From IMG/VR virus record IMGVR_UViG_2974782369_000001, positions 32,001 to 96,000 of that record: DNA of 64,000 nucleotides. The stretch is one strand, 5' to 3'. Each line of letters begins with the position of its first letter. The stretch's first letter is position 1. The notes below the pieces were generated by a model. It did not search any database and was not told where the DNA came from. It was given only the letters and a program-made list of their open reading frames with translations. Below, in pieces: positions 1 through 64,000 of this stretch. The translations under genes and the position numbers were made by a program. The stretch comes from a virus. Lineage: Duplodnaviria > Caudoviricetes.

Positions 1-751
1 CAGATAGTTTGAAGTCTCTGCCTGCCATCGTTGCATCAGAAATATTAAATCTGTAAGTCCTATCTACTAAAACTGTGAGAGCATCATTGACATGGACATT
101 ATATACACCACCAGCAGTTGTTGTGGAGAAAATAAACTCATTTACTGCTGTTGCAATACCACCAGCAGAAATAGTTGCAGAAGCATTGGCAGTATAAACA
201 CTATTACCATCAGCAAATTCAGCACCAGCACCGTTAATTGTTGAGGGACCAACGTAGAGAATTTGAGAATCGGTTGTAGTGTTAACACCATAAACTATTG
301 CTGTAGTATCATCGGGAGATGCACCAGTGGCGAGAGTGTCACCAACTTCAAAGGTGCCATTTGCACTTTCTACAGTAATTGCTCTCAGATCTTCAGTCTT
401 TACAAAGATCTCAGTATATTCTGGTGTGTAGAATGATTCAAATTTGAATGAAACTTCATTATCTGAAGATGTAATAGTTTGTCCTGCACTGAAACCAGAA
501 GAACTATTCATCTGAGCATCAGTGGTAATAAAATAACTGGAAATTGTATCCCCTTCATGGAAAAGATAAGTGGACGCATCCAGCGTTAGTCTTTGATTGT
601 AATCTTTAACCGCAACACTATATGCAGATCCAGTGCCATCATTCGCAACGTTTAACACGGTGCTGGCGGATTGATCCACAGGAGAACTATACAACACAGT
701 ATTAGTTGCTGCTGCTGGTTTAGATTGTGCTAAAATTCCTTGGTCTGCCAT
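1..751 (-). CDS. virion structural protein (3' end outside window)
   Basis: ATG at 749-751, MADQGILAQSKPAAATNTVLY..., open to the window edge; Thr/Ser/Gly-rich, directly downstream of another structural gene. Confidence 0.7.
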   Translation of the reverse strand, partial: MADQGILAQSKPAAATNTVLYSSPVDQSASTVLNVANDGTGSAYSVAVKDYNQRLTLDASTYLFHEGDTISSYFITTDAQMNSSSGFSAGQTITSSDNEVSFKFESFYTPEYTEIFVKTEDLRAITVESANGTFEVGDTLATGASPDDTTAIVYGVNTTTDSQILYVGPSTINGAGAEFADGNSVYTANASATISAGGIATAVNEFIFSTTTAGGVYNVHVNDALTVLVDRTYRFNISDATMAGRDFKLS

Positions 752-757
752 TGTTAA

Positions 758-2080
758 TTAGAATCCTGCGTAGAAGAATTGTTGTTGTCTGGTTCTACCA
801 GTTAGGTTTGCGGCACCAATACCAGCACCGAAGTTAACATCATCAAGAGTAACGTTTTCAGTAGAAAGTAGTGTAGCATCAGCATCTGGGAATCTAATTG
901 TGCGATTGCCAGTGATATTGTCTAAGCGAATAGTAATATCATTCGTAGCAGTTCTAGTATCTTTCAATACTGGTTGGACCAGTGTTTTATTAGAAAGAGT
1001 TTCAGTTGCTTGCTCGGTTACAATAATATTTGCATCACTACCTGTGATATTTAGATCCGCGCCAGGAGGAAACTTTACTACAGAGTTGGTAAGAGTTAGT
1101 TGGTTATCAACTTCTAATGTAAATTTCTTGGTGTTATCGGTAGAATCTTGGAAAATGAGAGATTCTACTACTTTATTTGTTAGAATCTGAGTTGTGTCTG
1201 TGCCGACCAATGTCAGATTCAAATCTGGAACGGTAATAATTCTATCTGCTGTTAATGCATCAGTGTTAAATTGTGCTGATTCACTAGCAGCATCAGCAGA
1301 TGCCAACTTTAGATTAACTAAAGTCTTAGATATAAGAGTTTGCTCAGTCTTCGTGTCAATCAGAGTAGAAGAAGTTGCTGTAGGTTCTGACGTAGTTGTT
1401 ACGGCACCAGCATCAGGTAAGAAGAAAGATCTTCTCTGACCAGAAGAATCTGCATAATTCAGTTGGAAAATTGCTTCGTCCTGATTATCAAAGAGGACAA
1501 AGTTATCTTCATCAATCAGAATAGTCTTATTTCTCAGAGTTTGCTGAGTGTCATCACCAACTAAGATTGTGCCATTACCAGCAGTAATAGCAGGCAATGT
1601 CATAATACGAGTGCCCGTGCCCGTGCCAACATTACTAACTTCAAATCTTGCTTTAGGACCTAGAGCATCCTGAAGGACAAATGATCCGTCAGAAATAAGA
1701 AACTGACCAGTAACTTGGACAGTGCCTGTGCCTTTAGGTGCTAAAACAATATTTGCATTATCTGCAGTATCATCAATAGCAGTAATGTATAACGATGTGC
1801 TTTCTGCCGCATTAACAATGCGGGTCATATAAAAACCACCATCACCAAAACTAATACCAAACTGATCATATGCATTTTGGTATAGACCAGTATCTCTGTC
1901 CAGGTCAAAACAAAGTCCAGGTGCATCTTTTGTGCCCTGAGTAACTCCTTTGAAGAGTTGATTTACTTTTGCTTTTCTGTTTGGAATCAGTGGGTCAGAA
2001 ACAACCACTGGGAGAATTGCTTCACCCGACAGGTTGGCATCTGAGATTGTATCCAACTGAGAAATTTTTCTGGTTCCCAC
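758..2080 (-). CDS. virion structural protein (fibre/baseplate-associated)
   Basis: 440 aa, GTG start, N-terminal RKISQL motif, repeated 'TL.NKTL' units typical of phage fibres; late promoter upstream. Confidence 0.7.
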   Translation of the reverse strand: MGTRKISQLDTISDANLSGEAILPVVVSDPLIPNRKAKVNQLFKGVTQGTKDAPGLCFDLDRDTGLYQNAYDQFGISFGDGGFYMTRIVNAAESTSLYITAIDDTADNANIVLAPKGTGTVQVTGQFLISDGSFVLQDALGPKARFEVSNVGTGTGTRIMTLPAITAGNGTILVGDDTQQTLRNKTILIDEDNFVLFDNQDEAIFQLNYADSSGQRRSFFLPDAGAVTTTSEPTATSSTLIDTKTEQTLISKTLVNLKLASADAASESAQFNTDALTADRIITVPDLNLTLVGTDTTQILTNKVVESLIFQDSTDNTKKFTLEVDNQLTLTNSVVKFPPGADLNITGSDANIIVTEQATETLSNKTLVQPVLKDTRTATNDITIRLDNITGNRTIRFPDADATLLSTENVTLDDVNFGAGIGAANLTGRTRQQQFFYAGF

Positions 2081-2107
2081 GAATAATCACACGATTTGCT
2101 ACAAGTT

Positions 2108-2115
2108 TATTTATA
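2108..2115 (-). promoter_or_regulatory. T4-type late promoter TATAAATA
   Basis: Exact TATAAATA 27 nt upstream of the structural gene start. Confidence 0.75.
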
Positions 2116-2200
2116 CGGATACAATTCGTTGTATCTGATGAATCTCTTAGCGTTAGGTTCTACACCAAGAGATTCACACACAGCAAGATATGACTCCCAT

Positions 2201-2455
2201 TCATTCTGCAGTTGCGAAGGAATCTGCACATGCGATGATGTCACATTCTCTGTGTCCGAGCATGAGTGATTTGAGTTCGACTGCTTTTTCATATTCTTTC
2301 TTATGATAGTTGATTACATCATCGACACAAGATAGAATCTCTTCATACGCTCGTCGTGCCGTAACTTTATTATCTTGGAGGTAATCGTCGATGCAATCTT
2401 GCATACGATTTTTGCGTTGCGTTTCATACTCTTTTGCCCAATACTCATCCGTCAC
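2201..2455 (-). CDS. hypothetical protein
   Basis: 84 aa ORF in a tightly packed run. Confidence 0.6.
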   Translation of the reverse strand: MTDEYWAKEYETQRKNRMQDCIDDYLQDNKVTARRAYEEILSCVDDVINYHKKEYEKAVELKSLMLGHRECDIIACADSFATAE

Positions 2456-2651
2456 GAAGTTTTTCCTCCTTAGAAATTTTGTAATACAACTTGTAGTATC
2501 TAGTCTTCATCTCATCTATTATAGCATTATCTTCGTCAAATGCCATATACTTTGTTAGTTGGTAACATCCTTCCAACTCAGAGATTAAACGAAGAATATT
2601 GATGGACTTTCTTTCAAGTCCACCATGCTCAAACTCACTCCTTGGGCGCAT
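2445..2651 (-). CDS. hypothetical protein
   Basis: 68 aa ORF overlapping the next start. Confidence 0.6.
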   Translation of the reverse strand: MRPRSEFEHGGLERKSINILRLISELEGCYQLTKYMAFDEDNAIIDEMKTRYYKLYYKISKEEKLRDG

Positions 2652-2771
2652 TGGGTTTAATTACCCGATTATTTACAGAAGTATTGTGAAGTTTTTTAAT
2701 TGCTGCAACAGTTTCAGGAGTTTCTTCCCAATACCAAGAGTTGCCATTTTTATCGACAAAATTGCGTTGTG

Positions 2772-2963
2772 TCATAATTTCTCCGTTGTTTGTTGAGGTA
2801 TATTATTATCCCAGTGGCGGATCACCCCTGCGACAATGAAACAATTAGTGACAAGATAAGAGAGAAGTATAAAAGTCCGTATGCAAGCAATGACATCCGC
2901 CTCTTTGTTACTTCTTCCTTCTTTTCGTCCGAGTGCATAAGACCATAGTCTCCAATACTTCAT
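2772..2963 (-). CDS. small membrane protein
   Basis: 63 aa with one hydrophobic segment, W..ALG.K.G motif; ATGA-type coupling. Confidence 0.65.
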   Translation of the reverse strand: MKYWRLWSYALGRKEGRSNKEADVIACIRTFILLSYLVTNCFIVAGVIRHWDNNIPQQTTEKL

Positions 2964-3484
2964 TTAAGATAATATGCCTGATATTCACAGTTATATCTAT
3001 CAATGTATTTTTGAGCGTGCTCTTCACACTGAAAATGACAAACCTTGTTTTCGGTTTTGTCCTCTAGTCTGATCGGAAACATTTCGTATGGAAACAATTC
3101 AACCTTCCCAGATGCGATCATCTTTAGTTGGGTATCCTTGTTTGCCGAACGTTTGCTCGTTCGTGTCTTTGAGGTAGCGGTCGATTTCTTGGGACTTGAC
3201 TTTGTACCAGTTGTCTTGGTCGATCTCTTGCTCTGTGATGTCGTCGCCTTCCCAGAAGTCTTCGTAGTCTTCTTCGGTTGCTTCGGTGATAGCAGGGTCA
3301 GGAGATTTTGCTCCAAATTTTTCTGCGTTTTTACCGATGTATTCTTTTTCTGACTGGTCTTGGGAGAGACGGTACTTGAAGAAGTTGATGAAGTCTTCTT
3401 TCGTCCAGTCGTTGAAGATACTTTCTTCTGGGTCGTTTTCGTCCCACGAGATTGTGAAACTGCCGTCTTCGTGCTCTTCGACAT
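2960..3484 (-). CDS. hypothetical protein, Lys/Thr/Ser-rich N-terminus (true start uncertain)
   Basis: C-terminal ~50 aa (FPIRLE...CHFQCEEH) fills an otherwise empty gap; the N-terminal part overlaps 3099-3491 in another frame. Confidence 0.5.
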   Translation of the reverse strand: MSKSTKTAVSQSRGTKTTQKKVSSTTGRKKTSSTSSSTVSPKTSQKKNTSVKTQKNLEQNLLTLLSPKQPKKTTKTSGKATTSQSKRSTKTTGTKSSPKKSTATSKTRTSKRSANKDTQLKMIASGKVELFPYEMFPIRLEDKTENKVCHFQCEEHAQKYIDRYNCEYQAYYLK

Positions 3485-3491
3485 TAATCAT
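3099..3491 (-). CDS. acidic hypothetical protein
   Basis: 130 aa, DGSFTISWDENDP motif, D/E rich. Confidence 0.65.
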   Translation of the reverse strand: MINVEEHEDGSFTISWDENDPEESIFNDWTKEDFINFFKYRLSQDQSEKEYIGKNAEKFGAKSPDPAITEATEEDYEDFWEGDDITEQEIDQDNWYKVKSQEIDRYLKDTNEQTFGKQGYPTKDDRIWEG

Positions 3492-4164
3492 TGACGTAGT
3501 TGTTTTCGCGTAACCATTCTAGCGTAAGAGGGGTGGGTTTGTAAACCCTCCACATGTTTCCATTTGCACATGCTTCAAGTGCTTTCTGAGTCATTCCCTC
3601 AGTCTTTCCTGCCCATGTTGCCTCTGCCTCCCAAGGTACAGCAGAAGGAGGATAGGACTTCTCTACCATTTCACGCCAGAAAGGTGGGACATCTTCCTCA
3701 GGCATAATGATAGCAATCATGCTATTCTTGATGCTACCTGCCATACAATCTTGTGCAGCGTGCCATCCTTCATGACGCATTACGCTCATCAATGTAGAAT
3801 AACGCTTAGTAAGTGTGGCATTGAGAAAGAAGTTATTGCTGACAGTATGATAGACACCACGATGACCAGGAGGAAAATACTTCTCTGGTGCAATATACAC
3901 CCCAACACCAATTTTATCAAATGATACCATCATTCGATCAAACTCTTCAGCAAGTGCTGGAGACATAGGAAACTTTTTGTGGTATTTTGCCACATCTTTA
4001 TGACTCTTTACTTCAACAACACCATCCTTACATTCTTGCAAGATCATACAACCCATGGCATCCATAGTATACCAACCTTTAGTAGGTTCCGCTTTTGCTG
4101 CTAGACCATGTGCTGCTCCAAAAAGAGCGCCTGCAAGAATAGCATTCCAGAGAGTATTATTCAT
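3484..4164 (-). CDS. putative zinc metallopeptidase with signal peptide
   Basis: HExxH motif (RHEGWHAAQDC) and hydrophobic N-terminal leader. Confidence 0.65.
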   Translation of the reverse strand: MNNTLWNAILAGALFGAAHGLAAKAEPTKGWYTMDAMGCMILQECKDGVVEVKSHKDVAKYHKKFPMSPALAEEFDRMMVSFDKIGVGVYIAPEKYFPPGHRGVYHTVSNNFFLNATLTKRYSTLMSVMRHEGWHAAQDCMAGSIKNSMIAIIMPEEDVPPFWREMVEKSYPPSAVPWEAEATWAGKTEGMTQKALEACANGNMWRVYKPTPLTLEWLRENNYVND

Positions 4165-4496
4165 TTGGGTATGTGCTGTACATTAGTAATTATACCATCA
4201 ACCAAGGTCAAATGACAAGAGGGAAATGGTGCATAGTAACAATCCCACTTGGCAGGATATACTTCCACTACTCCAGTGTGATAAATTGGTCGGACCTTAC
4301 CATGACGACCGTTTGGCGTGTATCCAAGCAAATCTTCTACAAAATCCTGAGTGTGCGAATAATCAACCTCATACAATTTTCCTGCAGGGTCAATCCAGTA
4401 TTCACACATCAGACATTCTAAATCTTTTGTTTGAAGATCTCGATGATATCCAGGTCCAATGTCGTAAGATGATCTTACTGTGTCAAATAATCCCAT
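4161..4496 (-). CDS. hypothetical protein
   Basis: MGLFDTVRSSY... 111 aa; start chosen just after the upstream stop. Confidence 0.6.
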   Translation of the reverse strand: MGLFDTVRSSYDIGPGYHRDLQTKDLECLMCEYWIDPAGKLYEVDYSHTQDFVEDLLGYTPNGRHGKVRPIYHTGVVEVYPAKWDCYYAPFPSCHLTLVDGIITNVQHIPK

Positions 4497-4498
4497 AT

Positions 4499-4681
4499 TC
4501 ACCATTTTCCTATAGGGCATTTCATCATAGGTATGCGTGTCTTGATTGCCATAATACATCCACATTTTTGACACAAACCATACTTACCATAGTAATCACA
4601 TCCCTTACAAATGGCAAGTCTTTCGGTAGATAAATGTGACGGTGTTTTTTCTTTCAAGAAATCTATGATGTCTTCAAACAT
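4499..4681 (-). CDS. small Cys-rich protein
   Basis: RLAICKGC...CQKCGC...CPIGKW, probable metal-binding; abuts the oxygenase genes. Confidence 0.7.
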   Translation of the reverse strand: MFEDIIDFLKEKTPSHLSTERLAICKGCDYYGKYGLCQKCGCIMAIKTRIPMMKCPIGKW

Positions 4682-4683
4682 AT

Positions 4684-5298
4684 CTATACAGGAATTTGAG
4701 TAACTTGATTTAAGAATTGGACCATAACATATCTACCTAAACCTTTATTCATATCTTCAGGTTTCATTGATACGCTACTAACTGCATGAGGTATCACAGA
4801 TGGAAAGATAATGCATCGGTTGTTTAATACCTCTACCTCAAAATCGTGCTCGGGGAATAATAAATTACCACCTTCAAATTTTTTAGGATCTCTATAAAAC
4901 CAAGTCAATACTGTAGCAGTGCCATGATCAACGTGCTTTTTATAATGATCAGAATCTTCATAATAAGATAGCAAGGTATAATACATGTTACAAGCAAACT
5001 CCTTGAAAAACCAGAGTAATTCTTGATTTAATATTTCCCTTTTGAAAATCTTCCGATTGATACGAAGTATATTGGAAAGATTTCTATTGTTTAGATATTC
5101 TCTATCTAAAAGTATTCCCTTATTTTTCTTATTCGATCGACCAGAGTTATCTAATGATGACAGAGTTACTTTGTCTCCATCAATCATTCTTGGTCGAAGA
5201 AATTCTAATTCATCCCATATACTCACTAATTCATTTTCATCATACAAATCATCAACAATAATCGCGTGAAACGGATCAGTTATCACCTGTATTTTCAT
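4684..5298 (-). CDS. 2OG-Fe(II) oxygenase (prolyl-4-hydroxylase-like)
   Basis: HxD (KHVD), FEGGNL, distal H (PHAV) and R motifs. Confidence 0.85.
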   Translation of the reverse strand: MKIQVITDPFHAIIVDDLYDENELVSIWDELEFLRPRMIDGDKVTLSSLDNSGRSNKKNKGILLDREYLNNRNLSNILRINRKIFKREILNQELLWFFKEFACNMYYTLLSYYEDSDHYKKHVDHGTATVLTWFYRDPKKFEGGNLLFPEHDFEVEVLNNRCIIFPSVIPHAVSSVSMKPEDMNKGLGRYVMVQFLNQVTQIPV

Positions 5299-5939
5299 GA
5301 GTAAATTTTGTATGCTCCAGGATGATCAAATTGAATATTACTATTTACATATTGCTTATAGTCTTCTGGTAAAGATTGAAGAAAACTATTAGCAGAATAA
5401 CGGACACCTTTCGTAATTTCTTCTACTTCATGGACCCAGAAATAATCTGCTGGCCAAATCATTGCATCGCCAAGTCCAAGTTTAATTCTATGCTTACCCT
5501 TAAAAAATACAAAGTCACCACCTTCATAATCATCACTCAGATTGAATGAGCAACTACCCATAACCCAAGGATCGGTCCAAGATGCATCGATGTGTGGATG
5601 GATCCATCCGCCTGGTTTATATTTCATGACTCTACACTTATGAGAATACCTCAGGGCATTCTTAAAATTTACATGAAATGCATCAAATTTAGAGAGATGC
5701 TCATGATACTTATTGATCAAAGTTTCTGTTGAGTTATAAAACAACTGATATGCTTCATCTTCTTCAGTCAGCACAACAGAAGTAAATGTGGATTGGACCA
5801 ACTTTGCAGTTGTTGCATGAGAGCAACGCTCATACTTAGATGATGCTTCTCTCCTCTCAAAGTTATCGATTAACTGCTGACATTGATCGGGACTTAGAAA
5901 GTTTGGAATATGAAGTATTAGATCAGTTAGTTGTATCAT
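5295..5939 (-). CDS. 2OG-Fe(II) oxygenase
   Basis: HID, YEGGDF, WVHEV...GVRYS motifs. Confidence 0.85.
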   Translation of the reverse strand: MIQLTDLILHIPNFLSPDQCQQLIDNFERREASSKYERCSHATTAKLVQSTFTSVVLTEEDEAYQLFYNSTETLINKYHEHLSKFDAFHVNFKNALRYSHKCRVMKYKPGGWIHPHIDASWTDPWVMGSCSFNLSDDYEGGDFVFFKGKHRIKLGLGDAMIWPADYFWVHEVEEITKGVRYSANSFLQSLPEDYKQYVNSNIQFDHPGAYKIYS

Positions 5940-5966
5940 GCCAAATCCAATTCATATTATCTATAA

Positions 5967-6039
5967 CTCCTCCACCTGGGCTCGAACCAGGGACATAGTG
6001 ATTAACAGTCACTCGCTCTACCGACTGAGCTATAGAGGA
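5967..6039 (-). tRNA. tRNA-Asn(GTT)
   Basis: Cloverleaf TCCTCTA.../TGGAGGA, GTT anticodon, GTTCGA T-loop. Confidence 0.95.
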
Positions 6040-6064
6040 ATATTCGCTATTCGGAAATAGCGAA

Positions 6065-6137
6065 TGGAGAATAGCGGACTCGAACCGCTGACCCCCTGCG
6101 TGCAAAGCAGGTGCTCTACCAACTGAGCTAATTCCCC
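6065..6137 (-). tRNA. tRNA-Ala(TGC)
   Basis: Cloverleaf, TGC anticodon, G3:U70 pair. Confidence 0.95.
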
Positions 6138-6141
6138 GAGG

Positions 6142-6215
6142 AGCCACAAGTCGGACTTGAACCGACGACCTACGGTTTACAAAACCGTTGCTCTATCCAG
6201 CTGAGCTATAGTGGC
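6142..6215 (-). tRNA. tRNA-Thr(TGT)
   Basis: Cloverleaf, ACGGT-TTTGTAA-ACCGT anticodon arm. Confidence 0.95.
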
Positions 6216-6230
6216 GTGTTTTCTGGACTA

Positions 6231-6259
6231 ATTATAGAGTATGTAGTCCAGTTTGTCAA
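6231..6259 (-). promoter_or_regulatory. sigma70-type promoter for the tRNA cluster
   Basis: TTGACA-17-TATAAT. Confidence 0.85.
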
Positions 6260-6858
6260 GACCCTGGTTTTTTATTGGGATCATGAAAAGTATACCATCC
6301 TGTAATGATATATTTTTCTTGAGTAGGTGACACCTGACCTCTGTGAGTGTAGGTCCAATCTACAGGCCAAATAAGGGTTTTCCCCTTTTCTGCTGTTACC
6401 GTGTGCTCTTGATTGTAGAAGTGGGTGCCACCACCATCAGTAACATCATTTAAGTATGTCATCCAGACTAAATGCCTAGCACTAAAAGGATATTCGGGTC
6501 TTGTCCTTTCACAGTGAAGTGCATAGAACCCTTCCCCAGGTTTATAGTGTTGAATATTATAATTTTCAACAATATAAAATGGAAAATACATGCCACATGC
6601 AGGAAACATGTCAATATATTTTCCAACGCATTTTTGCAACTGCTCCATGTATCGAATGCAAGGAGAGTCATTTACATCTAAAGTAATCTCCAAGTCTGTA
6701 GATACCTTTACCTCTGGATTATATCCATTTCCAGTGATACCTTGACCTTTCATCCCACTAGTATTAGCATACTCTGAGTTGTGAAAGTAATCAATCAGAT
6801 CATCACATACACTGAGATCATCTATAAAAAATTCACCGATAAAATTGTCATGCTTCAT
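6256..6858 (-). CDS. 2OG-Fe(II) oxygenase
   Basis: HCE, RHLVWMTYLNDV, GGTHF, THRG, KYIITGW motifs. Confidence 0.88.
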   Translation of the reverse strand: MKHDNFIGEFFIDDLSVCDDLIDYFHNSEYANTSGMKGQGITGNGYNPEVKVSTDLEITLDVNDSPCIRYMEQLQKCVGKYIDMFPACGMYFPFYIVENYNIQHYKPGEGFYALHCERTRPEYPFSARHLVWMTYLNDVTDGGGTHFYNQEHTVTAEKGKTLIWPVDWTYTHRGQVSPTQEKYIITGWYTFHDPNKKPGS

Positions 6859-6876
6859 GTTAATATATCCACTTTG

Positions 6877-7521
6877 TCAAGACCCTGGTTTGGTTGGATC
6901 TGAGTAAAAACTATACCATCCAGTAATGATATATTTGTGCTCTGTGGGAGAAACTTGACCTCGATGAGTGTAAGTCCAATCACAGGGCCATATAAGAGTC
7001 TTTCCCTTTTCTGCCTTGAAGATTGTATTTTGATTGTAGAATTCAGTGCCTCCACCATCTTCAACATCATTTAAGTATGTCATCCAAACTAAGTGACGTG
7101 CATTAGAAGGTTCTCTAGAATTACCCCTTTCGCAATGAAAGGCGAAGAAACCTTCTCCAGGTTTATACCATTGAATATTATAATTTTCAACAATTCTCCA
7201 GGGAGAAGCAATATTACATGCTGGATACTGTGCAATGTATTTTTCACAACATGACTGCAACTGCCGCATATAATTTGAATTGGCAGAAAAAGTCATTTGT
7301 GGCGTAATCTCAAGATCAGTAGATTTTTTAACCTTTTCATCATATCCACTGGTTGTAATACCTTGCCTATGATTGGTCTTACCATATGCAGAGTTATGAA
7401 AGAAATCAATCAAATCATCACATACACTAAGATCATCAAGAAAATACTCACCAATAAAATTGCTAGTGAGAGTATTATTTCCAGTGAATAGAGATTTATC
7501 GGATAATGAGTCTACATTCAT
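6877..7521 (-). CDS. 2OG-Fe(II) oxygenase (paralogue of 6256-6858)
   Basis: Same motifs; identical KPGS C-terminus. Confidence 0.88.
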   Translation of the reverse strand: MNVDSLSDKSLFTGNNTLTSNFIGEYFLDDLSVCDDLIDFFHNSAYGKTNHRQGITTSGYDEKVKKSTDLEITPQMTFSANSNYMRQLQSCCEKYIAQYPACNIASPWRIVENYNIQWYKPGEGFFAFHCERGNSREPSNARHLVWMTYLNDVEDGGGTEFYNQNTIFKAEKGKTLIWPCDWTYTHRGQVSPTEHKYIITGWYSFYSDPTKPGS

Positions 7522-7537
7522 GTTAAGATTTCCACAA

Positions 7538-7620
7538 TAGGACGAGAGGGACTTGAACCCTCACGACTATACAGTCAACAGATTTTAAGTCTGGTGCGTC
7601 TACCATTCCGCCACCGTCCC
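7538..7620 (-). tRNA. tRNA-Leu(TAA)
   Basis: Cloverleaf with long variable arm, TAA anticodon. Confidence 0.95.
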
Positions 7621-7624
7621 TTAT

Positions 7625-8155
7625 TTAGTTTTCCCACCACATCTTAATAAAAACATTGCCAGAAATGGTAGATCCAACTCCACCAGGGACAACATAATGC
7701 TCAATAAATGATGGGAAGATCACAATGTTACCTGATTTAAATTCAGGAAACCACTCCTCTATGAAGTAGTCTTTATACATTGGCATTTGAGTATGGACAG
7801 AATTCCTATAGGGATTTTGGAATACTGTCCGAGATCTATCTACCTCTTCGTAGATAATGAAACTCCACTGAGAGAATGCATGGATATGCGGTTCTTGCCA
7901 GTCGGTTTCTTTATACCTATTCCTCCATAACTCAACAATCTCAAGATGAGAATAGTCAATATTGAGAGTGTCAATATTTTTTGCAATTACCCTAGATAAG
8001 TAAGAAATGGTGTCCTGAGGGATCTTTTTATCACATCTCAGACTAGTATGCACACCACTCCTAAAAGTAGGTTGCATATCTTCATCAATGATTACGATCT
8101 TAGATAGATCAACCTCATCAATAAAAACTGGGACAGAAAAAAGATCTTGCTTCAT
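7625..8155 (-). CDS. putative 2OG-Fe(II) oxygenase (TIGR02466-like)
   Basis: LFSVPV N-terminus, HIH, IFPSFIEHYV motifs. Confidence 0.75.
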   Translation of the reverse strand: MKQDLFSVPVFIDEVDLSKIVIIDEDMQPTFRSGVHTSLRCDKKIPQDTISYLSRVIAKNIDTLNIDYSHLEIVELWRNRYKETDWQEPHIHAFSQWSFIIYEEVDRSRTVFQNPYRNSVHTQMPMYKDYFIEEWFPEFKSGNIVIFPSFIEHYVVPGGVGSTISGNVFIKMWWEN

Positions 8156-8174
8156 TATGATTCATAGGTATAAG

Positions 8175-8248
8175 TCGGGGTGACAGGATTCGAACCTGCG
8201 ACCCTCTGCTCCCAAAGCAGATGCGCTACCAAACTGCGCTACACCCCG
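8175..8248 (-). tRNA. tRNA-Pro(TGG)
   Basis: Cloverleaf, TGG anticodon. Confidence 0.95.
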
Positions 8249-8400
8249 TCATGTTTGTATGTCGGAGGATGAAAAGCACAATACTCGTTGAAAGTGATTT
8301 TCATTTCTTTCCAAGAAAGATTACAGTTTTCTGCTGCTTTAGGGACATTCCATTTAGCAGCAAATAACATTTCCATAGACTTGCGTGTTTCTGGTCTCAA
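8239..8400 (-). CDS. small hypothetical protein
   Basis: TTG start, (M)RPETRKSMEMLFAAKWNVPKAA...HDGV*, below the ORF-track cutoff; stop lies in tRNA-Pro. Confidence 0.6.
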   Translation of the reverse strand: MRPETRKSMEMLFAAKWNVPKAAENCNLSWKEMKITFNEYCAFHPPTYKHDGV

Positions 8401-8594
8401 TCTGATGCTCTCCAATGAGTTACTTTCTTTGTTTGAAATTCTTCTACCATTTCTAGTAGTTTTCGGGATGTAACTCTCGCTTGAGTTTCATCCCATTCTG
8501 TGCCGTAGACATCTTGATACAAAACTTGGGACATTGAGTCCACCAGCATGTCATAATTGGTCATCGCGTATTCGCAAGTTACATTATATATGGG

Positions 8595-8819
8595 TTAAGA
8601 AGTGGCGTTTTCTTCCAAGAATTGCTTCTTAAATTCTTCAACTTGATTGAGCACTTCTTCAGATAAAGGAGGACCAGATTGGATAATTGGAGCAAGAATA
8701 ACAGCAGCACCATCAGGACGCTCAATGCGCCAAACACAACGGTTACGCTCACACATATCAACCAGAAACTCAAGATACTTCTCCGCTTCTGATTCTGTTA
8801 CTCGGATTGGATCATTCAT
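8595..8819 (-). CDS. small protein, Phd/YefM antitoxin-like
   Basis: 74 aa with helix-strand pattern EAEKYLEFLVDMCE...WRIERPDGAAVIL. Confidence 0.45.
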   Translation of the reverse strand: MNDPIRVTESEAEKYLEFLVDMCERNRCVWRIERPDGAAVILAPIIQSGPPLSEEVLNQVEEFKKQFLEENATS

Positions 8820-9015
8820 CGGACAATTCAGCAAAACAATAAGTACGCATTTCAGAGTCAGTTACAGACTCAATAGCAGATACAGTCTCTGCAAAACCTT
8901 CGGTGCCTTCACGATCCCACTTCCAGGATACTGTGCGCTCATCTCCATCATCAGACACGATGGTAACCGATCGCTTAGAAAAGTTGATGAAAATTTGCTC
9001 TAGGGTGTCGGACAT
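8812..9015 (-). CDS. hypothetical protein
   Basis: 67 aa, AGGAG SD and promoter upstream. Confidence 0.7.
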   Translation of the reverse strand: MSDTLEQIFINFSKRSVTIVSDDGDERTVSWKWDREGTEGFAETVSAIESVTDSEMRTYCFAELSDE

Positions 9016-9037
9016 CGTGTCTCCTGATTACCCCCAT

Positions 9038-9066
9038 ATTATAGCAGGTATGGGGGTCGGTGTCAA
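9038..9066 (-). promoter_or_regulatory. sigma70-type promoter
   Basis: TTGACA-17-TATAAT with extended TG. Confidence 0.85.
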
Positions 9067-11588
9067 TTCAGTTTGATGACAGTTGCTGTAGCGACCAATG
9101 CAGCGCCTGCGGTCAGGGTTAATGCTCCACCAGCAGTGATACTGGCAGCACCAGCGGCAGCATTCAAAGCAATAGCGCCCGTTGCTACATTAGCAGTAAA
9201 TGCACCAGCACCAACTGTAAATGTTGCACCACCTGCAGCACAAGTTACCAGGAATGGTCCAGGAGTAGTGACTGTAAATGGTGGTGTGCCACCTGCAAGT
9301 GCAGGAGTTTGTGTGAATGTAACGGGACCACCAATGAATGAATATCTACCACCAGCAGCGCCGAGAGGGGGAGTATTGATCTTCTCAGTCAATGTTTTTG
9401 TATCGACTGTAAACGCATTAGCAGCAGAAATAACAACTTCACCACCACTCATGTTTTGAGTCTTGCCAAGATTCTTAAAACTGGAAGAAGACAATACTTG
9501 CTCTCTAGCAGCAAGTTCCATCTTAACAGCCTGCATCTTCAGATTAGCACCAGAAATATTAAAATCTACATCAGATCCAAACTGGATTGTATGCTTCTGA
9601 ATCTTATCCTTATCCTCTTTATCTTTACCTTTCTTATCTGCCTGCTTAGGAGCACCCTGAGCATTCATAAAGAAACCACCACCAACTTCAATATGACAGT
9701 CACCAGTGACCTTCAAGCGATAATCGCCCTCGATTGTGCGGACATAATCACCATCAACAACCTTACAGTCATCACCTCTAACATCACAGGTATGATTGCC
9801 TGCATATGAAGTATGGTCTGCTGTATAATCTCCCTGCTCTGTTTTGCCTGGGGAGTTTGAAGTTTGCCTCTTTACATATTCATCAACCTTTTTATCCAAC
9901 TCACTAGGAGTTAGTTGAGGATTCTGTCTCTTAATAGTTGTCCTGATTGCTGCATTTGCTTTGTGTTTTGCCAACTCAGCATTATTTGCTCGGACAGAGA
10001 ATGTAGTAGTGCCAGATGCACTTCGATTAATTGTTGCAGTCCTACCAGGAGTGCCTAGTTGTAGTGAATATGCGCCATTAACAAAGTTTTGAGCAGCAGT
10101 TAGATAAGGATCTGCTTCTGCAATAAAAGAATCGATAAAACTAGTTGCAGCATTTCCCCCGCAACCTGGGTTTGGATTACCACTTGCAGGGTGAGCAGCA
10201 AGTGCTGCAGGTGAGCAGGAAGTTACACCGAAAAATGGGAAGAAACCTACTGTATCTTGACCACCATTTGCCTTTCTATCGCATCCAAAATCGAAGAATG
10301 ATAATAGTAGTGTAATGATACCAGCAATATCCTCGATGCTCAACTTCGAGAGGTCAAACTTACCATTGAAAATTTCAGATCCCTTTTCCCAACCCTCAAT
10401 AAGTTCTTTTGCACCAGAAACTGTATTCAATACAGTCTTAACTGTGTCGATAACTTTGAGGACAGATGAGAGCATACCTTCAATGGCGCAAAACATCTTA
10501 TCAAGGACGCCTTGCACACCCTGAACGAAAGCAGTAGCAGCATCAATAGCACCTTCAACTAACTGCTCAACAATTTGAAGCACAAAACCGATGGGATCAT
10601 TGATAAATGCAATAATTTGCTGGTCAATACCACAAATCAAACTAAGAATTGCCGAAATTGCTGCCTGAATAGCAGCAAATGTTGTGCCAGGAATACCAAG
10701 GAAAGATGTAATGAAAGAAGACTTTTCAATTTTCTGCACCAACTCATCAAGTTGTGCTCTAATAGCAGAGACGACCTGAGCAAAAACCGCACTCAAAAAG
10801 TTTTTCAGTTTCGCAACTAATTGCTGTGCAGTAAATACTTTATTCTCAAATACATCAATAAACTCACCATTCTCATTTTTCACCAAACTAGTGGCAGTAT
10901 CTACAAGATCTTGAATGAGATAATTTAATTCATACTCTAATGTTTTCCAGGGTCCACCAGTGCCAGAAGCAGCAGGAATTGGTTTATCTTTAGGTGGTTG
11001 TCTTACATTACCTGGGTTTGCACTGGATCCATTGACTTTCTTGCTCATGTCATTTGGAGATCCTGCAGCACCAGGAGTCCGTCCAGATCCAGGGATATTA
11101 ACAGTATTAACTTTAACTGGTCCGTCAAAACCTTTCGTAGTATTTGCAGATCCAAGACCAGATAAACCTGGGTTTGGAGCAACACCATTAGGAATATCTA
11201 GACCAGTAAAGAGAAACTTTTTGCCACTCTTTTTCTGATTTTTATTGCCACGAATGACTCCCATAACGAGAGGCATTTGAGCATCTTCGCCATCCATGAA
11301 GAAACCCATGACAATAGCGCCAGGTTGTAACTGACCAGAGGATTGACCTTGACCGTCATTACCTGCTTGGTCAGTGCCCTGCAGCACTGTTGCCCATGGA
11401 AGATCGTCTGTTGGAAGTTTGGTTGCACTAGATCCATCAGGACTGGTGTAATAGTTGAGGACTCTAACTTTTACACGACCGAGTTGTAGAGGATCTTCAT
11501 TATCCTCAACTTCTCCAATCCACCAGAAAAAACCATCTTTACCCACAAAGTTGGTATTCTGCTCACTTATAATACCGTCAATACTCAT
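9063..11588 (-). CDS. gp5: baseplate hub / central spike protein gp5-like
   Basis: N-terminal OB fold (WWIGEVED..DP..LGRVKVR..LPWA, GFFMDG), C-terminal VxG repeats. Confidence 0.88.
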   Translation of the reverse strand: MSIDGIISEQNTNFVGKDGFFWWIGEVEDNEDPLQLGRVKVRVLNYYTSPDGSSATKLPTDDLPWATVLQGTDQAGNDGQGQSSGQLQPGAIVMGFFMDGEDAQMPLVMGVIRGNKNQKKSGKKFLFTGLDIPNGVAPNPGLSGLGSANTTKGFDGPVKVNTVNIPGSGRTPGAAGSPNDMSKKVNGSSANPGNVRQPPKDKPIPAASGTGGPWKTLEYELNYLIQDLVDTATSLVKNENGEFIDVFENKVFTAQQLVAKLKNFLSAVFAQVVSAIRAQLDELVQKIEKSSFITSFLGIPGTTFAAIQAAISAILSLICGIDQQIIAFINDPIGFVLQIVEQLVEGAIDAATAFVQGVQGVLDKMFCAIEGMLSSVLKVIDTVKTVLNTVSGAKELIEGWEKGSEIFNGKFDLSKLSIEDIAGIITLLLSFFDFGCDRKANGGQDTVGFFPFFGVTSCSPAALAAHPASGNPNPGCGGNAATSFIDSFIAEADPYLTAAQNFVNGAYSLQLGTPGRTATINRSASGTTTFSVRANNAELAKHKANAAIRTTIKRQNPQLTPSELDKKVDEYVKRQTSNSPGKTEQGDYTADHTSYAGNHTCDVRGDDCKVVDGDYVRTIEGDYRLKVTGDCHIEVGGGFFMNAQGAPKQADKKGKDKEDKDKIQKHTIQFGSDVDFNISGANLKMQAVKMELAAREQVLSSSSFKNLGKTQNMSGGEVVISAANAFTVDTKTLTEKINTPPLGAAGGRYSFIGGPVTFTQTPALAGGTPPFTVTTPGPFLVTCAAGGATFTVGAGAFTANVATGAIALNAAAGAASITAGGALTLTAGAALVATATVIKLN

Positions 11589-11613
11589 TTCGCAACAGAC
11601 TGTTTCACATTAT

Positions 11614-11799
11614 TTAGTCGTCCATAGGGTTGCTTTGACGCCAATGTGTGCCTGCACCTTTTAGACGAGATACCAATTCTTGAGCAAATGCCTCCATTTT
11701 TTCAGGATGAATCTGTTGAATACCACCCTCTTTCACGGCATTTTCAATGCTATAGATTTCGTTTGAATCCAGTTTTTTACCGTTGATTGGAAGAGTCAT
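11614..11799 (-). CDS. hypothetical protein
   Basis: 61 aa, AGGAG SD. Confidence 0.6.
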   Translation of the reverse strand: MTLPINGKKLDSNEIYSIENAVKEGGIQQIHPEKMEAFAQELVSRLKGAGTHWRQSNPMDD

Positions 11800-11879
11800 A
11801 GTCTCCTGTCGTTGACCATAGTATTTTATCAGAGATCCTTGACAATTTGGAGTTTTTTTATCATTTTTTTAGAATTGGA

Positions 11880-11951
11880 TGGGCGATACTGGATTCGAAC
11901 CAGTGACTTACCACTTGTAAGGAGGCCACTCTACCGCTGAGTTAATCGCCC
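11880..11951 (-). tRNA. tRNA-Val(TAC)
   Basis: Cloverleaf, TAC anticodon; anticodon stem has one U-U mismatch. Confidence 0.88.
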
Positions 11952-12398
11952 TCGTTTGAAACGGTATAACATAGTGCTTCCAAACACCATGTTTCCGTCA
12001 GAATCAAAACCCTGATCTTTACTATCTAGACCAGTTTTAGTTAGATGAATTTCAGGTTTGACACGCACCCCATCTCTGACAAAACAATTATCAGAAACGA
12101 GACTGCCGTGCCATGCCTGTCCATCGAATGTAAACATCATATCACAACCTTCGCATCTTGTCCAGTCTGTATGATAGTTTTCTACGATAACTGTGGTCTC
12201 ATCAATTTCAACCAATTTGTGATACCTTTCTCGATAAGGTTTATTTGGACCGTCAGATCTGTAGTAGTTTTTTGAATGATATCCACCTTCTATCTTTTCC
12301 CACAGAATGTAAACCTGAGCGAATTCTGTGGGATGAGATTGTGCTTGAGTTTTATTATCATATAGACCTAGAAGGTATTCTTCAAAATTAGTCATCAT
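11931..12398 (-). CDS. cpeT: CpeT/CpcT-like phycobilin lyase
   Basis: DNKTQAQSHP..FA, PYRER, GCDMMF, DQGFD...VFGS motifs. Confidence 0.85.
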   Translation of the reverse strand: MMTNFEEYLLGLYDNKTQAQSHPTEFAQVYILWEKIEGGYHSKNYYRSDGPNKPYRERYHKLVEIDETTVIVENYHTDWTRCEGCDMMFTFDGQAWHGSLVSDNCFVRDGVRVKPEIHLTKTGLDSKDQGFDSDGNMVFGSTMLYRFKRGRLTQR

Positions 12399-12600
12399 AG
12401 ACTTTACATTCTAAAGCAGATGGATTGTTATCACAGTATAGTTCCAGAGATGTGGGGTCATGATGATCTTCTGGATGACGCTCTGCGTATGCTTCTAATT
12501 CTTCTAGTTCGCCTTCAATATGGCGACGACGTTGAGGTGAAATGTTAGGATTCTCAAGTTCTTGTTTGTCCGCCTCAATATGCTTTTCGATACTTTCCAT
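12388..12600 (-). CDS. cp12: CP12 Calvin-cycle inhibitor
   Basis: C-terminal LELYCDNNPSALECKVYDD signature. Confidence 0.92.
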   Translation of the reverse strand: MESIEKHIEADKQELENPNISPQRRRHIEGELEELEAYAERHPEDHHDPTSLELYCDNNPSALECKVYDD

Positions 12601-12624
12601 TGTATCCTCCTAATACAGTATTAT

Positions 12625-14046
12625 TTATTGATTGTTGTAAGAGTCTCTGTACAAAAGAACCTCTGTCACAACGCTTTTCTGATCATACAAGTGTCTTACA
12701 CCTGCGACCAGATATCTACCGCTATACTTGCGATCTTTCTCTATTTTATCACCTTTTGGTTTAGTTTGGGGAATACTGATCTCAAGTCCGTATCCAGGGT
12801 AGATATCTAGGTTACCAGGAATTTTGATTAGTAGTTGAATATTTTTAAGTGTTGTAACTCTAATGTGTTGATATGCCTGCAAATAGGATAACTCACCATA
12901 AAGTTTTTTATCAGTCTTTTCAGATCCAGGTTTATCAAAAATTCTATTGGGCAAAACACTATATCTAATTCTCTTGGGGAAATTCACCATTGCCTTGACA
13001 CTCTCGTCATAGACATCAACTGGATTTTTACCGCCACCAAGATGACTCATCTTATTCCAGAAGTTGATAGTATCTCTACCAGCAAAATCTTTCTTTGCTT
13101 TAGCAGAATCTTTGAATGTATAGATGAGGGGTGTAAATGTTGATGGCTCTAGTTTAGAATTGGAGAAATCATTTGGGTCAAAAGCAAGACTATAACCTGC
13201 GAAAGATCCATCCCTCAATACCTTCAAATAATTCTTATCTTCTGGAAATACAATACTATCAATACGGAATGTATCATTCCCCTCATCACCACTCTTCTTA
13301 GGTTCGTAAGTATATTTGTATAGTCTTGCCTTTCCTGACTTGGGATCAGTCTTTTGCTCATAAGTTTGAGCTTTAGCTTCATCAATCATGGTATCAATAG
13401 ATTTAAAATGATACCCAAGTCTACTTTCCCAGAATAAGAATCCATTTTGTGATTCACTGGATGGTCTCAACGACTTCTGTGCTACCCAATAGATTGTATC
13501 AAAAGTCCTCCAGTTTGTGCAAACAAACTCGTGATTATTCTTCGAGTCTTCAATAAAGAAATTCTTTGTTTTATTTTGGTTTCCATTTTCATCTTTACCA
13601 TAAATGTAGTCTTTTAGCAACTTTTCAACAATTGCCTTTGCCTTTACAGACTTACCAAATAACTCTTTAGATGATCCAAATACATTCCTCACTTCATTGA
13701 CAAGAAACTCAACGGATACGCATTGCACAATATAGACTTCAGAGTTTCCACTTCTAGATCTACTGTCAATGTTATACGCTCTCATATTATAAACTGCTTC
13801 GCTATTGCCCATATTGAATATCATCACCCATGCCTCACTTCCAGTTAGAGTGGACACCAAATCGGCACTATCTTGAATAACAATATCTGCTCTAATTGCA
13901 GAAGAGCTGATCGATTCATGCACAGTAACTGCCTGCACAAAGTCAGCGAGCTCCTTTGCTCCCTCCTTGTTAGTGACTACCTCACCATTTCGGACAAGTC
14001 GTAGACTAAAGTCTACGTCATTAGAAGTTTCTGCAGGTATTGCCAT
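12625..14046 (-). CDS. baseplate hub / tail protein (gp27-like)
   Basis: FLFWE..GYHFKSID, IPGN, YSGRYLV..VRH motifs; position in the tail module. Confidence 0.65.
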   Translation of the reverse strand: MAIPAETSNDVDFSLRLVRNGEVVTNKEGAKELADFVQAVTVHESISSSAIRADIVIQDSADLVSTLTGSEAWVMIFNMGNSEAVYNMRAYNIDSRSRSGNSEVYIVQCVSVEFLVNEVRNVFGSSKELFGKSVKAKAIVEKLLKDYIYGKDENGNQNKTKNFFIEDSKNNHEFVCTNWRTFDTIYWVAQKSLRPSSESQNGFLFWESRLGYHFKSIDTMIDEAKAQTYEQKTDPKSGKARLYKYTYEPKKSGDEGNDTFRIDSIVFPEDKNYLKVLRDGSFAGYSLAFDPNDFSNSKLEPSTFTPLIYTFKDSAKAKKDFAGRDTINFWNKMSHLGGGKNPVDVYDESVKAMVNFPKRIRYSVLPNRIFDKPGSEKTDKKLYGELSYLQAYQHIRVTTLKNIQLLIKIPGNLDIYPGYGLEISIPQTKPKGDKIEKDRKYSGRYLVAGVRHLYDQKSVVTEVLLYRDSYNNQ

Positions 14047-14049
14047 GGG

Positions 14050-16242
14050 TTACGTCTTTAATAGCGAGTTGCCAGATTGCATCCTATCTATCAAACTAGC
14101 AGTAGTGGTGCCACCACCAGCGATAGTAGGTTGCTTACTATTTTCGGCATTTTGTGCATCAGCAACTGCTTTTTGAGATGCTTGTGATAAAGCGGCAATT
14201 CTTTGTCGCTGTGCTTGATTCTGTTGCTGAAGATTTCTCATCATTTGTGCTTGGGCAGTTCTTCGATCTCTCTTAGCAGTTGCAACAGTTTCAGTCGTCT
14301 CTGCAACCTTTTGTGTAGATGGAGTAGAAGCAGGAGTTACTGGGGGCAATGGTGGTGGAGCAACCTTAGATTTGGTTTCCTGGTTTGAGTTTGAAACATC
14401 TGCTGCAGCACGCTGGTTTGCTGGGGCGGTGCCAGACTCTGTTGCAGATGCTCTTTCACCATTGGTAGGAGTTGCAGCTGCATCCGAACCACCACCAAAA
14501 GTGCCCATCAAATTCTTGACCATCTCTCTAATGCCATCACCAAGATTAAATGGTTTAGACATAGTGACTGGATTCCCATCAGGACCAACAGGACCAGCAG
14601 GAGAATCTGCACCACCCGTGGGAGATGTATAATCACCTGGGGGATAAGTTACATTACCACCCTTTACTTTCTCAGTAGTCGATTTATTATCACGGAGAAT
14701 CCTTTGTAGCGACTGTGCATAGATGGGATCAGTTGCATACCCCTCAGCCTTCAATAGTGCTGCACCATGAATAGGATCATTCATCCTATTGACACCTTTA
14801 TATCCCTTAAAATCCTTATACCATTGATTTACAAGATGATTAACTGCGTCTTGAGGTGTGTTGAAATTTTTAAATTTGTGAGGCTCCATGACACTCCTGC
14901 CATTTTTCACCTCTCTAGTCATGTGAACTTGACCAGACTCGGAGTCAAGTGCCTTAATGCCAAAGAAATTATTTTTAGCTGAAAGTGCAGTGCCCCAACC
15001 AGACTCTAAAGCAAACTGTGCTGAGACCAACTCAGGATATTTTGCTCCTGCCTTTTTACCATAATTATAAAACTCTGCCCACTTAGCAGCATTACCCGTC
15101 AAAGCACCACCAGCAGCAAACTCTGGTAATTCTGGTAATGATCCGCCAATATCAAATTTAGGCATAGAATCAAACATTCCACCCAAATCAAATCCCATAC
15201 GGGATGCTTCACCGATTCTTCTATCAGTAAGACCAGAATTATTTCTAGTAGCAGGTGTGTTAAATGGGACAACAAATCCACCATTTGCCTTCTGAGCAAC
15301 ATATTCTAATCCATGACCAATAAATGATGTGGATTTACCACCATCTAGAGATACTGGATAACCAGACATGGGTCCATTGATCCATCCACCACCTGCTTTT
15401 AATGGTAGAGGTCCACCCTTTGCCTTTTCTGGAGGATCTTTGCCCTCATCACCACCATTATCATTCATTGAGGTGACAACAATAGTGGCAAGAGTTGCTA
15501 CTGCTGCTACCGCACCCAATGCCTTTGCTCTCCTAGCAAGTTTACTTCTAGACTGTTTCAAATTTTTGACGAATAATCCAAGGACCGATTTAAAGTCCTT
15601 GACAATATTCATCGGGTTTGTCAACCACCTAATTGCCAGAAATAGTCCAGCAAAGTTGACAAAAGCACTGAAGAAACTACCAAGTTTCTCCCACCAATTC
15701 TGCTCCTTATTGAAGAAAAGGTCGTGAAGACTGTCAATCAGTCCTTTAACCCTATCTCCAATAAAATTACTAACAAATTCTACTACTTTTAATATAGTTT
15801 CTATAGTACTCTTAATTGCTTCTCTGTTGTTAGGATCAGATAACCACTCAAGAGCAGGTCCAGCAAGAGCGAGAATTAAGAAATCTTTTACAATATTAAA
15901 GAGAGATTCCAACCAACTTGGCATCTCGGTCTCTGGCATTTCACCACCTTCCAACTCGCCCATATCGGGGCCGCCAGTTGGTTTAGAATATATTGGTTTG
16001 AATGTATCTTTGGCAGATGCTTGGATTTCACCAATCATTTTTACTTGAGCATCTCTAAACTCAAGTAAAACTTTCCCAAGTGAGTTTAGAGTTGCGCCAA
16101 TATTGTTTATTGCTTGCGTATTTTTACCAATACCATTTTGCAACGCAGCATCTTTCGCATCACCCTTACCCCCAGAAACTTTCAGGGGAGGGACAAACTT
16201 GTAAAAATTTAGTTTGGCACTTTTTTTAACTGCTGTTGCCAT
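14050..16242 (-). CDS. tape-measure-like tail protein with glucosaminidase (FlgJ/GH73) domain
   Basis: AQFALESGWG, NNFFGIKA, GYATDPIY motifs after a helical/TM region. Confidence 0.75.
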   Translation of the reverse strand: MATAVKKSAKLNFYKFVPPLKVSGGKGDAKDAALQNGIGKNTQAINNIGATLNSLGKVLLEFRDAQVKMIGEIQASAKDTFKPIYSKPTGGPDMGELEGGEMPETEMPSWLESLFNIVKDFLILALAGPALEWLSDPNNREAIKSTIETILKVVEFVSNFIGDRVKGLIDSLHDLFFNKEQNWWEKLGSFFSAFVNFAGLFLAIRWLTNPMNIVKDFKSVLGLFVKNLKQSRSKLARRAKALGAVAAVATLATIVVTSMNDNGGDEGKDPPEKAKGGPLPLKAGGGWINGPMSGYPVSLDGGKSTSFIGHGLEYVAQKANGGFVVPFNTPATRNNSGLTDRRIGEASRMGFDLGGMFDSMPKFDIGGSLPELPEFAAGGALTGNAAKWAEFYNYGKKAGAKYPELVSAQFALESGWGTALSAKNNFFGIKALDSESGQVHMTREVKNGRSVMEPHKFKNFNTPQDAVNHLVNQWYKDFKGYKGVNRMNDPIHGAALLKAEGYATDPIYAQSLQRILRDNKSTTEKVKGGNVTYPPGDYTSPTGGADSPAGPVGPDGNPVTMSKPFNLGDGIREMVKNLMGTFGGGSDAAATPTNGERASATESGTAPANQRAAADVSNSNQETKSKVAPPPLPPVTPASTPSTQKVAETTETVATAKRDRRTAQAQMMRNLQQQNQAQRQRIAALSQASQKAVADAQNAENSKQPTIAGGGTTTASLIDRMQSGNSLLKT

Positions 16243-18740
16243 TACTTACCACTTAGTAAAGGTGATTTGAAAGCATTTATTACCTTATCCCCATTATTTA
16301 TTGGCATTGGCATATAGATGGGTTCTGCAACACTAAATGGAATTGGGACGATATTACCATCATCCTGAGTCATAGCAAATACTTTAGAGAAATCCAAAGC
16401 TTTTGTTAATACACTTTTATCTGCTACATTCAAATCTACCTGAGGATCAAAAGCAACAGAAGTGCTACTTGCTTTCGCTTCAGAATCACCACCAAAAGTG
16501 CCCATCAGATCTTTAACCAATCCCTTGAGACCTTCACCAAGATTAAATGGTTTTGCTGGCTCAAAAGAAACATTACCACCACCCAAAGAAGGGGTAGTGC
16601 TACCACTAGTATCACCAACTGCACCAATTTGCTCGTTACTTAATGCTCCGCCACCCTTAAATGCAACGTGAAGATGGTCAAAATGGTTAGCATCATCTTG
16701 CCACTTCAATTCTGCAATACCAAGTGCTTGTCTCTTGGCATTTAACTGTCCGTGCAGTCTGGTAAGTTTAGCATCATCCCAAACAACTTGCCCATTAGCA
16801 TTGGGTTGTCTTACAGGCACGTCAAGTGCTTCACCATAATTGTGATAAGAATTATAAGATCTTCTCATCACACGCTCTCTACCAGATCCAGTATATCCCC
16901 TATCTACGTTAAAGTCTGGGTGCTGCCAAACATCAATACCTTGGGAGTTAAGCATCTTACCAGCAGCAACTGCTCTTTGATAACCAAGAGTCTTGCCAGA
17001 TAGATTACCACCTGCCGCTGCACCCTCTGCCTGAGGGCCACCAATACCAATAGCACTTAACAGACTACCCAAAGGTGGCAACTTTGATCCAAGAGATTTC
17101 ATTTGATCCCCAATATATCTGGCACCAGGAATCGAATTAATTAGTGCTTCTTCACCTTGTTGAATACCAGGCACAAAATCTCTAGCGAGCATGTATGCGT
17201 CAATACCCATAGAGATTGGAGGACCAAACTGACCCATAGGAACTAAACCAGCTAAGTCAAATCCAGCAGATATCGCTTCCAGCATACCACCGAAAGGATC
17301 TCCACCTTGGAATCTATCGTAAGCAAATACGAGGTTTACAAGACCACCGAGAATAGGTAATGCTTTACCACCAAGTTTTTTGGTGAGTGGACCAAGATTA
17401 TCTAAAGGTGGAAATAAACCTCTTTTTTTAAGTGCTTCTGCTGCTTGCTTACCAAGAGGTGTGCCAAATAATGCATCCTGAATTTTACCAGCAATTAATT
17501 TTAATCTATCTGTAAGTGGTTGGATGAATTCAAATACTGGTTTGAGTAACTTTTCTTGGACTGCCTTCTTAGCATTATCTGCTAATTGAAGAGTGCCCTC
17601 TTTTACCCACTTAGCAGCATCACCAAACTTATTACCAACAGAAGAAGCAATCTGTGAAGATCTAGCAGCAATCTTTCTACCTGTGGTGACCATGTTTTCC
17701 CACTGCTTTCTAGCAGCTTCACCTAACTGAGCATACAATTTTTGAGATGTTTCACTGACAAGTCCCCAAGTGGACTTTGCCCTCTGCATCAACTTTTTCT
17801 GGACATCGGTGAGGAATCCACCAACAGCATCCGCACCCTTTTGGAAAAGATTTTTCTTCGGTGTTACCTTCCTCGCTTGCTGAAGTGCTTGTGTTGTTGT
17901 AGCGCCACCTTCCCTCGCCTTCCTATATGCCTTGATCTGTTCATCGGTGAGACCCATCTTTTTAAGTTGGGCATCAGTCTTCTTTGGTTTGCCATCTGGA
18001 CCTAATTGCCCCTTTGACTTCTTATCAAAGAAACTGCCAATACCATCAATGATTGTGAAAATATCCTCAATCAACGCAAAAGGATTCATCAAATAACGAA
18101 GGAGAATAATCCCCTTCAACATGTCACCCAGACCACCAAGTCTGGTTAGAAAATCATTATTAGGGTCACCCAGTTTCTTCCATCCGTCAAGAAATCCTTT
18201 GACCTGATCATTAAAGAAATTAAAAACTACTTCACCAACTTCAAATGCCTTTCTAAAGAAGTCTTGAATTGCTTGCTTTTTTGTTTCATCGCTTAAGAAA
18301 TCAGTGATTCCTTTAGCGATCATGATCGTGGCAATATCTTTAAAGATATTGGCAAATGGTGCAAAGAAACTATCTGCCCAACCTAAAAAACCCTCACCTT
18401 CTTTCTTAGTATCATTACTGTCAAATTCGTCTTGCTTTTCTTCTGCCTTCTTTTCTTGGAAAGACTTCAGTCTAGTTTTTGCTTTCTCTTGCTTTTCTTC
18501 TGCCTCTCGATCTCTTTCGAGTTGAAGTGCCTTCTTCTGTTGGACCGCTTGTCTCTCAAAAAATGCAACTAATGCTTTATTATTTTCTGTAATTTCAGAA
18601 AGACTATTTGCAATCCCTTCTACAGTTAACCCGATACGATTTGTTGCCAGGAGGTTTTTACTGGTGGCACGCACCACAGGCACTGAAGAGTTGCCTATCA
18701 CTCCTGGGTTTACAAACTTATATGGGGTAATCTTAGCCAA
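16242..18740 (-). CDS. tape-measure-like tail protein with M15/LAS-type peptidase domain
   Basis: TTG start; long helical region, SYHNYGEALD (Hx6D) and HFDHLHV motifs. Confidence 0.7.
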   Translation of the reverse strand: MAKITPYKFVNPGVIGNSSVPVVRATSKNLLATNRIGLTVEGIANSLSEITENNKALVAFFERQAVQQKKALQLERDREAEEKQEKAKTRLKSFQEKKAEEKQDEFDSNDTKKEGEGFLGWADSFFAPFANIFKDIATIMIAKGITDFLSDETKKQAIQDFFRKAFEVGEVVFNFFNDQVKGFLDGWKKLGDPNNDFLTRLGGLGDMLKGIILLRYLMNPFALIEDIFTIIDGIGSFFDKKSKGQLGPDGKPKKTDAQLKKMGLTDEQIKAYRKAREGGATTTQALQQARKVTPKKNLFQKGADAVGGFLTDVQKKLMQRAKSTWGLVSETSQKLYAQLGEAARKQWENMVTTGRKIAARSSQIASSVGNKFGDAAKWVKEGTLQLADNAKKAVQEKLLKPVFEFIQPLTDRLKLIAGKIQDALFGTPLGKQAAEALKKRGLFPPLDNLGPLTKKLGGKALPILGGLVNLVFAYDRFQGGDPFGGMLEAISAGFDLAGLVPMGQFGPPISMGIDAYMLARDFVPGIQQGEEALINSIPGARYIGDQMKSLGSKLPPLGSLLSAIGIGGPQAEGAAAGGNLSGKTLGYQRAVAAGKMLNSQGIDVWQHPDFNVDRGYTGSGRERVMRRSYNSYHNYGEALDVPVRQPNANGQVVWDDAKLTRLHGQLNAKRQALGIAELKWQDDANHFDHLHVAFKGGGALSNEQIGAVGDTSGSTTPSLGGGNVSFEPAKPFNLGEGLKGLVKDLMGTFGGDSEAKASSTSVAFDPQVDLNVADKSVLTKALDFSKVFAMTQDDGNIVPIPFSVAEPIYMPMPINNGDKVINAFKSPLLSGK

Positions 18741-18921
18741 CTTGGCGCTCCTTGTATCGTTTTTCCTCTTCCTTCAGGAATTGGATGAGTAGACTCATGT
18801 AGATTTCCTTTTCAAATGGCATCAAATTATCAATATATTCCATAGGCCACTTGTGGTGATGCATCAAAGCAAAGTTGGACTCATAGTAATTTCTTAGCGT
18901 GTTATGTAGAAGGGCTACTCG
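18733..18921 (-). CDS. gp51: gp51-like baseplate assembly protein (probably reached by -1 frameshift from gp26)
   Basis: RVALLHNTLRNYYESNFALMHHHKW...MPFEKEIY; the conserved-looking part lies upstream of the first ATG. Confidence 0.7.
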   Translation of the reverse strand, partial: RVALLHNTLRNYYESNFALMHHHKWPMEYIDNLMPFEKEIYMSLLIQFLKEEEKRYKERQVG

Positions 18922-19619
18922 AAAAAAGATGCTAGACCTTCGATAACAACCTCATTCTTTACTTTGGTATTTGGATTGGTGATCTCAAGTGTGTGAGACA
19001 GTTTTGGCATGGTTTCAAAAAATTCCTGGACCATCCTAAACTGCTTACTATTCATGGATTCAAAAAATTCAATCAACTCTGCTTTGGGAGTATCCTTACA
19101 AAGATAGACTTGATTTTCATCAGCGATAGATTCAGCACAACCTGCTGCCAATTCAAAAACTTCATCCATACCAGTGCCAGTGAAATTCATTTTCACAAAC
19201 ATATCCATACTAGGATATCCCATGGTCAGCATTACATTATCATCAAGCTTAATTTCTCTCTTATGATTTGGATTGATTTGCACTTCAATCTCATCAAGAG
19301 GAATATTAACTTTCACCTGAGTTTCATTATCATCGGGGCAAGTAATATTCACCTCAACACTTTCACCAACAGATGAAGCACGAATCTTCAAAAACAAATA
19401 CTCAATATCAAAAGTTGCAAGTTTATTGACATTTCGGACATCTGTGCAGGAAGAAAGAATATTTCTAACTGCATCAATCATATCCTCCTGCTCACCAGTC
19501 TCCATTGCAAGGAACAGAAGTTTTTCTTCTTTCACCAAGAATGGTCTATATTTTACTTTTGCTCCTGTTGAAGGTAATTTGCAATTATACTGGGGGACAT
19601 TTAACTTAGGTAGTGCCAT
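18915..19619 (-). CDS. gp26: baseplate hub assembly protein gp26
   Basis: MALPKL..P.Y..LPS..KYRPFLVKEEK, DIEYLFLKIRA.SVGE, GLASFF. Confidence 0.9.
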   Translation of the reverse strand: MALPKLNVPQYNCKLPSTGAKVKYRPFLVKEEKLLFLAMETGEQEDMIDAVRNILSSCTDVRNVNKLATFDIEYLFLKIRASSVGESVEVNITCPDDNETQVKVNIPLDEIEVQINPNHKREIKLDDNVMLTMGYPSMDMFVKMNFTGTGMDEVFELAAGCAESIADENQVYLCKDTPKAELIEFFESMNSKQFRMVQEFFETMPKLSHTLEITNPNTKVKNEVVIEGLASFFE

Positions 19620-19644
19620 AGTGTAATCAATTCAGTAATTTTAT

Positions 19645-20481
19645 TTATGTGCCTAGATTTCGAGCCCTCTCTCTTGGATCAACAACTGCTCTACTGCTAA
19701 CACTAGCAGGAGTTCCAGCACTACTACTAACGGTTGCTGCTCCGTTTGGATTTGAAGGTGTCGCTCCTGTAGCACCATACGCTGTTCCAGGACTATCAAA
19801 GAAACCATCTCCATAGAATCTATAACGCTCATACATGAAAGTAACATCAAACTGGAGAAGTCCTGCTTGATCATTCGTAAGAGTCATCGATCCAATATTT
19901 TGAGGGAATACGTTGCGTATATCGTATATACCCACCAATTTATCTTGCTTATATTTGATTATTTTTTCAGGATCAATAGATCTATCTCTTAAAATTCTCA
20001 ACCACTCTGCAGGAAGAGCAAACTCTGGTCCTCCCCCTCTCTCCCACTTATAAATGTGAAGATGTGGACAAACATAATTTTCGTAATAATCAGTGTATTG
20101 ATTAGCATCACTCGACATTGTGCTAATCCATCTCTCAAAAATCATACGAGTTTTATGATTTCTGGGCATTGTAAATGAAATGCTAATCTGACTAAATGTC
20201 GATGACGTAGCATAATTATAGGTAGATCCGATATTAGTTACAGATCCAGTGGTGACTTGCTTACTAGGAAGATTTATACTATTGGCATAAAAATTCAACA
20301 ACTTTGAATTGTCACCTACTTCCAGATTGTATTTGGGAAGTTTTGCAAGAACCTTCGGAGTAGCAAACGAAACGCTATACCTATTATTATGTGCAGGGTG
20401 GTTGTCTTCCACCATTGCCCACGACATAAACTCAGAGAGTCTCTGTTTAGGTGCTCTAGATTTTGAAATGTTAAGATCCAT
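19645..20481 (-). CDS. tail tube-like protein (gp19/gp54 family)
   Basis: NLPSK, FERW, VFPQNIG..L, FDVTF.Y motifs. Confidence 0.65.
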   Translation of the reverse strand: MDLNISKSRAPKQRLSEFMSWAMVEDNHPAHNNRYSVSFATPKVLAKLPKYNLEVGDNSKLLNFYANSINLPSKQVTTGSVTNIGSTYNYATSSTFSQISISFTMPRNHKTRMIFERWISTMSSDANQYTDYYENYVCPHLHIYKWERGGGPEFALPAEWLRILRDRSIDPEKIIKYKQDKLVGIYDIRNVFPQNIGSMTLTNDQAGLLQFDVTFMYERYRFYGDGFFDSPGTAYGATGATPSNPNGAATVSSSAGTPASVSSRAVVDPRERARNLGT

Positions 20482-20900
20482 TAGACTTTAAGTTCTTTTT
20501 CGGTAATCAACATAAATTCCCAATTATTGTCTTTGCAGAATTCTTCTGCTGCCTTCCATTTTGCTTGATTCACACTCCAAGTAACAACTTCATTAATATA
20601 ACGTTTTGTCATCCTCTTTTGAGTCTTGGGCTCTTTTGTTTGCCTGAAAGGTTTCACTTCAACAAGATATTTCTTATTGGCAATTTTTACATAAAAATCA
20701 GGGAAATATCGATGTCTTTTACCATCAACAGGAGAGATATATGGAATAATTATTTCCTCACTACCCCACTCAATAACTGAGGGAGTAATATCGCACCATT
20801 TCATAAATTTGTATTCCCAGGAGGAGCGATAAATAATATTATTAGAATCACCTTTATATTTGCGAGGGAAGGATGGAGTGTAACGTCCTTGATACCTCAT
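20481..20900 (-). CDS. gp4: head completion nuclease gp4
   Basis: YRSSWE.KFM.WCD, HRYFPDF, EVKP, NQAKW motifs. Confidence 0.92.
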   Translation of the reverse strand: MRYQGRYTPSFPRKYKGDSNNIIYRSSWEYKFMKWCDITPSVIEWGSEEIIIPYISPVDGKRHRYFPDFYVKIANKKYLVEVKPFRQTKEPKTQKRMTKRYINEVVTWSVNQAKWKAAEEFCKDNNWEFMLITEKELKV

Positions 20901-20935
20901 AAATAACATCGTATAGTACACTTGCAACTATTTAG

Positions 20936-22003
20936 GTGGCACAAGCGAAGATTCTAAGATACCCACTAAAAGTGCCTGTAGAGGGCGATATGCTGGATAG
21001 TGCGGATGCTCCAACAGGAAGAGTTGACTATCTGAAAATTCAAAGATTCCGAGTAAACCACGAAAAATCTGAAGGTGGATATGGTGGATCCAACCTACCA
21101 GGAAACAAACAAGCAACAGATCTATCTCCCGATGGTGTTGTATATATTGCAATGCCTCAGTCAATTTCCACAAGTTATCAAGCAGATTACAACGCTGTCA
21201 ATATGGGTATTGCGGGTGTGCTTGGTGCAGGTGTTGCTGCAGCAATCGGTGGTGGATCGGATGCTGATCAACTTACCAATCAAGTAATGTCTGCTGCATC
21301 TGCTGCTCTGCCAGAGATTGCATACAACAAAGGTGCTAGTATTATTTCCAACCTTGCAAACCTTGCAGGTATGGAAACTGGTGTAAATGGTGCCGCTCTA
21401 CAAAACCTTGTAAAAGGTAGGATTATGAATCCTTTTACAGAGCAAATCTTCAATGGCGTCCAATTTAGACAGCATCAGTTTACTATTAAAATGGTTGCTA
21501 GAAGCAAAAAAGAAGCAGAAGATATTTTAGGGATTATCAAATATATCAAAAAGGGTGCAATGCCTTTACTTGGCGATGCCGTTAAGGAAGAAGAAGATCA
21601 ACTCAAACAGTCTGATACAGGAAAACAATTAGAATCAAAAGCAGGTGATGCTTCTGGTGATACGAGTATTACAGAAAAAGTTGAGCAGGCAGGCACCACA
21701 GTAAATAGAAAAGGTAAATTCCTACAAATCCCAGACAGATTCCAGTTATCGTTTGTGAGACTTGATTCTGCTACAGGAAAACTTACTCATTTACCACATT
21801 ATAAATTTCAACCTTGTGTTTGTATAAACGTATCAGTAAATTATACTCCTGATGGGCAGTATGTGTCATTCAAAGACGGTATTGCAGATTTGTCTTCGAC
21901 AAATAAAGGAGGAAAACAGTTATTAGTCCCAGCAGTTGAGCTTGGTATGTCATTTGCAGAAACAAGATTTATCACTCAAGCAGATATTATCGCAGGATAC
22001 TAA
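20936..22003 (+). CDS. gp48: baseplate tail tube cap gp48
   Basis: LRYP, YIAMP, NPFTEQIF.GV.FR, C..VSVNYTP motifs; divergent from gp4. Confidence 0.85.
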   Translation: MAQAKILRYPLKVPVEGDMLDSADAPTGRVDYLKIQRFRVNHEKSEGGYGGSNLPGNKQATDLSPDGVVYIAMPQSISTSYQADYNAVNMGIAGVLGAGVAAAIGGGSDADQLTNQVMSAASAALPEIAYNKGASIISNLANLAGMETGVNGAALQNLVKGRIMNPFTEQIFNGVQFRQHQFTIKMVARSKKEAEDILGIIKYIKKGAMPLLGDAVKEEEDQLKQSDTGKQLESKAGDASGDTSITEKVEQAGTTVNRKGKFLQIPDRFQLSFVRLDSATGKLTHLPHYKFQPCVCINVSVNYTPDGQYVSFKDGIADLSSTNKGGKQLLVPAVELGMSFAETRFITQADIIAGY

Positions 22004-22005
22004 TC

Positions 22006-22854
22006 ATGCCAGCATATTTTTCATATTTACCAGATATATTCGTTGGCAATGAAACTGCCGACGAAAGAGTAGACTATAAACTAGTTAAAAATATTTTTCG
22101 GCGTGTGCAAGTTGATGCTGCATTAGAAAAATATTCTACCGAATTTGAAGCATATGTAATCCCAGAAGGGACTAGACCAGAAATGCTAGCATATGATCTC
22201 TTTGGAGATAGTGAATTAGATTGGGTTATCCTCTTGACAAATAATATACATGACATTTACGATGATTGGCCCAAAGAAAGTCATGTATTAGCAAATTATA
22301 CCGAAGAAAAATATGGTGATTGGGATGGAGTGCATCATTGGGAGACTAGAGAAGTCCGTTATAATGACGCAATTTTCCTACAAAGTGGAATTGAAGTAAA
22401 CGAAACCTTTAGAGTAACGTTGCCAAATGGTATTGCATATAGCAAAGAGCAGTCTATTTACCCTGTAAGCAATATTGAGCACGAAACATATCTAAATGAG
22501 CAAAAAAGGTTGATCGTAATTCCTAATGGAAATCTGCTAGACTTCTTCCTTGAAGATTTCAGTGATTTGGTTTCTTACCAAGATTGTAGAGAATTAAATG
22601 AAGAAGGTGTGAAGAAGACTGCCATTTCTGTTGTAGGTAAATTCTTAGATAGAAAAGAGTATAGAAGAAGCACTTCGGCATCTGCTTCAGTATCTGAAAC
22701 TGTTACGTCCTTCGATTATGGTCCAACAGGAGGATCTACAACTTCCACTGCTGTTGGTAATACAGTAACTACAACCACTGTCGCACCAGCAACTGTCTCA
22801 ACGACATCAAGCACTTCATCTTCTTCTGGATCTTCTGGTAGCAGCGGATACTAA
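22006..22854 (+). CDS. gp53: baseplate wedge protein gp53
   Basis: YFSYLP, KNIFRR, RPE..A..LFG...DWVILL.N, VHHWET. Confidence 0.88.
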   Translation: MPAYFSYLPDIFVGNETADERVDYKLVKNIFRRVQVDAALEKYSTEFEAYVIPEGTRPEMLAYDLFGDSELDWVILLTNNIHDIYDDWPKESHVLANYTEEKYGDWDGVHHWETREVRYNDAIFLQSGIEVNETFRVTLPNGIAYSKEQSIYPVSNIEHETYLNEQKRLIVIPNGNLLDFFLEDFSDLVSYQDCRELNEEGVKKTAISVVGKFLDRKEYRRSTSASASVSETVTSFDYGPTGGSTTSTAVGNTVTTTTVAPATVSTTSSTSSSSGSSGSSGY

Positions 22855-22926
22855 AAAACCTTAGGGACCCAATTTTTGGCGGGATTTTTTTTCCGCTTTT
22901 TTGGGAACCTAAGGTCGATTTTGTTT
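22853..22926. terminator. bidirectional terminator region
   Basis: Nested inverted repeats (CCTTAGG/CCTAAGG, CCCAA/TTGGG, GCGG/CCGC) with A/T tracts between convergent genes. Confidence 0.65.
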
Positions 22927-23274
22927 TCAGTGATCGTGATACTTTCTCCAGCAAGGTTCTCTTACTGTCTCATAATAGTAGTCAACGAATCTACCTCTTG
23001 AGTCACGCACCTCTCGATACTCTCGGTGCTCACACATTGCTCTTCTTGGGCGATGGTGATAGTGATGATGGTGATGGTCACTCTTGAATGGTTCCCAAAA
23101 CTCACCCCATGTGACTGCTTGAGCAGGAGAAGCAAACCCAACCAACGCCACCGTAGAGGCGAGTAGTTTTGCTTTGAGAGCAGCACGACGCTTCTTTGCT
23201 TGGCGCAGTGCCTGAGGTTTCAGGGTGCGCTTTGCTTCTTTCTTAGAATGGTGTTGCCAGTTGGGTGTTGTCAT
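22927..23274 (-). CDS. hypothetical protein, basic N-terminus plus His-rich C-terminus
   Basis: 115 aa, coupled to the gp32 stop. Confidence 0.6.
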   Translation of the reverse strand: MTTPNWQHHSKKEAKRTLKPQALRQAKKRRAALKAKLLASTVALVGFASPAQAVTWGEFWEPFKSDHHHHHYHHRPRRAMCEHREYREVRDSRGRFVDYYYETVREPCWRKYHDH

Positions 23275-24206
23275 CAGTCTTCCTCAGCGAGGCGAGCGAA
23301 ATAGGACATTGCATCATCTTCATCATCGACAGGAGAGGAAGCAACTGCTTTCTCTCGGAAGTCGGAAACTTCACGACCCCACGACTCAGAAGGCATGGGT
23401 TTTGCGATCACTTCCTCTTCCTCTTCATTGAAAGTGGGACGAGGAGCAGGTGCAGGAGCATTGCCGAGCACCAGATTCAGACGCTGTTGCAGTTGCTCAT
23501 AGGTCTTGAAGTTTTTAGCGTCTTCAAACTCTGCAAGAGAGTATGCTTGCTTCCAGATTGCCTCCAGTTTGTCATCAGACAGGTCTTCCAGAGTGCCAGG
23601 AGAGGCAAACTCAGACTTGTCATAATTCCAATAACCATCGACCTTGCGGATCTTCAGTTTGAAGTCAGCACCAGTCCAGAAGTTGAAAGGATCCAGAGGA
23701 GTCTCGTCAGCAAATGCAGGTTGCATTGCTTCTACCAGTTTGTCAAAGATCTTCTTACCAAACTTGTAGAGGAAGACACGACCCTCATTCTCAGGGTGAG
23801 CAGGATCGCTCACGACATAGATGTTAGCGTAGTAGGAGAGTTTGCGCTTTTGAGCACGGGCAACTTCCTTGTCACGATCAGATCCAGAATTCCAAAGAGT
23901 GCGATTCAATTCAGAAACAGGATCATCCTTACCGAGAGTGGTGAGGGAATTCTCAATATACCATTGACCACCAGGACCCTTGAAAGCATGGGACCAGACC
24001 TTTGCCCAAGGCATTTCTTCGCCATCGGGTGCAGGGAGGAAACGGATCACTGCGTAACCGTTACCAGACTTATCCAACTCAGGTTTCCAGAGGCGCTCGT
24101 CAGGACCACTCGATGCCTGAGGTTGGTTGATTTTTTCGATCTCTTTGGTCAGTTTTGCCAGCGAGTTGCCAGCAGCAGACGCTTTCTTGAGAGATGCAAA
24201 GGACAT
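23274..24206 (-). CDS. gp32: single-stranded DNA-binding protein gp32
   Basis: GNGYAVIRFLP, WYIENS, YKFGKKIFDK, acidic tail. Confidence 0.95.
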   Translation of the reverse strand: MSFASLKKASAAGNSLAKLTKEIEKINQPQASSGPDERLWKPELDKSGNGYAVIRFLPAPDGEEMPWAKVWSHAFKGPGGQWYIENSLTTLGKDDPVSELNRTLWNSGSDRDKEVARAQKRKLSYYANIYVVSDPAHPENEGRVFLYKFGKKIFDKLVEAMQPAFADETPLDPFNFWTGADFKLKIRKVDGYWNYDKSEFASPGTLEDLSDDKLEAIWKQAYSLAEFEDAKNFKTYEQLQQRLNLVLGNAPAPAPRPTFNEEEEEVIAKPMPSESWGREVSDFREKAVASSPVDDEDDAMSYFARLAEED

Positions 24207-24258
24207 TTCGTATTCTCCGTATTGTTAGTGTGTAGTTGTGTGTGTTTGCTACTGGGTT

Positions 24259-24287
24259 ATCGTAGCATACTATTTAGTCACGGTCAA
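24259..24287 (-). promoter_or_regulatory. sigma70-type promoter with embedded late-like CTAAATA upstream of gp32
   Basis: TTGACC-17-TACGAT. Confidence 0.6.
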
Positions 24288-24606
24288 TGGTCTGTTGTGC
24301 CGCTTTCTCAAGTGTCTGCACCATTGCTTCCATGCACTCAGGTAGGGTGTTGTATCCAAAAGCATTACACAGAGCATTGATGCGCTGTTTCATGTCTGCT
24401 GCTTCAGGATCTTCGCTTGCTGCCAGAGCAAGCCGTGTGTAAAAAGTCCTCTGTCTATCGATAAGGTTTTTACAGTCTTCAATGTGCTCCAGTTTTTCTT
24501 CTGTAGTCATTGTGCTAATTTGTGAGGTGCGACTTGCAACCTCTTGATAAGTTTGAAAAATTTCATGCAAGTTTTCTTGCACTTGATCTGACTTGAAAAA
24601 ACTCAT
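24274..24606 (-). CDS. DUF1825-like cyanobacterial protein
   Basis: MSFFKSDQVQ...FY.RL.L...DPEA..MK. Confidence 0.75.
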   Translation of the reverse strand: MSFFKSDQVQENLHEIFQTYQEVASRTSQISTMTTEEKLEHIEDCKNLIDRQRTFYTRLALAASEDPEAADMKQRINALCNAFGYNTLPECMEAMVQTLEKAAQQTIDRD

Positions 24607-25202
24607 AGCTTTGCCTTAATTGTCTCTAAAATTATCTTCTTATATTTCTTGCAGTCAATCGCCAGGAAAGGTTGATACTTAGTGATCTTAAGTTTGATAT
24701 CATTCCACATAGGATCAGTCAATACCTTATCAATACGACTTACATACTGAAGACAGTGGTCAAATACAACTAGAGTTTCTAAATTAACTTCACCTGCATA
24801 GTATCTTTTCAGGAGGATAGGATGCTTACCTCTTTGTGCTTGGAATAATTTGTCAAAGTTTTCTTCGTAGGGAAATCCAACGTCATCTAGAAGCAGATCA
24901 ATATCCTGTTTAAATTTATAAGTAAAAGACTCTTGATGAATCTTCCACTTAGTATAGACATCTGTGCTGAAGTTGCGTAGATATCCTTTGGAATCATTAA
25001 CAAAATTAGCAACGAAATACTCCAGCATAGAATCGCTAGAATACTTCGTTGCTAGTTTCTTGAAAAAATATACGTCGTTTCGTCCTTCAAAAGACTTTTC
25101 GCTTGCGCGAGTCTTACCATTGTATTTCACATAATCATAATCAGGTTTAGTGAAGTGATTTTTTAATGCGAGATACATTTTATACACTTCAAATCCAGTC
25201 AC
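24603..25202 (-). CDS. gp59: helicase loader gp59
   Basis: YKMYLALKNHF..YDY.KYNGK, FFKKL. Confidence 0.9.
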   Translation of the reverse strand: MTGFEVYKMYLALKNHFTKPDYDYVKYNGKTRASEKSFEGRNDVYFFKKLATKYSSDSMLEYFVANFVNDSKGYLRNFSTDVYTKWKIHQESFTYKFKQDIDLLLDDVGFPYEENFDKLFQAQRGKHPILLKRYYAGEVNLETLVVFDHCLQYVSRIDKVLTDPMWNDIKLKITKYQPFLAIDCKKYKKIILETIKAKL

Positions 25203-25450
25203 AATGGCAGCACTCCTCTAGAAGATTTTTTCATGTAATTCATTCGCTGAGCTTCATGCCGTAGTCTTTCCTTCAGAGGTTTAGACAACAATTTTGGCAC
25301 ACTTTCCATCTCAATTTCATTCTCCTGGCAGAAGGTAACTACTGCCTCGATGTAAGTGATCAAACCATTGCTGGTTTTAACCAACCTCTCAATTTCCATA
25401 GAAAATTTTGAGGGTGTCATAAACTTTTCCTCAGGATTATCCTTTGGCAT
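25199..25450 (-). CDS. gp33: late promoter co-activator gp33
   Basis: KFSMEIE, YIEAV..FC..NEIE, KLLSKPLKE, LPL end. Confidence 0.88.
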   Translation of the reverse strand: MPKDNPEEKFMTPSKFSMEIERLVKTSNGLITYIEAVVTFCQENEIEMESVPKLLSKPLKERLRHEAQRMNYMKKSSRGVLPL

Positions 25451-26123
25451 TTCTTCCCCCAGCAAATTCTTCGATGTAGGTTTTAAGTAACTGTAAATAG
25501 TCATCAAGATTGTACTTCTCAAACACTTGAATAGACCCGTCTTCAACCGCGATAAGTGTGACAATTTTCTTTACCTCAATTCCTGTCCTTTCCAGAAACA
25601 TAGCAGCGTAGGCAGTCTCTTGCACAAAGTAGTGCTCGATGTGATCTTCGCTTTTAGGTTTCGTTGAAGTTTTGAAATCGATTACTGCCAACTCACCATC
25701 AAACTCTGCAATACAATCTACTCGACCAGCAAGACCAAGATAGTGAGAGTATAAAAAGGTTTCTAAACAGTGAATGTTGTTGATTCGATCAAGGGTCGTC
25801 TTTGCAGACTGAAACATTCTAACAGATAATGGATTGTTTGCCAAGTATTTGTCAATATCCAATACTCCTTTGAAATAATCTTCGGAGAGTGCGTGGAATG
25901 CTGTCCCCCTTTGAGTTGCTCTAGCAGTAATACGATTTGCCTCTGCTTCACCAATTCTTTTTCGCCATTCGGCAAAGAACTGCGCGTTCTTAAACGAGGT
26001 GATTGAGGTTACACTTGGATAATATTTATCTGCCCCAGGAATGGGGTAGAATCTTACACCATCTTCGCTCACAGGATCGACATCAACTTCGTTGACATCA
26101 ACATCAATAAAATTAAAAGGCAT
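25437..26123 (-). CDS. PD-(D/E)XK exonuclease
   Basis: YPSVTS, RGT.FH, AGRVDC, IDFKTS, Q..AYA. Confidence 0.88.
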   Translation of the reverse strand: MPFNFIDVDVNEVDVDPVSEDGVRFYPIPGADKYYPSVTSITSFKNAQFFAEWRKRIGEAEANRITARATQRGTAFHALSEDYFKGVLDIDKYLANNPLSVRMFQSAKTTLDRINNIHCLETFLYSHYLGLAGRVDCIAEFDGELAVIDFKTSTKPKSEDHIEHYFVQETAYAAMFLERTGIEVKKIVTLIAVEDGSIQVFEKYNLDDYLQLLKTYIEEFAGGRNAKG

Positions 26124-26884
26124 TAGAATCCAAGATTGTATTTGTTAATAAGATAAGATTTGACTAGACCAGATCTAACGATATCTTCGATACCAAATTC
26201 GATGCAGGTAAACTCTTTCATGTTTTGAAGAATCTTAATGAAGTCTGCAATACCAGTCTTTTCATACTGTTTAACCAGATCAGACTGAGTAATGTCACCA
26301 CAAAACATAATTTTAGAATCTTCACCCACACGAGTGATCATCGAGTCAAGCTCGTGGAAGTTGAGGTTAGAGAATTCATCGACGATAACAATACAGTTAT
26401 CGAGAGTGACACCACGGATAAAACTAGTAGACCAAAAAGAAATAGTCTCTTGCGCTCTGAGGTTGTCATACAACATATCAAACGAGTTGTCATCAGGCAT
26501 ACTAAACATATACCTTACCATATTTTTATATGGAATTTGATAGAGAGCAGACTTGTCTTCATGATCGCCAGGAAGGAAACCAATCTCTCTAGTAGGGACG
26601 AGTGATCTTACAATATAAATTTTATCATAAGGTGTATTTTCGTCAAGCACTTCTTGCAAAGCAAGATAGAGCGTGATGAAAGTCTTACCAGTGCCAGCTG
26701 CTCCGTGAAGCAATAAGTTTTGTCCTAACCCATACTGCTCAAAAGCAGTCTCTTGATTAGAGGTAAGTGGATTGATAGGGACCATGTAGGACTTATCAAT
26801 CGGTTTCTTTCTTCGGATTTGTTTAGCAGACATACCTGGAGGAACTGGAGGACCACCATTATTACGCTTTCTTGCTCTTGTCAT
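26123..26884 (-). CDS. phoH: PhoH family ATPase
   Basis: GAAGTGKT, IGFLPG, FIRG.T, DE..N, DIVRS. Confidence 0.95.
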   Translation of the reverse strand: MTRARKRNNGGPPVPPGMSAKQIRRKKPIDKSYMVPINPLTSNQETAFEQYGLGQNLLLHGAAGTGKTFITLYLALQEVLDENTPYDKIYIVRSLVPTREIGFLPGDHEDKSALYQIPYKNMVRYMFSMPDDNSFDMLYDNLRAQETISFWSTSFIRGVTLDNCIVIVDEFSNLNFHELDSMITRVGEDSKIMFCGDITQSDLVKQYEKTGIADFIKILQNMKEFTCIEFGIEDIVRSGLVKSYLINKYNLGF

Positions 26885-26887
26885 AGT

Positions 26888-27118
26888 TTAGGTGAAACGA
26901 CTCAGGTTTGCACGGGGATGTGCTTTTTGGACTTTGGACATCACTTCTTTGAATCCGTCAGACTGTTTGGGTTGACCGTAGGTTACCCCACCGACACCTT
27001 CCATCCAATCCTTATCCCAGTCGGGATTTTCTGCCCGCCAGGTTTCGTATTCTTTCATGCTCATATAGAGAGTTTGTTTCTCTCCTGTCGTTTTATTTAT
27101 TACTGGGTAAGAAGGCAT
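26888..27118 (-). CDS. small conserved phage protein (FmdB-like)
   Basis: MPSYPV.N..TGE...GFKEVMSKV..AHP. Confidence 0.7.
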   Translation of the reverse strand: MPSYPVINKTTGEKQTLYMSMKEYETWRAENPDWDKDWMEGVGGVTYGQPKQSDGFKEVMSKVQKAHPRANLSRFT

Positions 27119-27828
27119 TAATCGATCCTCAATGATGGTTGAATGCAGTTGCAATCGTCTAGATGCTGAGAGCATCCACAATCGCCCTCAGGGCACCATC
27201 CAAGCGCCTCTGAGATGGTCGGAAACTGACAGATGAAGTGCTGCTTACACATCTCTGCAACGTCCTGGTGCTCCTTCTGGGTGCCATGTCCGCAACGCAA
27301 ATCAATGTAGTGCATCCATGAGCGAACTGAGCCCGTCATGTAAATTCTGGTGGGCACTGCCATAGGCAGAATCATGCGAGCACATTCCTTTGCCACACCT
27401 GCTTCCAGCATCTCCTTGTAGACATCCATCGTCTGCTTGAAGTGATACTGCATCCAGATTTCAAACTTCTGCTTGACGAAAGGGTCAAGGTCATCGATAC
27501 TCTTCTGACGATTGGTAGTATCCTGACGACGAAGCTCGGGCAGAGGAATCTCATCACCAAGCAGAGACGAATCTGCATAGCGTTGGGAAAACTCTTGGAA
27601 GGTGAAACTGCGGTGACGTAGAATCTGAGCTGCGATTGCCCTGGTAGTGTTAATCTCCAGAGTCATATGTGCTTGCTCAAAGATGCTCCAGTGCTGGTGT
27701 TTGATACAATACTTCAGCAGACCAGAGACCTTTTCGTTTTCCTGATTAGCGGGATTGCTTACACGAGCAACATACCCAATAGTTTTCTCTGCATCAGGAG
27801 TAACAGAGACCAAACATACTTTAGTCAT
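27118..27828 (-). CDS. thyX: flavin-dependent thymidylate synthase
   Basis: RHRSFTFQEFSQRY motif, ECARMILP. Confidence 0.95.
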   Translation of the reverse strand: MTKVCLVSVTPDAEKTIGYVARVSNPANQENEKVSGLLKYCIKHQHWSIFEQAHMTLEINTTRAIAAQILRHRSFTFQEFSQRYADSSLLGDEIPLPELRRQDTTNRQKSIDDLDPFVKQKFEIWMQYHFKQTMDVYKEMLEAGVAKECARMILPMAVPTRIYMTGSVRSWMHYIDLRCGHGTQKEHQDVAEMCKQHFICQFPTISEALGWCPEGDCGCSQHLDDCNCIQPSLRID

Positions 27829-28079
27829 TTTCTATGAAACAAAATACGAGACATCAAATAAAGTCCAAACGCTTTGAGATATCCGATGGTCGCAAGACCA
27901 AAGAGACCTGGGACTAACCAATTCCATAATAGCATAAAAATCAATGGATCGACAACCATTGTCACAAGAGAGGCAACTGCTTTCATTACCTCTGCTTTTG
28001 CTTTTGCTTTTTCTAATTCTTCAACTTCCTCTTTTGCTTGCTCTTCTTCAGCACGCTTATCAAGATACACGGTTGTCAT
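27825..28079 (-). CDS. small membrane protein
   Basis: Two hydrophobic segments, LWNWLVP.LFGL. Confidence 0.7.
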   Translation of the reverse strand: MTTVYLDKRAEEEQAKEEVEELEKAKAKAEVMKAVASLVTMVVDPLIFMLLWNWLVPGLFGLATIGYLKAFGLYLMSRILFHRK

Positions 28080-28345
28080 TTTTTCTTTTTCTTTTGCTCC
28101 GCTGGATTTTGCCATAGTTTAGGATTCACTCTACCTTCTGATTGAGTCATGTTAATGAGATCGTGTCGATATAGATCCCAATAGTAATCAAAAATTTCAG
28201 ACTTTTTATTTCCATACACTAAATCAAACTTGGTCATACCATCCTGTAGGTATTCAACCAAGTATGCAGTGTAAGGAAGTGACCGATCTTGTGAGAGAGA
28301 TGGGTCACAATCCCTAGCAATAAACTTCAAGAGCGTCCCCCCCAC
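28076..28345 (-). CDS. hypothetical protein (start uncertain)
   Basis: CDP...D.SLP..AYLVEY, IFDYYWD. Confidence 0.65.
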   Translation of the reverse strand: MGGTLLKFIARDCDPSLSQDRSLPYTAYLVEYLQDGMTKFDLVYGNKKSEIFDYYWDLYRHDLINMTQSEGRVNPKLWQNPAEQKKKKK

Positions 28346-28782
28346 TCGATCTGAGGAAATGCTTCAGAGACTACTGCTTTAGTAATTCTCTTATACTTGT
28401 CGCCAAGACGACCGTCTTTAACAAGCACCAACAACTCTGCTTCTTCTGCAGAGAGTCCCTCTAGAAGTTGCACAAACATAGACTCACGCTTCAAACCAGG
28501 AAGTTTAGCACCACCTTTGAAGAAACGATAGAGACCTTTATACTCGTGCTCCAAACGAGTATGATCTGTGCCGACAGGAGCATCATTGGGAGTGTAAGGC
28601 ACATCTCCTTCTGGTAACTCACACACAACACTATCATCAAAGTTGATAATCAACAATTGACGAAGAGCATTGCTGTTGTATCTACGAAGCAGATCAATTT
28701 TTTCCTGCTTCGTTTTTGCATTACTAACTTTTCTAAGCACTTCAGAAATTAATAGTCTTGCAGAACTATTTGTTGTAGCCAT
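28327..28782 (-). CDS. conserved T4-like hypothetical protein
   Basis: LPEGDVPY, RESMFVQLLEGL. Confidence 0.8.
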   Translation of the reverse strand: MATTNSSARLLISEVLRKVSNAKTKQEKIDLLRRYNSNALRQLLIINFDDSVVCELPEGDVPYTPNDAPVGTDHTRLEHEYKGLYRFFKGGAKLPGLKRESMFVQLLEGLSAEEAELLVLVKDGRLGDKYKRITKAVVSEAFPQIEWGGRS

Positions 28783-28798
28783 AATTAAAACTCCTTAA

Positions 28799-29041
28799 TC
28801 ATTCATCGTCATCTTCATCATCATAGGTCTCATCCCAAAAAGATGCAACGTCTGGTCTAATATAGATTAGATCGTCGTGAAGAATGTTACCATCCTCATC
28901 TAGCATTTCTGGATGTGTGACTGACTTAGCGTATGCTGCGTTTTCGATAAAGTCTTCGACATAACCTTTTGCCAACCAAGAAACTGTAATTCCCAAGATG
29001 AAAGCGCCGATTGCGACTAAGACTGTTAATGCAACTAACAT
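28799..29041 (-). CDS. small membrane protein
   Basis: N-terminal TM, HPEMLDEDG. Confidence 0.7.
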   Translation of the reverse strand: MLVALTVLVAIGAFILGITVSWLAKGYVEDFIENAAYAKSVTHPEMLDEDGNILHDDLIYIRPDVASFWDETYDDEDDDE

Positions 29042-29119
29042 GGTTTCCCCCTTTTACTACTTGATTATAATTACGGAAACCAACCTCCCTATATGTGACT
29101 TAAAAATATTTATAAACCC

Positions 29120-29356
29120 TCACAGATGGTTATTTTCTCTAAGGTATTGCACAGTTTTTTGGCATCCACCCAGTTTATTAGAATCCAAAAGGACTTGGGG
29201 AAAAGTTGCACCATAAGAAAACTTTTCATAAAACTCTTCTTTAGTAAAGTCACGATCAAGAAGATACTCTTTGTATTCGTAATTTTTTCCATCTAGCACT
29301 TGCTTAATTTGAGTGCAGTATGGACATCCAGTGCGACTGTAAACTTCAAATTTCAT
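29120..29356 (-). CDS. nrdC: glutaredoxin
   Basis: CPYC, TFPQV, GGC. Confidence 0.9.
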   Translation of the reverse strand: MKFEVYSRTGCPYCTQIKQVLDGKNYEYKEYLLDRDFTKEEFYEKFSYGATFPQVLLDSNKLGGCQKTVQYLRENNHL

Positions 29357-29369
29357 AATTCCTCCGAAG

Positions 29370-29394
29370 AAAAAAGGGACTCCGAAGAGTCCCA
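29370..29394 (-). terminator. rho-independent terminator
   Basis: GGGACTC-TTCG-GAGTCCC followed by a T tract. Confidence 0.8.
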
Positions 29395-29454
29395 ATTGGG
29401 TGTTCCGACTTTTGTAGAGTGACCGCACGAAAGGTCACTCAGTTATTTATCGGA

Positions 29455-29826
29455 TCAGAAGCTGAATTTCAGACCAGCCTTGGTGCCGTAGCTACGGTCA
29501 ACACCAGCAACGCCACTGCCAACGAAGGAGACTTCGCCGTAAGCAGACAGTTGATCGGTCAGACCAGCAGACAGACCTGCCTTGCCCGAAGGAACGGTAT
29601 CAGAAGCGCCGCCGTCAGGAGCGACGATAGTAGCACCACCTTGGACATACCAAGCAGCGGATTCACCCAGAGCACCTTCGTAACCCACATGGGTGTCAAT
29701 GTTGGTGCCAGAGTAGTTGCTACCAGTGAAACCGCTGTTTGCCTCTACGTTAACGTAGGGACCTGCCATTGCAGCGCCAGCGAAAAGGGGAGCAGCAGCC
29801 AGAGCTGCGAATGCGGATTTGATCAT
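29455..29826 (-). CDS. small outer-membrane beta-barrel-like protein
   Basis: Signal peptide, alternating beta strands, C-terminal Phe (GLKFSF). Confidence 0.75.
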   Translation of the reverse strand: MIKSAFAALAAAPLFAGAAMAGPYVNVEANSGFTGSNYSGTNIDTHVGYEGALGESAAWYVQGGATIVAPDGGASDTVPSGKAGLSAGLTDQLSAYGEVSFVGSGVAGVDRSYGTKAGLKFSF

Positions 29827-29906
29827 TTTTGTTTAACCTCGTTAATTTACTTGTGGAATGGTTACCCACAGATGAAAGCAGACTCGACTCGTCTGCGTTG
29901 GAAATA

Positions 29907-29935
29907 ATTATAGCACCCTTGGGGTGCAGTGTCAA
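29907..29935 (-). promoter_or_regulatory. sigma70-type promoter
   Basis: TTGACA-17-TATAAT with extended TG. Confidence 0.85.
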
Positions 29936-29990
29936 CAGATTGGCGCGAGTAGTTGAGGCACCATCCTCTGTTGTAAATCTTTACAAAATT

Positions 29991-29998
29991 TATTTATA
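29991..29998 (-). promoter_or_regulatory. T4-type late promoter
   Basis: TATAAATA, intergenic. Confidence 0.6.
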
Positions 29999-30001
29999 AC
30001 A

Positions 30002-30181
30002 TTAACAACCTTCGGTTTTGTAGAGTTTTCTGCATTTTTTTAATTCCTTCAACTCTGCTTTAATTAGTTGATACGATTCCTCTGGAGTAATTGATCTCCT
30101 CATTTCCATAGCAATGATAACATCAACTCTAGTGCCAAAGTGCTTAAGTGCTGTCTCAAAACAATCTAATTCTTCATACAT
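30002..30181 (-). CDS. small hypothetical protein
   Basis: 59 aa MYEELDCFETALKHFGTRV..., TAATG coupling. Confidence 0.65.
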   Translation of the reverse strand: MYEELDCFETALKHFGTRVDVIIAMEMRRSITPEESYQLIKAELKELKKCRKLYKTEGC

Positions 30182-30477
30182 TAGTCTTCCTCATAGCGTT
30201 GCCGAGCTCTTTCCATAAGTTTTTCTGCCTGAGTGCCATCTAGTTTTCCAGACTCATACTTATCGTATAAGATCTTCATTTCGGCAACATACTTACGATG
30301 CTTAAGCATCTTTCTAGCACTTCTAAGTTTAGAATCAGTATATTCTTGAGAAGAAATCAGAGTTGGCATCCGATCTGGGACTAAAGACTGATATGTAATT
30401 ACATCATCTTTGTCAAAGATTTCTTTTAATTCCTCAGGAAGATCATCCCAATCAAACGATTTGCTCGACGTATTCAT
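30181..30477 (-). CDS. hypothetical protein
   Basis: 98 aa ORF. Confidence 0.6.
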   Translation of the reverse strand: MNTSSKSFDWDDLPEELKEIFDKDDVITYQSLVPDRMPTLISSQEYTDSKLRSARKMLKHRKYVAEMKILYDKYESGKLDGTQAEKLMERARQRYEED

Positions 30478-32629
30478 AACCTGTTGCTAGTCTTGTATGC
30501 CAAAATAGATTACCACTACCAGAGTTATTTAATACTCTAGACGAGGATATTATATCACCATTTGAATTGGTTAGCAACCATGCTCCACCTGCAGGATTAT
30601 TTGCCCAAGTATCTGGTGTCAATCCTCCATGTGCAACATTAACAGCATCCATCCTCAATTTATATACTCCAGGTGCAGCAGTAAAACTATAACTACCAGT
30701 AGAAGTAAACGAGGAATGAGTTGCAACCTGCACAGAATTCCAATATAAGGTCATCTGATTATCACATGCATATTGTAATGTATAGGTATCATTTTCACTG
30801 ATTGTCACTACATGGGTAATCGTCTGTGTGGTCCCCACCAAAGGATTATCAAACTCAGGCCAAATAGCATAGTCATTCATGAAAGTATTCCATGCTGAGA
30901 TACCTGTGATTGGCACCCAATCCAAAGCATTTGCTGCCACGCATGGACCACCTCTACAAATCTTAAGGTACCATCCCCCAGGATTATATCTCCAGTCAGC
31001 AGCAGTTGGATTTAGATTTGCCTCTAAAATCCCATTCCTAACACCTTGAGCGCATGAAGGATAGAATACACCTTGCACCAGAGGAGCAGTATTCTCCCCT
31101 AGATTCCAACCAACGAGAATAGAATTTGTTTTTGTGCTTGCCCAAATAGTTGGATCGATTGGATCATCAGTTACTGATCCACCAGCAGCAACATAATAGT
31201 CAACGTGTGTTTGCATACCAGATGGCTCTGGTGGTCTACCACTACTGGAATATTGTCCAGGAGTTGATTCAGTCCTACCAAACCTACCACTCAAGTATTC
31301 ATCAGCAATTGCTCTTGCAATAGGAGTAAAATAATTAAACGGTGTATTCTCACGATACCCAAAATCTCCTCTCTCTTCTGTGCCATCGACTCTAACCAAT
31401 AAAACATTTGCCACAGATCTCATATTGTCATCTGAAGAAACAAACTGACTGTTTCTATTTGTGCATTGGACAATGATCTTATGAATACCTTGAGTAACTG
31501 TTGCACTTGCTACCCAAGGATCTCTATATCTACCACCACTCGAAATGCCATCATTGATATCAAGAAGTGGAGTTGGATCATCATCAATAAAAAATCTACC
31601 TGAGTCATCAGCACCAAACTCAAAGTAATAGGTATCGGTGGCAGGGAATGTAATGGTGTATGTTACCTCTTGAGGAATGCATGGTAGTGTACATAACTCA
31701 GGATTTGTCCAAACCCCATAGTTGGTGCCATTTTCATTCCAAAGGTTTGTGCCTGATGCTGATCCACTTGAATAGTTTGAGATCCAGAATGTAGCGTTAC
31801 AATCAGATCCATCACCATCCTTTAAACACATTGTTGTGTTAGCAGCCTGTAGCAGAATAGGTGTGTTGGCAGCATTTAAATTACTAAAGGTAACTGGATA
31901 AGTTGTATCTGCAATAACGCTTATTGTTTTAGTTTCCCTTCCAGATTCTCCACTTCTAGTCCAAATTGTGCCATTGATAGATACAGAATCAAGAGCAACA
32001 CCAGCATTACTTGTATCATCATCCCACTCCAATGTAAATTCAACATTGCCGCCAGCACCACCAACAATCAACTGAGATCCATCATCACTAAAAGCAACTG
32101 TCATGGTATCAGTCTCTTCAGAGAAAGCATCTACAGGATAGGTAACTGGAGATGATCTTTCTACAGCATATTTTTTTATGTTTACTCCAGATCCATCTGT
32201 GAAAATTGTTGGTCTGATATTAATATCTGGTCTATATGGGACACATGAATCTGGTCCAAGTCTAGGGACAAAAAACTCATCATCAATACCAAATCCCGCT
32301 TGAGACTCTTCCTCCCAATTAAAACACACACCACTATTATTAATACATGTAGTGCCATTAAAATCACTGATGTCATCTACTGTAGTGACTGATCTGCAAT
32401 CGTAGTATTCAATACTACCATCTGGAAGTGTCCTCTGCTTACACTCTGTCCTTAAAACGGATGGCACTTCTGCAGGAAAATTTCTATCTCTTCCATCTGT
32501 AGGATCAATAGTAACAAATGGATCATCTAGAACAGCAACCTGCTCCACAGGAGGTCCTGCCTCTGCTCTAGCGGACGACCCAGGATCACAAAGAGGTCCA
32601 AAATATCCTTCTGGTTGATAAAATGCCAT
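30452..32629 (-). CDS. virion structural protein with PA14-like domains
   Basis: 725 aa, GADDSG..FID and ACDN beta-rich repeats, NPGG/NPAG motifs. Confidence 0.65.
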   Translation of the reverse strand: MAFYQPEGYFGPLCDPGSSARAEAGPPVEQVAVLDDPFVTIDPTDGRDRNFPAEVPSVLRTECKQRTLPDGSIEYYDCRSVTTVDDISDFNGTTCINNSGVCFNWEEESQAGFGIDDEFFVPRLGPDSCVPYRPDINIRPTIFTDGSGVNIKKYAVERSSPVTYPVDAFSEETDTMTVAFSDDGSQLIVGGAGGNVEFTLEWDDDTSNAGVALDSVSINGTIWTRSGESGRETKTISVIADTTYPVTFSNLNAANTPILLQAANTTMCLKDGDGSDCNATFWISNYSSGSASGTNLWNENGTNYGVWTNPELCTLPCIPQEVTYTITFPATDTYYFEFGADDSGRFFIDDDPTPLLDINDGISSGGRYRDPWVASATVTQGIHKIIVQCTNRNSQFVSSDDNMRSVANVLLVRVDGTEERGDFGYRENTPFNYFTPIARAIADEYLSGRFGRTESTPGQYSSSGRPPEPSGMQTHVDYYVAAGGSVTDDPIDPTIWASTKTNSILVGWNLGENTAPLVQGVFYPSCAQGVRNGILEANLNPTAADWRYNPGGWYLKICRGGPCVAANALDWVPITGISAWNTFMNDYAIWPEFDNPLVGTTQTITHVVTISENDTYTLQYACDNQMTLYWNSVQVATHSSFTSTGSYSFTAAPGVYKLRMDAVNVAHGGLTPDTWANNPAGGAWLLTNSNGDIISSSRVLNNSGSGNLFWHTRLATGYEYVEQIV

Positions 32630-32631
32630 TA

Positions 32632-32655
32632 AAAAAGAGGGGTCCTAACCCCTCT
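32632..32655 (-). terminator. rho-independent terminator
   Basis: AGAGGGG/CCCCTCT hairpin plus T tract; AATAAATA late-like box adjacent. Confidence 0.7.
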
Positions 32656-32663
32656 ATTTATTT

Positions 32664-33272
32664 TTAAACTGTAAGAGCAGTGAGAGATGTCTGATCTCCA
32701 AAGTCACCACTAGCAAATACATTAAATGCTAGAGATATTCTTTCACTATTTCCTTCGACTGGAGCAACATAATGTCTAAGATGAGATGGAAATAATAGCA
32801 AATCACCTGTCTTAACAGGTAACCACCAATTCATAGAGTTATATAAGTTTGGTTTTACTGGGGGAATAGCAATATCTCTAGAAGATAAAACTTCATTATT
32901 GAAATATATTCTATCCATATTACCAGCACTAAAGTAAAAGACACCAGAAATAATACTATTCATGTGTTTGTGTTTGTGATGAGATCCCCCAGGTGAAGTG
33001 TAGTTTAACCAAGACTGAGTAATTTTAAATAAAACTGAGTCATTGGGACAAATAATATTTTCAGAATACTGTCTTACTGCATCATCTATAAATTGTCGCA
33101 ACTCAGGAAAGGATTTATCTAAAACATAAGTTTCCTTTGTAACCCTATTGCCAGTATTGATATTCACCTGATCCGAATACAACTTAACTGTATCCAGATC
33201 TTTATTTGTAATTCCATCATACCGCAGTTGCACTACAGGTATTGGAAACAAATTGTGAATTACAACATTCAT
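32664..33272 (-). CDS. putative 2OG-Fe(II) oxygenase (TIGR02466-like)
   Basis: SWLN, HKH.NS.ISGVFY, LFPSHL.H, RISLAFN. Confidence 0.85.
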   Translation of the reverse strand: MNVVIHNLFPIPVVQLRYDGITNKDLDTVKLYSDQVNINTGNRVTKETYVLDKSFPELRQFIDDAVRQYSENIICPNDSVLFKITQSWLNYTSPGGSHHKHKHMNSIISGVFYFSAGNMDRIYFNNEVLSSRDIAIPPVKPNLYNSMNWWLPVKTGDLLLFPSHLRHYVAPVEGNSERISLAFNVFASGDFGDQTSLTALTV

Positions 33273-33772
33273 TTTTTAATTCTCATCTTGTATGCAAGAG
33301 TAACACGAAGTCCCGTAAACAATTTACTAATCGGCATTGCAAAGTGTGGGATAGTGCCCTTAAAATATATACCGCTATAGGGGAATGGATATACCATCTG
33401 AAGGTTACCGTCAATATTAAAACATGTCAGTCCACCATACTCAGGATTCCAATCCTCATTGCAGTAGATTATAAATGTCCTCCCATCTTCATCATCACAA
33501 TCCTGGTGAAAAAGACCATGCTCACCAGATGTGTATCCATTCATGTAGACTCTCTCAAGGATTAGATCATCTCCCGTCATGTCTTTGATTGCTTCAAAAA
33601 CAAACTTTCTATAGAAGGAATCGCTGTTGAGTTTTTGAATCCAAAACTTCATATCCAACCGATCATCTCTATCGTGGTGATCATATTCCCACTGAGGTTT
33701 CTTGATCGTTTCTTGAATATATTTTTGAGCATCTTCTGTTAAAAAGTCTGCGTATGATTTAAGATTGTCCAT
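33269..33772 (-). CDS. 2OG-Fe(II) oxygenase
   Basis: FHQD, W..EYGG, IPH, LRVTLAYK. Confidence 0.82.
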   Translation of the reverse strand: MDNLKSYADFLTEDAQKYIQETIKKPQWEYDHHDRDDRLDMKFWIQKLNSDSFYRKFVFEAIKDMTGDDLILERVYMNGYTSGEHGLFHQDCDDEDGRTFIIYCNEDWNPEYGGLTCFNIDGNLQMVYPFPYSGIYFKGTIPHFAMPISKLFTGLRVTLAYKMRIKK

Positions 33773-33773
33773 T

Positions 33774-33798
33774 AAAAAGAGGGTCGTTTCCGACCCTC
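33774..33798 (-). terminator. rho-independent terminator after psbD
   Basis: GAGGGTCG-GAAA-CGACCCTC plus T tract. Confidence 0.8.
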
Positions 33799-33804
33799 AG
33801 TATA

Positions 33805-34860
33805 TCACAGAGCATTGCCTCTTGGCAACACCTCTTCAGGGAATACAAAGTTTTCGTGTGGTTGGTCTACTGGAGCCATCCAGGCACGGAGTCCTTCATT
33901 GAGGAGGATGTTTTTCGTATAGAAAGTTTCAAACTCTGGATCCTCTGCTGCTCTAACTTCCTGAGACACAAAGTCATAAGCACGAAGATTAAGTGCGAGA
34001 CCGATGATACCAATAGAACTTGTCCAAAGTCCCATGACAGGAACGAAAAGCATAAAGAAGTGAAGCCAACGCTTATTGCTGAAAGCAATACCAAAAATCT
34101 GAGACCAGAATCGGTTAGCAGTGACCATGGAATAAGTTTCCTCTTCCTGAGTCGTATCAAATGCCTTGAAAGTGTTTGCTTGCTCACCATCTTCATACAA
34201 AGTATTCTCTACTGTAACACCATGAATGGCAGAAAGCAATGCTCCGCCTAAGATACCTGCTACACCCATCATGTGAAATGGATTCAACGTCCAGTTGTGG
34301 AATCCTTGGAGGAAGAGGAGGAATCGGAAGATCGCCGCCACCCCGAAAGACGGTGCGAAGAACCACGACGACTGTCCCAGAGGATAGATAAGAAAAACAC
34401 TAACGAATACAGCAATAGGACCTGAGAAAGCAATAGCATTGTATGGTCTGATCCCTACGAGACGTGAGATTTCAAACTGCCGAAGCATAAAACCTATGAG
34501 AGCAAAGGCTCCGTGGAGCGCCACAAAAGCCCAGAGTCCCCCAAGTTGGAGCCAGCGGACGAAATCTCCCTGAGACTCAGGACCCCAAAGTAGAAGAAGA
34601 GAATGACCCATAGCGTCAGCAGGAGTTGACACAGCTGCCGTGAGAAAATTAGCACCCTCAAGATAGGAAGACGCGAGTCCGTGGGTATACCATGACGTAA
34701 CAAACGTCGTGCCAGTAAGCCAGCCACCAATTGCCAGATAAGCAGTGGGAAAAAGTAGTAGTCCAGACCAACCCACAAATACAAAGCGGTCTCGTTTAAG
34801 CCAGTCATCGAGGACATCAAACCACCCCCTTGTTGGTGCTTGTAGTGTACTTGTTGTCAT
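33805..34860 (-). CDS. psbD: photosystem II D2 protein
   Basis: [16 protein letters not shown] ... [10 protein letters not shown]. Confidence 0.99.
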
Positions 34861-34957
34861 TTGTTTTTTCCTTAGTTTCTTTTTTTAACCAGTATAACTG
34901 AGGCCAAGTATCCATGATAATCTCACGCATTTTAGATGGCGTGTTATCTTGAATCAT
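34817..34957 (-). CDS. small hypothetical protein
   Basis: 46 aa [22 protein letters not shown]..., ATGA-coupled to the upstream ORF; overlaps the psbD start. Confidence 0.55.
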
Positions 34958-35136
34958 TTTACCTTATCATAGATTGAAGAGTCACCATAATCTCGGTGAA
35001 GTTTATACCCAACCACAGCACCCTTGGTATTCATCAGTGCTGGCATAAAAACGATAGTGAAGAAAACTGCTGGTGCTCCTACAAACAGGAGAGCAACGAT
35101 CACATAATAAGTAAGCAATTCAACGAGGTCAGGCAT
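34954..35136 (-). CDS. small membrane protein
   Basis: 60 aa with a long hydrophobic segment. Confidence 0.65.
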   Translation of the reverse strand: MPDLVELLTYYVIVALLFVGAPAVFFTIVFMPALMNTKGAVVGYKLHRDYGDSSIYDKVK

Positions 35137-35159
35137 AATAAAACTTTACATTGTTGGTG

Positions 35160-35187
35160 AAAAAGAAAGGGGACCGAAGTCCCCTTA
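35160..35187 (-). terminator. rho-independent terminator after psbA
   Basis: AAGGGGAC-TTCG-GTCCCCTT plus T tract. Confidence 0.8.
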
Positions 35188-35228
35188 GTTGTTTTCTTAA
35201 TAAACGATGTTTATTAGGAATCCGAGTA

Positions 35229-36308
35229 TCAACCGATAGCAGGTGCTTGAAGTGCCACAGGAGTGGACTCAGCAGCAGCAAGGTCAAGAGGGAAGTTGTG
35301 AGCGTTACGCTCGTGCATGACTTCCATACCCAGACCAGCACGGTTGAGGACATCTGCCCAAGTGTTGAGCACACGACCCTGACCATCGATGATGGACTGG
35401 TTGAAGTTGAAACCATTCAGGTTGAATGCCATGGTGCTAACGCCCAGTGCAGTAAACCAGATACCGACAACAGGCCAAGCAGCAAGGAAGAAGTGTAGCG
35501 AACGAGAGTTGTTGAACGAAGCATACTGGAAGATCAGACGACCGAAATAACCATGAGCAGCAACGATGTTATAAGTCTCTTCTTCTTGACCAAACTTGTA
35601 ACCATAGTTTTGGGACTCGTTTTCGGTAGTCTCACGGACCAGCGAAGAGGTAACCAGACTACCATGCATTGCCGAGAAGAGAGATCCACCGAAGACACCA
35701 GCCACACCAAGCATATGGAAGGGGTGCATCAGGATGTTGTGCTCTGCTTGGAAAACAAGCATGTAGTTGAAGGTGCCGCTGATACCCAGAGGCATTGCAT
35801 CGGAGAAAGAACCTTGACCGAAAGGATAGACCAGGAAGACGGCGCTAGCAGCAGCAACAGGTGCGCTGTAAGCAACACAGATCCAAGGACGCATACCAAG
35901 ACGGTAAGACAATTCCCACTCACGACCCATATAAGCATAGATGCCAATCAGGAAGTGGAAGATAACAAGTTGGAAAGGACCACCATTGTAGAGCCACTCG
36001 TCGAGAGACGCTGCTTCCCAAATAGGATAGAAGTGAAGTCCGATTGCGTTAGAAGAGGGGACAACAGCACCAGAGATGATGTTGTTACCATACATGAGCG
36101 AGCCAGCAACGGGTTCGCGGATGCCGTCGATGTCCACAGGGGGAGCACCGATGAAGGCGATGATGAAACAAGTGGTTGCTGCCAGCAGGCAGGGGATCAT
36201 CAGGACGCCAAACCAACCGACATAAAGACGGTTATCGGTTGAGGTAACCCAGTTGCAGAATTGCTCCCAGGCATTAGTAGAACGTTGTTGTGAAAGAGTT
36301 GCAGTCAT
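35229..36308 (-). CDS. psbA: photosystem II D1 protein
   Basis: [17 protein letters not shown]; YMGREWE (Glu130 form); no intron. Confidence 0.99.
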
Positions 36309-36314
36309 TGTAAT

Positions 36315-36431
36315 TAAACAGGTAGTAAGACCATCAGGGAAATGGTGGAGTTACTATGCTCCCCGCACCCTCAGCGGGGATATGAGAGACGGATTGGTAA
36401 CCCTGCCTAGTCTCGGTCAAGCGGCAGGGGC
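36315..36431 (-). ncRNA. PhotoRC-II-like structured psbA leader RNA
   Basis: CCCTGCC/GGCAGGG, TCCCCGC/GCGGGGA and ACCAT/ATGGT stems; GAGAC/GTCTC and GAGGG/CCCT pseudoknot pairings; directly 5' of psbA. Confidence 0.8.
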
Positions 36432-36473
36432 GGTAACAAAACTCAAAGGTCCGTTACATTTGTTTACCTATTT

Positions 36474-36502
36474 ATCATAATACGGATTTCCGTATTTGTC
36501 AA
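36474..36502 (-). promoter_or_regulatory. psbA promoter (sigma70-type, overlapping late-like GATAAATA)
   Basis: TTGACA-17-TATGAT. Confidence 0.75.
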
Positions 36503-36936
36503 TGGAATTGTCGGATACCTGTGCCAGATGTCCAACCGCCTGGTCCTTCGTGGAAGTTTTCCGATCCGCCAGGAGGATCCAACTGAAGAGTAGTAGCACT
36601 GCCTTTGGTGGCAATCTCATACATCTTCTGATGAATGTCCGATGATTCTACCACATGGTCACTCTCATCGGCAAGGATTTGATTGTCTGCAATCGCTTGC
36701 TCGTGTGCTTCTTTGACTGTCAGTTGCTTCTCGGAAAACACAGGAGCAGGAAACCAGGGATCTTCAGGAAGATAATCGGGAGCGGGCACACCAGTATATG
36801 CCTCTCTTTCCCTCACTTCTTCTTCAATCCACTCTTCATAGTTAGTGGTATCTTCATCTACAGTTGGAGATTTTGTAACTTCAATTGTAGTGAAGGATGC
36901 AATGGTTTCCTTTAGTTTGCGAATGATCATGACCAT
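36499..36936 (-). CDS. acidic hypothetical protein
   Basis: 145 aa ORF. Confidence 0.6.
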   Translation of the reverse strand: MVMIIRKLKETIASFTTIEVTKSPTVDEDTTNYEEWIEEEVREREAYTGVPAPDYLPEDPWFPAPVFSEKQLTVKEAHEQAIADNQILADESDHVVESSDIHQKMYEIATKGSATTLQLDPPGGSENFHEGPGGWTSGTGIRQFH

Positions 36937-37538
36937 ACAAGTTTCTTAGTGTAATCGTAAGCATACTTTTCACGATGACCTTTAATGCCCCAACCCAACC
37001 AGTAATATGCTCCAACCATATACTGTGTTACAGTCTGACCAGGACCTTCAAATTCGGGAAGGTATTTCTGGAAGGTATACTCGTTAATCATGTATGCGGT
37101 TTGTCCCTCAAGACTAGAGGGGTCGTATCCATACTTCTTAGCGAAACGTCCTAACCCCAGATAACGGTTCGTAGAGGTCCACTGAATGAGTCCGTAACCA
37201 CCGCGAAGGCAACGATCGTAAGGAACTCTAGCACCTCCCTCGCAAATGTTGGGATGGAAGTTGCTCTCCGATTTAATGTTTCCCATGATCGTTGCAAGGG
37301 CATTGCGATCGGAGATTTTTGTTTTCTTTTGGAGTTGCTCAAGGACATATTTCTCGTTAGTGTTACATCCAGGGCACTTCCAGGACTTTTCTACCACTTG
37401 AATCGGCACTGCCTTTTCTTTGTTAACTGTCACATCAACTTCAGGAGGATTTTTGATTTCGCTGATACTTGGATAGGCACAAGCAGCAAGCGGAATCATT
37501 GTTGCCGTAGCAAGAGGAAGAATTTTGTTAAAAAGCAT
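36927..37538 (-). CDS. phage tail-type lysozyme with lipoprotein-like signal
   Basis: IMGNIKSES, GYGLIQWT, LEGQ motifs; LAAC lipobox. Confidence 0.75.
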   Translation of the reverse strand: MLFNKILPLATATMIPLAACAYPSISEIKNPPEVDVTVNKEKAVPIQVVEKSWKCPGCNTNEKYVLEQLQKKTKISDRNALATIMGNIKSESNFHPNICEGGARVPYDRCLRGGYGLIQWTSTNRYLGLGRFAKKYGYDPSSLEGQTAYMINEYTFQKYLPEFEGPGQTVTQYMVGAYYWLGWGIKGHREKYAYDYTKKLVWS

Positions 37539-37602
37539 TAGAATAATAGAACTCAGCATTCACTGCCACGAGAAATGATTCGATAAGTGACTCAGAGTAT
37601 GT

Positions 37603-37631
37603 ATAATAGCAAAAAAATAGAGGGGTGTCAA
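37603..37631 (-). promoter_or_regulatory. sigma70-type promoter
   Basis: TTGACA-17-TATTAT with extended TG. Confidence 0.7.
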
Positions 37632-37958
37632 CTGGATTGTGCCAGTTACCCCTCCGTCTGCGCCGACGATATTCAATTGTATTTAGTCACGATGTATCAT
37701 GACAGCATTGGTGCAAGGACTGCCCAACTAAAAAGAGAAGATACTGATCCAAAGAGTAAGGTTGTCGTAGTAAAAGACATATTTACTAAAGGCAAACTTC
37801 ATAATTATGTATGTATCATAGTGATACAAAACATGTATCTATTTTTACTCTTCCCCAGATTGTGTTAGCATTGCAGCACCAAAGAAAGTGCCAAAAAGAA
37901 TTACTGCCGTTGCAAAAAGTGCCATCGGACTATCTATAGAAGAGTAGGTATTTATTCC

Positions 37959-38108
37959 TTACTCTGTATCTTTTTTTACTTTTATGATGATTTGATCATT
38001 TTCAAAGTCTGCTTTAAATTCCAGAGGTTTATCTGCTGGCCAACATAACTCTTCGTAAAGCATGTTGAGAGTTTCCATATCTTGATAGAGATCGGTTACG
38101 TCAGACAT
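37959..38108 (-). CDS. small hypothetical protein
   Basis: MSDVTDLYQDMETLNMLYEELCW... Confidence 0.6.
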   Translation of the reverse strand: MSDVTDLYQDMETLNMLYEELCWPADKPLEFKADFENDQIIIKVKKDTE

Positions 38109-38391
38109 ATTGATCAAACAGTTTACGGATAGATTGTGTGATTTGCATCCCACCTGTATATTTACCTAACATAGTGCCCTCAGAGTCGGTAACAACCAAT
38201 ACAGGAGTGGCAGTTACCCCATACTTTTTAGCAATAGCAAGGTTTTCTTCGGGGATGGGGATGTCACTGAAGTCTTCTAGTTGAATTTCTTCGATGACTT
38301 CAGTGCGATCATCCTTAAGTGCTTTCATGTATTTTTTAACTAGACCACAAGGACCGCACGAATCCTTGGTAAACATCAAGAAACGATTCAC
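38101..38391 (-). CDS. thioredoxin/glutaredoxin-like protein
   Basis: CGPC motif, YGV.ATP. Confidence 0.85.
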   Translation of the reverse strand: MNRFLMFTKDSCGPCGLVKKYMKALKDDRTEVIEEIQLEDFSDIPIPEENLAIAKKYGVTATPVLVVTDSEGTMLGKYTGGMQITQSIRKLFDQYV

Positions 38392-38498
38392 CAGATGCCA
38401 GGAATAACTTGACCAGTGGTGAAGTATGCACCAAGAGCAGCAACGAAACCGATCATTGCAGCACGTCCATTCAGTTTTTCTGCTTTGTCATTAAACAT
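38388..38498 (-). CDS. hli: high-light-inducible protein
   Basis: AEKLNGRAAMIGF...TGQVIPGIW, 36 aa. Confidence 0.92.
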   Translation of the reverse strand: MFNDKAEKLNGRAAMIGFVAALGAYFTTGQVIPGIW

Positions 38499-38499
38499 T

Positions 38500-38586
38500 T
38501 TAGTAAGTCTCCGAAAGTTGTTGTACAGAATAACCAAGCAACACAAAGAAAGCGATGCTGGTTGCGGTAAAGATTACTTCAGTCAT
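38500..38586 (-). CDS. 28-aa membrane peptide
   Basis: MTEVIFTATSIAFFVLLGYSVQQLSETY, TGATG-coupled between the two hli genes. Confidence 0.55.
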   Translation of the reverse strand: MTEVIFTATSIAFFVLLGYSVQQLSETY

Positions 38587-38789
38587 CAGAAGATGCCAAA
38601 GAAAAACTTACCAGTGATAGCATAAGAAAGGAAACCCGAGACAATGCCCATCATAGCCCAGCGTCCATTATAACGCTCGATGTATTGCTGAGGGGAATCC
38701 AAACCTTTACGGTTGTATTCTTCAACAACCATTTGGGGCTCTTTGGCAAAGAGATTATTTTGTCCGAGCTCATTGGTTGTAACAGTCAT
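38586..38789 (-). CDS. hli: high-light-inducible protein
   Basis: ERYNGRWAMMG...TGKFFFGIF. Confidence 0.92.
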   Translation of the reverse strand: MTVTTNELGQNNLFAKEPQMVVEEYNRKGLDSPQQYIERYNGRWAMMGIVSGFLSYAITGKFFFGIF

Positions 38790-38814
38790 GGTCTTTGTAA
38801 CGATTTATGACATA

Positions 38815-38843
38815 ATTATATAGCAATTATAAAATTTTGTCAA
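38815..38843 (-). promoter_or_regulatory. sigma70-type promoter of the hli operon
   Basis: TTGACA-17-TATAAT. Confidence 0.85.
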
Positions 38844-38871
38844 GACCTTGAATGTTTTGGTTTCCTTATGA

Positions 38872-38953
38872 TACACATGAGAGGACTTGAACCTCCACAG
38901 ATTGCTCTACTGGAACCTAAACCCAGCGCGTCTACCAATTCCGCCACATGTGC
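38872..38953 (-). tRNA. tRNA-Leu(TAG)
   Basis: Cloverleaf with long variable arm, TAG anticodon. Confidence 0.95.
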
Positions 38954-38956
38954 GTG

Positions 38957-39240
38957 TGCTGGTTTTGACTGGACCAGAAACCAGGCGGGGTAACCCCATC
39001 CGCACCACCTGCTTTTGAGAGAAGCAGGAAACTCCGAGGGGTCGAAGACCCATCCCGACCAGGGTTGTTAACGTGTCTCCATCACGGGCATATTAGGGAT
39101 GACTCCACCAGTGTTTTTAACGTCTTTCCATGACGGGGCGGGGGCGCTAACCCCCCATGCACGCCACCAATTCTTTACAAGGAAAAATTGGAAACCTCGC
39201 GTCAACGAGTGTATAAACATCTCTCATGCGTTGAAAACCA
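38957..39240 (-). ncRNA. structured ncRNA array (manA/wcaG-like cyanophage RNA)
   Basis: GC-rich stretch with no long ORF, repeated hairpin/pseudoknot modules and UGGYG-like motifs, directly 5' of a tRNA. Confidence 0.7.
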
Positions 39241-39266
39241 TCTAGTTTAAAGTCTATTGGCAAAGA

Positions 39267-39545
39267 CTAGGAAAATGTAATAACATCTTGACCGAGATCA
39301 AGATCTACTGGACCAGCGGCGTAAACATTATAGTCGGGATCATACCCATTCACAATGTCTTCGTAACTTAGTTTGATACTATCTTCCTCAGTTACCTTTT
39401 CGGAAATTGCTTTCATTCCAAGGTAGTGTCTCCAAACTTCAGAGAGATCATTTTGATTAAAATTTGGATCATCTATTGCAGACTTAAGTGCTACTCGGAT
39501 AGCATCAACTGCTTTTTTGAAGTCTTTTTTAAGTGTCATTTGCAA
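39267..39545 (-). CDS. hypothetical protein
   Basis: 92 aa ORF. Confidence 0.6.
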   Translation of the reverse strand: MQMTLKKDFKKAVDAIRVALKSAIDDPNFNQNDLSEVWRHYLGMKAISEKVTEEDSIKLSYEDIVNGYDPDYNVYAAGPVDLDLGQDVITFS

Positions 39546-40168
39546 GATGGTTGTAGGTTTACTCTTCCAGTGTTTTGTCCAATTACACCTTCAACAAAAT
39601 AGTTGAATGCTAAACAATATCTATTTTCGTTAGATCTATTTACTTCGGTGTAATGGGTAAGGTGAGATGGAAAAATGAATAAATCATTTTTTGTTAGTGG
39701 AAATCCATAAGTTTTTGAATTCCACATATTCATCTCCTTTACCTCGGGAGATACTGTGGTGGTGCAGTAGGTAGGTATCTCTTGAGGATACCAGAAGATA
39801 AGTCCACCACCATTTTGAGGAGCATTCAGATAGTATACACCACTATAGCATGAATTGCTATGAGAATGTTTCTGTGAATACTCTCCAGGTTTATGAAGAT
39901 TAATCCAAGAAGATGCGTGAGTAAGTTTTCCTTGTGAGAATTGAAGGATATCATTATATTTTACATTGATAACTTTCTCTATTTCTACTCTAAGATCTTT
40001 AAAAATATCCTCTAAAAGAATATTTTGATTAACACTACCATGACCATTACCACTAGTGTATTGATAATAATCAAGTGACTCAAGATATTTTAAGTCAATG
40101 TTAGACGCAACAGTTGCTTTTACAACTGGTGTGGAAAAAAGTGGGATTACTTCTAGTTGCATAATCAA
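39536..40168 (-). CDS. putative 2OG-Fe(II) oxygenase (TIGR02466-like)
   Basis: LFSTPV, SWIN, HSHSN...SGVYY, IFPSHL.H, RYCLAFN. Confidence 0.85.
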   Translation of the reverse strand: MIMQLEVIPLFSTPVVKATVASNIDLKYLESLDYYQYTSGNGHGSVNQNILLEDIFKDLRVEIEKVINVKYNDILQFSQGKLTHASSWINLHKPGEYSQKHSHSNSCYSGVYYLNAPQNGGGLIFWYPQEIPTYCTTTVSPEVKEMNMWNSKTYGFPLTKNDLFIFPSHLTHYTEVNRSNENRYCLAFNYFVEGVIGQNTGRVNLQPSCK

Positions 40169-40407
40169 GTATATTTTCGATAAGCACCCACTTCAGGATC
40201 TGGGTCTAACCATTTGGTATATTCAAAGTCTTCCATAGCGGTATCAATTTGCATACCGTTGTCACAGAGATACATGTCTCTATAACGTTTGGTCCACTCA
40301 TGAAATTTTTGGATTCGATAGTCGGGATACCCGTTGTCGAGCATCCCAACAGAGACATATCGATAAGGAAACCGTTCTAGAAGAACATTCACATCATGCA
40401 TAATCAA
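40165..40407 (-). CDS. hypothetical protein
   Basis: ERFPYRYV...PDYRIQK, 80 aa. Confidence 0.7.
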   Translation of the reverse strand: MIMHDVNVLLERFPYRYVSVGMLDNGYPDYRIQKFHEWTKRYRDMYLCDNGMQIDTAMEDFEYTKWLDPDPEVGAYRKYT

Positions 40408-40606
40408 GTGTTAGGTCTGTTTCAAGTTTAGTTAGGAGGATATCATAATCCTCATCTACATCACCGTAGAAGTCAACACCTTTCTCCTCATAAAATTTCA
40501 AGACTTTATTATAAAGGTTAGGATACTCGATGTCAAGTGTAATCTGTCTGTTAACTGCATCCCAAAGAATGTCAATGGCAGACGAGAATTTCTGTGCTGT
40601 AGTCAT
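40394..40606 (-). CDS. hypothetical protein
   Basis: 70 aa, GAGG SD. Confidence 0.65.
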   Translation of the reverse strand: MTTAQKFSSAIDILWDAVNRQITLDIEYPNLYNKVLKFYEEKGVDFYGDVDEDYDILLTKLETDLTLDYA

Positions 40607-40650
40607 AGACTTTACCTCTATTGGACCTAGATGCCACACAATTGTGGCAA

Positions 40651-40857
<207 letters not shown>

Positions 40858-40883
40858 CGGGACTCCCCCTTGACTACCTCGTA

Positions 40884-40912
40884 ATTATAGCAGACCCTTC
40901 AGCAAGGGTCAA
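40884..40912 (-). promoter_or_regulatory. sigma70-type promoter
   Basis: TTGACC-17-TATAAT with extended TG. Confidence 0.8.
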
Positions 40913-41382
40913 GGGGTGTGGTCAGTTGGAAAATAGTCCTTACGCATGTATCGACCGAGGATGTTACTGTTGTAATACGCTGGTGTCCCATCTGACATCG
41001 CCTCCGTTAATACATTGTTGATAAAAAGTTGACGGGTCTCTTCAAAGTTTGTGAGTCCCTTACTTTTATGTAGGCTCAAAATGTCTCGTTTGAAGACCAG
41101 ATTCCCGAACCTTTTTCTGTCATCAGATAATTCAGCACTGCTGCCGTAGTATTTTTTCCAGTCACTTTCACTCTTAACTCTCCTGCCACCACCTCTAGGC
41201 TTTCGTAACTGGTGGAAGTATTTTCTACCGATGTATCTTTTCCCAGTGAGTGTATTTGTAATGCAATAGACAAAACCGAAATAGTCGTTAATGTCCTCAG
41301 ATAGAAAAGGGTGTCCGTTAAAAATCCAGGGGTTTTCATAGTCAATTTCTTTTTCATTCGTATTCTCCGTCGTCATCTTCAA
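40909..41382 (-). CDS. GIY-YIG endonuclease
   Basis: GFVYCITN...RYIGRK, YYGSS, YNSNI. Confidence 0.85.
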   Translation of the reverse strand: MKMTTENTNEKEIDYENPWIFNGHPFLSEDINDYFGFVYCITNTLTGKRYIGRKYFHQLRKPRGGGRRVKSESDWKKYYGSSAELSDDRKRFGNLVFKRDILSLHKSKGLTNFEETRQLFINNVLTEAMSDGTPAYYNSNILGRYMRKDYFPTDHTP

Positions 41383-41506
41383 CGCGAACCTTTCTCACAT
41401 TCTCTTTATCTAGGTAAGATTCAGGATCGCCATAAACTTCTGCTTTGATTTCACCCAAAAGAAATTCAAGATCTCTAATTAAAATTTTTAAATTGTTCTT
41501 ATTCAT
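41354..41506 (-). CDS. small hypothetical protein
   Basis: 50 aa MNKNNLKILIRDLE..EVYGDPESY. Confidence 0.55.
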   Translation of the reverse strand: MNKNNLKILIRDLEFLLGEIKAEVYGDPESYLDKENVRKVRVEDDDGEYE

Positions 41507-41538
41507 TCCCTATCAACCCTGGCAGTGTTATTCTAGTG

Positions 41539-41700
41539 TCAAAAACGATACTCGTCAAGTATCTCTAATACTCTATTGAGCTCATAATGGGCACCCCGAT
41601 GCCACTCTCCTGTTTTATCGGGGTGGTTAAAATTCAATTCATGCTTGAGTTTTAAGACTCTACACTTCAATTCATCTTTTGTTATTGGATTACGAGGCAT
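41539..41700 (-). CDS. small hypothetical protein
   Basis: 53 aa, TAATG-coupled to talC. Confidence 0.65.
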   Translation of the reverse strand: MPRNPITKDELKCRVLKLKHELNFNHPDKTGEWHRGAHYELNRVLEILDEYRF

Positions 41701-42356
41701 TACAGATTCTCCTGTAATGATTTCCAATCCTTATCAAACAACTCAAGTCCTTTGTCTGTCAGCGTGTGATCGTATAGTTTCTGGAAGATGTCATAAGGCA
41801 TAGTGCAAACGTCAGCACCCACTCTAAAGCAAGCGGGTACTTGACGAGCCTCCCTGATAGAAGCAGCAAGGACTTCAGTCTTAACGTTATGTGTTGCATA
41901 CAGATCCGCAATTTCTTCAATGAGTCCGATACCATCCCAATACTGGTCATAGAGACGACCAACAAAGGGAGACACATAGGATGCCCCTGCCTTCGACGCT
42001 AGGATCGCCTGACCCGCTGAGAAGACCAGAGTGACATTCACCTTCATCTCCTCGTCTGAGAGCGCCTTACATGCCTTCAGACCCTCTCTTGTGCATGGTA
42101 CTTTGATCGTAATGTTTGGACTGATCTCCATGTAGTCTTCTGCCATTGTCAGCATCTCACTAGCGGTCTCTCCGACCACCTCAGCAGATACTGATGCATT
42201 CCATGGAAATATATCTGAGATCTCTTTAATGACACTTACTGGATCTTTCCCTGCCTTTTTCATTAGACTGGGATTCGTTGTCACACCATCAATCAACCCT
42301 GTTGAATACGCTTGGGCGATGAGGTCTGGATCAGAGCAGTCTAGAAAGATTTTCAT
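41700..42356 (-). CDS. talC: transaldolase (TalC/FSA family)
   Basis: IFLD, GVTTNPSL, IKVP, NVTLVFS, YVSPFVGR, LAASIR. Confidence 0.95.
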   Translation of the reverse strand: MKIFLDCSDPDLIAQAYSTGLIDGVTTNPSLMKKAGKDPVSVIKEISDIFPWNASVSAEVVGETASEMLTMAEDYMEISPNITIKVPCTREGLKACKALSDEEMKVNVTLVFSAGQAILASKAGASYVSPFVGRLYDQYWDGIGLIEEIADLYATHNVKTEVLAASIREARQVPACFRVGADVCTMPYDIFQKLYDHTLTDKGLELFDKDWKSLQENL

Positions 42357-42392
42357 GACTCTCCTGCATAGGTTGTACGTATTTAGGATAAC

Positions 42393-42416
42393 AAAAAAGC
42401 ACCCTTACGGGTGCTT
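42393..42416 (-). terminator. rho-independent terminator
   Basis: AGCACCC-GTAA-GGGTGCT plus T tract. Confidence 0.75.
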
Positions 42417-42435
42417 CATGTGCATATCAAGACAA

Positions 42436-42600
42436 TTATTTTTTATTATAGATTGGATCTATATTTAATAATTCATCAAAATATTCGCGCAAGTGAATTT
42501 TGTAACAGGACCAGTATGTTACCCCTCTATATTTGAGTTGGTAACAACTGGGTGGTCTGTTACTAGCATCCATATCATCAAAGTGATATCGATAATCCAT
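42436..42600 (-). CDS. YRG-motif microprotein (DUF4278-like)
   Basis: 54 aa MDYRYHFDD...LKYRGVTY; start adjoins the upstream stop. Confidence 0.6.
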   Translation of the reverse strand: MDYRYHFDDMDASNRPPSCYQLKYRGVTYWSCYKIHLREYFDELLNIDPIYNKK

Positions 42601-42764
42601 CACTTATTATAGGTGTGACCGCGATAGCAGAATGTGCCATGAGTTTCTTCAACACCTTGCTTGCACTCATATACTACACCACGATAAGCGGTGTGAGAAA
42701 TTTGTGCATCGTGCAGTGCTGCTGCTTTCTGGATCTGCTTCTTGATCAGAGTAAGTGTGTTCAT
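42600..42764 (-). CDS. DUF4278-like microprotein
   Basis: 54 aa MNTLTLIKKQIQKAAALHDAQ..AYRGVVY...FCYRGHTY; AGGAG SD; follows the riboswitch. Confidence 0.8.
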   Translation of the reverse strand: MNTLTLIKKQIQKAAALHDAQISHTAYRGVVYECKQGVEETHGTFCYRGHTYNK

Positions 42765-42800
42765 TTGTTTTCTCCTGAAATACTAAGGTTAGTTAAAACC

Positions 42801-43068
42801 CGTTCCTTCAGTCGTTTGCGTCCTTGCTATCAAAACAATGGGGATCTGTATGATTAATCCAATGGATTAAGATATCAGATTTTTCAGCGGGAGTGAAAAG
42901 AGTTGTCTCTTGCAGTCCCTGCTTCAACCATTCATAGTCTTCACAGCGAAGATGATTCTCCACTGGGACATGACTAAAAAAGATGAGTGCTAATGATAAC
43001 ATAGGATGAACGCTCCGTTCCGCGACTTACTTGCGTCTCACCATCGGAAAGAGAGGGTGAGATGAACG
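42801..43068 (-). promoter_or_regulatory. tandem glutamine-riboswitch-like aptamers (glnA/Downstream-peptide class)
   Basis: Two copies of CGTTCAT-stem-CGCAA...GGAACG upstream of a DUF4278-like gene. Confidence 0.75.
42808..43002 (-). CDS. small protein nested within the riboswitch
   Basis: 64 aa, hydrophobic N-terminus, two Cys; GGAG SD upstream. Confidence 0.6.
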   Translation of the reverse strand: MLSLALIFFSHVPVENHLRCEDYEWLKQGLQETTLFTPAEKSDILIHWINHTDPHCFDSKDAND

Positions 43069-43074
43069 TAAATG

Positions 43075-43088
43075 GTAACTTTCGTTAC
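43075..43088. promoter_or_regulatory. NtcA-like binding site
   Basis: GTA-N8-TAC (GTAACTTTCGTTAC). Confidence 0.55.
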
Positions 43089-43221
43089 ACTTATATTTAT
43101 GAGAGACTACTATTCTGAAGTAGTTTCGAGTGATACATTTTGCATCGCCTTCTTTTTCTCATTTGCCCAGAGCATCTCGGCAAAGGGATTACCGAATTGC
43201 TCTGTCTTGTCTAGTATAGCA

Positions 43222-44385
43222 TCAAAGGCTGAATCCTGCAAACGTTCCTGCGGTGATGTCTTGTTTGATTCCTCCGACGACATAAGATTCGATCTCCGTT
43301 TCTTGTGGTGCATTCTGCTGACCCTTAGAGTTGAGCCAGTGCTCAGTCCAGGGCAGAGGATTATTCTTGGCAGGGATGTCGTAGATGGGTTTTAGACCAA
43401 TTGCTTTCATACGACGGTTAGCAATCCACTCAACATAGTTGTTGAGAAGACGATCATTAAGACCGATCATGCTACCATCACGGAAAAGATATTCTGCCCA
43501 ACACTTCTCTTCGTTGACAGTCCTCTTAAACATTTCAATCACATAGTCTTGCTCTTCGTTAGCAATCTGCTGCATTTCAGAATCATCACCTTCACGCCAC
43601 TTGTTAAGAATGTTTTGAGTGATAACAAGATGCTGATTTTCATCACGAGCAATCAGTGAGAGAATCTTTGCGCTACCTTCCATGAGTTTGTTTTCACCGA
43701 AAGCAAACGAGCAGGCGAAGGAAACATAGAAGCGAATACCCTCTAGAATATTCACATTAGCAACTGCACGATACAGTTTACGCTTCAACTCAATGCGCTC
43801 AAAGGTGCCAGCATAGTGACCTTCCTTTGCCAATTCCCACATAGTCCCACCATCATACTGATGAGCAGCTTCAATAAAACTGTCATAAGATTCGGTGACA
43901 GATGCAGCACGCTCTAGAATGTTTTCGTCGTCCAGGATGGTGTCAAACACTTCACTAGGATTGGGATAAACATTCTTGATGATGTGTGTATAAGAGCGAC
44001 TATGAATCATCTCCATAAACTCCCAGACAGTCATACATGCTTCTAACTCAGGGAGTGAGCAGTAAGGGATAAAAGCCATCCCAGGACCACGCCCTTGTAC
44101 AGAATCCAGCATGATCTGGTATTTAAGATTGCTGGTGAAGATGTGCTTCTGCTGCGGTGTAAGTTGTTGATAGTCACTTCGATCCTTTTGGAGGGAGACC
44201 TCCTCAGGTCTCCAGAAGTAACCAAGTTGTTGTTGAGTGAGCCTATCGAAGACAGGATACTTGTATGAATCATAGCGTTGGACGCTGAGGGGAGCACCAA
44301 AAAACATAGGTTGTTTCTTGGTGTCTACTTTCTTTTTGTTAAATACGGTCATTCCTTTTACTTCTTTAGACTTTACAGGACTCAC
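43222..44385 (-). CDS. nrdB: ribonucleotide reductase class Ia beta subunit
   Basis: FWRPEEV, EMIHSRSY, LEGIRFY, RDENQH. Confidence 0.97.
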   Translation of the reverse strand: MSPVKSKEVKGMTVFNKKKVDTKKQPMFFGAPLSVQRYDSYKYPVFDRLTQQQLGYFWRPEEVSLQKDRSDYQQLTPQQKHIFTSNLKYQIMLDSVQGRGPGMAFIPYCSLPELEACMTVWEFMEMIHSRSYTHIIKNVYPNPSEVFDTILDDENILERAASVTESYDSFIEAAHQYDGGTMWELAKEGHYAGTFERIELKRKLYRAVANVNILEGIRFYVSFACSFAFGENKLMEGSAKILSLIARDENQHLVITQNILNKWREGDDSEMQQIANEEQDYVIEMFKRTVNEEKCWAEYLFRDGSMIGLNDRLLNNYVEWIANRRMKAIGLKPIYDIPAKNNPLPWTEHWLNSKGQQNAPQETEIESYVVGGIKQDITAGTFAGFSL

Positions 44386-46663
44386 AATCTTCCTCCTCCA
44401 ATTGTAGTAGATCTTCGATTAGTTTGTCAACATCACTCGCCTCTTCAATCGGGGCGTCCTTTTTGTTATCATATGTATTTTGATAATAAGAAGTCTTCCA
44501 ACCATACTTGTATGTAGTCAACAAATCTTGTGCCATAATTGACACAGGAATTTCATTGTCTGCATAATTCTCGGGGTTGTATGACCAGTTGCCAGAGATT
44601 GCCTGATCAAAGAATTTCTGCATCACTGCAGTAACTCGAATGTAACCATCATTAGAAGGCATATCCCAAAGAAGGGTGTATGCATTCTTCAGCGTAGTAT
44701 ACTGCGGAACAATCTGCTTAAGGGGTCCCTTCTTACTCTTCTTAATGGACAGGTAGTCTCTAGGAGGCTCGATTCCGTTTGTGGCATTTGACACAACGGA
44801 ACTGCTCTCTGAAGGCATTTGTGCGGACAATGTGCTGTGTCGCAGTCCGTATTGCTGAATGCGCCCACGAAGAAACTCCCAATCACACTTGAGCTCATTT
44901 GCAACGATTTCATCAACCTCTTTCTTATATGTGTCGATAGGCAGAATGCCATCTGCATACTTAGTGCGATCAAAGTAACCACACTTACCTTTCTCCATTG
45001 CCATGGCACAGGATGCACCCAAAAGGGCAAACTGGAAACGCTCAGTCAGATCATGGACAAGTTGCCATGCTTTCGGTTGATCATAGCGAGCATCATTCTT
45101 TGCCAGGTAGTGTGCCAAACCAATGAAACCAATGCCTAGTGAGCGGCGATTCTTGGTGCTCTTCTCTGCTGCCTTGACAGGATACTGCTGATAATCGATA
45201 AGGGCATCCAGACCCCTTACAGCAAGGTCACACAACTCATCCAACTCATCCAGTTGCTTGATCTTGCCAACGTTGATAGCAGACAGGATACACAGAGCAA
45301 TCTCACCACTACCATCGATGTGCTGAATAGGATCTGTGGGCAGGGTGATTTCCTGGCACAGGTTAGACATATTCACCTTGTCTTTGAAAGACGAATGGGT
45401 ATTGCAGTGATCGATATTCATGATGTAAATACGACCAGTCTCTGCTCGCTCTTTCAGCAGGTCTAGGATCAATTCCTGGGCAGCGATTGTCTTACGGGGA
45501 ATAGATTCGTCTTTCTCGTATGTGGTATAGAGAGTGTCGAAAGCATCAGTGCCAAAAGCATCATATAGACCAGGCACGTCATGAGGCGAGAAGAGAGTGA
45601 TACTTTCATTTTTAATAAACCGCTCGTAAAACAGTTTACTGATCTGAATAGAATAGTCAAGCTTACGGACACGATTATCCTCAGTCCCTTTATTATTCTT
45701 AAGGACCAGAATATCTTCTATCTCTTGGTGCCAGATAGGAAAGTGGACAGTCGCTGACCCACCTCGGATGCCGTTTTGTGTGCAGCATCGGACAGTTGCT
45801 TCAAACTTTTTGAGGAAGGGGACCACACCTGTGTGTTGAACCTCTCCGCCTCTGATCTTACTGTTGATGCCACGGATTCTGCCTGCGTTGATACCGATTC
45901 CCGCCCTTTGTGCAACGTATTGGCCAATTGCCATATCAGAGCTAAAGATAGAATCGAGGGTGTCATCAACATCAACAAGAACACAGCTAGCAAATTGTCG
46001 AAGTGGAGTTCGCACTCCTGCCATGACAGGTGTGGGAATGTTGATTTTGTGCTTTGAGATTGCGTTGTAGTATTTTCGGACATAATCTACACGATAGAAG
46101 GGATCGTCATCCTGAAACAGCGTGGCTGCAATCATCATATACATGAATTGTGGAGTCTCATAGATCTCTCCACTGCTACGATCTTGCACTAGATACTTGT
46201 CAACTACTTGACGCATACCTGCATAGGTGAAAAGATAGTCACGCTCATGATCGATGAAACTATTTAACTTCTCCCACTCTTCAGCAGAATACTTTGTTGC
46301 AATTCCACTATCATACACACCGAGTTTGATGCACTTCTCTACATGCTCTTGAAGAGAAGGACGGACATCAGGATGCCCATTATATACCTGCTTCCTCAGT
46401 GCAAACAGAAGAAGACGAGCAGCAACAAATTGATAGTTGGGTGCTTCCAGAGAAATTAGATCATTTGCAGATCGAATAAGAATCTCCTGAATATCTTTCG
46501 TTTCAATCCCATCAAAGAATTGAAGACCTGCATTCATTTCAACTTGTGATTCAGACACACCAGCAAGACCCTTGCAAGCGTGCTCAACCATCACATGAAT
46601 CTTGTCTAGGTTTAGTTTTTCGGTTTCGCCATTTCGTTTGACAACTTTGATACCGTTGCTCAT
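44366..46663 (-). CDS. nrdA: ribonucleotide reductase class Ia alpha subunit
   Basis: ATP cone (VVKRNG), SNLCQEI, C-terminal CESC. Confidence 0.97.
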   Translation of the reverse strand: MSNGIKVVKRNGETEKLNLDKIHVMVEHACKGLAGVSESQVEMNAGLQFFDGIETKDIQEILIRSANDLISLEAPNYQFVAARLLLFALRKQVYNGHPDVRPSLQEHVEKCIKLGVYDSGIATKYSAEEWEKLNSFIDHERDYLFTYAGMRQVVDKYLVQDRSSGEIYETPQFMYMMIAATLFQDDDPFYRVDYVRKYYNAISKHKINIPTPVMAGVRTPLRQFASCVLVDVDDTLDSIFSSDMAIGQYVAQRAGIGINAGRIRGINSKIRGGEVQHTGVVPFLKKFEATVRCCTQNGIRGGSATVHFPIWHQEIEDILVLKNNKGTEDNRVRKLDYSIQISKLFYERFIKNESITLFSPHDVPGLYDAFGTDAFDTLYTTYEKDESIPRKTIAAQELILDLLKERAETGRIYIMNIDHCNTHSSFKDKVNMSNLCQEITLPTDPIQHIDGSGEIALCILSAINVGKIKQLDELDELCDLAVRGLDALIDYQQYPVKAAEKSTKNRRSLGIGFIGLAHYLAKNDARYDQPKAWQLVHDLTERFQFALLGASCAMAMEKGKCGYFDRTKYADGILPIDTYKKEVDEIVANELKCDWEFLRGRIQQYGLRHSTLSAQMPSESSSVVSNATNGIEPPRDYLSIKKSKKGPLKQIVPQYTTLKNAYTLLWDMPSNDGYIRVTAVMQKFFDQAISGNWSYNPENYADNEIPVSIMAQDLLTTYKYGWKTSYYQNTYDNKKDAPIEEASDVDKLIEDLLQLEEEDCESCKV

Positions 46664-47646
46664 ACTCTCTTCCATTCGGTAAATTTTACTTTTGCTTCTA
46701 ATCCTTGGTAGGTGCTTGATTCTACCAGAAGTCTTACATCATGTCCAGCAAGGACCATATCATTTAAATCCTTTTCAATAAGGTTTATAGGCCAGATAAC
46801 TACCTTATCACCCCTGTCGATTGCGTTCGATATTCGATCACATATCTGTTTGTTACGAGGTTCGTTATCAAAAATATAGACGTGATTCCAATTAAAACTG
46901 GAGATATCAACATCAGCGCCACACATCGCAACTCCGTTGTGGACAAATAGCGAATCGAAGGGACCTTCGACAATGTAGACAGTGGATTCGGGTTTGATTC
47001 GATTGAGTCCATATACTTTAGGTCGATCCTCATCTAGCATGACAGTGATGTATCGCAGGGTATCATTTGGTGTTAATGACCTGCCTTGAAATCCAAACCA
47101 CTTTCCATCTGTGTCAATGAAAGGAATAATAATTCTGGGGTGATCCTTCTTGACATTCTTGAAAGTTGGTTTCTGTTTATTTACCCACTCGCAAAACTTC
47201 TCTGCATAGTAGAATTCCGAAAAATATTCTTCTGGAATACCACGACCAAGGAGATATCCTTTCGCTGGGTGAGAGTTATTTAGCTCGGAAACCTTAGGTA
47301 AATCTGTTTGGCTTTTTACAAATTCTGGTTTGTCAAATTCAAACTTTGGTGCAGCAACGTTTCTCCCCTTACCAGTGAGTCCTGCCTTGTATCTCTCCAT
47401 GACATACTCATCATGAAGGTCGTTAGCATTGTCCTTCAGGAAGTTTGCAAACGATCTCCCTACGCCACAGTTATGGCACTTGAAGACCAGTCCACTCTTC
47501 TTTGCGAAGAAGTATCCACGAGTCTTGTTTTTATACTTCTCCGAGTCCCCACAGTAGGGACAACGAAAAGTGTACACTCCATTCCTTACCTGTTTAAACT
47601 TCTCAAGACGAGAAGAAACTAGGTTGGCATAAATGACATCAATCAA
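46660..47646 (-). CDS. gp61: DNA primase gp61
   Basis: CPYCGD, CHNCG, VEGPFD, DNEPRN, KDLND. Confidence 0.95.
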   Translation of the reverse strand: MIDVIYANLVSSRLEKFKQVRNGVYTFRCPYCGDSEKYKNKTRGYFFAKKSGLVFKCHNCGVGRSFANFLKDNANDLHDEYVMERYKAGLTGKGRNVAAPKFEFDKPEFVKSQTDLPKVSELNNSHPAKGYLLGRGIPEEYFSEFYYAEKFCEWVNKQKPTFKNVKKDHPRIIIPFIDTDGKWFGFQGRSLTPNDTLRYITVMLDEDRPKVYGLNRIKPESTVYIVEGPFDSLFVHNGVAMCGADVDISSFNWNHVYIFDNEPRNKQICDRISNAIDRGDKVVIWPINLIEKDLNDMVLAGHDVRLLVESSTYQGLEAKVKFTEWKRV

Positions 47647-48071
47647 CCGATAGACCTAACGACCTCAGCGCCCATACTAGCACTCTTGGGGGTGGGAGTC
47701 AAGGACAATCCGATGTTTGGAAGCACTTGTAGGATTGTCACTGCAGTGGTAAGGACAGCACCCGCCATCCAGATCCACTTTTGATTCTCTTCAATCTTTT
47801 TATTCTGCTCATGAAACTTTAGTTTCACGCCCTTATCAATATCAGCGATCTCTTCTTTCAATTCTTCAATCATCTTGATGATGAGTTGGTCTGCTCTCTC
47901 ACTCTCAGCAAGACGATTCTCGTGACGCTCTAGAATAATTGCGACCCTGTTACTATTTTCACTAATAGTCGCAACTGCTCTTTCAAGCTTATCGAGCATT
48001 TCTTTTGAGAGGTCTTCATAGATATCGAGTTTAGATTCAAGTACTGCTAATTTTTGGAGACCGAATGCCAT
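47643..48071 (-). CDS. coiled-coil membrane protein
   Basis: Heptad repeats followed by a TM segment. Confidence 0.7.
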   Translation of the reverse strand: MAFGLQKLAVLESKLDIYEDLSKEMLDKLERAVATISENSNRVAIILERHENRLAESERADQLIIKMIEELKEEIADIDKGVKLKFHEQNKKIEENQKWIWMAGAVLTTAVTILQVLPNIGLSLTPTPKSASMGAEVVRSIG

Positions 48072-48072
48072 C

Positions 48073-48825
48073 TTACCTATCTACAGTCTGTTGAGCACCA
48101 CCAGTTCTTGCTTTCAACTTCAAAGACTGAATCTTTTTCTGAAGTTGCTTCTGCATTTCCATTTTCTTCATTTCAACTTTCTTCTTCTCATTAGCAATCT
48201 GCTGTTGCGTCATCTGCATTTGCATTTGCTTATCGTCCTGCTCTCTCACATTACGAAGTGCTTTCTGACGCTTGTCCATATAGAATTTACCTGCTTCGCC
48301 AGGAAAGATTCTTTCAATCTTAATGTCGCCTCTGTAGCGAGGATTGATAAGAAGACGCATCTTCTGTGCCAACTCTGCAGGAGAGTTTGCGAAGATGATT
48401 GTATCTCCAACCTCAGGAATGCTTACCTTGTATTGGAATAGTCTAGAGGGCATCGTAGGATTCTCTCTAGACTCTGTAGTATATCCTGCTGCAGCATCAG
48501 TGTTGTGCTCGGTGTCAGTGATCTTTGCTTGGACCCAAGCAGGAATATTCTTTTCTTTATTACCTAACTTCTTCTTAAGTGTCTTAATATTTTTCTCTGC
48601 CTTCTTCAACTGTGCCTGCGCCATAGACACTTCATGATCCTTCTCTTCTTTGTGTGTATTACCAGGCATCATAGTGCCATCAGGCATGACGTGGTAACCT
48701 TTCTTTTCTTCTTTCTTTTTATCCTTCAACTTGCGGCGAAACTTCATGACAGGATCATACCCAGCGGTAGGACCAGTTGCTGCGTCCCCGCCAGTGAATC
48801 CAGTTGTCATCATTTCTTCCTTCAT
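48073..48825 (-). CDS. hypothetical protein, probable internal head protein
   Basis: Modular and basic; AGYDP and PAWVQAKIT segments. Confidence 0.65.
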   Translation of the reverse strand: MKEEMMTTGFTGGDAATGPTAGYDPVMKFRRKLKDKKKEEKKGYHVMPDGTMMPGNTHKEEKDHEVSMAQAQLKKAEKNIKTLKKKLGNKEKNIPAWVQAKITDTEHNTDAAAGYTTESRENPTMPSRLFQYKVSIPEVGDTIIFANSPAELAQKMRLLINPRYRGDIKIERIFPGEAGKFYMDKRQKALRNVREQDDKQMQMQMTQQQIANEKKKVEMKKMEMQKQLQKKIQSLKLKARTGGAQQTVDR

Positions 48826-49184
48826 ATCTTTACCAGATTTTCCTGAATGTCTTCGTCTATCTCCAATTCGGGTAGCATACCCATAGGATATTTATTCAAG
48901 AACACTAAAAAGGTTTTCAACATGCACCAATACTCCCTCTCTAACTTAAAGAAGAGTAATGGTGTAGTCGCTTCGCCAAAAACATTATACAGAATAATGA
49001 GATGGTTAATAATAAGGTGGGTCCTGAGTGACCCACCTTTTAGGTATCTCTTAAACAATCGCTTGAGATACTTAAACCTTTTCATGTCTTCGTCGAAATC
49101 CTCTCTGGTTACACAGTGAGGATTTTCATAATGTTTCATAGCGAAGAGAATGTAGTTTCCTTCATTCAATTCGCTGAAATTCAT
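48822..49184 (-). CDS. conserved T4-like hypothetical protein
   Basis: FAMKHY.NP.C...F.ED.KRFKYLKRL, NHLIILYNVFG. Confidence 0.8.
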   Translation of the reverse strand: MNFSELNEGNYILFAMKHYENPHCVTREDFDEDMKRFKYLKRLFKRYLKGGSLRTHLIINHLIILYNVFGEATTPLLFFKLEREYWCMLKTFLVFLNKYPMGMLPELEIDEDIQENLVKI

Positions 49185-49190
49185 ATATTA

Positions 49191-49802
49191 TCAGGTGCCG
49201 AATGTCAGAGTTGCTGCGCCATCAGAGATGACTTCTTCCGTGCCACCCGCAGAGGTGACCTTGACGCGATACTTGTAACCATCCAGGCTACCATCTGCAA
49301 GACCGCTGTATGCGAGAGTTGCAGTTGTGAAGTCTGCATAGGTGATACCGCTGTCAAGCGATGCACTGATGTTGGTCCAGCGAGTGCCGCTTGCAGTCTT
49401 ACGCTGCCAGACATAGGACAGAGCACCAGGAGTGCCTGTAGTAGTGGTGGTAAGAGTGAAGGTGCCAGCGCCAGATGCCGATGTGCTGTTTGCAGGTTGT
49501 ACCGAGATCGTTACTGCCGATGCTACGTCTGCAACGATGGTGTCATCAGACTGAGTTTCTGTGCCATCAGGGTTGGAGATGAATGCGAGCATCTCTGCCT
49601 TGTGGCGAGTGTTACCTGCTCCATCAGTGTATGTGCGATATGACCACCAACCAGGACCAGTGATACCACGAGATGCGTTTTCGGCAAGACTTGCTTCAGT
49701 CCCGTCAACGAAAACGATGGTTTCTGTGCCAGCGACAGCAGTGCGAAGTGCTTCGATTGCTTGTTTGTTGGCGGTTGCGTCAGTTCTTCCGTATAAAGAC
49801 AT
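49191..49802 (-). CDS. structural protein with Ig-like domain
   Basis: ISVQP, YVWQR, DGYKYRV motifs; late promoter upstream. Confidence 0.75.
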   Translation of the reverse strand: MSLYGRTDATANKQAIEALRTAVAGTETIVFVDGTEASLAENASRGITGPGWWSYRTYTDGAGNTRHKAEMLAFISNPDGTETQSDDTIVADVASAVTISVQPANSTSASGAGTFTLTTTTTGTPGALSYVWQRKTASGTRWTNISASLDSGITYADFTTATLAYSGLADGSLDGYKYRVKVTSAGGTEEVISDGAATLTFGT

Positions 49803-49830
49803 TGTGCTCCGAAAACGTTTTCCTAATATT

Positions 49831-49838
49831 TATTTATA
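49831..49838 (-). promoter_or_regulatory. T4-type late promoter
   Basis: TATAAATA directly after a GGGG-CGAAAG-CCCC terminator hairpin. Confidence 0.75.
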
Positions 49839-49864
49839 AAAAAGGGGCTTTCGCCCCCTTTTGA

Positions 49865-50059
49865 TCAGCGTGCTTCAAGCGCCGCTTTAACTTTTTCAAA
49901 CAACTCGTCGTCTGCGGTTGTCTTAGTTAGTTTGACTGCTTTGCCAACGATTAGAAGGCAGAGGTCGATGAGTTTCTCACCTAATTCTGCATCATCAGGG
50001 ATCTTAGCAACTGCAGCATCGACTACTTTATATGCTAATGGAAGTAGAAATGATACCAT
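49865..50059 (-). CDS. small hypothetical protein
   Basis: 64 aa MVSFLLPLA...T.T.ADD. Confidence 0.7.
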   Translation of the reverse strand: MVSFLLPLAYKVVDAAVAKIPDDAELGEKLIDLCLLIVGKAVKLTKTTADDELFEKVKAALEAR

Positions 50060-50094
50060 GATTGTTACCAAATAGGATTGTATCCTATATAGGC

Positions 50095-51393
50095 TCAATC
50101 TCTTGGCGAAGTGTGCTTTGCCATCGATTCAACTTCTTTCTTTTCTTTAGAAGTGTAACCATGCTTGACGACCCTAGAAACCTGACGACCAACTCTTCTG
50201 TTATGAGTTTCTGCAGGAGTCTCCTTAGCACCTTTCACCTTTTTCTCTTGACGAGAACCGCCAAAGTGTTTGGCATGTGTTTTGCCCTCAGGTGTTTTGC
50301 CGATATCAAGTTTCTTGCCAGTCTTCTTCTCGTAAGTATCGAGGACTTTCTGACGAGCACGTTTTGCAGCAAGAGTTGCAGCAGATTGCTTGGCACGAAT
50401 AGCAACACCTACACGGTGCTCATCTTTCTTGCCTTCTTTTGCAGCACGAGTTGCTTCATCAAGTTCAATCTCTTCAACATACTGAGAGCGATACTGCCCA
50501 CCAGTTGCCCTATGAGTATCAGCAAGTTCTGCTGCTCTTGCGTCAGCATACTTTTTGCTCTTTACAGGTTTGCCAATCTTCTTCTCCTTCTTTCCATCAG
50601 GAGAACCCATTACTTGAAAGGGCATTTCGTCAAGTTGCTCACCTTCGGGTTCAAAAGAATTCTTGAGAGCAGTCCTAGCAGCACCCTTGAAGTGATCTTT
50701 TCTCACACCCACTTTCTCAGCTTGTCTTGCGACACTAGCAGGAACACCGCCAGGAGAATTGGAAAGTCTAGCAATGTTACTAGCAATCTCCTCTCTACCT
50801 TTTCTGATGTTCTTTACATTTGCTGCACGTCTCTTGGCAGTTTCCTTTGGATTTCCAAGGTATCTGTCCTTCATGCGATCCATGCGGACAGACCTTTCTT
50901 GAATGAAATCGCCAAATGTCAAGAGAGTTTCGGTTTCTGCGATGCTTTGATTGCTTTCTTCTGAAACTTCTTCTTGACTGACATAGGCTACGTCCTCTGT
51001 TTTAGTAGTTTTCTTGGTTTTCTTTTTGGCAGGTTTACCAGACTGACCACGAGTCCTTTCGGCTTCATCATGATCAAAGTCAGGATCTTCCATAGGGTCA
51101 TAATAACCTTCTTCCATACCCTTTGCTTTACGCTTTGCTGCTGCCTTTGCCTTAAGGCGTTCGGCAGCGGCATCACGCTCACTCTTAGGGATAGCGGTAA
51201 CAGCACCGAGTCTTTCAGCAGGTTTGCCAGGGACTGCTGACTCATCCATCTCCTTATCATGACAGGAGCACTTACACTCCTTGTCACAAGTATCCTCACA
51301 TTTAGAGCAACCCTTCTTCTCCTTCAACTGATCCAGTTTAGGATTGATAGTTACTTTTGTTTTTTTCTCGGATAATTCTCTGAAACTTAACAT
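50095..51393 (-). CDS. probable internal head polyprotein
   Basis: Basic modules separated by acidic (L/I)xE sites. Confidence 0.65.
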   Translation of the reverse strand: MLSFRELSEKKTKVTINPKLDQLKEKKGCSKCEDTCDKECKCSCHDKEMDESAVPGKPAERLGAVTAIPKSERDAAAERLKAKAAAKRKAKGMEEGYYDPMEDPDFDHDEAERTRGQSGKPAKKKTKKTTKTEDVAYVSQEEVSEESNQSIAETETLLTFGDFIQERSVRMDRMKDRYLGNPKETAKRRAANVKNIRKGREEIASNIARLSNSPGGVPASVARQAEKVGVRKDHFKGAARTALKNSFEPEGEQLDEMPFQVMGSPDGKKEKKIGKPVKSKKYADARAAELADTHRATGGQYRSQYVEEIELDEATRAAKEGKKDEHRVGVAIRAKQSAATLAAKRARQKVLDTYEKKTGKKLDIGKTPEGKTHAKHFGGSRQEKKVKGAKETPAETHNRRVGRQVSRVVKHGYTSKEKKEVESMAKHTSPRD

Positions 51394-51401
51394 GTTGCTC
51401 C

Positions 51402-51611
51402 TTATTTCAAGTTGTTTGGTATAATTCTGTCATCCATCCACTTGTCCCCAGTCCTTAAAGGTTCTCCAGGTCGGGGTGCAGGAGCACCCTGACACAGAGC
51501 ATTGTTATATCTCATAACCAACATTAATTCTTGCTGAGTCATTTCACCTGGGGCATATGCTAACTTCTCACGAAGATAGCACATTTGATGATATTGTTTC
51601 TTGTCCAGCAT
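51402..51611 (-). CDS. hypothetical protein
   Basis: 69 aa filling the gap between two larger genes. Confidence 0.5.
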   Translation of the reverse strand: MLDKKQYHQMCYLREKLAYAPGEMTQQELMLVMRYNNALCQGAPAPRPGEPLRTGDKWMDDRIIPNNLK

Positions 51612-51614
51612 AAA

Positions 51615-53324
51615 TCACTTACCCTTTTTCTTATCTGCCTCTTGCTTCTTGAGCATTGCCTTACGGTATAGAAGGTCAGCACGAGTGCCACTATCCATTC
51701 TACCCTGAGACTTGGGCTTGGTCTTGCCACCTACATCAGATTGCATACCAGGGTTTGCTGCCTTGACTCTGCGACCGTGAGTGAATTCAGCACCCGATTG
51801 CTTGGAGTCACCAGAGACCATCTTACCGCCATCTGAGCGGGAGTCAGCATACTCTTTGTCAGACTGACCGTGCTTGCCCTTGTAACGCTCTTCAATGACA
51901 TTCTCAATCTCTTCCATAGTGAAGAGACCAGACTCATAGAGATGAGCAATGTGCTCATAGTCTTCACCAAGACGACGAGCAAGTTTGTCACTACCCTTAG
52001 AGATAAGACGAGAGGTCTTACCAACTGCTTTCTTAAGACCTTTCTTGACAAGTCTGCCAACAGATCTTAGAGCACCACCAGCAGCTCTACGGGTTTCACC
52101 AGATTTGCTGGAAGACCCACCACCAGAACTAGACCCATGGCTATTAACGTTAACAGTAACCCCGCCACCACCAGAGGAAGAAGTGCTGCTAGAAGATTTG
52201 CCTCTGGTATCTGCTAGTAGTTTATCGAGTTTGCCACCCGTGCCGTCATCATCGTCAGACTTTTCTTTTGCGGGAGTCTTCTGCATCGAAGCACGCTTTG
52301 CTTTGATTCTTGCTGCTTCTTTCTCACCCTGATAGGTGCCTGCAACTTTACCAGCAGTAGAAACAGCAGCCTTACCTGCCAGTTTAGCACCTGCCTTAAC
52401 AGCGCCACCAACTTTCTTAGCAGCACTCTTTGCAGCAGACTTCATACGCTGTAGTCTAGAAGGTCTAGCAGGAGCACTAGACTTTTCAGCAGCAGACTTC
52501 ATTGCAGCACCAGTTGCAAGTCTATCCTTTGCCTGATCTCTACGACGTTGGATCTCTTTGGGATCCATTCTTTCAGAAATAACTTCTACTTCGTCAAGTG
52601 CTTCGCAGATTTCAAGTAGATCTTGCTCATCTTCAGCAACTTCCAGAATGATTTCTTCCATGAAGTCGATGAGCTCCTCATCGGTCATGACATCAATCTC
52701 TTCACCGAGCATTGCCAACTCTTGCCACTCTGCATCAGAGAATGCAAATGCTTCTTGCTTTTTCTTCTCTTTCTCAATACGAGCAGACATCCTACGAATC
52801 TGGTCGATACTCATGTTACCAATACCAGTGAAACCTGCCTTGGAAGGATCGGTTTGCTTTTTGCTGTCATCCTTATAACCACCCGCAGCACGAGCAGCAG
52901 CACGATTCTCACCTAACACTTCAGCATTCTTGTCGTAGTTATCGAAGTGCTCATGCTTCTCGGAAATCAGAATCTCAAGATCTTCGACAGGGACATTCTC
53001 GTAGATATACTTGCCGTTAGTGATATCGTAGTGAGTTACGGTGCCATCCTCAAGCATCGTGTGCATTTCGGGGATGACATCAAACTCTTCCTTAACGCTA
53101 CCATCGGGAGCATACTTGACAAGTTTTGCACAGTCATGACCTTTGGGTTTCTTCTTACCACCCTCTTCGTCTTGACCAAGAGCACCAGTAACAATGTCTG
53201 CCTGGGTTACTCTGTCATAAGGCACGGCATTATTAGCAAGATTGCCGTCTCCTTTTTTCTTTGCTTCGTACATCTGCACCTGTCTCAGTGCATCTGTCAT
53301 GTCTGGAAGATCTCTAAGATTCAT
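51615..53324 (-). CDS. probable internal head polyprotein
   Basis: 569 aa, alternating acidic and K/A-rich modules; late-like GATAAATA upstream. Confidence 0.65.
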   Translation of the reverse strand: MNLRDLPDMTDALRQVQMYEAKKKGDGNLANNAVPYDRVTQADIVTGALGQDEEGGKKKPKGHDCAKLVKYAPDGSVKEEFDVIPEMHTMLEDGTVTHYDITNGKYIYENVPVEDLEILISEKHEHFDNYDKNAEVLGENRAAARAAGGYKDDSKKQTDPSKAGFTGIGNMSIDQIRRMSARIEKEKKKQEAFAFSDAEWQELAMLGEEIDVMTDEELIDFMEEIILEVAEDEQDLLEICEALDEVEVISERMDPKEIQRRRDQAKDRLATGAAMKSAAEKSSAPARPSRLQRMKSAAKSAAKKVGGAVKAGAKLAGKAAVSTAGKVAGTYQGEKEAARIKAKRASMQKTPAKEKSDDDDGTGGKLDKLLADTRGKSSSSTSSSGGGGVTVNVNSHGSSSGGGSSSKSGETRRAAGGALRSVGRLVKKGLKKAVGKTSRLISKGSDKLARRLGEDYEHIAHLYESGLFTMEEIENVIEERYKGKHGQSDKEYADSRSDGGKMVSGDSKQSGAEFTHGRRVKAANPGMQSDVGGKTKPKSQGRMDSGTRADLLYRKAMLKKQEADKKKGK

Positions 53325-53328
53325 TTTA

Positions 53329-54477
53329 CTAAGCGTCCTTGTCCTTTTTATTTATCTTGCGAATGAATTCACCAGGGGTGAGTTTTCTCATATAGTTAGC
53401 AAGTTTATCTGTACCCATCTCACCAGCAGGTGTGAAGTCAAACAATTTGATATCGATTCTCTCAACCAAATCCTTCAACCATGCTCTATAAACATTGTCA
53501 TTCTCATCAATGTAAATAAGATGATTGCTGCCTCTGCTAACAATCTTTCCAATAACACCAGTGTTTACATTCTCAACAAAGGTGCCAACCTTAAACATGT
53601 CACCGTTGATGTATGCTTCACGCAAACCTCTGGGATCTAGTTTAGGTGCAATCTCGTGCAGAGAGAAAGATGCATCACAGAAATCTTCAACTGATTCAAG
53701 TTGCATGGAGTTTCTAACTGCCTTATACAATTGCTCCTTTTCCTTCACACTCATCGAAGAAGGAATACCTGACTTGAAAGTATTGAAATCATCTTCTGCT
53801 GCTGCCTGTCTCATCTTAGATGCAGACATACCTTCAACGCCATCAGCATCGGGGTCACGATCACCAGCAGAAACAACTAGAATATTCTCAAACTCATAGA
53901 GATCACCGTTGTATTTCTGTGCAAGAGAATTGAATTCAGAAACTCTATCTCCACCAACGACGATCTTTACCTCAGAGAATCCTTCATCAGAGAGCGTCGT
54001 TAGCACATCAAAGATGGTGCGAAGCTCAGAAGATGTAGAAATTGCATTGGCATAATCGGGATATGCCATCTTCATAAACTTAATCTTCTCATTAGGACTG
54101 AGAGGATTCTTCTTAGGATCTTGAGTTTGACTAGGATAGATTCTAAATGCTCCACCCTTCGCTTCCATCTCTACTTTTCTAAGGAGTTTTTCATGCCCAA
54201 CAGTAGGGGGATTGAATCTTCCAAATGTAATAGCAATTGAGCCTTGATCTTGCGCTGGAGATGCCTCTCCAGTATCATCTTGAGATACATTTTGAGTTGC
54301 TGATACTTGCTCGTCAGGAGTTAATTTTACCAGTTTACCCTGGCGTGACATATGCGTCACCTTGCCTCTTGGATCGGCATACTTGCCATATCCAATGTGC
54401 TTAAGTCCTAATGCACTTGCTGATTTTGCTGCTAGAGATTGTTCTGCTTCGGATAGGAAAGCACTAAACTTCTTCAT
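53329..54477 (-). CDS. HIGH-superfamily nucleotidyltransferase (cytidylyltransferase-like)
   Basis: FGRFNPPTVGH, VGGDR, SASKMR motifs. Confidence 0.85.
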   Translation of the reverse strand: MKKFSAFLSEAEQSLAAKSASALGLKHIGYGKYADPRGKVTHMSRQGKLVKLTPDEQVSATQNVSQDDTGEASPAQDQGSIAITFGRFNPPTVGHEKLLRKVEMEAKGGAFRIYPSQTQDPKKNPLSPNEKIKFMKMAYPDYANAISTSSELRTIFDVLTTLSDEGFSEVKIVVGGDRVSEFNSLAQKYNGDLYEFENILVVSAGDRDPDADGVEGMSASKMRQAAAEDDFNTFKSGIPSSMSVKEKEQLYKAVRNSMQLESVEDFCDASFSLHEIAPKLDPRGLREAYINGDMFKVGTFVENVNTGVIGKIVSRGSNHLIYIDENDNVYRAWLKDLVERIDIKLFDFTPAGEMGTDKLANYMRKLTPGEFIRKINKKDKDA

Positions 54478-55393
54478 TCGTCCAATTTTTATCTAGATTA
54501 AAGTTTGCTTTACTAAAGGTTAGGCGGTCTACAATTTTATAGGGATTGTTAGATACAATCACAAATCCTTCATGGCGAGTCGGTTGACCTTCGATGAAGC
54601 ATTTAACATTACTATTATCTTCAATAGCATCAAGCAGACGCATTTTCAGTTGGTATATCAAAGACCACACTTTGAATGTGTTGAGATTGACATCCTTCTT
54701 ATATTTATCAGGTAGCGCAACATACATTGCGGAGACCGCTGGAAGACTACCTGCACGAATAAAATTGTTGATGTGCTTACAGATTTCTACGCGGACTTTT
54801 GCATTTGGGATCTTAGTAAAGGGGAGCAATGCCACAACCTTTGCAAGAATATCTATACCAGCAAAAGGACACTTATGCATATGAGCAGTCATGGTATTGA
54901 CCATGTAGCAAGTGTCAGAAGAATCGATGGTCAGACCAACACGACCCTTAGCATCAGGAGCAACACGCTCATAGAAAGTATGCGGTGCTAGAATAATTTG
55001 CTGAGTAATCGGGTGAGCAAACTCATACTCCAGAGTATTAGGAGAAAAAACATTACCCCCACCGACACCGATCCAATCAGCTTGGACAATACCACGGATG
55101 CGAGGAGCATAGCGATAAACCAACCGCAGAATATCAGCAACATTACCTTTGTGATTCTTAGCAATGTCCTCATAGGAATAGTTGATTAGGACTTTCTTTT
55201 TATTAAAGACCGACTTAGTGCCCACAAAGAAGCGACCGTTATCAGGATTGGTGCCAAAAACAACAGCAGGTGCGCCATCATACTTGACGCTGATATTGCT
55301 GGTCATGGTCAATGCCTGCTTGATAGCATATAATGCGGTGCGACGACCATAGAAAATGGAGTCTTCTATATGCTCTAGGTGCTTATTGGGCAT
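54464..55393 (-). CDS. conserved phage protein with ligase-like motifs
   Basis: KHLEH, KYDG, EGFV, YKIVDR motifs. Confidence 0.7.
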   Translation of the reverse strand: MPNKHLEHIEDSIFYGRRTALYAIKQALTMTSNISVKYDGAPAVVFGTNPDNGRFFVGTKSVFNKKKVLINYSYEDIAKNHKGNVADILRLVYRYAPRIRGIVQADWIGVGGGNVFSPNTLEYEFAHPITQQIILAPHTFYERVAPDAKGRVGLTIDSSDTCYMVNTMTAHMHKCPFAGIDILAKVVALLPFTKIPNAKVRVEICKHINNFIRAGSLPAVSAMYVALPDKYKKDVNLNTFKVWSLIYQLKMRLLDAIEDNSNVKCFIEGQPTRHEGFVIVSNNPYKIVDRLTFSKANFNLDKNWTNEEV

Positions 55394-55475
55394 GAAGGGG
55401 CGTTTTCTTGACCCTTATATAATAGCATGAAAAAACCCCCATGGTGGGGGTCTTGTGCCAGTTTTTATATAGTCC

Positions 55476-57224
55476 CTAGTAGACCTTCACATAGACACTA
55501 GCATTCATTTTTGTTTTACGAGTGGGGGCAAAACCACCTGCTTCTATCAATGCACGCTCTTCACTATTAAGTCCTGTGCCAAAAGCAACAGATGCACATG
55601 CTTCATATAGATTGGTAATAAGTCTCAGCTGCACTTGCTTTTGTTTAATCCCTGCTATAGAAAGACCAAACTCACCTGCCATTGCTTTACTTGCTAGTTT
55701 AGTAGCATTATTCAATTCAGTAATCTTACTAAAGTCTGGTGCGTTATCCTTAGTAATTTCTTTCCAAATTTCACCAACATATTGTTGAAGACGAGCATAT
55801 TGTGCATCATCAAGTTTGTCTAAGTTTGCGTTAAACCAAGGATTAGTTTTAACTCCAATGTCACTATAGTCTTCTTGAATTTGATTTAGTCTGTTCACAC
55901 CTTGCTTTGCAGTGCCATCGATGATGCTTGTAAAATTTCCATATCCTAGAGATCCCATTTTTGCTCTTACGCCAGAGGGTTTCTTTGTTTGCTCAAACTC
56001 CAATTCAATTTTTTTATTATTAACATGATACTTGATACGAACATGCTTCTCCGTACCAGCTTTGACCCGTCCATTTGCAATAGCACCTCTTCTCCTTGCT
56101 GCAAGCATTCCCCTTAAACCTCTGGTCGAAGGAATTTGTATTGTCTGTAATGTAAAATTAATTTTAACATCTCTGTTTTCGGCAGTCATTTCAACCGTAG
56201 GATTATTAGTTAATCCCAATACAACTCTTTCAAAATATTCATCACTATTCACTACGACAACATGTGGTTTCTTAGATGGTTTCTTCAAAGAAATTGGAAT
56301 GATATCCCTAGATCTAAACTTCTCCATCAAGAAGTTATTGCATACATTGATGGCTGGGGTATTTTTTCTTGCCTTGATCACCCTATTAAAATGCACCTGA
56401 TCTATAAGACCTTTCTTAGTCATTACCCAAATGTCTGCGGGATTCCACTTATCTGTTCCAGGAAGACCTAGTTCTTTCTTCACGCGAAGATATGGTGTAT
56501 ATGGATTTCCACTAAAAGTGGTAGCATCAAAGATCTTATCATTGAAGATTTTATGCACGTCTCTCAGATCGAATTTAGTTTTAACTTCCAGCATTGCCAA
56601 CCCTTGAGTATCAATCCAATACTCATTCGTTGCAATTGGTTGTGATCCAAACCTAGCAAGTCTATTTCTAAAATTTGCAGTATTTAAATTAAATCCTCCA
56701 GGTGTGACCATCAATGGTTTACACTTGGAGAATACATCCGATTTAAATTCTACATTTGTGCCATCAATATTCAGCGAATTTTGCATCGTTGCTGCCTCAC
56801 CAAATACAATAGCATATGCCAGACAGTATTGTGCTAATACTTCCGAGTATATTTCAGTATCTCTGCCACCAATTTTATCACCACTATTGGCTTTCATTGG
56901 TTTCACATTGTCTTTCCAAAGATCAGTAACCTTTACTGATCCACCACCCTGCGTTGGTAACGTGTAGGGTCCCAATCCTCTAGGTGTGCCAGACTGCAAA
57001 TATCTTCTCACTTGAGCAACAGTCACCTGCTGCTTCATCTTCTGCACCATTCTCTTGGTGTTTGCTTTGTTGTTAGATGCAATAATAACTTCACCGTTTT
57101 GACCTTGAGTGCCAAGTTTAAATGATTCTCCTTTATCAACCATTTCAATAAATGGCCACCAGTATTTTAGAAGCCCTGTTTTACTATCAACTTTAGATAA
57201 ATCAACCTTGCTTAACTTTGCCAT
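55476..57224 (-). CDS. hypothetical protein with PD-(D/E)XK-like motif
   Basis: KWNPADIW ... IPISLKK. Confidence 0.6.
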   Translation of the reverse strand: MAKLSKVDLSKVDSKTGLLKYWWPFIEMVDKGESFKLGTQGQNGEVIIASNNKANTKRMVQKMKQQVTVAQVRRYLQSGTPRGLGPYTLPTQGGGSVKVTDLWKDNVKPMKANSGDKIGGRDTEIYSEVLAQYCLAYAIVFGEAATMQNSLNIDGTNVEFKSDVFSKCKPLMVTPGGFNLNTANFRNRLARFGSQPIATNEYWIDTQGLAMLEVKTKFDLRDVHKIFNDKIFDATTFSGNPYTPYLRVKKELGLPGTDKWNPADIWVMTKKGLIDQVHFNRVIKARKNTPAINVCNNFLMEKFRSRDIIPISLKKPSKKPHVVVVNSDEYFERVVLGLTNNPTVEMTAENRDVKINFTLQTIQIPSTRGLRGMLAARRRGAIANGRVKAGTEKHVRIKYHVNNKKIELEFEQTKKPSGVRAKMGSLGYGNFTSIIDGTAKQGVNRLNQIQEDYSDIGVKTNPWFNANLDKLDDAQYARLQQYVGEIWKEITKDNAPDFSKITELNNATKLASKAMAGEFGLSIAGIKQKQVQLRLITNLYEACASVAFGTGLNSEERALIEAGGFAPTRKTKMNASVYVKVY

Positions 57225-57431
57225 CTACTCTATGGGATCGTCAAGACTATTTAGATAATCTTTCTCATTCTGGTAGACTTTTTTCTGTCCTGACCATATC
57301 TGATACCCTTCAACAACATCAGGGATTAACCATTGGTCCACCCTATAGCAATACTTCCAGTTGACAGGTTGAATACAATTCATCACGACAACTTGGAAGA
57401 ATGCTACTAGGTGGATCCAGAAACTATACAT
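57225..57431 (-). CDS. hypothetical protein
   Basis: 68 aa, NCIQP.NW.YC. Confidence 0.65.
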   Translation of the reverse strand: MYSFWIHLVAFFQVVVMNCIQPVNWKYCYRVDQWLIPDVVEGYQIWSGQKKVYQNEKDYLNSLDDPIE

Positions 57432-57511
57432 CTACAGAAACAAATTCAACAACATATCTTGTCGTGCGCTCCCCGTATGAGTTGACGGTTTCGACTCGAT
57501 ACCATCGTCCA

Positions 57512-57799
57512 TCATTCAGTTTCGCTAGGTTGTCCAATTGCATCTTGGACATGATGTCCTTTTCGTTCTGGGTCATCGTTTACTGAGGGGGCGAAGGGTG
57601 AGCGAGTGTTGTTTTTAATTACAATGAAAGCATCTTTGTTGTATTTACGAGTGCCAATAGGTGACTGCCACTTCTCATTATAGACTTCACCAACATCGAT
57701 ACCAGAGACTTGAGTGCCTCCGATATCAATTGCAATGTCGTCAGAGGGATCCCAACCCAGTGCTTCAAATGCTTCGATAAACTGAGGGATGATATTCAC
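57512..57799 (-). CDS. hypothetical protein
   Basis: 95 aa, coupled to the mazG stop. Confidence 0.65.
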   Translation of the reverse strand: MNIIPQFIEAFEALGWDPSDDIAIDIGGTQVSGIDVGEVYNEKWQSPIGTRKYNKDAFIVIKNNTRSPFAPSVNDDPERKGHHVQDAIGQPSETE

Positions 57800-58197
57800 A
57801 GATCACCTGCCTTCCGATTCTCGGAATAGTGGACATCAAACTCACCACCAGGATAACGAGACTTGAGTTTGTCAACATTCATCTCGATGATTTCTTCAGG
57901 AGAAACATCCAATGCCATACATGCCTGCATGAAATACCACATAATGTCACCCATCTCACGCTTCAAGTGAAACAGATTCTCTTCGGTCGGCTCCTTACCT
58001 TGGAAAATAATCTTCTTCACAACCTCAGTGAATTCACCCGACTCGGCACAGAGACCTACAGCAGCAGTAAGCAGTCGCTCGGAAGGAAAGTTTTTTTCTT
58101 TAAGATACGCAAGACGCTCAAAGAATACACTATTTTCTTTACTCTCGAAGGACGTGACCTCGTTGACGAATTGTGCATATTTAATAAAGTCAATCAT
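57796..58197 (-). CDS. mazG: MazG-like nucleotide pyrophosphohydrolase
   Basis: ESGEFTEVVKK, EMGDIMWY, N..KL..RYP. Confidence 0.92.
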   Translation of the reverse strand: MIDFIKYAQFVNEVTSFESKENSVFFERLAYLKEKNFPSERLLTAAVGLCAESGEFTEVVKKIIFQGKEPTEENLFHLKREMGDIMWYFMQACMALDVSPEEIIEMNVDKLKSRYPGGEFDVHYSENRKAGDL

Positions 58198-59581
58198 AGG
58201 AAAGTTTTGCTAAAGTTTTCTTGTTTTGGAATCGTTTTACGAGATCAATCTGCTCTTCTTTGTTGCCATGGTCTTGACCTGAGTCAACCAAGTTTTCTTG
58301 AGCGGATTGCTCTACATCATACAACTTCATCTTCGCTCTGTCAATACCCACACAGAATCTTTTATTTCGATTGAGATCGTTATAGCGATTCTTCAACTGC
58401 TTGACCATGATTTGATTCATGCCCTCAAGCTCCTCCGTGCTAATAAGGGCAAACATAAGATCAGCAGTAGCAGGGAGACCAAAGGATTCGCTAGTGTCAG
58501 TAAGGTCAACATCACTGCTACCATAACCTGCACGGGTGGTTTGCGTAGCAGATACAATAGGTACGTCACACTCCACAGCAAGACCCCGAAGCTCTTCTGC
58601 GATTGCTTTGACGTAGGTATAGGAGTTGACAACGCTCCCTTTATATCTTTGGGAAGCACAGATATTAAGGTAATCCACAAAGATAATATCGGGTCGAATA
58701 GACCGCTTAAGAGCAAGATCACTAATAAGAGACTTAAAGTGTCCAACGTGTGCTGATGCCGTAGGGTATTCTTTAATAATTAGCTTACCTTGAGTCTTCT
58801 TACTAAGGTTTGTTAACTTATTCTCAAACATCACCTTTGGTAATGTTGCAAGATCTTGGATATTTACATTCAAGAGGTTGGCATCGATTCGCTCTGCGAT
58901 CCTTTCTTCTGCCATTTCCATCGTGATGTAAAGGACATTCTTACCTTGGAGTAAACACGATGCAGCCACATGACACATAAAGAGAGACTTACCAACACCA
59001 GTGCCAGCGAGAGCGATATTAAGAGTTTTGGACGGGAGCCCACCCTTCGTGATTTTATTGAAGAACTCCAGATCGAATGGAATCTTTTCTTCTGTTCTAT
59101 GATAGTAGTCATATCGTGCTAGTGCGTCATCTATGTAGTCGTGTCCAATATGACTATCAAATGAGACTGCCAATGCTTCAGATAGAATGTGAGGAATAGC
59201 ACCCTTGTCTTTCTTAGTGTCTTGTCCATCAGCAATCTTGATAGACTCCATCAGGGAAAGATAAATTGCCCTCTCCTGACACCATTTCTCAGTGGTATCT
59301 ACCATCCATTTGAAATCACTCTCTTCATTGACAATTCCATCAATAATACTCACCACCTCTTTGTAGGAGGACTCACTCAAATCATCTCTCTTATCAATCT
59401 GAATAGAGAGCACAGTTTTGGTGGGAAGAGCATCATACTGAATCACATAATCTGAGATCTCATTGTAAACAATCTTACAACCAGCACTCGTGAAGTATTC
59501 TTCTTTGATAAAAGGAATTACCTTTCGACAATAATTCTCATCATGGACAAGATTATTGATAATGGTATTCTCAATGCTCAT
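58190..59581 (-). CDS. gp41: replicative helicase gp41
   Basis: AGTGVGKS, DYLN, SESFG, KNRY. Confidence 0.96.
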   Translation of the reverse strand: MSIENTIINNLVHDENYCRKVIPFIKEEYFTSAGCKIVYNEISDYVIQYDALPTKTVLSIQIDKRDDLSESSYKEVVSIIDGIVNEESDFKWMVDTTEKWCQERAIYLSLMESIKIADGQDTKKDKGAIPHILSEALAVSFDSHIGHDYIDDALARYDYYHRTEEKIPFDLEFFNKITKGGLPSKTLNIALAGTGVGKSLFMCHVAASCLLQGKNVLYITMEMAEERIAERIDANLLNVNIQDLATLPKVMFENKLTNLSKKTQGKLIIKEYPTASAHVGHFKSLISDLALKRSIRPDIIFVDYLNICASQRYKGSVVNSYTYVKAIAEELRGLAVECDVPIVSATQTTRAGYGSSDVDLTDTSESFGLPATADLMFALISTEELEGMNQIMVKQLKNRYNDLNRNKRFCVGIDRAKMKLYDVEQSAQENLVDSGQDHGNKEEQIDLVKRFQNKKTLAKLSYD

Positions 59582-60147
59582 AGGTAATGAAGGTAACTTC
59601 CAACGATGTATTTCGTCCCTCTAGTTACAGGTCTACCAGCGTGGCGGTACAACCAGACGGATGGAAACATAAGTAGTCTACCACACTTTGGTTGAATTGC
59701 ATGGTCCAATTTTGGAAATGCTGTTTGACCTCCCTCGGTCACATCCTTCAAATACAAGAAACAAACTAAGAATCTTCTTGCTGATGTAAAGTCTTGCACG
59801 TCAACGTGATCACGAAACTCATCATTTACAGTGCTATATTTCTTGATTCTGAATTGCTCGAAGGCATACTTTGCAGGAAAGTCCTGACCGATGTCCAGAT
59901 CTTTCATGTAAAGATTAACATACTCCACAAAAGTTTTCTGCAGAGTATTCTGAATATCTACCCACCTCTCATCCTTTTCTAAAAACCTTTCGGTGATATT
60001 CAATTCAGTAAAGGTAGGTCTCTTTTCACGATCAATATAATTTTGGTGGAGAAGATCTAGATCATATGCTCTGATCACTTCCCTACAAAATTCACCCGTG
60101 AATGCATCATCGTATACTTTGATGTAATCTTTTAACTCAGTTGCCAT
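59578..60147 (-). CDS. 2OG-Fe(II) oxygenase
   Basis: HVD, GG.T.F, FP...HAG, KYI. Confidence 0.85.
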
Positions 60148-61147
60148 ACCTAAACTCCTTTGCTGCACACTCATCAAGTGCTTGCATCACTTCGGGGGTG
60201 AAGTATTTTTCGGGATCAGCGAGAATAGACTTAGGATAAACAGCAGATTCACCAACCATGATACGATTCCCCTTGCGCTGGAAGACTCCGTGCTTCTCAC
60301 CCAACTCCAGTAGTCCGTAATAGCGGTCCAATCCACGGTCGTAATAAAGACGAGTTTCAATCTGGGAATTCTCCTTAGTGAGACGAGACTTCTGTGCCTT
60401 ACACTTAATGATATTACCTACAACCTCAGTGCCATCCTTCTCTTTCTTCTTAGACAGATAGATGATAGTAGAAGATGCATACTTCAGACCAGATCCACCA
60501 CCCATTTCCTTAGTGGGAATGTATGACCCAATGACATCATAGGTGTGGTTGGTGACCAGCATCGGTACGTTTGCCTTACCAAGTTTCAAAGTGAGCACAC
60601 GGAATGCACCCTTGATCAACTGAGACTTAGACATATCACGGACCTGCTTATCATTAGCAACGTCCTCAACTTCCTTCGTAGAAGAAAGCATACCCAGAGA
60701 ATCCAAGACAAACATCATCGGTTGACGCTTATCTTTATCCTGCTCCATATACTTGTCCAGAATGCGACAAGACTGAGTGCGAAACTCTTCGATAGTAGAC
60801 ACAGGCACGATCATCATACGATCGGCAGGAATACCACGATCCACAATCATCTGCTTGGAGATAGCAGACTCAGACTCAAAGTAGATTACCCCAGCATCGG
60901 GATTTGATTCAAGAAAATGCTGGACAATCCCAAGGCAAAAGAAAGTCTTGCCAGTAGAAGACTCACCAGCGATAGCCGTGATCTTGTTTCCAGGGACTCC
61001 ACCGTAGATTGAGCCACTAACCAGAGCATTGAAAATGTAACTACCAGTATCAATGTAACCAGAAGTGTCTCCTGCCGCGACACCATCACTAACCAGTCCT
61101 GCATACTCATTACCAATCTCCTTCACTACATCCTGTAGAAAATTCAC
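60137..61147 (-). CDS. uvsX: UvsX RecA-like recombinase
   Basis: [20 protein letters not shown]; GTG start with GGAG SD. Confidence 0.95.
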
Positions 61148-61296
61148 GCTTTCTCCTCCAAAATTGTTGTAATATATTGTGCCCGTTTCATGGCACGGGA
61201 AAACCATTTTGCGTCTTCTTCATTGGCAAACTCCTTTTCCTCACGGACAGAGAAACCAAATGCTTTTTGATAGGATACGATGTACTTTTTACTCAT
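61144..61296 (-). CDS. small hypothetical protein
   Basis: 50 aa, ATGA-coupled to gp43. Confidence 0.6.
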
Positions 61297-63791
61297 CCAA
61301 ATAGAAACTCCAGTGATGCTACTTTTTCGGTTTTCCATCCAATCGTGTCCATGATAACTCGGATAGGCTCAAGGAAACTCTTATCAAATTGTAAGTCATA
61401 GTCCACCTGTTTGTCAATCCCCAACTCTTTGGGGAAGGTCTGGAAGAATGAGATAACATTCTCATTGATCTTGTTAGGTGTCTTTAGATAAACAAACTTG
61501 ATCTTTTCTCCATCCTGAATCAATGGATACTTATGTGATAGTTTGTTTTTCTTGATATAGAAATTGTACAGAAGAGCGCCACGCACATGAATCGGTGTGC
61601 CTTTTGTGTATACCGTCGCAGGATTGGACCACTTATTTAGATTGTTACAACCACGAGGGAATGAAATATCTTCGACTGGTAACTCAGAAAAATGATCTCG
61701 AAAATCAGCAATAAACTTTTGCACAGACTCTTCGTCTTCATTCATGATGACGTTAAGTGCATCCTTAATTTTTTGACGGCAGGGAGCAGGAGTAGAAGAC
61801 TTAACTGCTTCAATACCCATCATCTTCAGTTTGGGTTTCTCGTAACGGACACCCTCACTATCCCACACGTTGAGAATGTATCGCTTCTTGGCAGTCCAGA
61901 TACCTTTATCAGCGATATTCTCACGCTTCATCTTCATCTTCTGATCATATGCAGAAACATACGTCGCCAATTCCTGATATGACGATTCAATAAATGGCTC
62001 CAACTTCTCCTGGCAGATCTTGTCAAGTATGGAAACAATCGCTGCTTTATCGCTAGACTTATTAGCAAAGAATTTACTAACAAGAGGTCCAAGGTTAAGA
62101 TAGATTGAGTCAGTGTCAGATGCGACAACATAATCGACTTCTTCTGTGGACAAAAGTTTATTTAGGTATTTGTTGATTTTACTTTCAATCCAACGAATCG
62201 AGACTTGACCCGAGAGAGTAATCGCCTCAGCATTTGCCAGATTGTAATACCTGAAGTATTGGTTGCCAATGGCACCATAGGCAGAGTTGAGTTGGATCTT
62301 TCTTGCCATTTGAATGTTGTTGAATTTGGACACATCTTTTTGAAGTGCGATGGTCTCAGATGTTGTCTTGGAATGCTCAAGATCTTGCTTAGCGGCAAGC
62401 ATTCGTTTCTTGTAAATGGTCCTTTCATCATAAATCTTCTGCATCATTTCGGGGAGGAATCCTAAGATGTCCTTACGGTATTGGGCACCGTTAGCACATA
62501 CACAATACTCCCCATCAATATCAATCTCTTGATTCAACAACCTATCTACGGTTGCTTGCGGGTGCCTGACATCCACCAGCGTTTCTGGCGAGATGTTGTA
62601 CTGCATAATGAGGTGAGGGTAGAGGGAGTTGAGGTCAAAAGAGACCACCCATTCATACATTCCTGGCACAGGCTCTTTGACATACGCACCAGCATACTTT
62701 TCATCCTTCTTTGCTCCTTTGCGAGGGGGGACTACAAGGTTTCGATCTTTGAGATAATTATATATCATCGTGTCCCACATCCGCACCTGTGAGTAGACAT
62801 CTTCTAAATTGACCTTAGCGTCATACGCCATAGTCACCGCCAACTCAATAAGTTTCATCTTATCTTCGAGACGGTCAATCAACTCAACGTCTTGAATGTT
62901 GTATTCAACAAACTTCTGCCAGTCAGATGTATAGAAGTCCTTGAAGTTTTCATACTCACTATGGTCCAACTTGCGCTGACCCAACTCAACGTGAGCAATG
63001 TGGTCCAGTCTATATGACTCCTGGTTGGTATAAGTAAACTTCTTATACAGATCCAGGTAGTCTAGGATGTTGATACCAGAGAGATCATATGCAATGTGAG
63101 TGCGACCCATGATGTTGATCTCGCGCTCGTTAGCACGATTCCAGGGAGAAAGAGTCTTCATCCACTTCTCGCCCAACACACGGTTAACACGGCGGCAAAT
63201 GTATGGCACGTCATACAGGTTGACATTCCAACCCGTCAAGACATCAGGAGTATTCTCTGCCCACCACCTAACAAAGTGATTAAGCATTTCTTGCTCAGTC
63301 CAAAACACAAAGAATTCAACACCTTCGGGAGGATTGAATTCTCGTGTGCCCCACACAAATACCTCTTTGGTATTCATGTCTTTGATTGTGATACAAAGCA
63401 TCTCTTCAGCAGATGCCTCAACGTCAGGAAAACCATTCTCACATGCCACCTCAATGTCCATAGAGAAGATCTTCATCTGCTTCATATCATAATCAATCTC
63501 ACCAGGAAACTCCTTAGCAATAAATTGATAGACATAACGCTCGTATCCATAGACACTAAAGTTTTCTACACCTTCATACTTGGCGATAAACTCTCTCGCC
63601 TCTCGGGGAGATTCAAACTGAATAGGTTTGACATACTCACCAGTGAGAGTTTTAAACTTCTCCTTCTTGTTTGAAGTGACAAACAACGTAGGCGAAAAGT
63701 GGGTACGAGATTGGACTTGCTGCCCATCCTCGTACCCACGATATAAAATAGTATTACCAGCGAGTTGAATATTCGTGTAGAAACTACCCAT
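61293..63791 (-). CDS. gp43: family B DNA polymerase gp43
   Basis: DIE exonuclease motif, DLNSLYP, KIQLNSAYG, SDTDS. Confidence 0.98.
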   Translation of the reverse strand: MGSFYTNIQLAGNTILYRGYEDGQQVQSRTHFSPTLFVTSNKKEKFKTLTGEYVKPIQFESPREAREFIAKYEGVENFSVYGYERYVYQFIAKEFPGEIDYDMKQMKIFSMDIEVACENGFPDVEASAEEMLCITIKDMNTKEVFVWGTREFNPPEGVEFFVFWTEQEMLNHFVRWWAENTPDVLTGWNVNLYDVPYICRRVNRVLGEKWMKTLSPWNRANEREINIMGRTHIAYDLSGINILDYLDLYKKFTYTNQESYRLDHIAHVELGQRKLDHSEYENFKDFYTSDWQKFVEYNIQDVELIDRLEDKMKLIELAVTMAYDAKVNLEDVYSQVRMWDTMIYNYLKDRNLVVPPRKGAKKDEKYAGAYVKEPVPGMYEWVVSFDLNSLYPHLIMQYNISPETLVDVRHPQATVDRLLNQEIDIDGEYCVCANGAQYRKDILGFLPEMMQKIYDERTIYKKRMLAAKQDLEHSKTTSETIALQKDVSKFNNIQMARKIQLNSAYGAIGNQYFRYYNLANAEAITLSGQVSIRWIESKINKYLNKLLSTEEVDYVVASDTDSIYLNLGPLVSKFFANKSSDKAAIVSILDKICQEKLEPFIESSYQELATYVSAYDQKMKMKRENIADKGIWTAKKRYILNVWDSEGVRYEKPKLKMMGIEAVKSSTPAPCRQKIKDALNVIMNEDEESVQKFIADFRDHFSELPVEDISFPRGCNNLNKWSNPATVYTKGTPIHVRGALLYNFYIKKNKLSHKYPLIQDGEKIKFVYLKTPNKINENVISFFQTFPKELGIDKQVDYDLQFDKSFLEPIRVIMDTIGWKTEKVASLEFLFG

Positions 63792-64000
63792 TAATCTCCT
63801 GATACTTTTTAGCGATGTCTGGTGACGGATCCACTATAGTAAAGATCGACTCAGATGTCAAGAAGAGATCCCGCTGACCAGAGTATTTGGGATACTCCTC
63901 CAACTCACCATCAACAATGCGATAACATGCTTCGATGAATACCGCTGGCTCTTCATCCAACTCCTGCACTTGACCAATCAAATAATCATTCAGATTCCCG
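63784..64000 (-). CDS. hypothetical protein (5' end probably outside window)
   Basis: Frame open to the window edge; overlaps the gp43 start. Confidence 0.55.
   Translation of the reverse strand, partial: GNLNDYLIGQVQELDEEPAVFIEACYRIVDGELEEYPKYSGQRDLFLTSESIFTIVDPSPDIAKKYQEING

Follow-up and report, generated by a model that had tools for sequence, protein, structure and literature searches.

The element on the minus strand between positions 42801 and 43068 of the window (the whole stretch of 64,000 nucleotides analysed here, which belongs to a virus record of 174 kb) is best explained as a nested twin of the type-1 glutamine riboswitch (glnA RNA) that encloses a real protein-coding gene and forms the leader of DUF4278/IF17-like genes; we assign this reading a probability of about 0.6. 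All the stretches quoted in the initial annotation were recovered on the minus strand at the positions listed here, and the fold discussed below, in which the helices of the outer unit are called P1 and P2, those of the inner unit P1' and P2', and the shared one P3, is made up of the following parts:

43068-43016, minus strand: 5' unit, CGTTCA-TCTCACC...GGTGAGA-CGCAAGTAAGTCGCGGAACG (sequence)
43015-43013, minus strand: GAG (sequence)
43012-43003, minus strand: CGTTCATCCT, directly adjoined by the ATG at 43002-43000
42824-42801, minus strand: AGGACGCAAACGACTGAAGGAACG, including the stop codon TGA at 42810-42808
43064-43068, minus strand: 5' strand of the outer P1, CGUUC, paired with 42801-42805 in the minimum-energy fold and invariant in 86 of 86 aligned loci; its partner was assigned because the other two strands covary as CAACG/CGUUG
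43036-43062, minus strand: outer P2 hairpin, UCUCACC...GGUGAGA, with compensatory changes across loci
43028-43035, minus strand: conserved junction CGCAAGUA, matching the Rfam Glutamine consensus aCGGAAGUA and invariant in the 86-sequence alignment
43023-43027, minus strand: 5' strand of the shared P3, AGUCG, pairing with 42810-42814 in a helix that is 100% paired in the 86 sequences
43008-43020, minus strand: inner P1' hairpin, GAACG-GAG-CGUUC, from the minimum-energy fold and covariation, with the Shine-Dalgarno sequence GGAG at 43013-43016
42994-43006, minus strand: 5' strand of the inner P2', UCCU(A)UGUUAUCA, from the minimum-energy fold and covariation, containing the start AUG (43000-43002)
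42821-42832, minus strand: 3' strand of the inner P2', UGAUAGCAAGGA, which is also the last sense codons of the nested gene
42815-42820, minus strand: inner junction CGCAAA, kept in ORF-less relatives too
42810-42814, minus strand: 3' strand of the shared P3, CGACU, whose last base opens the stop codon UGA (42808-42810)
42801-42809, minus strand: GAAG junction and 3' strand of the outer P1, GAACG (42801-42805), in agreement with the Rfam consensus GAAGGAACG when ORF-less relatives are aligned in the nested reading
42808-43002, minus strand: nested protein-coding gene, 64 codons and stop, phrog_13397, from the ORF, frame conservation, dN/dS and the PHROG match

The element belongs to a marine cyanophage and is flanked by nrdB (43222-44385) and talC (41700-42356). 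The closest named relative is Cyanophage S-RIM4, with 98.5% identity over the locus, and it is rather likely that the phage is a T4-like Synechococcus phage and that the element is the leader of two small DUF4278/IF17-like genes. The structured leader with its nested ORF is followed by a 54-aa gene, a 55-aa gene and a terminator-like hairpin:

42600-42764, minus strand: first downstream gene, 54 aa, DUF4278-like, phrog_545, with its own AGGAG Shine-Dalgarno sequence at 42772-42776
42436-42603, minus strand: second small gene of the unit, 55 aa, DUF4278-like, PF14105 E = 3e-3, under the Pfam cut-off
42396-42417, minus strand: hairpin resembling an intrinsic terminator, which closes the unit

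The DUF4278-like character that had been proposed for the first downstream gene is supported by a weak match (20.6 bits, cut-off 25.3); against PF14105 the two ORFs reach E = 5.7e-4 and 3e-3, both under the Pfam cut-off. Among the matches listed for the 129 loci examined, 91 of the 120 downstream proteins found start with MNTL, as in the window. Pairing of the downstream gene's Shine-Dalgarno sequence with an anti-Shine-Dalgarno stretch was searched for and none was found, the only structure there being a small conserved hairpin after P1. A sigma-70-like promoter ending 7-9 nt before CGTTCA was present in 82 of the 120 loci with enough upstream DNA, among the matches listed, and by the same test neither the window nor S-RIM4 or S-RIM8 has one. 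Positions 42455-43054, and nothing outside them, are covered by metatranscriptome contigs, which come from four runs belonging to four studies, and one of these contigs is the ORF-less P2' form with a six-base loop; since the contigs come from mixed phage relatives, they indicate presence in RNA libraries only.

The same layout is common to 14 of 14 related phage loci, which belong to several genera of Kyanoviridae and to two genomic neighbourhoods. It consists of CGTTCA, a hairpin, GACGCAAGTAAGTCGCGGAACG and GAG in the 5' part, of CGTTCATCC(T/C)ATG, the ORF and (A/G)GGACGCAAACGACT(G/A)AAGGAACG in the middle, and, in the 3' part, of a spacer of about 30 nt with AGGAG and a small gene after it. 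Viral contigs with the 18-nt junction gave at least 120 loci, and the parsed set of 135 records, made up of the window together with 14 phage loci and 120 contigs, contains, among the matches listed, 129 with a complete element. The second scan of viral contigs started from the 3' half, which avoids junction bias, and also gave at least 120 loci, 110 of which were parsed and 10 were not. Both scans were seeded with conserved motifs, and the samples are therefore biased to the consensus. At an identity of at least 99%, the 35-nt core occurs in 286 phage records, whose names are without exception Synechococcus phage or Cyanophage, and no annotated feature lies beneath it in the 10 records listed of the 286. 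When the 15-nt junction motif was searched for in genome contigs, at least 120 matches in unrelated bacteria were obtained, about the number expected by chance in 596 billion bases, a result uninformative on the cyanobacterial hosts. Within the whole 174-kb record the pattern GACGCAA-N5-14-GGAACG occurs twice, both times at the element, and its reversed control does not occur; the 8-mer CGTTCATC by itself is not significant (2 found, 1.48 expected).

Judging from its conservation at the sequence level, the nested ORF (43002-42808, 64 codons) is a real coding gene. An ATG located 10 or 11 nt (16 in one locus) past the start of CGTTCA, with an open frame 49-66 codons long after it, is present in 126 of the 129 complete loci among the matches listed; the other three comprise two with TTG at that place and one, L117, without any ORF. 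The stop is a TGA or TAA overlapping CGACT in 120 of the 126 and lies 15 or 28 nt earlier in six (again among the matches listed), and the lengths of the split unit occur only in frame-keeping classes. By the Nei-Gojobori method, and with 5 alignment columns omitted at the beginning and 7 at the end, the median dN/dS was 0.18 for the 64-aa group (21 sequences, 180 of 210 pairs usable, all below 1) and 0.31 for the 52-56-aa group (89 sequences, 2423 of 3916 pairs usable, 99.5% below 1; the unused pairs were saturated or too close). The 126 ORFs among the matches listed encode 122 distinct proteins, and all forms align as a single family with two invariant Cys residues and a C-terminal DAND. This family corresponds to phrog_13397 (function unknown; PHROG match at E = 1.9e-46), no family was found for it in Pfam, and its only relatives are close ones without names, with no lead from the Atlas. 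An AlphaFold (AF2) model built on the family alignment has a pLDDT of 85.4 and helices at residues 2-9, 20-32 and 38-50; compared with the PDB by Foldseek, it gave no match at E <= 0.001. The DAND tail, which has low confidence in this model, is encoded by aptamer nucleotides, as the last four codons of the gene and its stop coincide with conserved nucleotides of the aptamer. Because CGCAAA is also conserved where there is no ORF, the constraint on this part acts on the RNA and not on the codons alone.

The start signals of the nested gene lie within helices. Its Shine-Dalgarno sequence GGAG is placed at the three-base loop of the 5-bp P1' hairpin, and the P2' stem reaches across the AUG with 5-13 pairs. 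This stem averages 8.4 pairs between own partners, against 6.70 +/- 0.14, with a maximum of 7.06, when partners were permuted (200 permutations). P2' always begins with UCC(U/C):(A/G)GGA, and a U-A/C-G switch (UCCU/AGGA or UCCC/GGGA) occurs in 27 cells of the 86-sequence alignment. The suggestion that GGAG serves the nested gene was borne out by its distribution in the second scan: among the matches listed, the P1' loop is GAG or GAGC, giving GGAG, in 89 of 97 ORF-bearing loci and in 0 of 13 ORF-less ones (Fisher p = 7.7e-12, relatedness ignored), so that GGAG behaves as the Shine-Dalgarno sequence of the nested gene. As exceptions, the ORF-less L117 of the first scan has a GAG loop, and 8 of the 97 ORF-bearing loci are without GGAG. 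The pairing of TCCT(A)TGTTATCA with TGATAGCAAGGA, also proposed initially, is present in the minimum-energy fold, and with the AUG in P2' and the TGA at 42810-42808 overlapping CGACT, both the stem over the start codon and the stop in the 3' strand were confirmed. Frame conservation, dN/dS and the enclosure of the ORF by P2' together support a whole gene inside an aptamer helix.

CGUUC occurs as two strands in the element, named a and g, and GAACG likewise as two, e and e', which allows two topologies. In the nested pairing, a pairs with e' (43068-43064 with 42805-42801) as the outer helix and e with g (43020-43008) as the inner one. In the other, two independent tandem glutamine riboswitches would each close their own P1, the second merely having a long P2 loop. 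Such an arrangement has precedents, since the available parts of Sherlock 2022 (PMC9481103) and Weinberg 2010 (PMC2864571) present glutamine riboswitches as frequent pseudo-cooperative tandem doublets; moreover, the 5' unit alone has weak Rfam matches and is the minimum-energy fold of the nascent RNA, and the side-by-side fold is less stable than the nested one by just 2.8 kcal/mol, the energy model used being unable to score the P3 pseudoknot which the side-by-side fold would require. Nevertheless, we consider two independent riboswitches very unlikely, on the evidence of the P1 strands, of P3 and of the Rfam scores. Strands e and g read GAACG/CGUUC in 102 of the 110 loci of the second viral scan and CAACG/CGUUG in 8, and are mixed in none (among the matches listed), while in all eight CAACG/CGUUG loci, verified by eye, a stays CGTTC and e' stays GAACG. 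This change leaves both nested helices perfect and would mismatch both P1s of the side-by-side fold, which supports the nested topology; as the P1 strands are invariant in most loci, the nested assignment rests on these 8 loci.

The eight loci vary in loop, ORF family and outer architecture, and they may trace to one or few events.

In an independent doublet each aptamer would have its own P1 and its own P3, whereas here the P1 strands are exchanged and both units lack a P3 hairpin within themselves, their P3 positions pairing, and covarying, with each other. Among the matches listed, P3 is AGUCG:CGACU in 117 of 129 loci, and other complementary pairs are AGUCA:UGACU (3), AAUCG:CGAUU (2), AGACU:AGUCU (1) and GGUCA:UGACU (1); two further loci have 3 extra bases on both sides, and the remainder are one G-U intermediate, one with an extra base after AGUCG and one T-T mismatch. 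The compensatory changes are of three kinds (AAUCG:CGAUU, AGUCA:UGACU and AGACU:AGUCU), and protein constraint does not explain those of the 3' strand, which are synonymous with respect to the nested gene. The reading of Rfam also differs for the two topologies, with 46 bits for the nested one and 23-28 for single units. From these results, the two interlocked glutamine-aptamer-like units of the initial annotation stand, while its division into a first aptamer followed by a split second one, each closing its own P1, is contradicted by the strand covariation; the complementarity it had noticed between AGTCG and CGACT proved to be a real helix in the covariation of the 86-sequence alignment, and the covariation of the long-range stems across phages, which it had named as a check, was found in P3 and in P2'.

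The thermodynamic and alignment analyses give the same picture of the nested fold. Over the whole element, the nested structure pairs 98.8% of the cells of the 86-sequence alignment, a value reached by 0 of 500 shuffles, with 6 pairs changed on both sides, while slid partners pair 33-53%. The window RNA (278 nt) has the nested fold as its minimum-energy one, at -82.4 kcal/mol; none of 200 shuffles was as stable (z = -3.37). RNAalifold applied to 11 ORF-less twins also returned the nested fold. For prefixes of 57-120 nt the 5' unit folds alone, and the nested fold becomes the minimum only once the last GAACG is present. A nested fold with an embedded real gene is very probable. In this pairing, the outer aptamer is of canonical type-1 connectivity and the inner module lies within its P3; from the same connectivity we infer that the inner module is a circularly permuted look-alike which shares P3, reads from g and has its P1' closed by GAG.

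Concerning family membership, no Rfam match was found in the window at gathering scores. A permissive scan assigned the 5' unit (43012-43070) 23.1 bits for Glutamine (RF01739, cut-off 35) and 23.0 bits for Glutamine-II (RF01704, cut-off 33), the second hairpin of the latter model being largely unmatched, and left the split unit undetected; the 195-nt gene of the window falls in the P3 insert of RF01739, a length that the Rfam scan did not span. A match to freshwater-2 was set aside, as it reached 21.2 bits for a cut-off of 49.9 and rests on the AGGAGAAAACAAAUG stretch. The ORF-less twin L117 gave a single match to RF01739 at 46.4 bits (cut-off 35), in which a:e' takes the place of P1 and the first hairpin that of P2, with AGU...ACU forming P3 on either side of an insert of 41 nt. 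Eight of the 10 further ORF-less twins scored 35.6-43.6 bits, all in the nested reading, and two (L280 and L292) were below the gathering listing, so that 9 of 11 pass the RF01739 threshold, with single matches of 86-101 nt and an insert of 38-41 nt in P3. The resemblance to a glutamine riboswitch noticed at the outset is thus supported by the ORF-less relatives, which pass RF01739, and by the 23.1 bits of the window's own 5' unit.

The features of the type-1 family can be followed one by one in the nested reading. A P1 of CGUUC/GAACG closing a three-way junction is present (43068-43064 with 42805-42801), its strands themselves being invariant, and the order of P2 hairpin, junction ACGNAAGUA, short P3 and GAAGGAACG is complete. 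The location is also that of the family, in the leader of DUF4278/IF17-like genes, on weak PF14105 matches. The junction has a C where the Rfam consensus has a G, and the original glnA seed alignment includes CGC junction variants (Weinberg 2010, PMC2864571, supplementary file 4, as far as this source was available). It could be argued that the element is a structured RNA which merely resembles glutamine aptamers and does something else, for example binding a protein, being a site of RNase processing or sensing another ligand. The window's own Rfam scores under threshold would agree with this idea, as would the weak DUF4278 matches of the phage proteins and the junctions that depart from the consensus (CGCAAGUA, CGCAAA for CGGAAGUA, and CG for GAAG in the inner module); but 9 of the 11 ORF-less relatives pass the curated threshold, the CGC variants belong to the original seed and the gene association agrees with the known one, and a different role is in our opinion the least probable of the explanations considered. 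Glutamine is likely to be the ligand.

If the nested riboswitch is accepted, a mechanism can be proposed. On the nascent RNA the 5' unit would fold alone and leave the Shine-Dalgarno sequence and the AUG free, and the nested gene would then be translatable. Because the nested fold becomes the minimum-energy one only with the last GAACG, ribosomes would have a limited time to load before sequestration: once the 3' strand has been made, the nested fold, presumably stabilised by glutamine, would bury the start signals of the nested gene. In this state the RNA would also set the expression of the downstream IF17-like gene, in either direction. A ribosome on the nested gene would have to unwind P2', P3 and the outer P1, which would make translation and aptamer folding mutually exclusive, and a ribosome finishing the gene would occupy P3 and the outer P1, so that the outer aptamer would have to open. 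The available text of Klähn 2018 (PMC6212724) reports that glutamine activates gifB translation in Synechocystis and that DUF4278-like genes are the usual partner of glutamine riboswitches. By analogy with gifB, the glutamine-bound fold may switch the downstream DUF4278-like gene on and the nested gene off, although the odds for such a reciprocal output are a little below even. Equally tentative is the wider proposal of a translation-gated twin riboswitch, in which genes would be built into aptamer helices, ribosome traffic on the nested gene and glutamine-stabilised folding would exclude each other, one RNA would have two opposite outputs (the nested small Cys-Cys protein and the downstream IF17-like one) and the aptamer halves would be recombination anchors for a hypervariable cassette.

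The architectures of the two P2 positions bear on how far the gene is integrated in the fold. In the first scan, among the matches listed, 42 loci have no compact outer P2, and 35 of them hold there an ORF of 65-75 codons that starts 10-13 nt after the first CGTTCA and ends at a stop in or beside the 3' strand of P2, or at the TAA of CGCAAGTAAG; the other seven are three compact ones with CGTTCG, two whose upstream DNA is lacking, one whose first ATG is out of frame and one that has no stop. By hhalign (95.1%, E = 3.1e-8, both Cys aligned), the proteins of the outer P2 are homologues of the inner ones. Among the matches listed of the second scan, 72 of the 98 classed loci have the architecture of the window, with a compact outer P2 and an inner ORF, while 14 have both ORFs, 11 are compact at both positions and one has an outer ORF and a compact inner P2.

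ORFs are known in the peripheral loops of group I introns, and by analogy the fold could be real with only the downstream DUF4278-like genes being switched, the P2 loops serving as tolerant parking sites for small genes and the conserved halves as recombination anchors for a hypervariable cassette. The occurrence of all four combinations of compact and ORF-bearing P2 (72, 14, 11 and 1, among the matches listed) is in accordance with parking, and so are the high variability of the ORF between invariant flanks (122 different among 126, among the matches listed) and the existence of ORF-less forms (the metatranscriptome contig and L117). On the other hand, the start is always located 10-11 nt (16 in one locus) after CGUUCA, inside the helix (among the matches listed), a hairpin of 5 bp has the Shine-Dalgarno sequence as its loop, and the stop codon overlaps with P3. 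This integration of start and stop is tighter than parking in a loop requires, and some coupling of translation and folding is therefore hard to avoid; for this reason we regard simple parking as unlikely, and keep the nested riboswitch with its enclosed gene as the preferred reading.

By its features the element is a member of the type-1 glutamine riboswitch family, while its twin nested topology and embedded genes are apparently undescribed. It shares with glnA RNA (RF01739) the P1 of CGUUC/GAACG, the P2 hairpin, the junction ACG(C/G)AAGUA, the short P3 and GAAGGAACG, as well as the position upstream of DUF4278/IF17-like genes. It differs from it because the phage P3 is closed by a second aptamer-like junction and not by a loop, because a whole protein gene lies in its helix and because it spans 268 nt, against about 55-60. 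With its P3 insert, the gene in the helix and this span, the element is missed by covariance-model scans.

Like the tandem glycine riboswitch, the element has two homologous aptamers joined as one folded unit. Each aptamer of the glycine riboswitch closes its own P1 and the contacts between its aptamers are tertiary, while the phage units share a Watson-Crick helix, one lies within the other and a coding sequence is enclosed. The tandem glycine riboswitch is described as a dual aptamer with one expression platform in the available text of Sherlock 2022 (PMC9481103), which also counts 157 tandem glutamine doublets and 4 triplets, as separate and pseudo-cooperative riboswitches, and in whose searched portion the word "nested" is absent. 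The phage element resembles these doublets in having two adjacent glutamine-aptamer-like units on one leader, but differs from them, as they are described in that portion, since its units share P3, exchange P1 strands and mostly carry a gene inside; some of the doublets are probably the ORF-less form of the phage element. In the part of the Weinberg 2010 material (PMC2864571) at our disposal, sequences like the 5' unit and sequences like the 3' unit entered the seed alignment as separate members.

The same source, within that part, describes Downstream-peptide/Glutamine-II as a marine picocyanobacterial glutamine aptamer tied to ORFs of 17-100 codons, and yfr6 as a roughly 250-nt RNA containing a short ORF. 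As far as this description goes, the ORF of Glutamine-II lies downstream of the aptamer, whereas that of the phage element lies inside; besides, the pseudoknot model of Glutamine-II (CGUUC with the hairpin loop) fits the phage element poorly (23.0 bits against 33). Our literature search returned no description of a complete translated gene enclosed by an aptamer helix, with start signals and stop made of aptamer nucleotides, and nothing relevant on phage glutamine riboswitches with small proteins.

Riboswitches in phages are thought to be rare, and the 35-nt core in 286 phage records contrasts with this supposed rarity. Just two glutamine aptamers, in two cyanophage genomes, are mentioned in the available text of McCown 2017 (PMC5473149). 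If the translation-gated proposal were true, cyanophage riboswitches would be common and yet invisible to covariance-model scans; as such scans do not span inserts of this kind, split aptamers may be missed in other families too. The element would also link a family of small phage proteins of unknown function to the nitrogen status of the infected cell, and would be a natural test case for the competition of translation and ligand-dependent RNA folding.

The outer aptamer of the nested twin riboswitch has a variant form in four of the related phage loci compared with the window (L039, L066, L119 and L311), in which its opening CGTTCA is replaced by CGTTCG and, alongside this, ACGCAAGTA is replaced by (T/G)TGCAAGTA. 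This joint replacement suggests that these positions of the junction touch each other in the tertiary structure. Concerning the inner aptamer, the loop of the P1' hairpin is enlarged in one viral contig (L325), where some 60 nt are inserted between GGAACGGAGCG and CGTTCATCC.

Two metagenomic members of the published glnA seed alignment (Weinberg 2010, PMC2864571, supplementary file 4) have a long P3 insert that contains GCAAGUA...GGGAACG. It represents a nested aptamer-like piece from another lineage.

Directly 3' of the outer P1, at 42781-42800, lies a small hairpin, GG(G)..UAA..CC(C), which is kept in most related loci and possibly belongs to the downstream gene's expression platform. Eight loci of other phages (L006, L019, L034, L036, L041, L083, L117 and L132) have an additional conserved element, roughly 30 nt long and built as AACGGATC-hairpin-GA(G)AAGGTTAA. 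It lies after the last GGAACG and before the AGGAG Shine-Dalgarno sequence of the downstream gene, is absent from the window, and may serve as an expression platform or be one more structured module.

A short way upstream of the riboswitch lies an open reading frame that overlaps the 3' end of nrdB:

43110-43313, minus strand: 67-aa open reading frame matching phrog_12245 in PHROG (E = 4.7e-21)

Two hairpins of the window, CTACT..AGTAG and GTAAC-GAAA-GTTAC, lie between this frame and CGTTCA, and they occupy the site at which relatives carry a promoter.

Farther downstream, the window differs from its closest named relative, Cyanophage S-RIM4 (L001): there, a hypothetical gene of 795 nt (positions 1213-2007 of L001) separates the second DUF4278-like gene from talC, and the window lacks this gene.

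Other structured RNAs of the window were matched in Rfam, both above threshold:

38944-39036, minus strand: wcaG RNA (65.1 bits)
36346-36441, minus strand: PhotoRC-II RNA (55.6 bits)

The window also contains eight tRNA genes.
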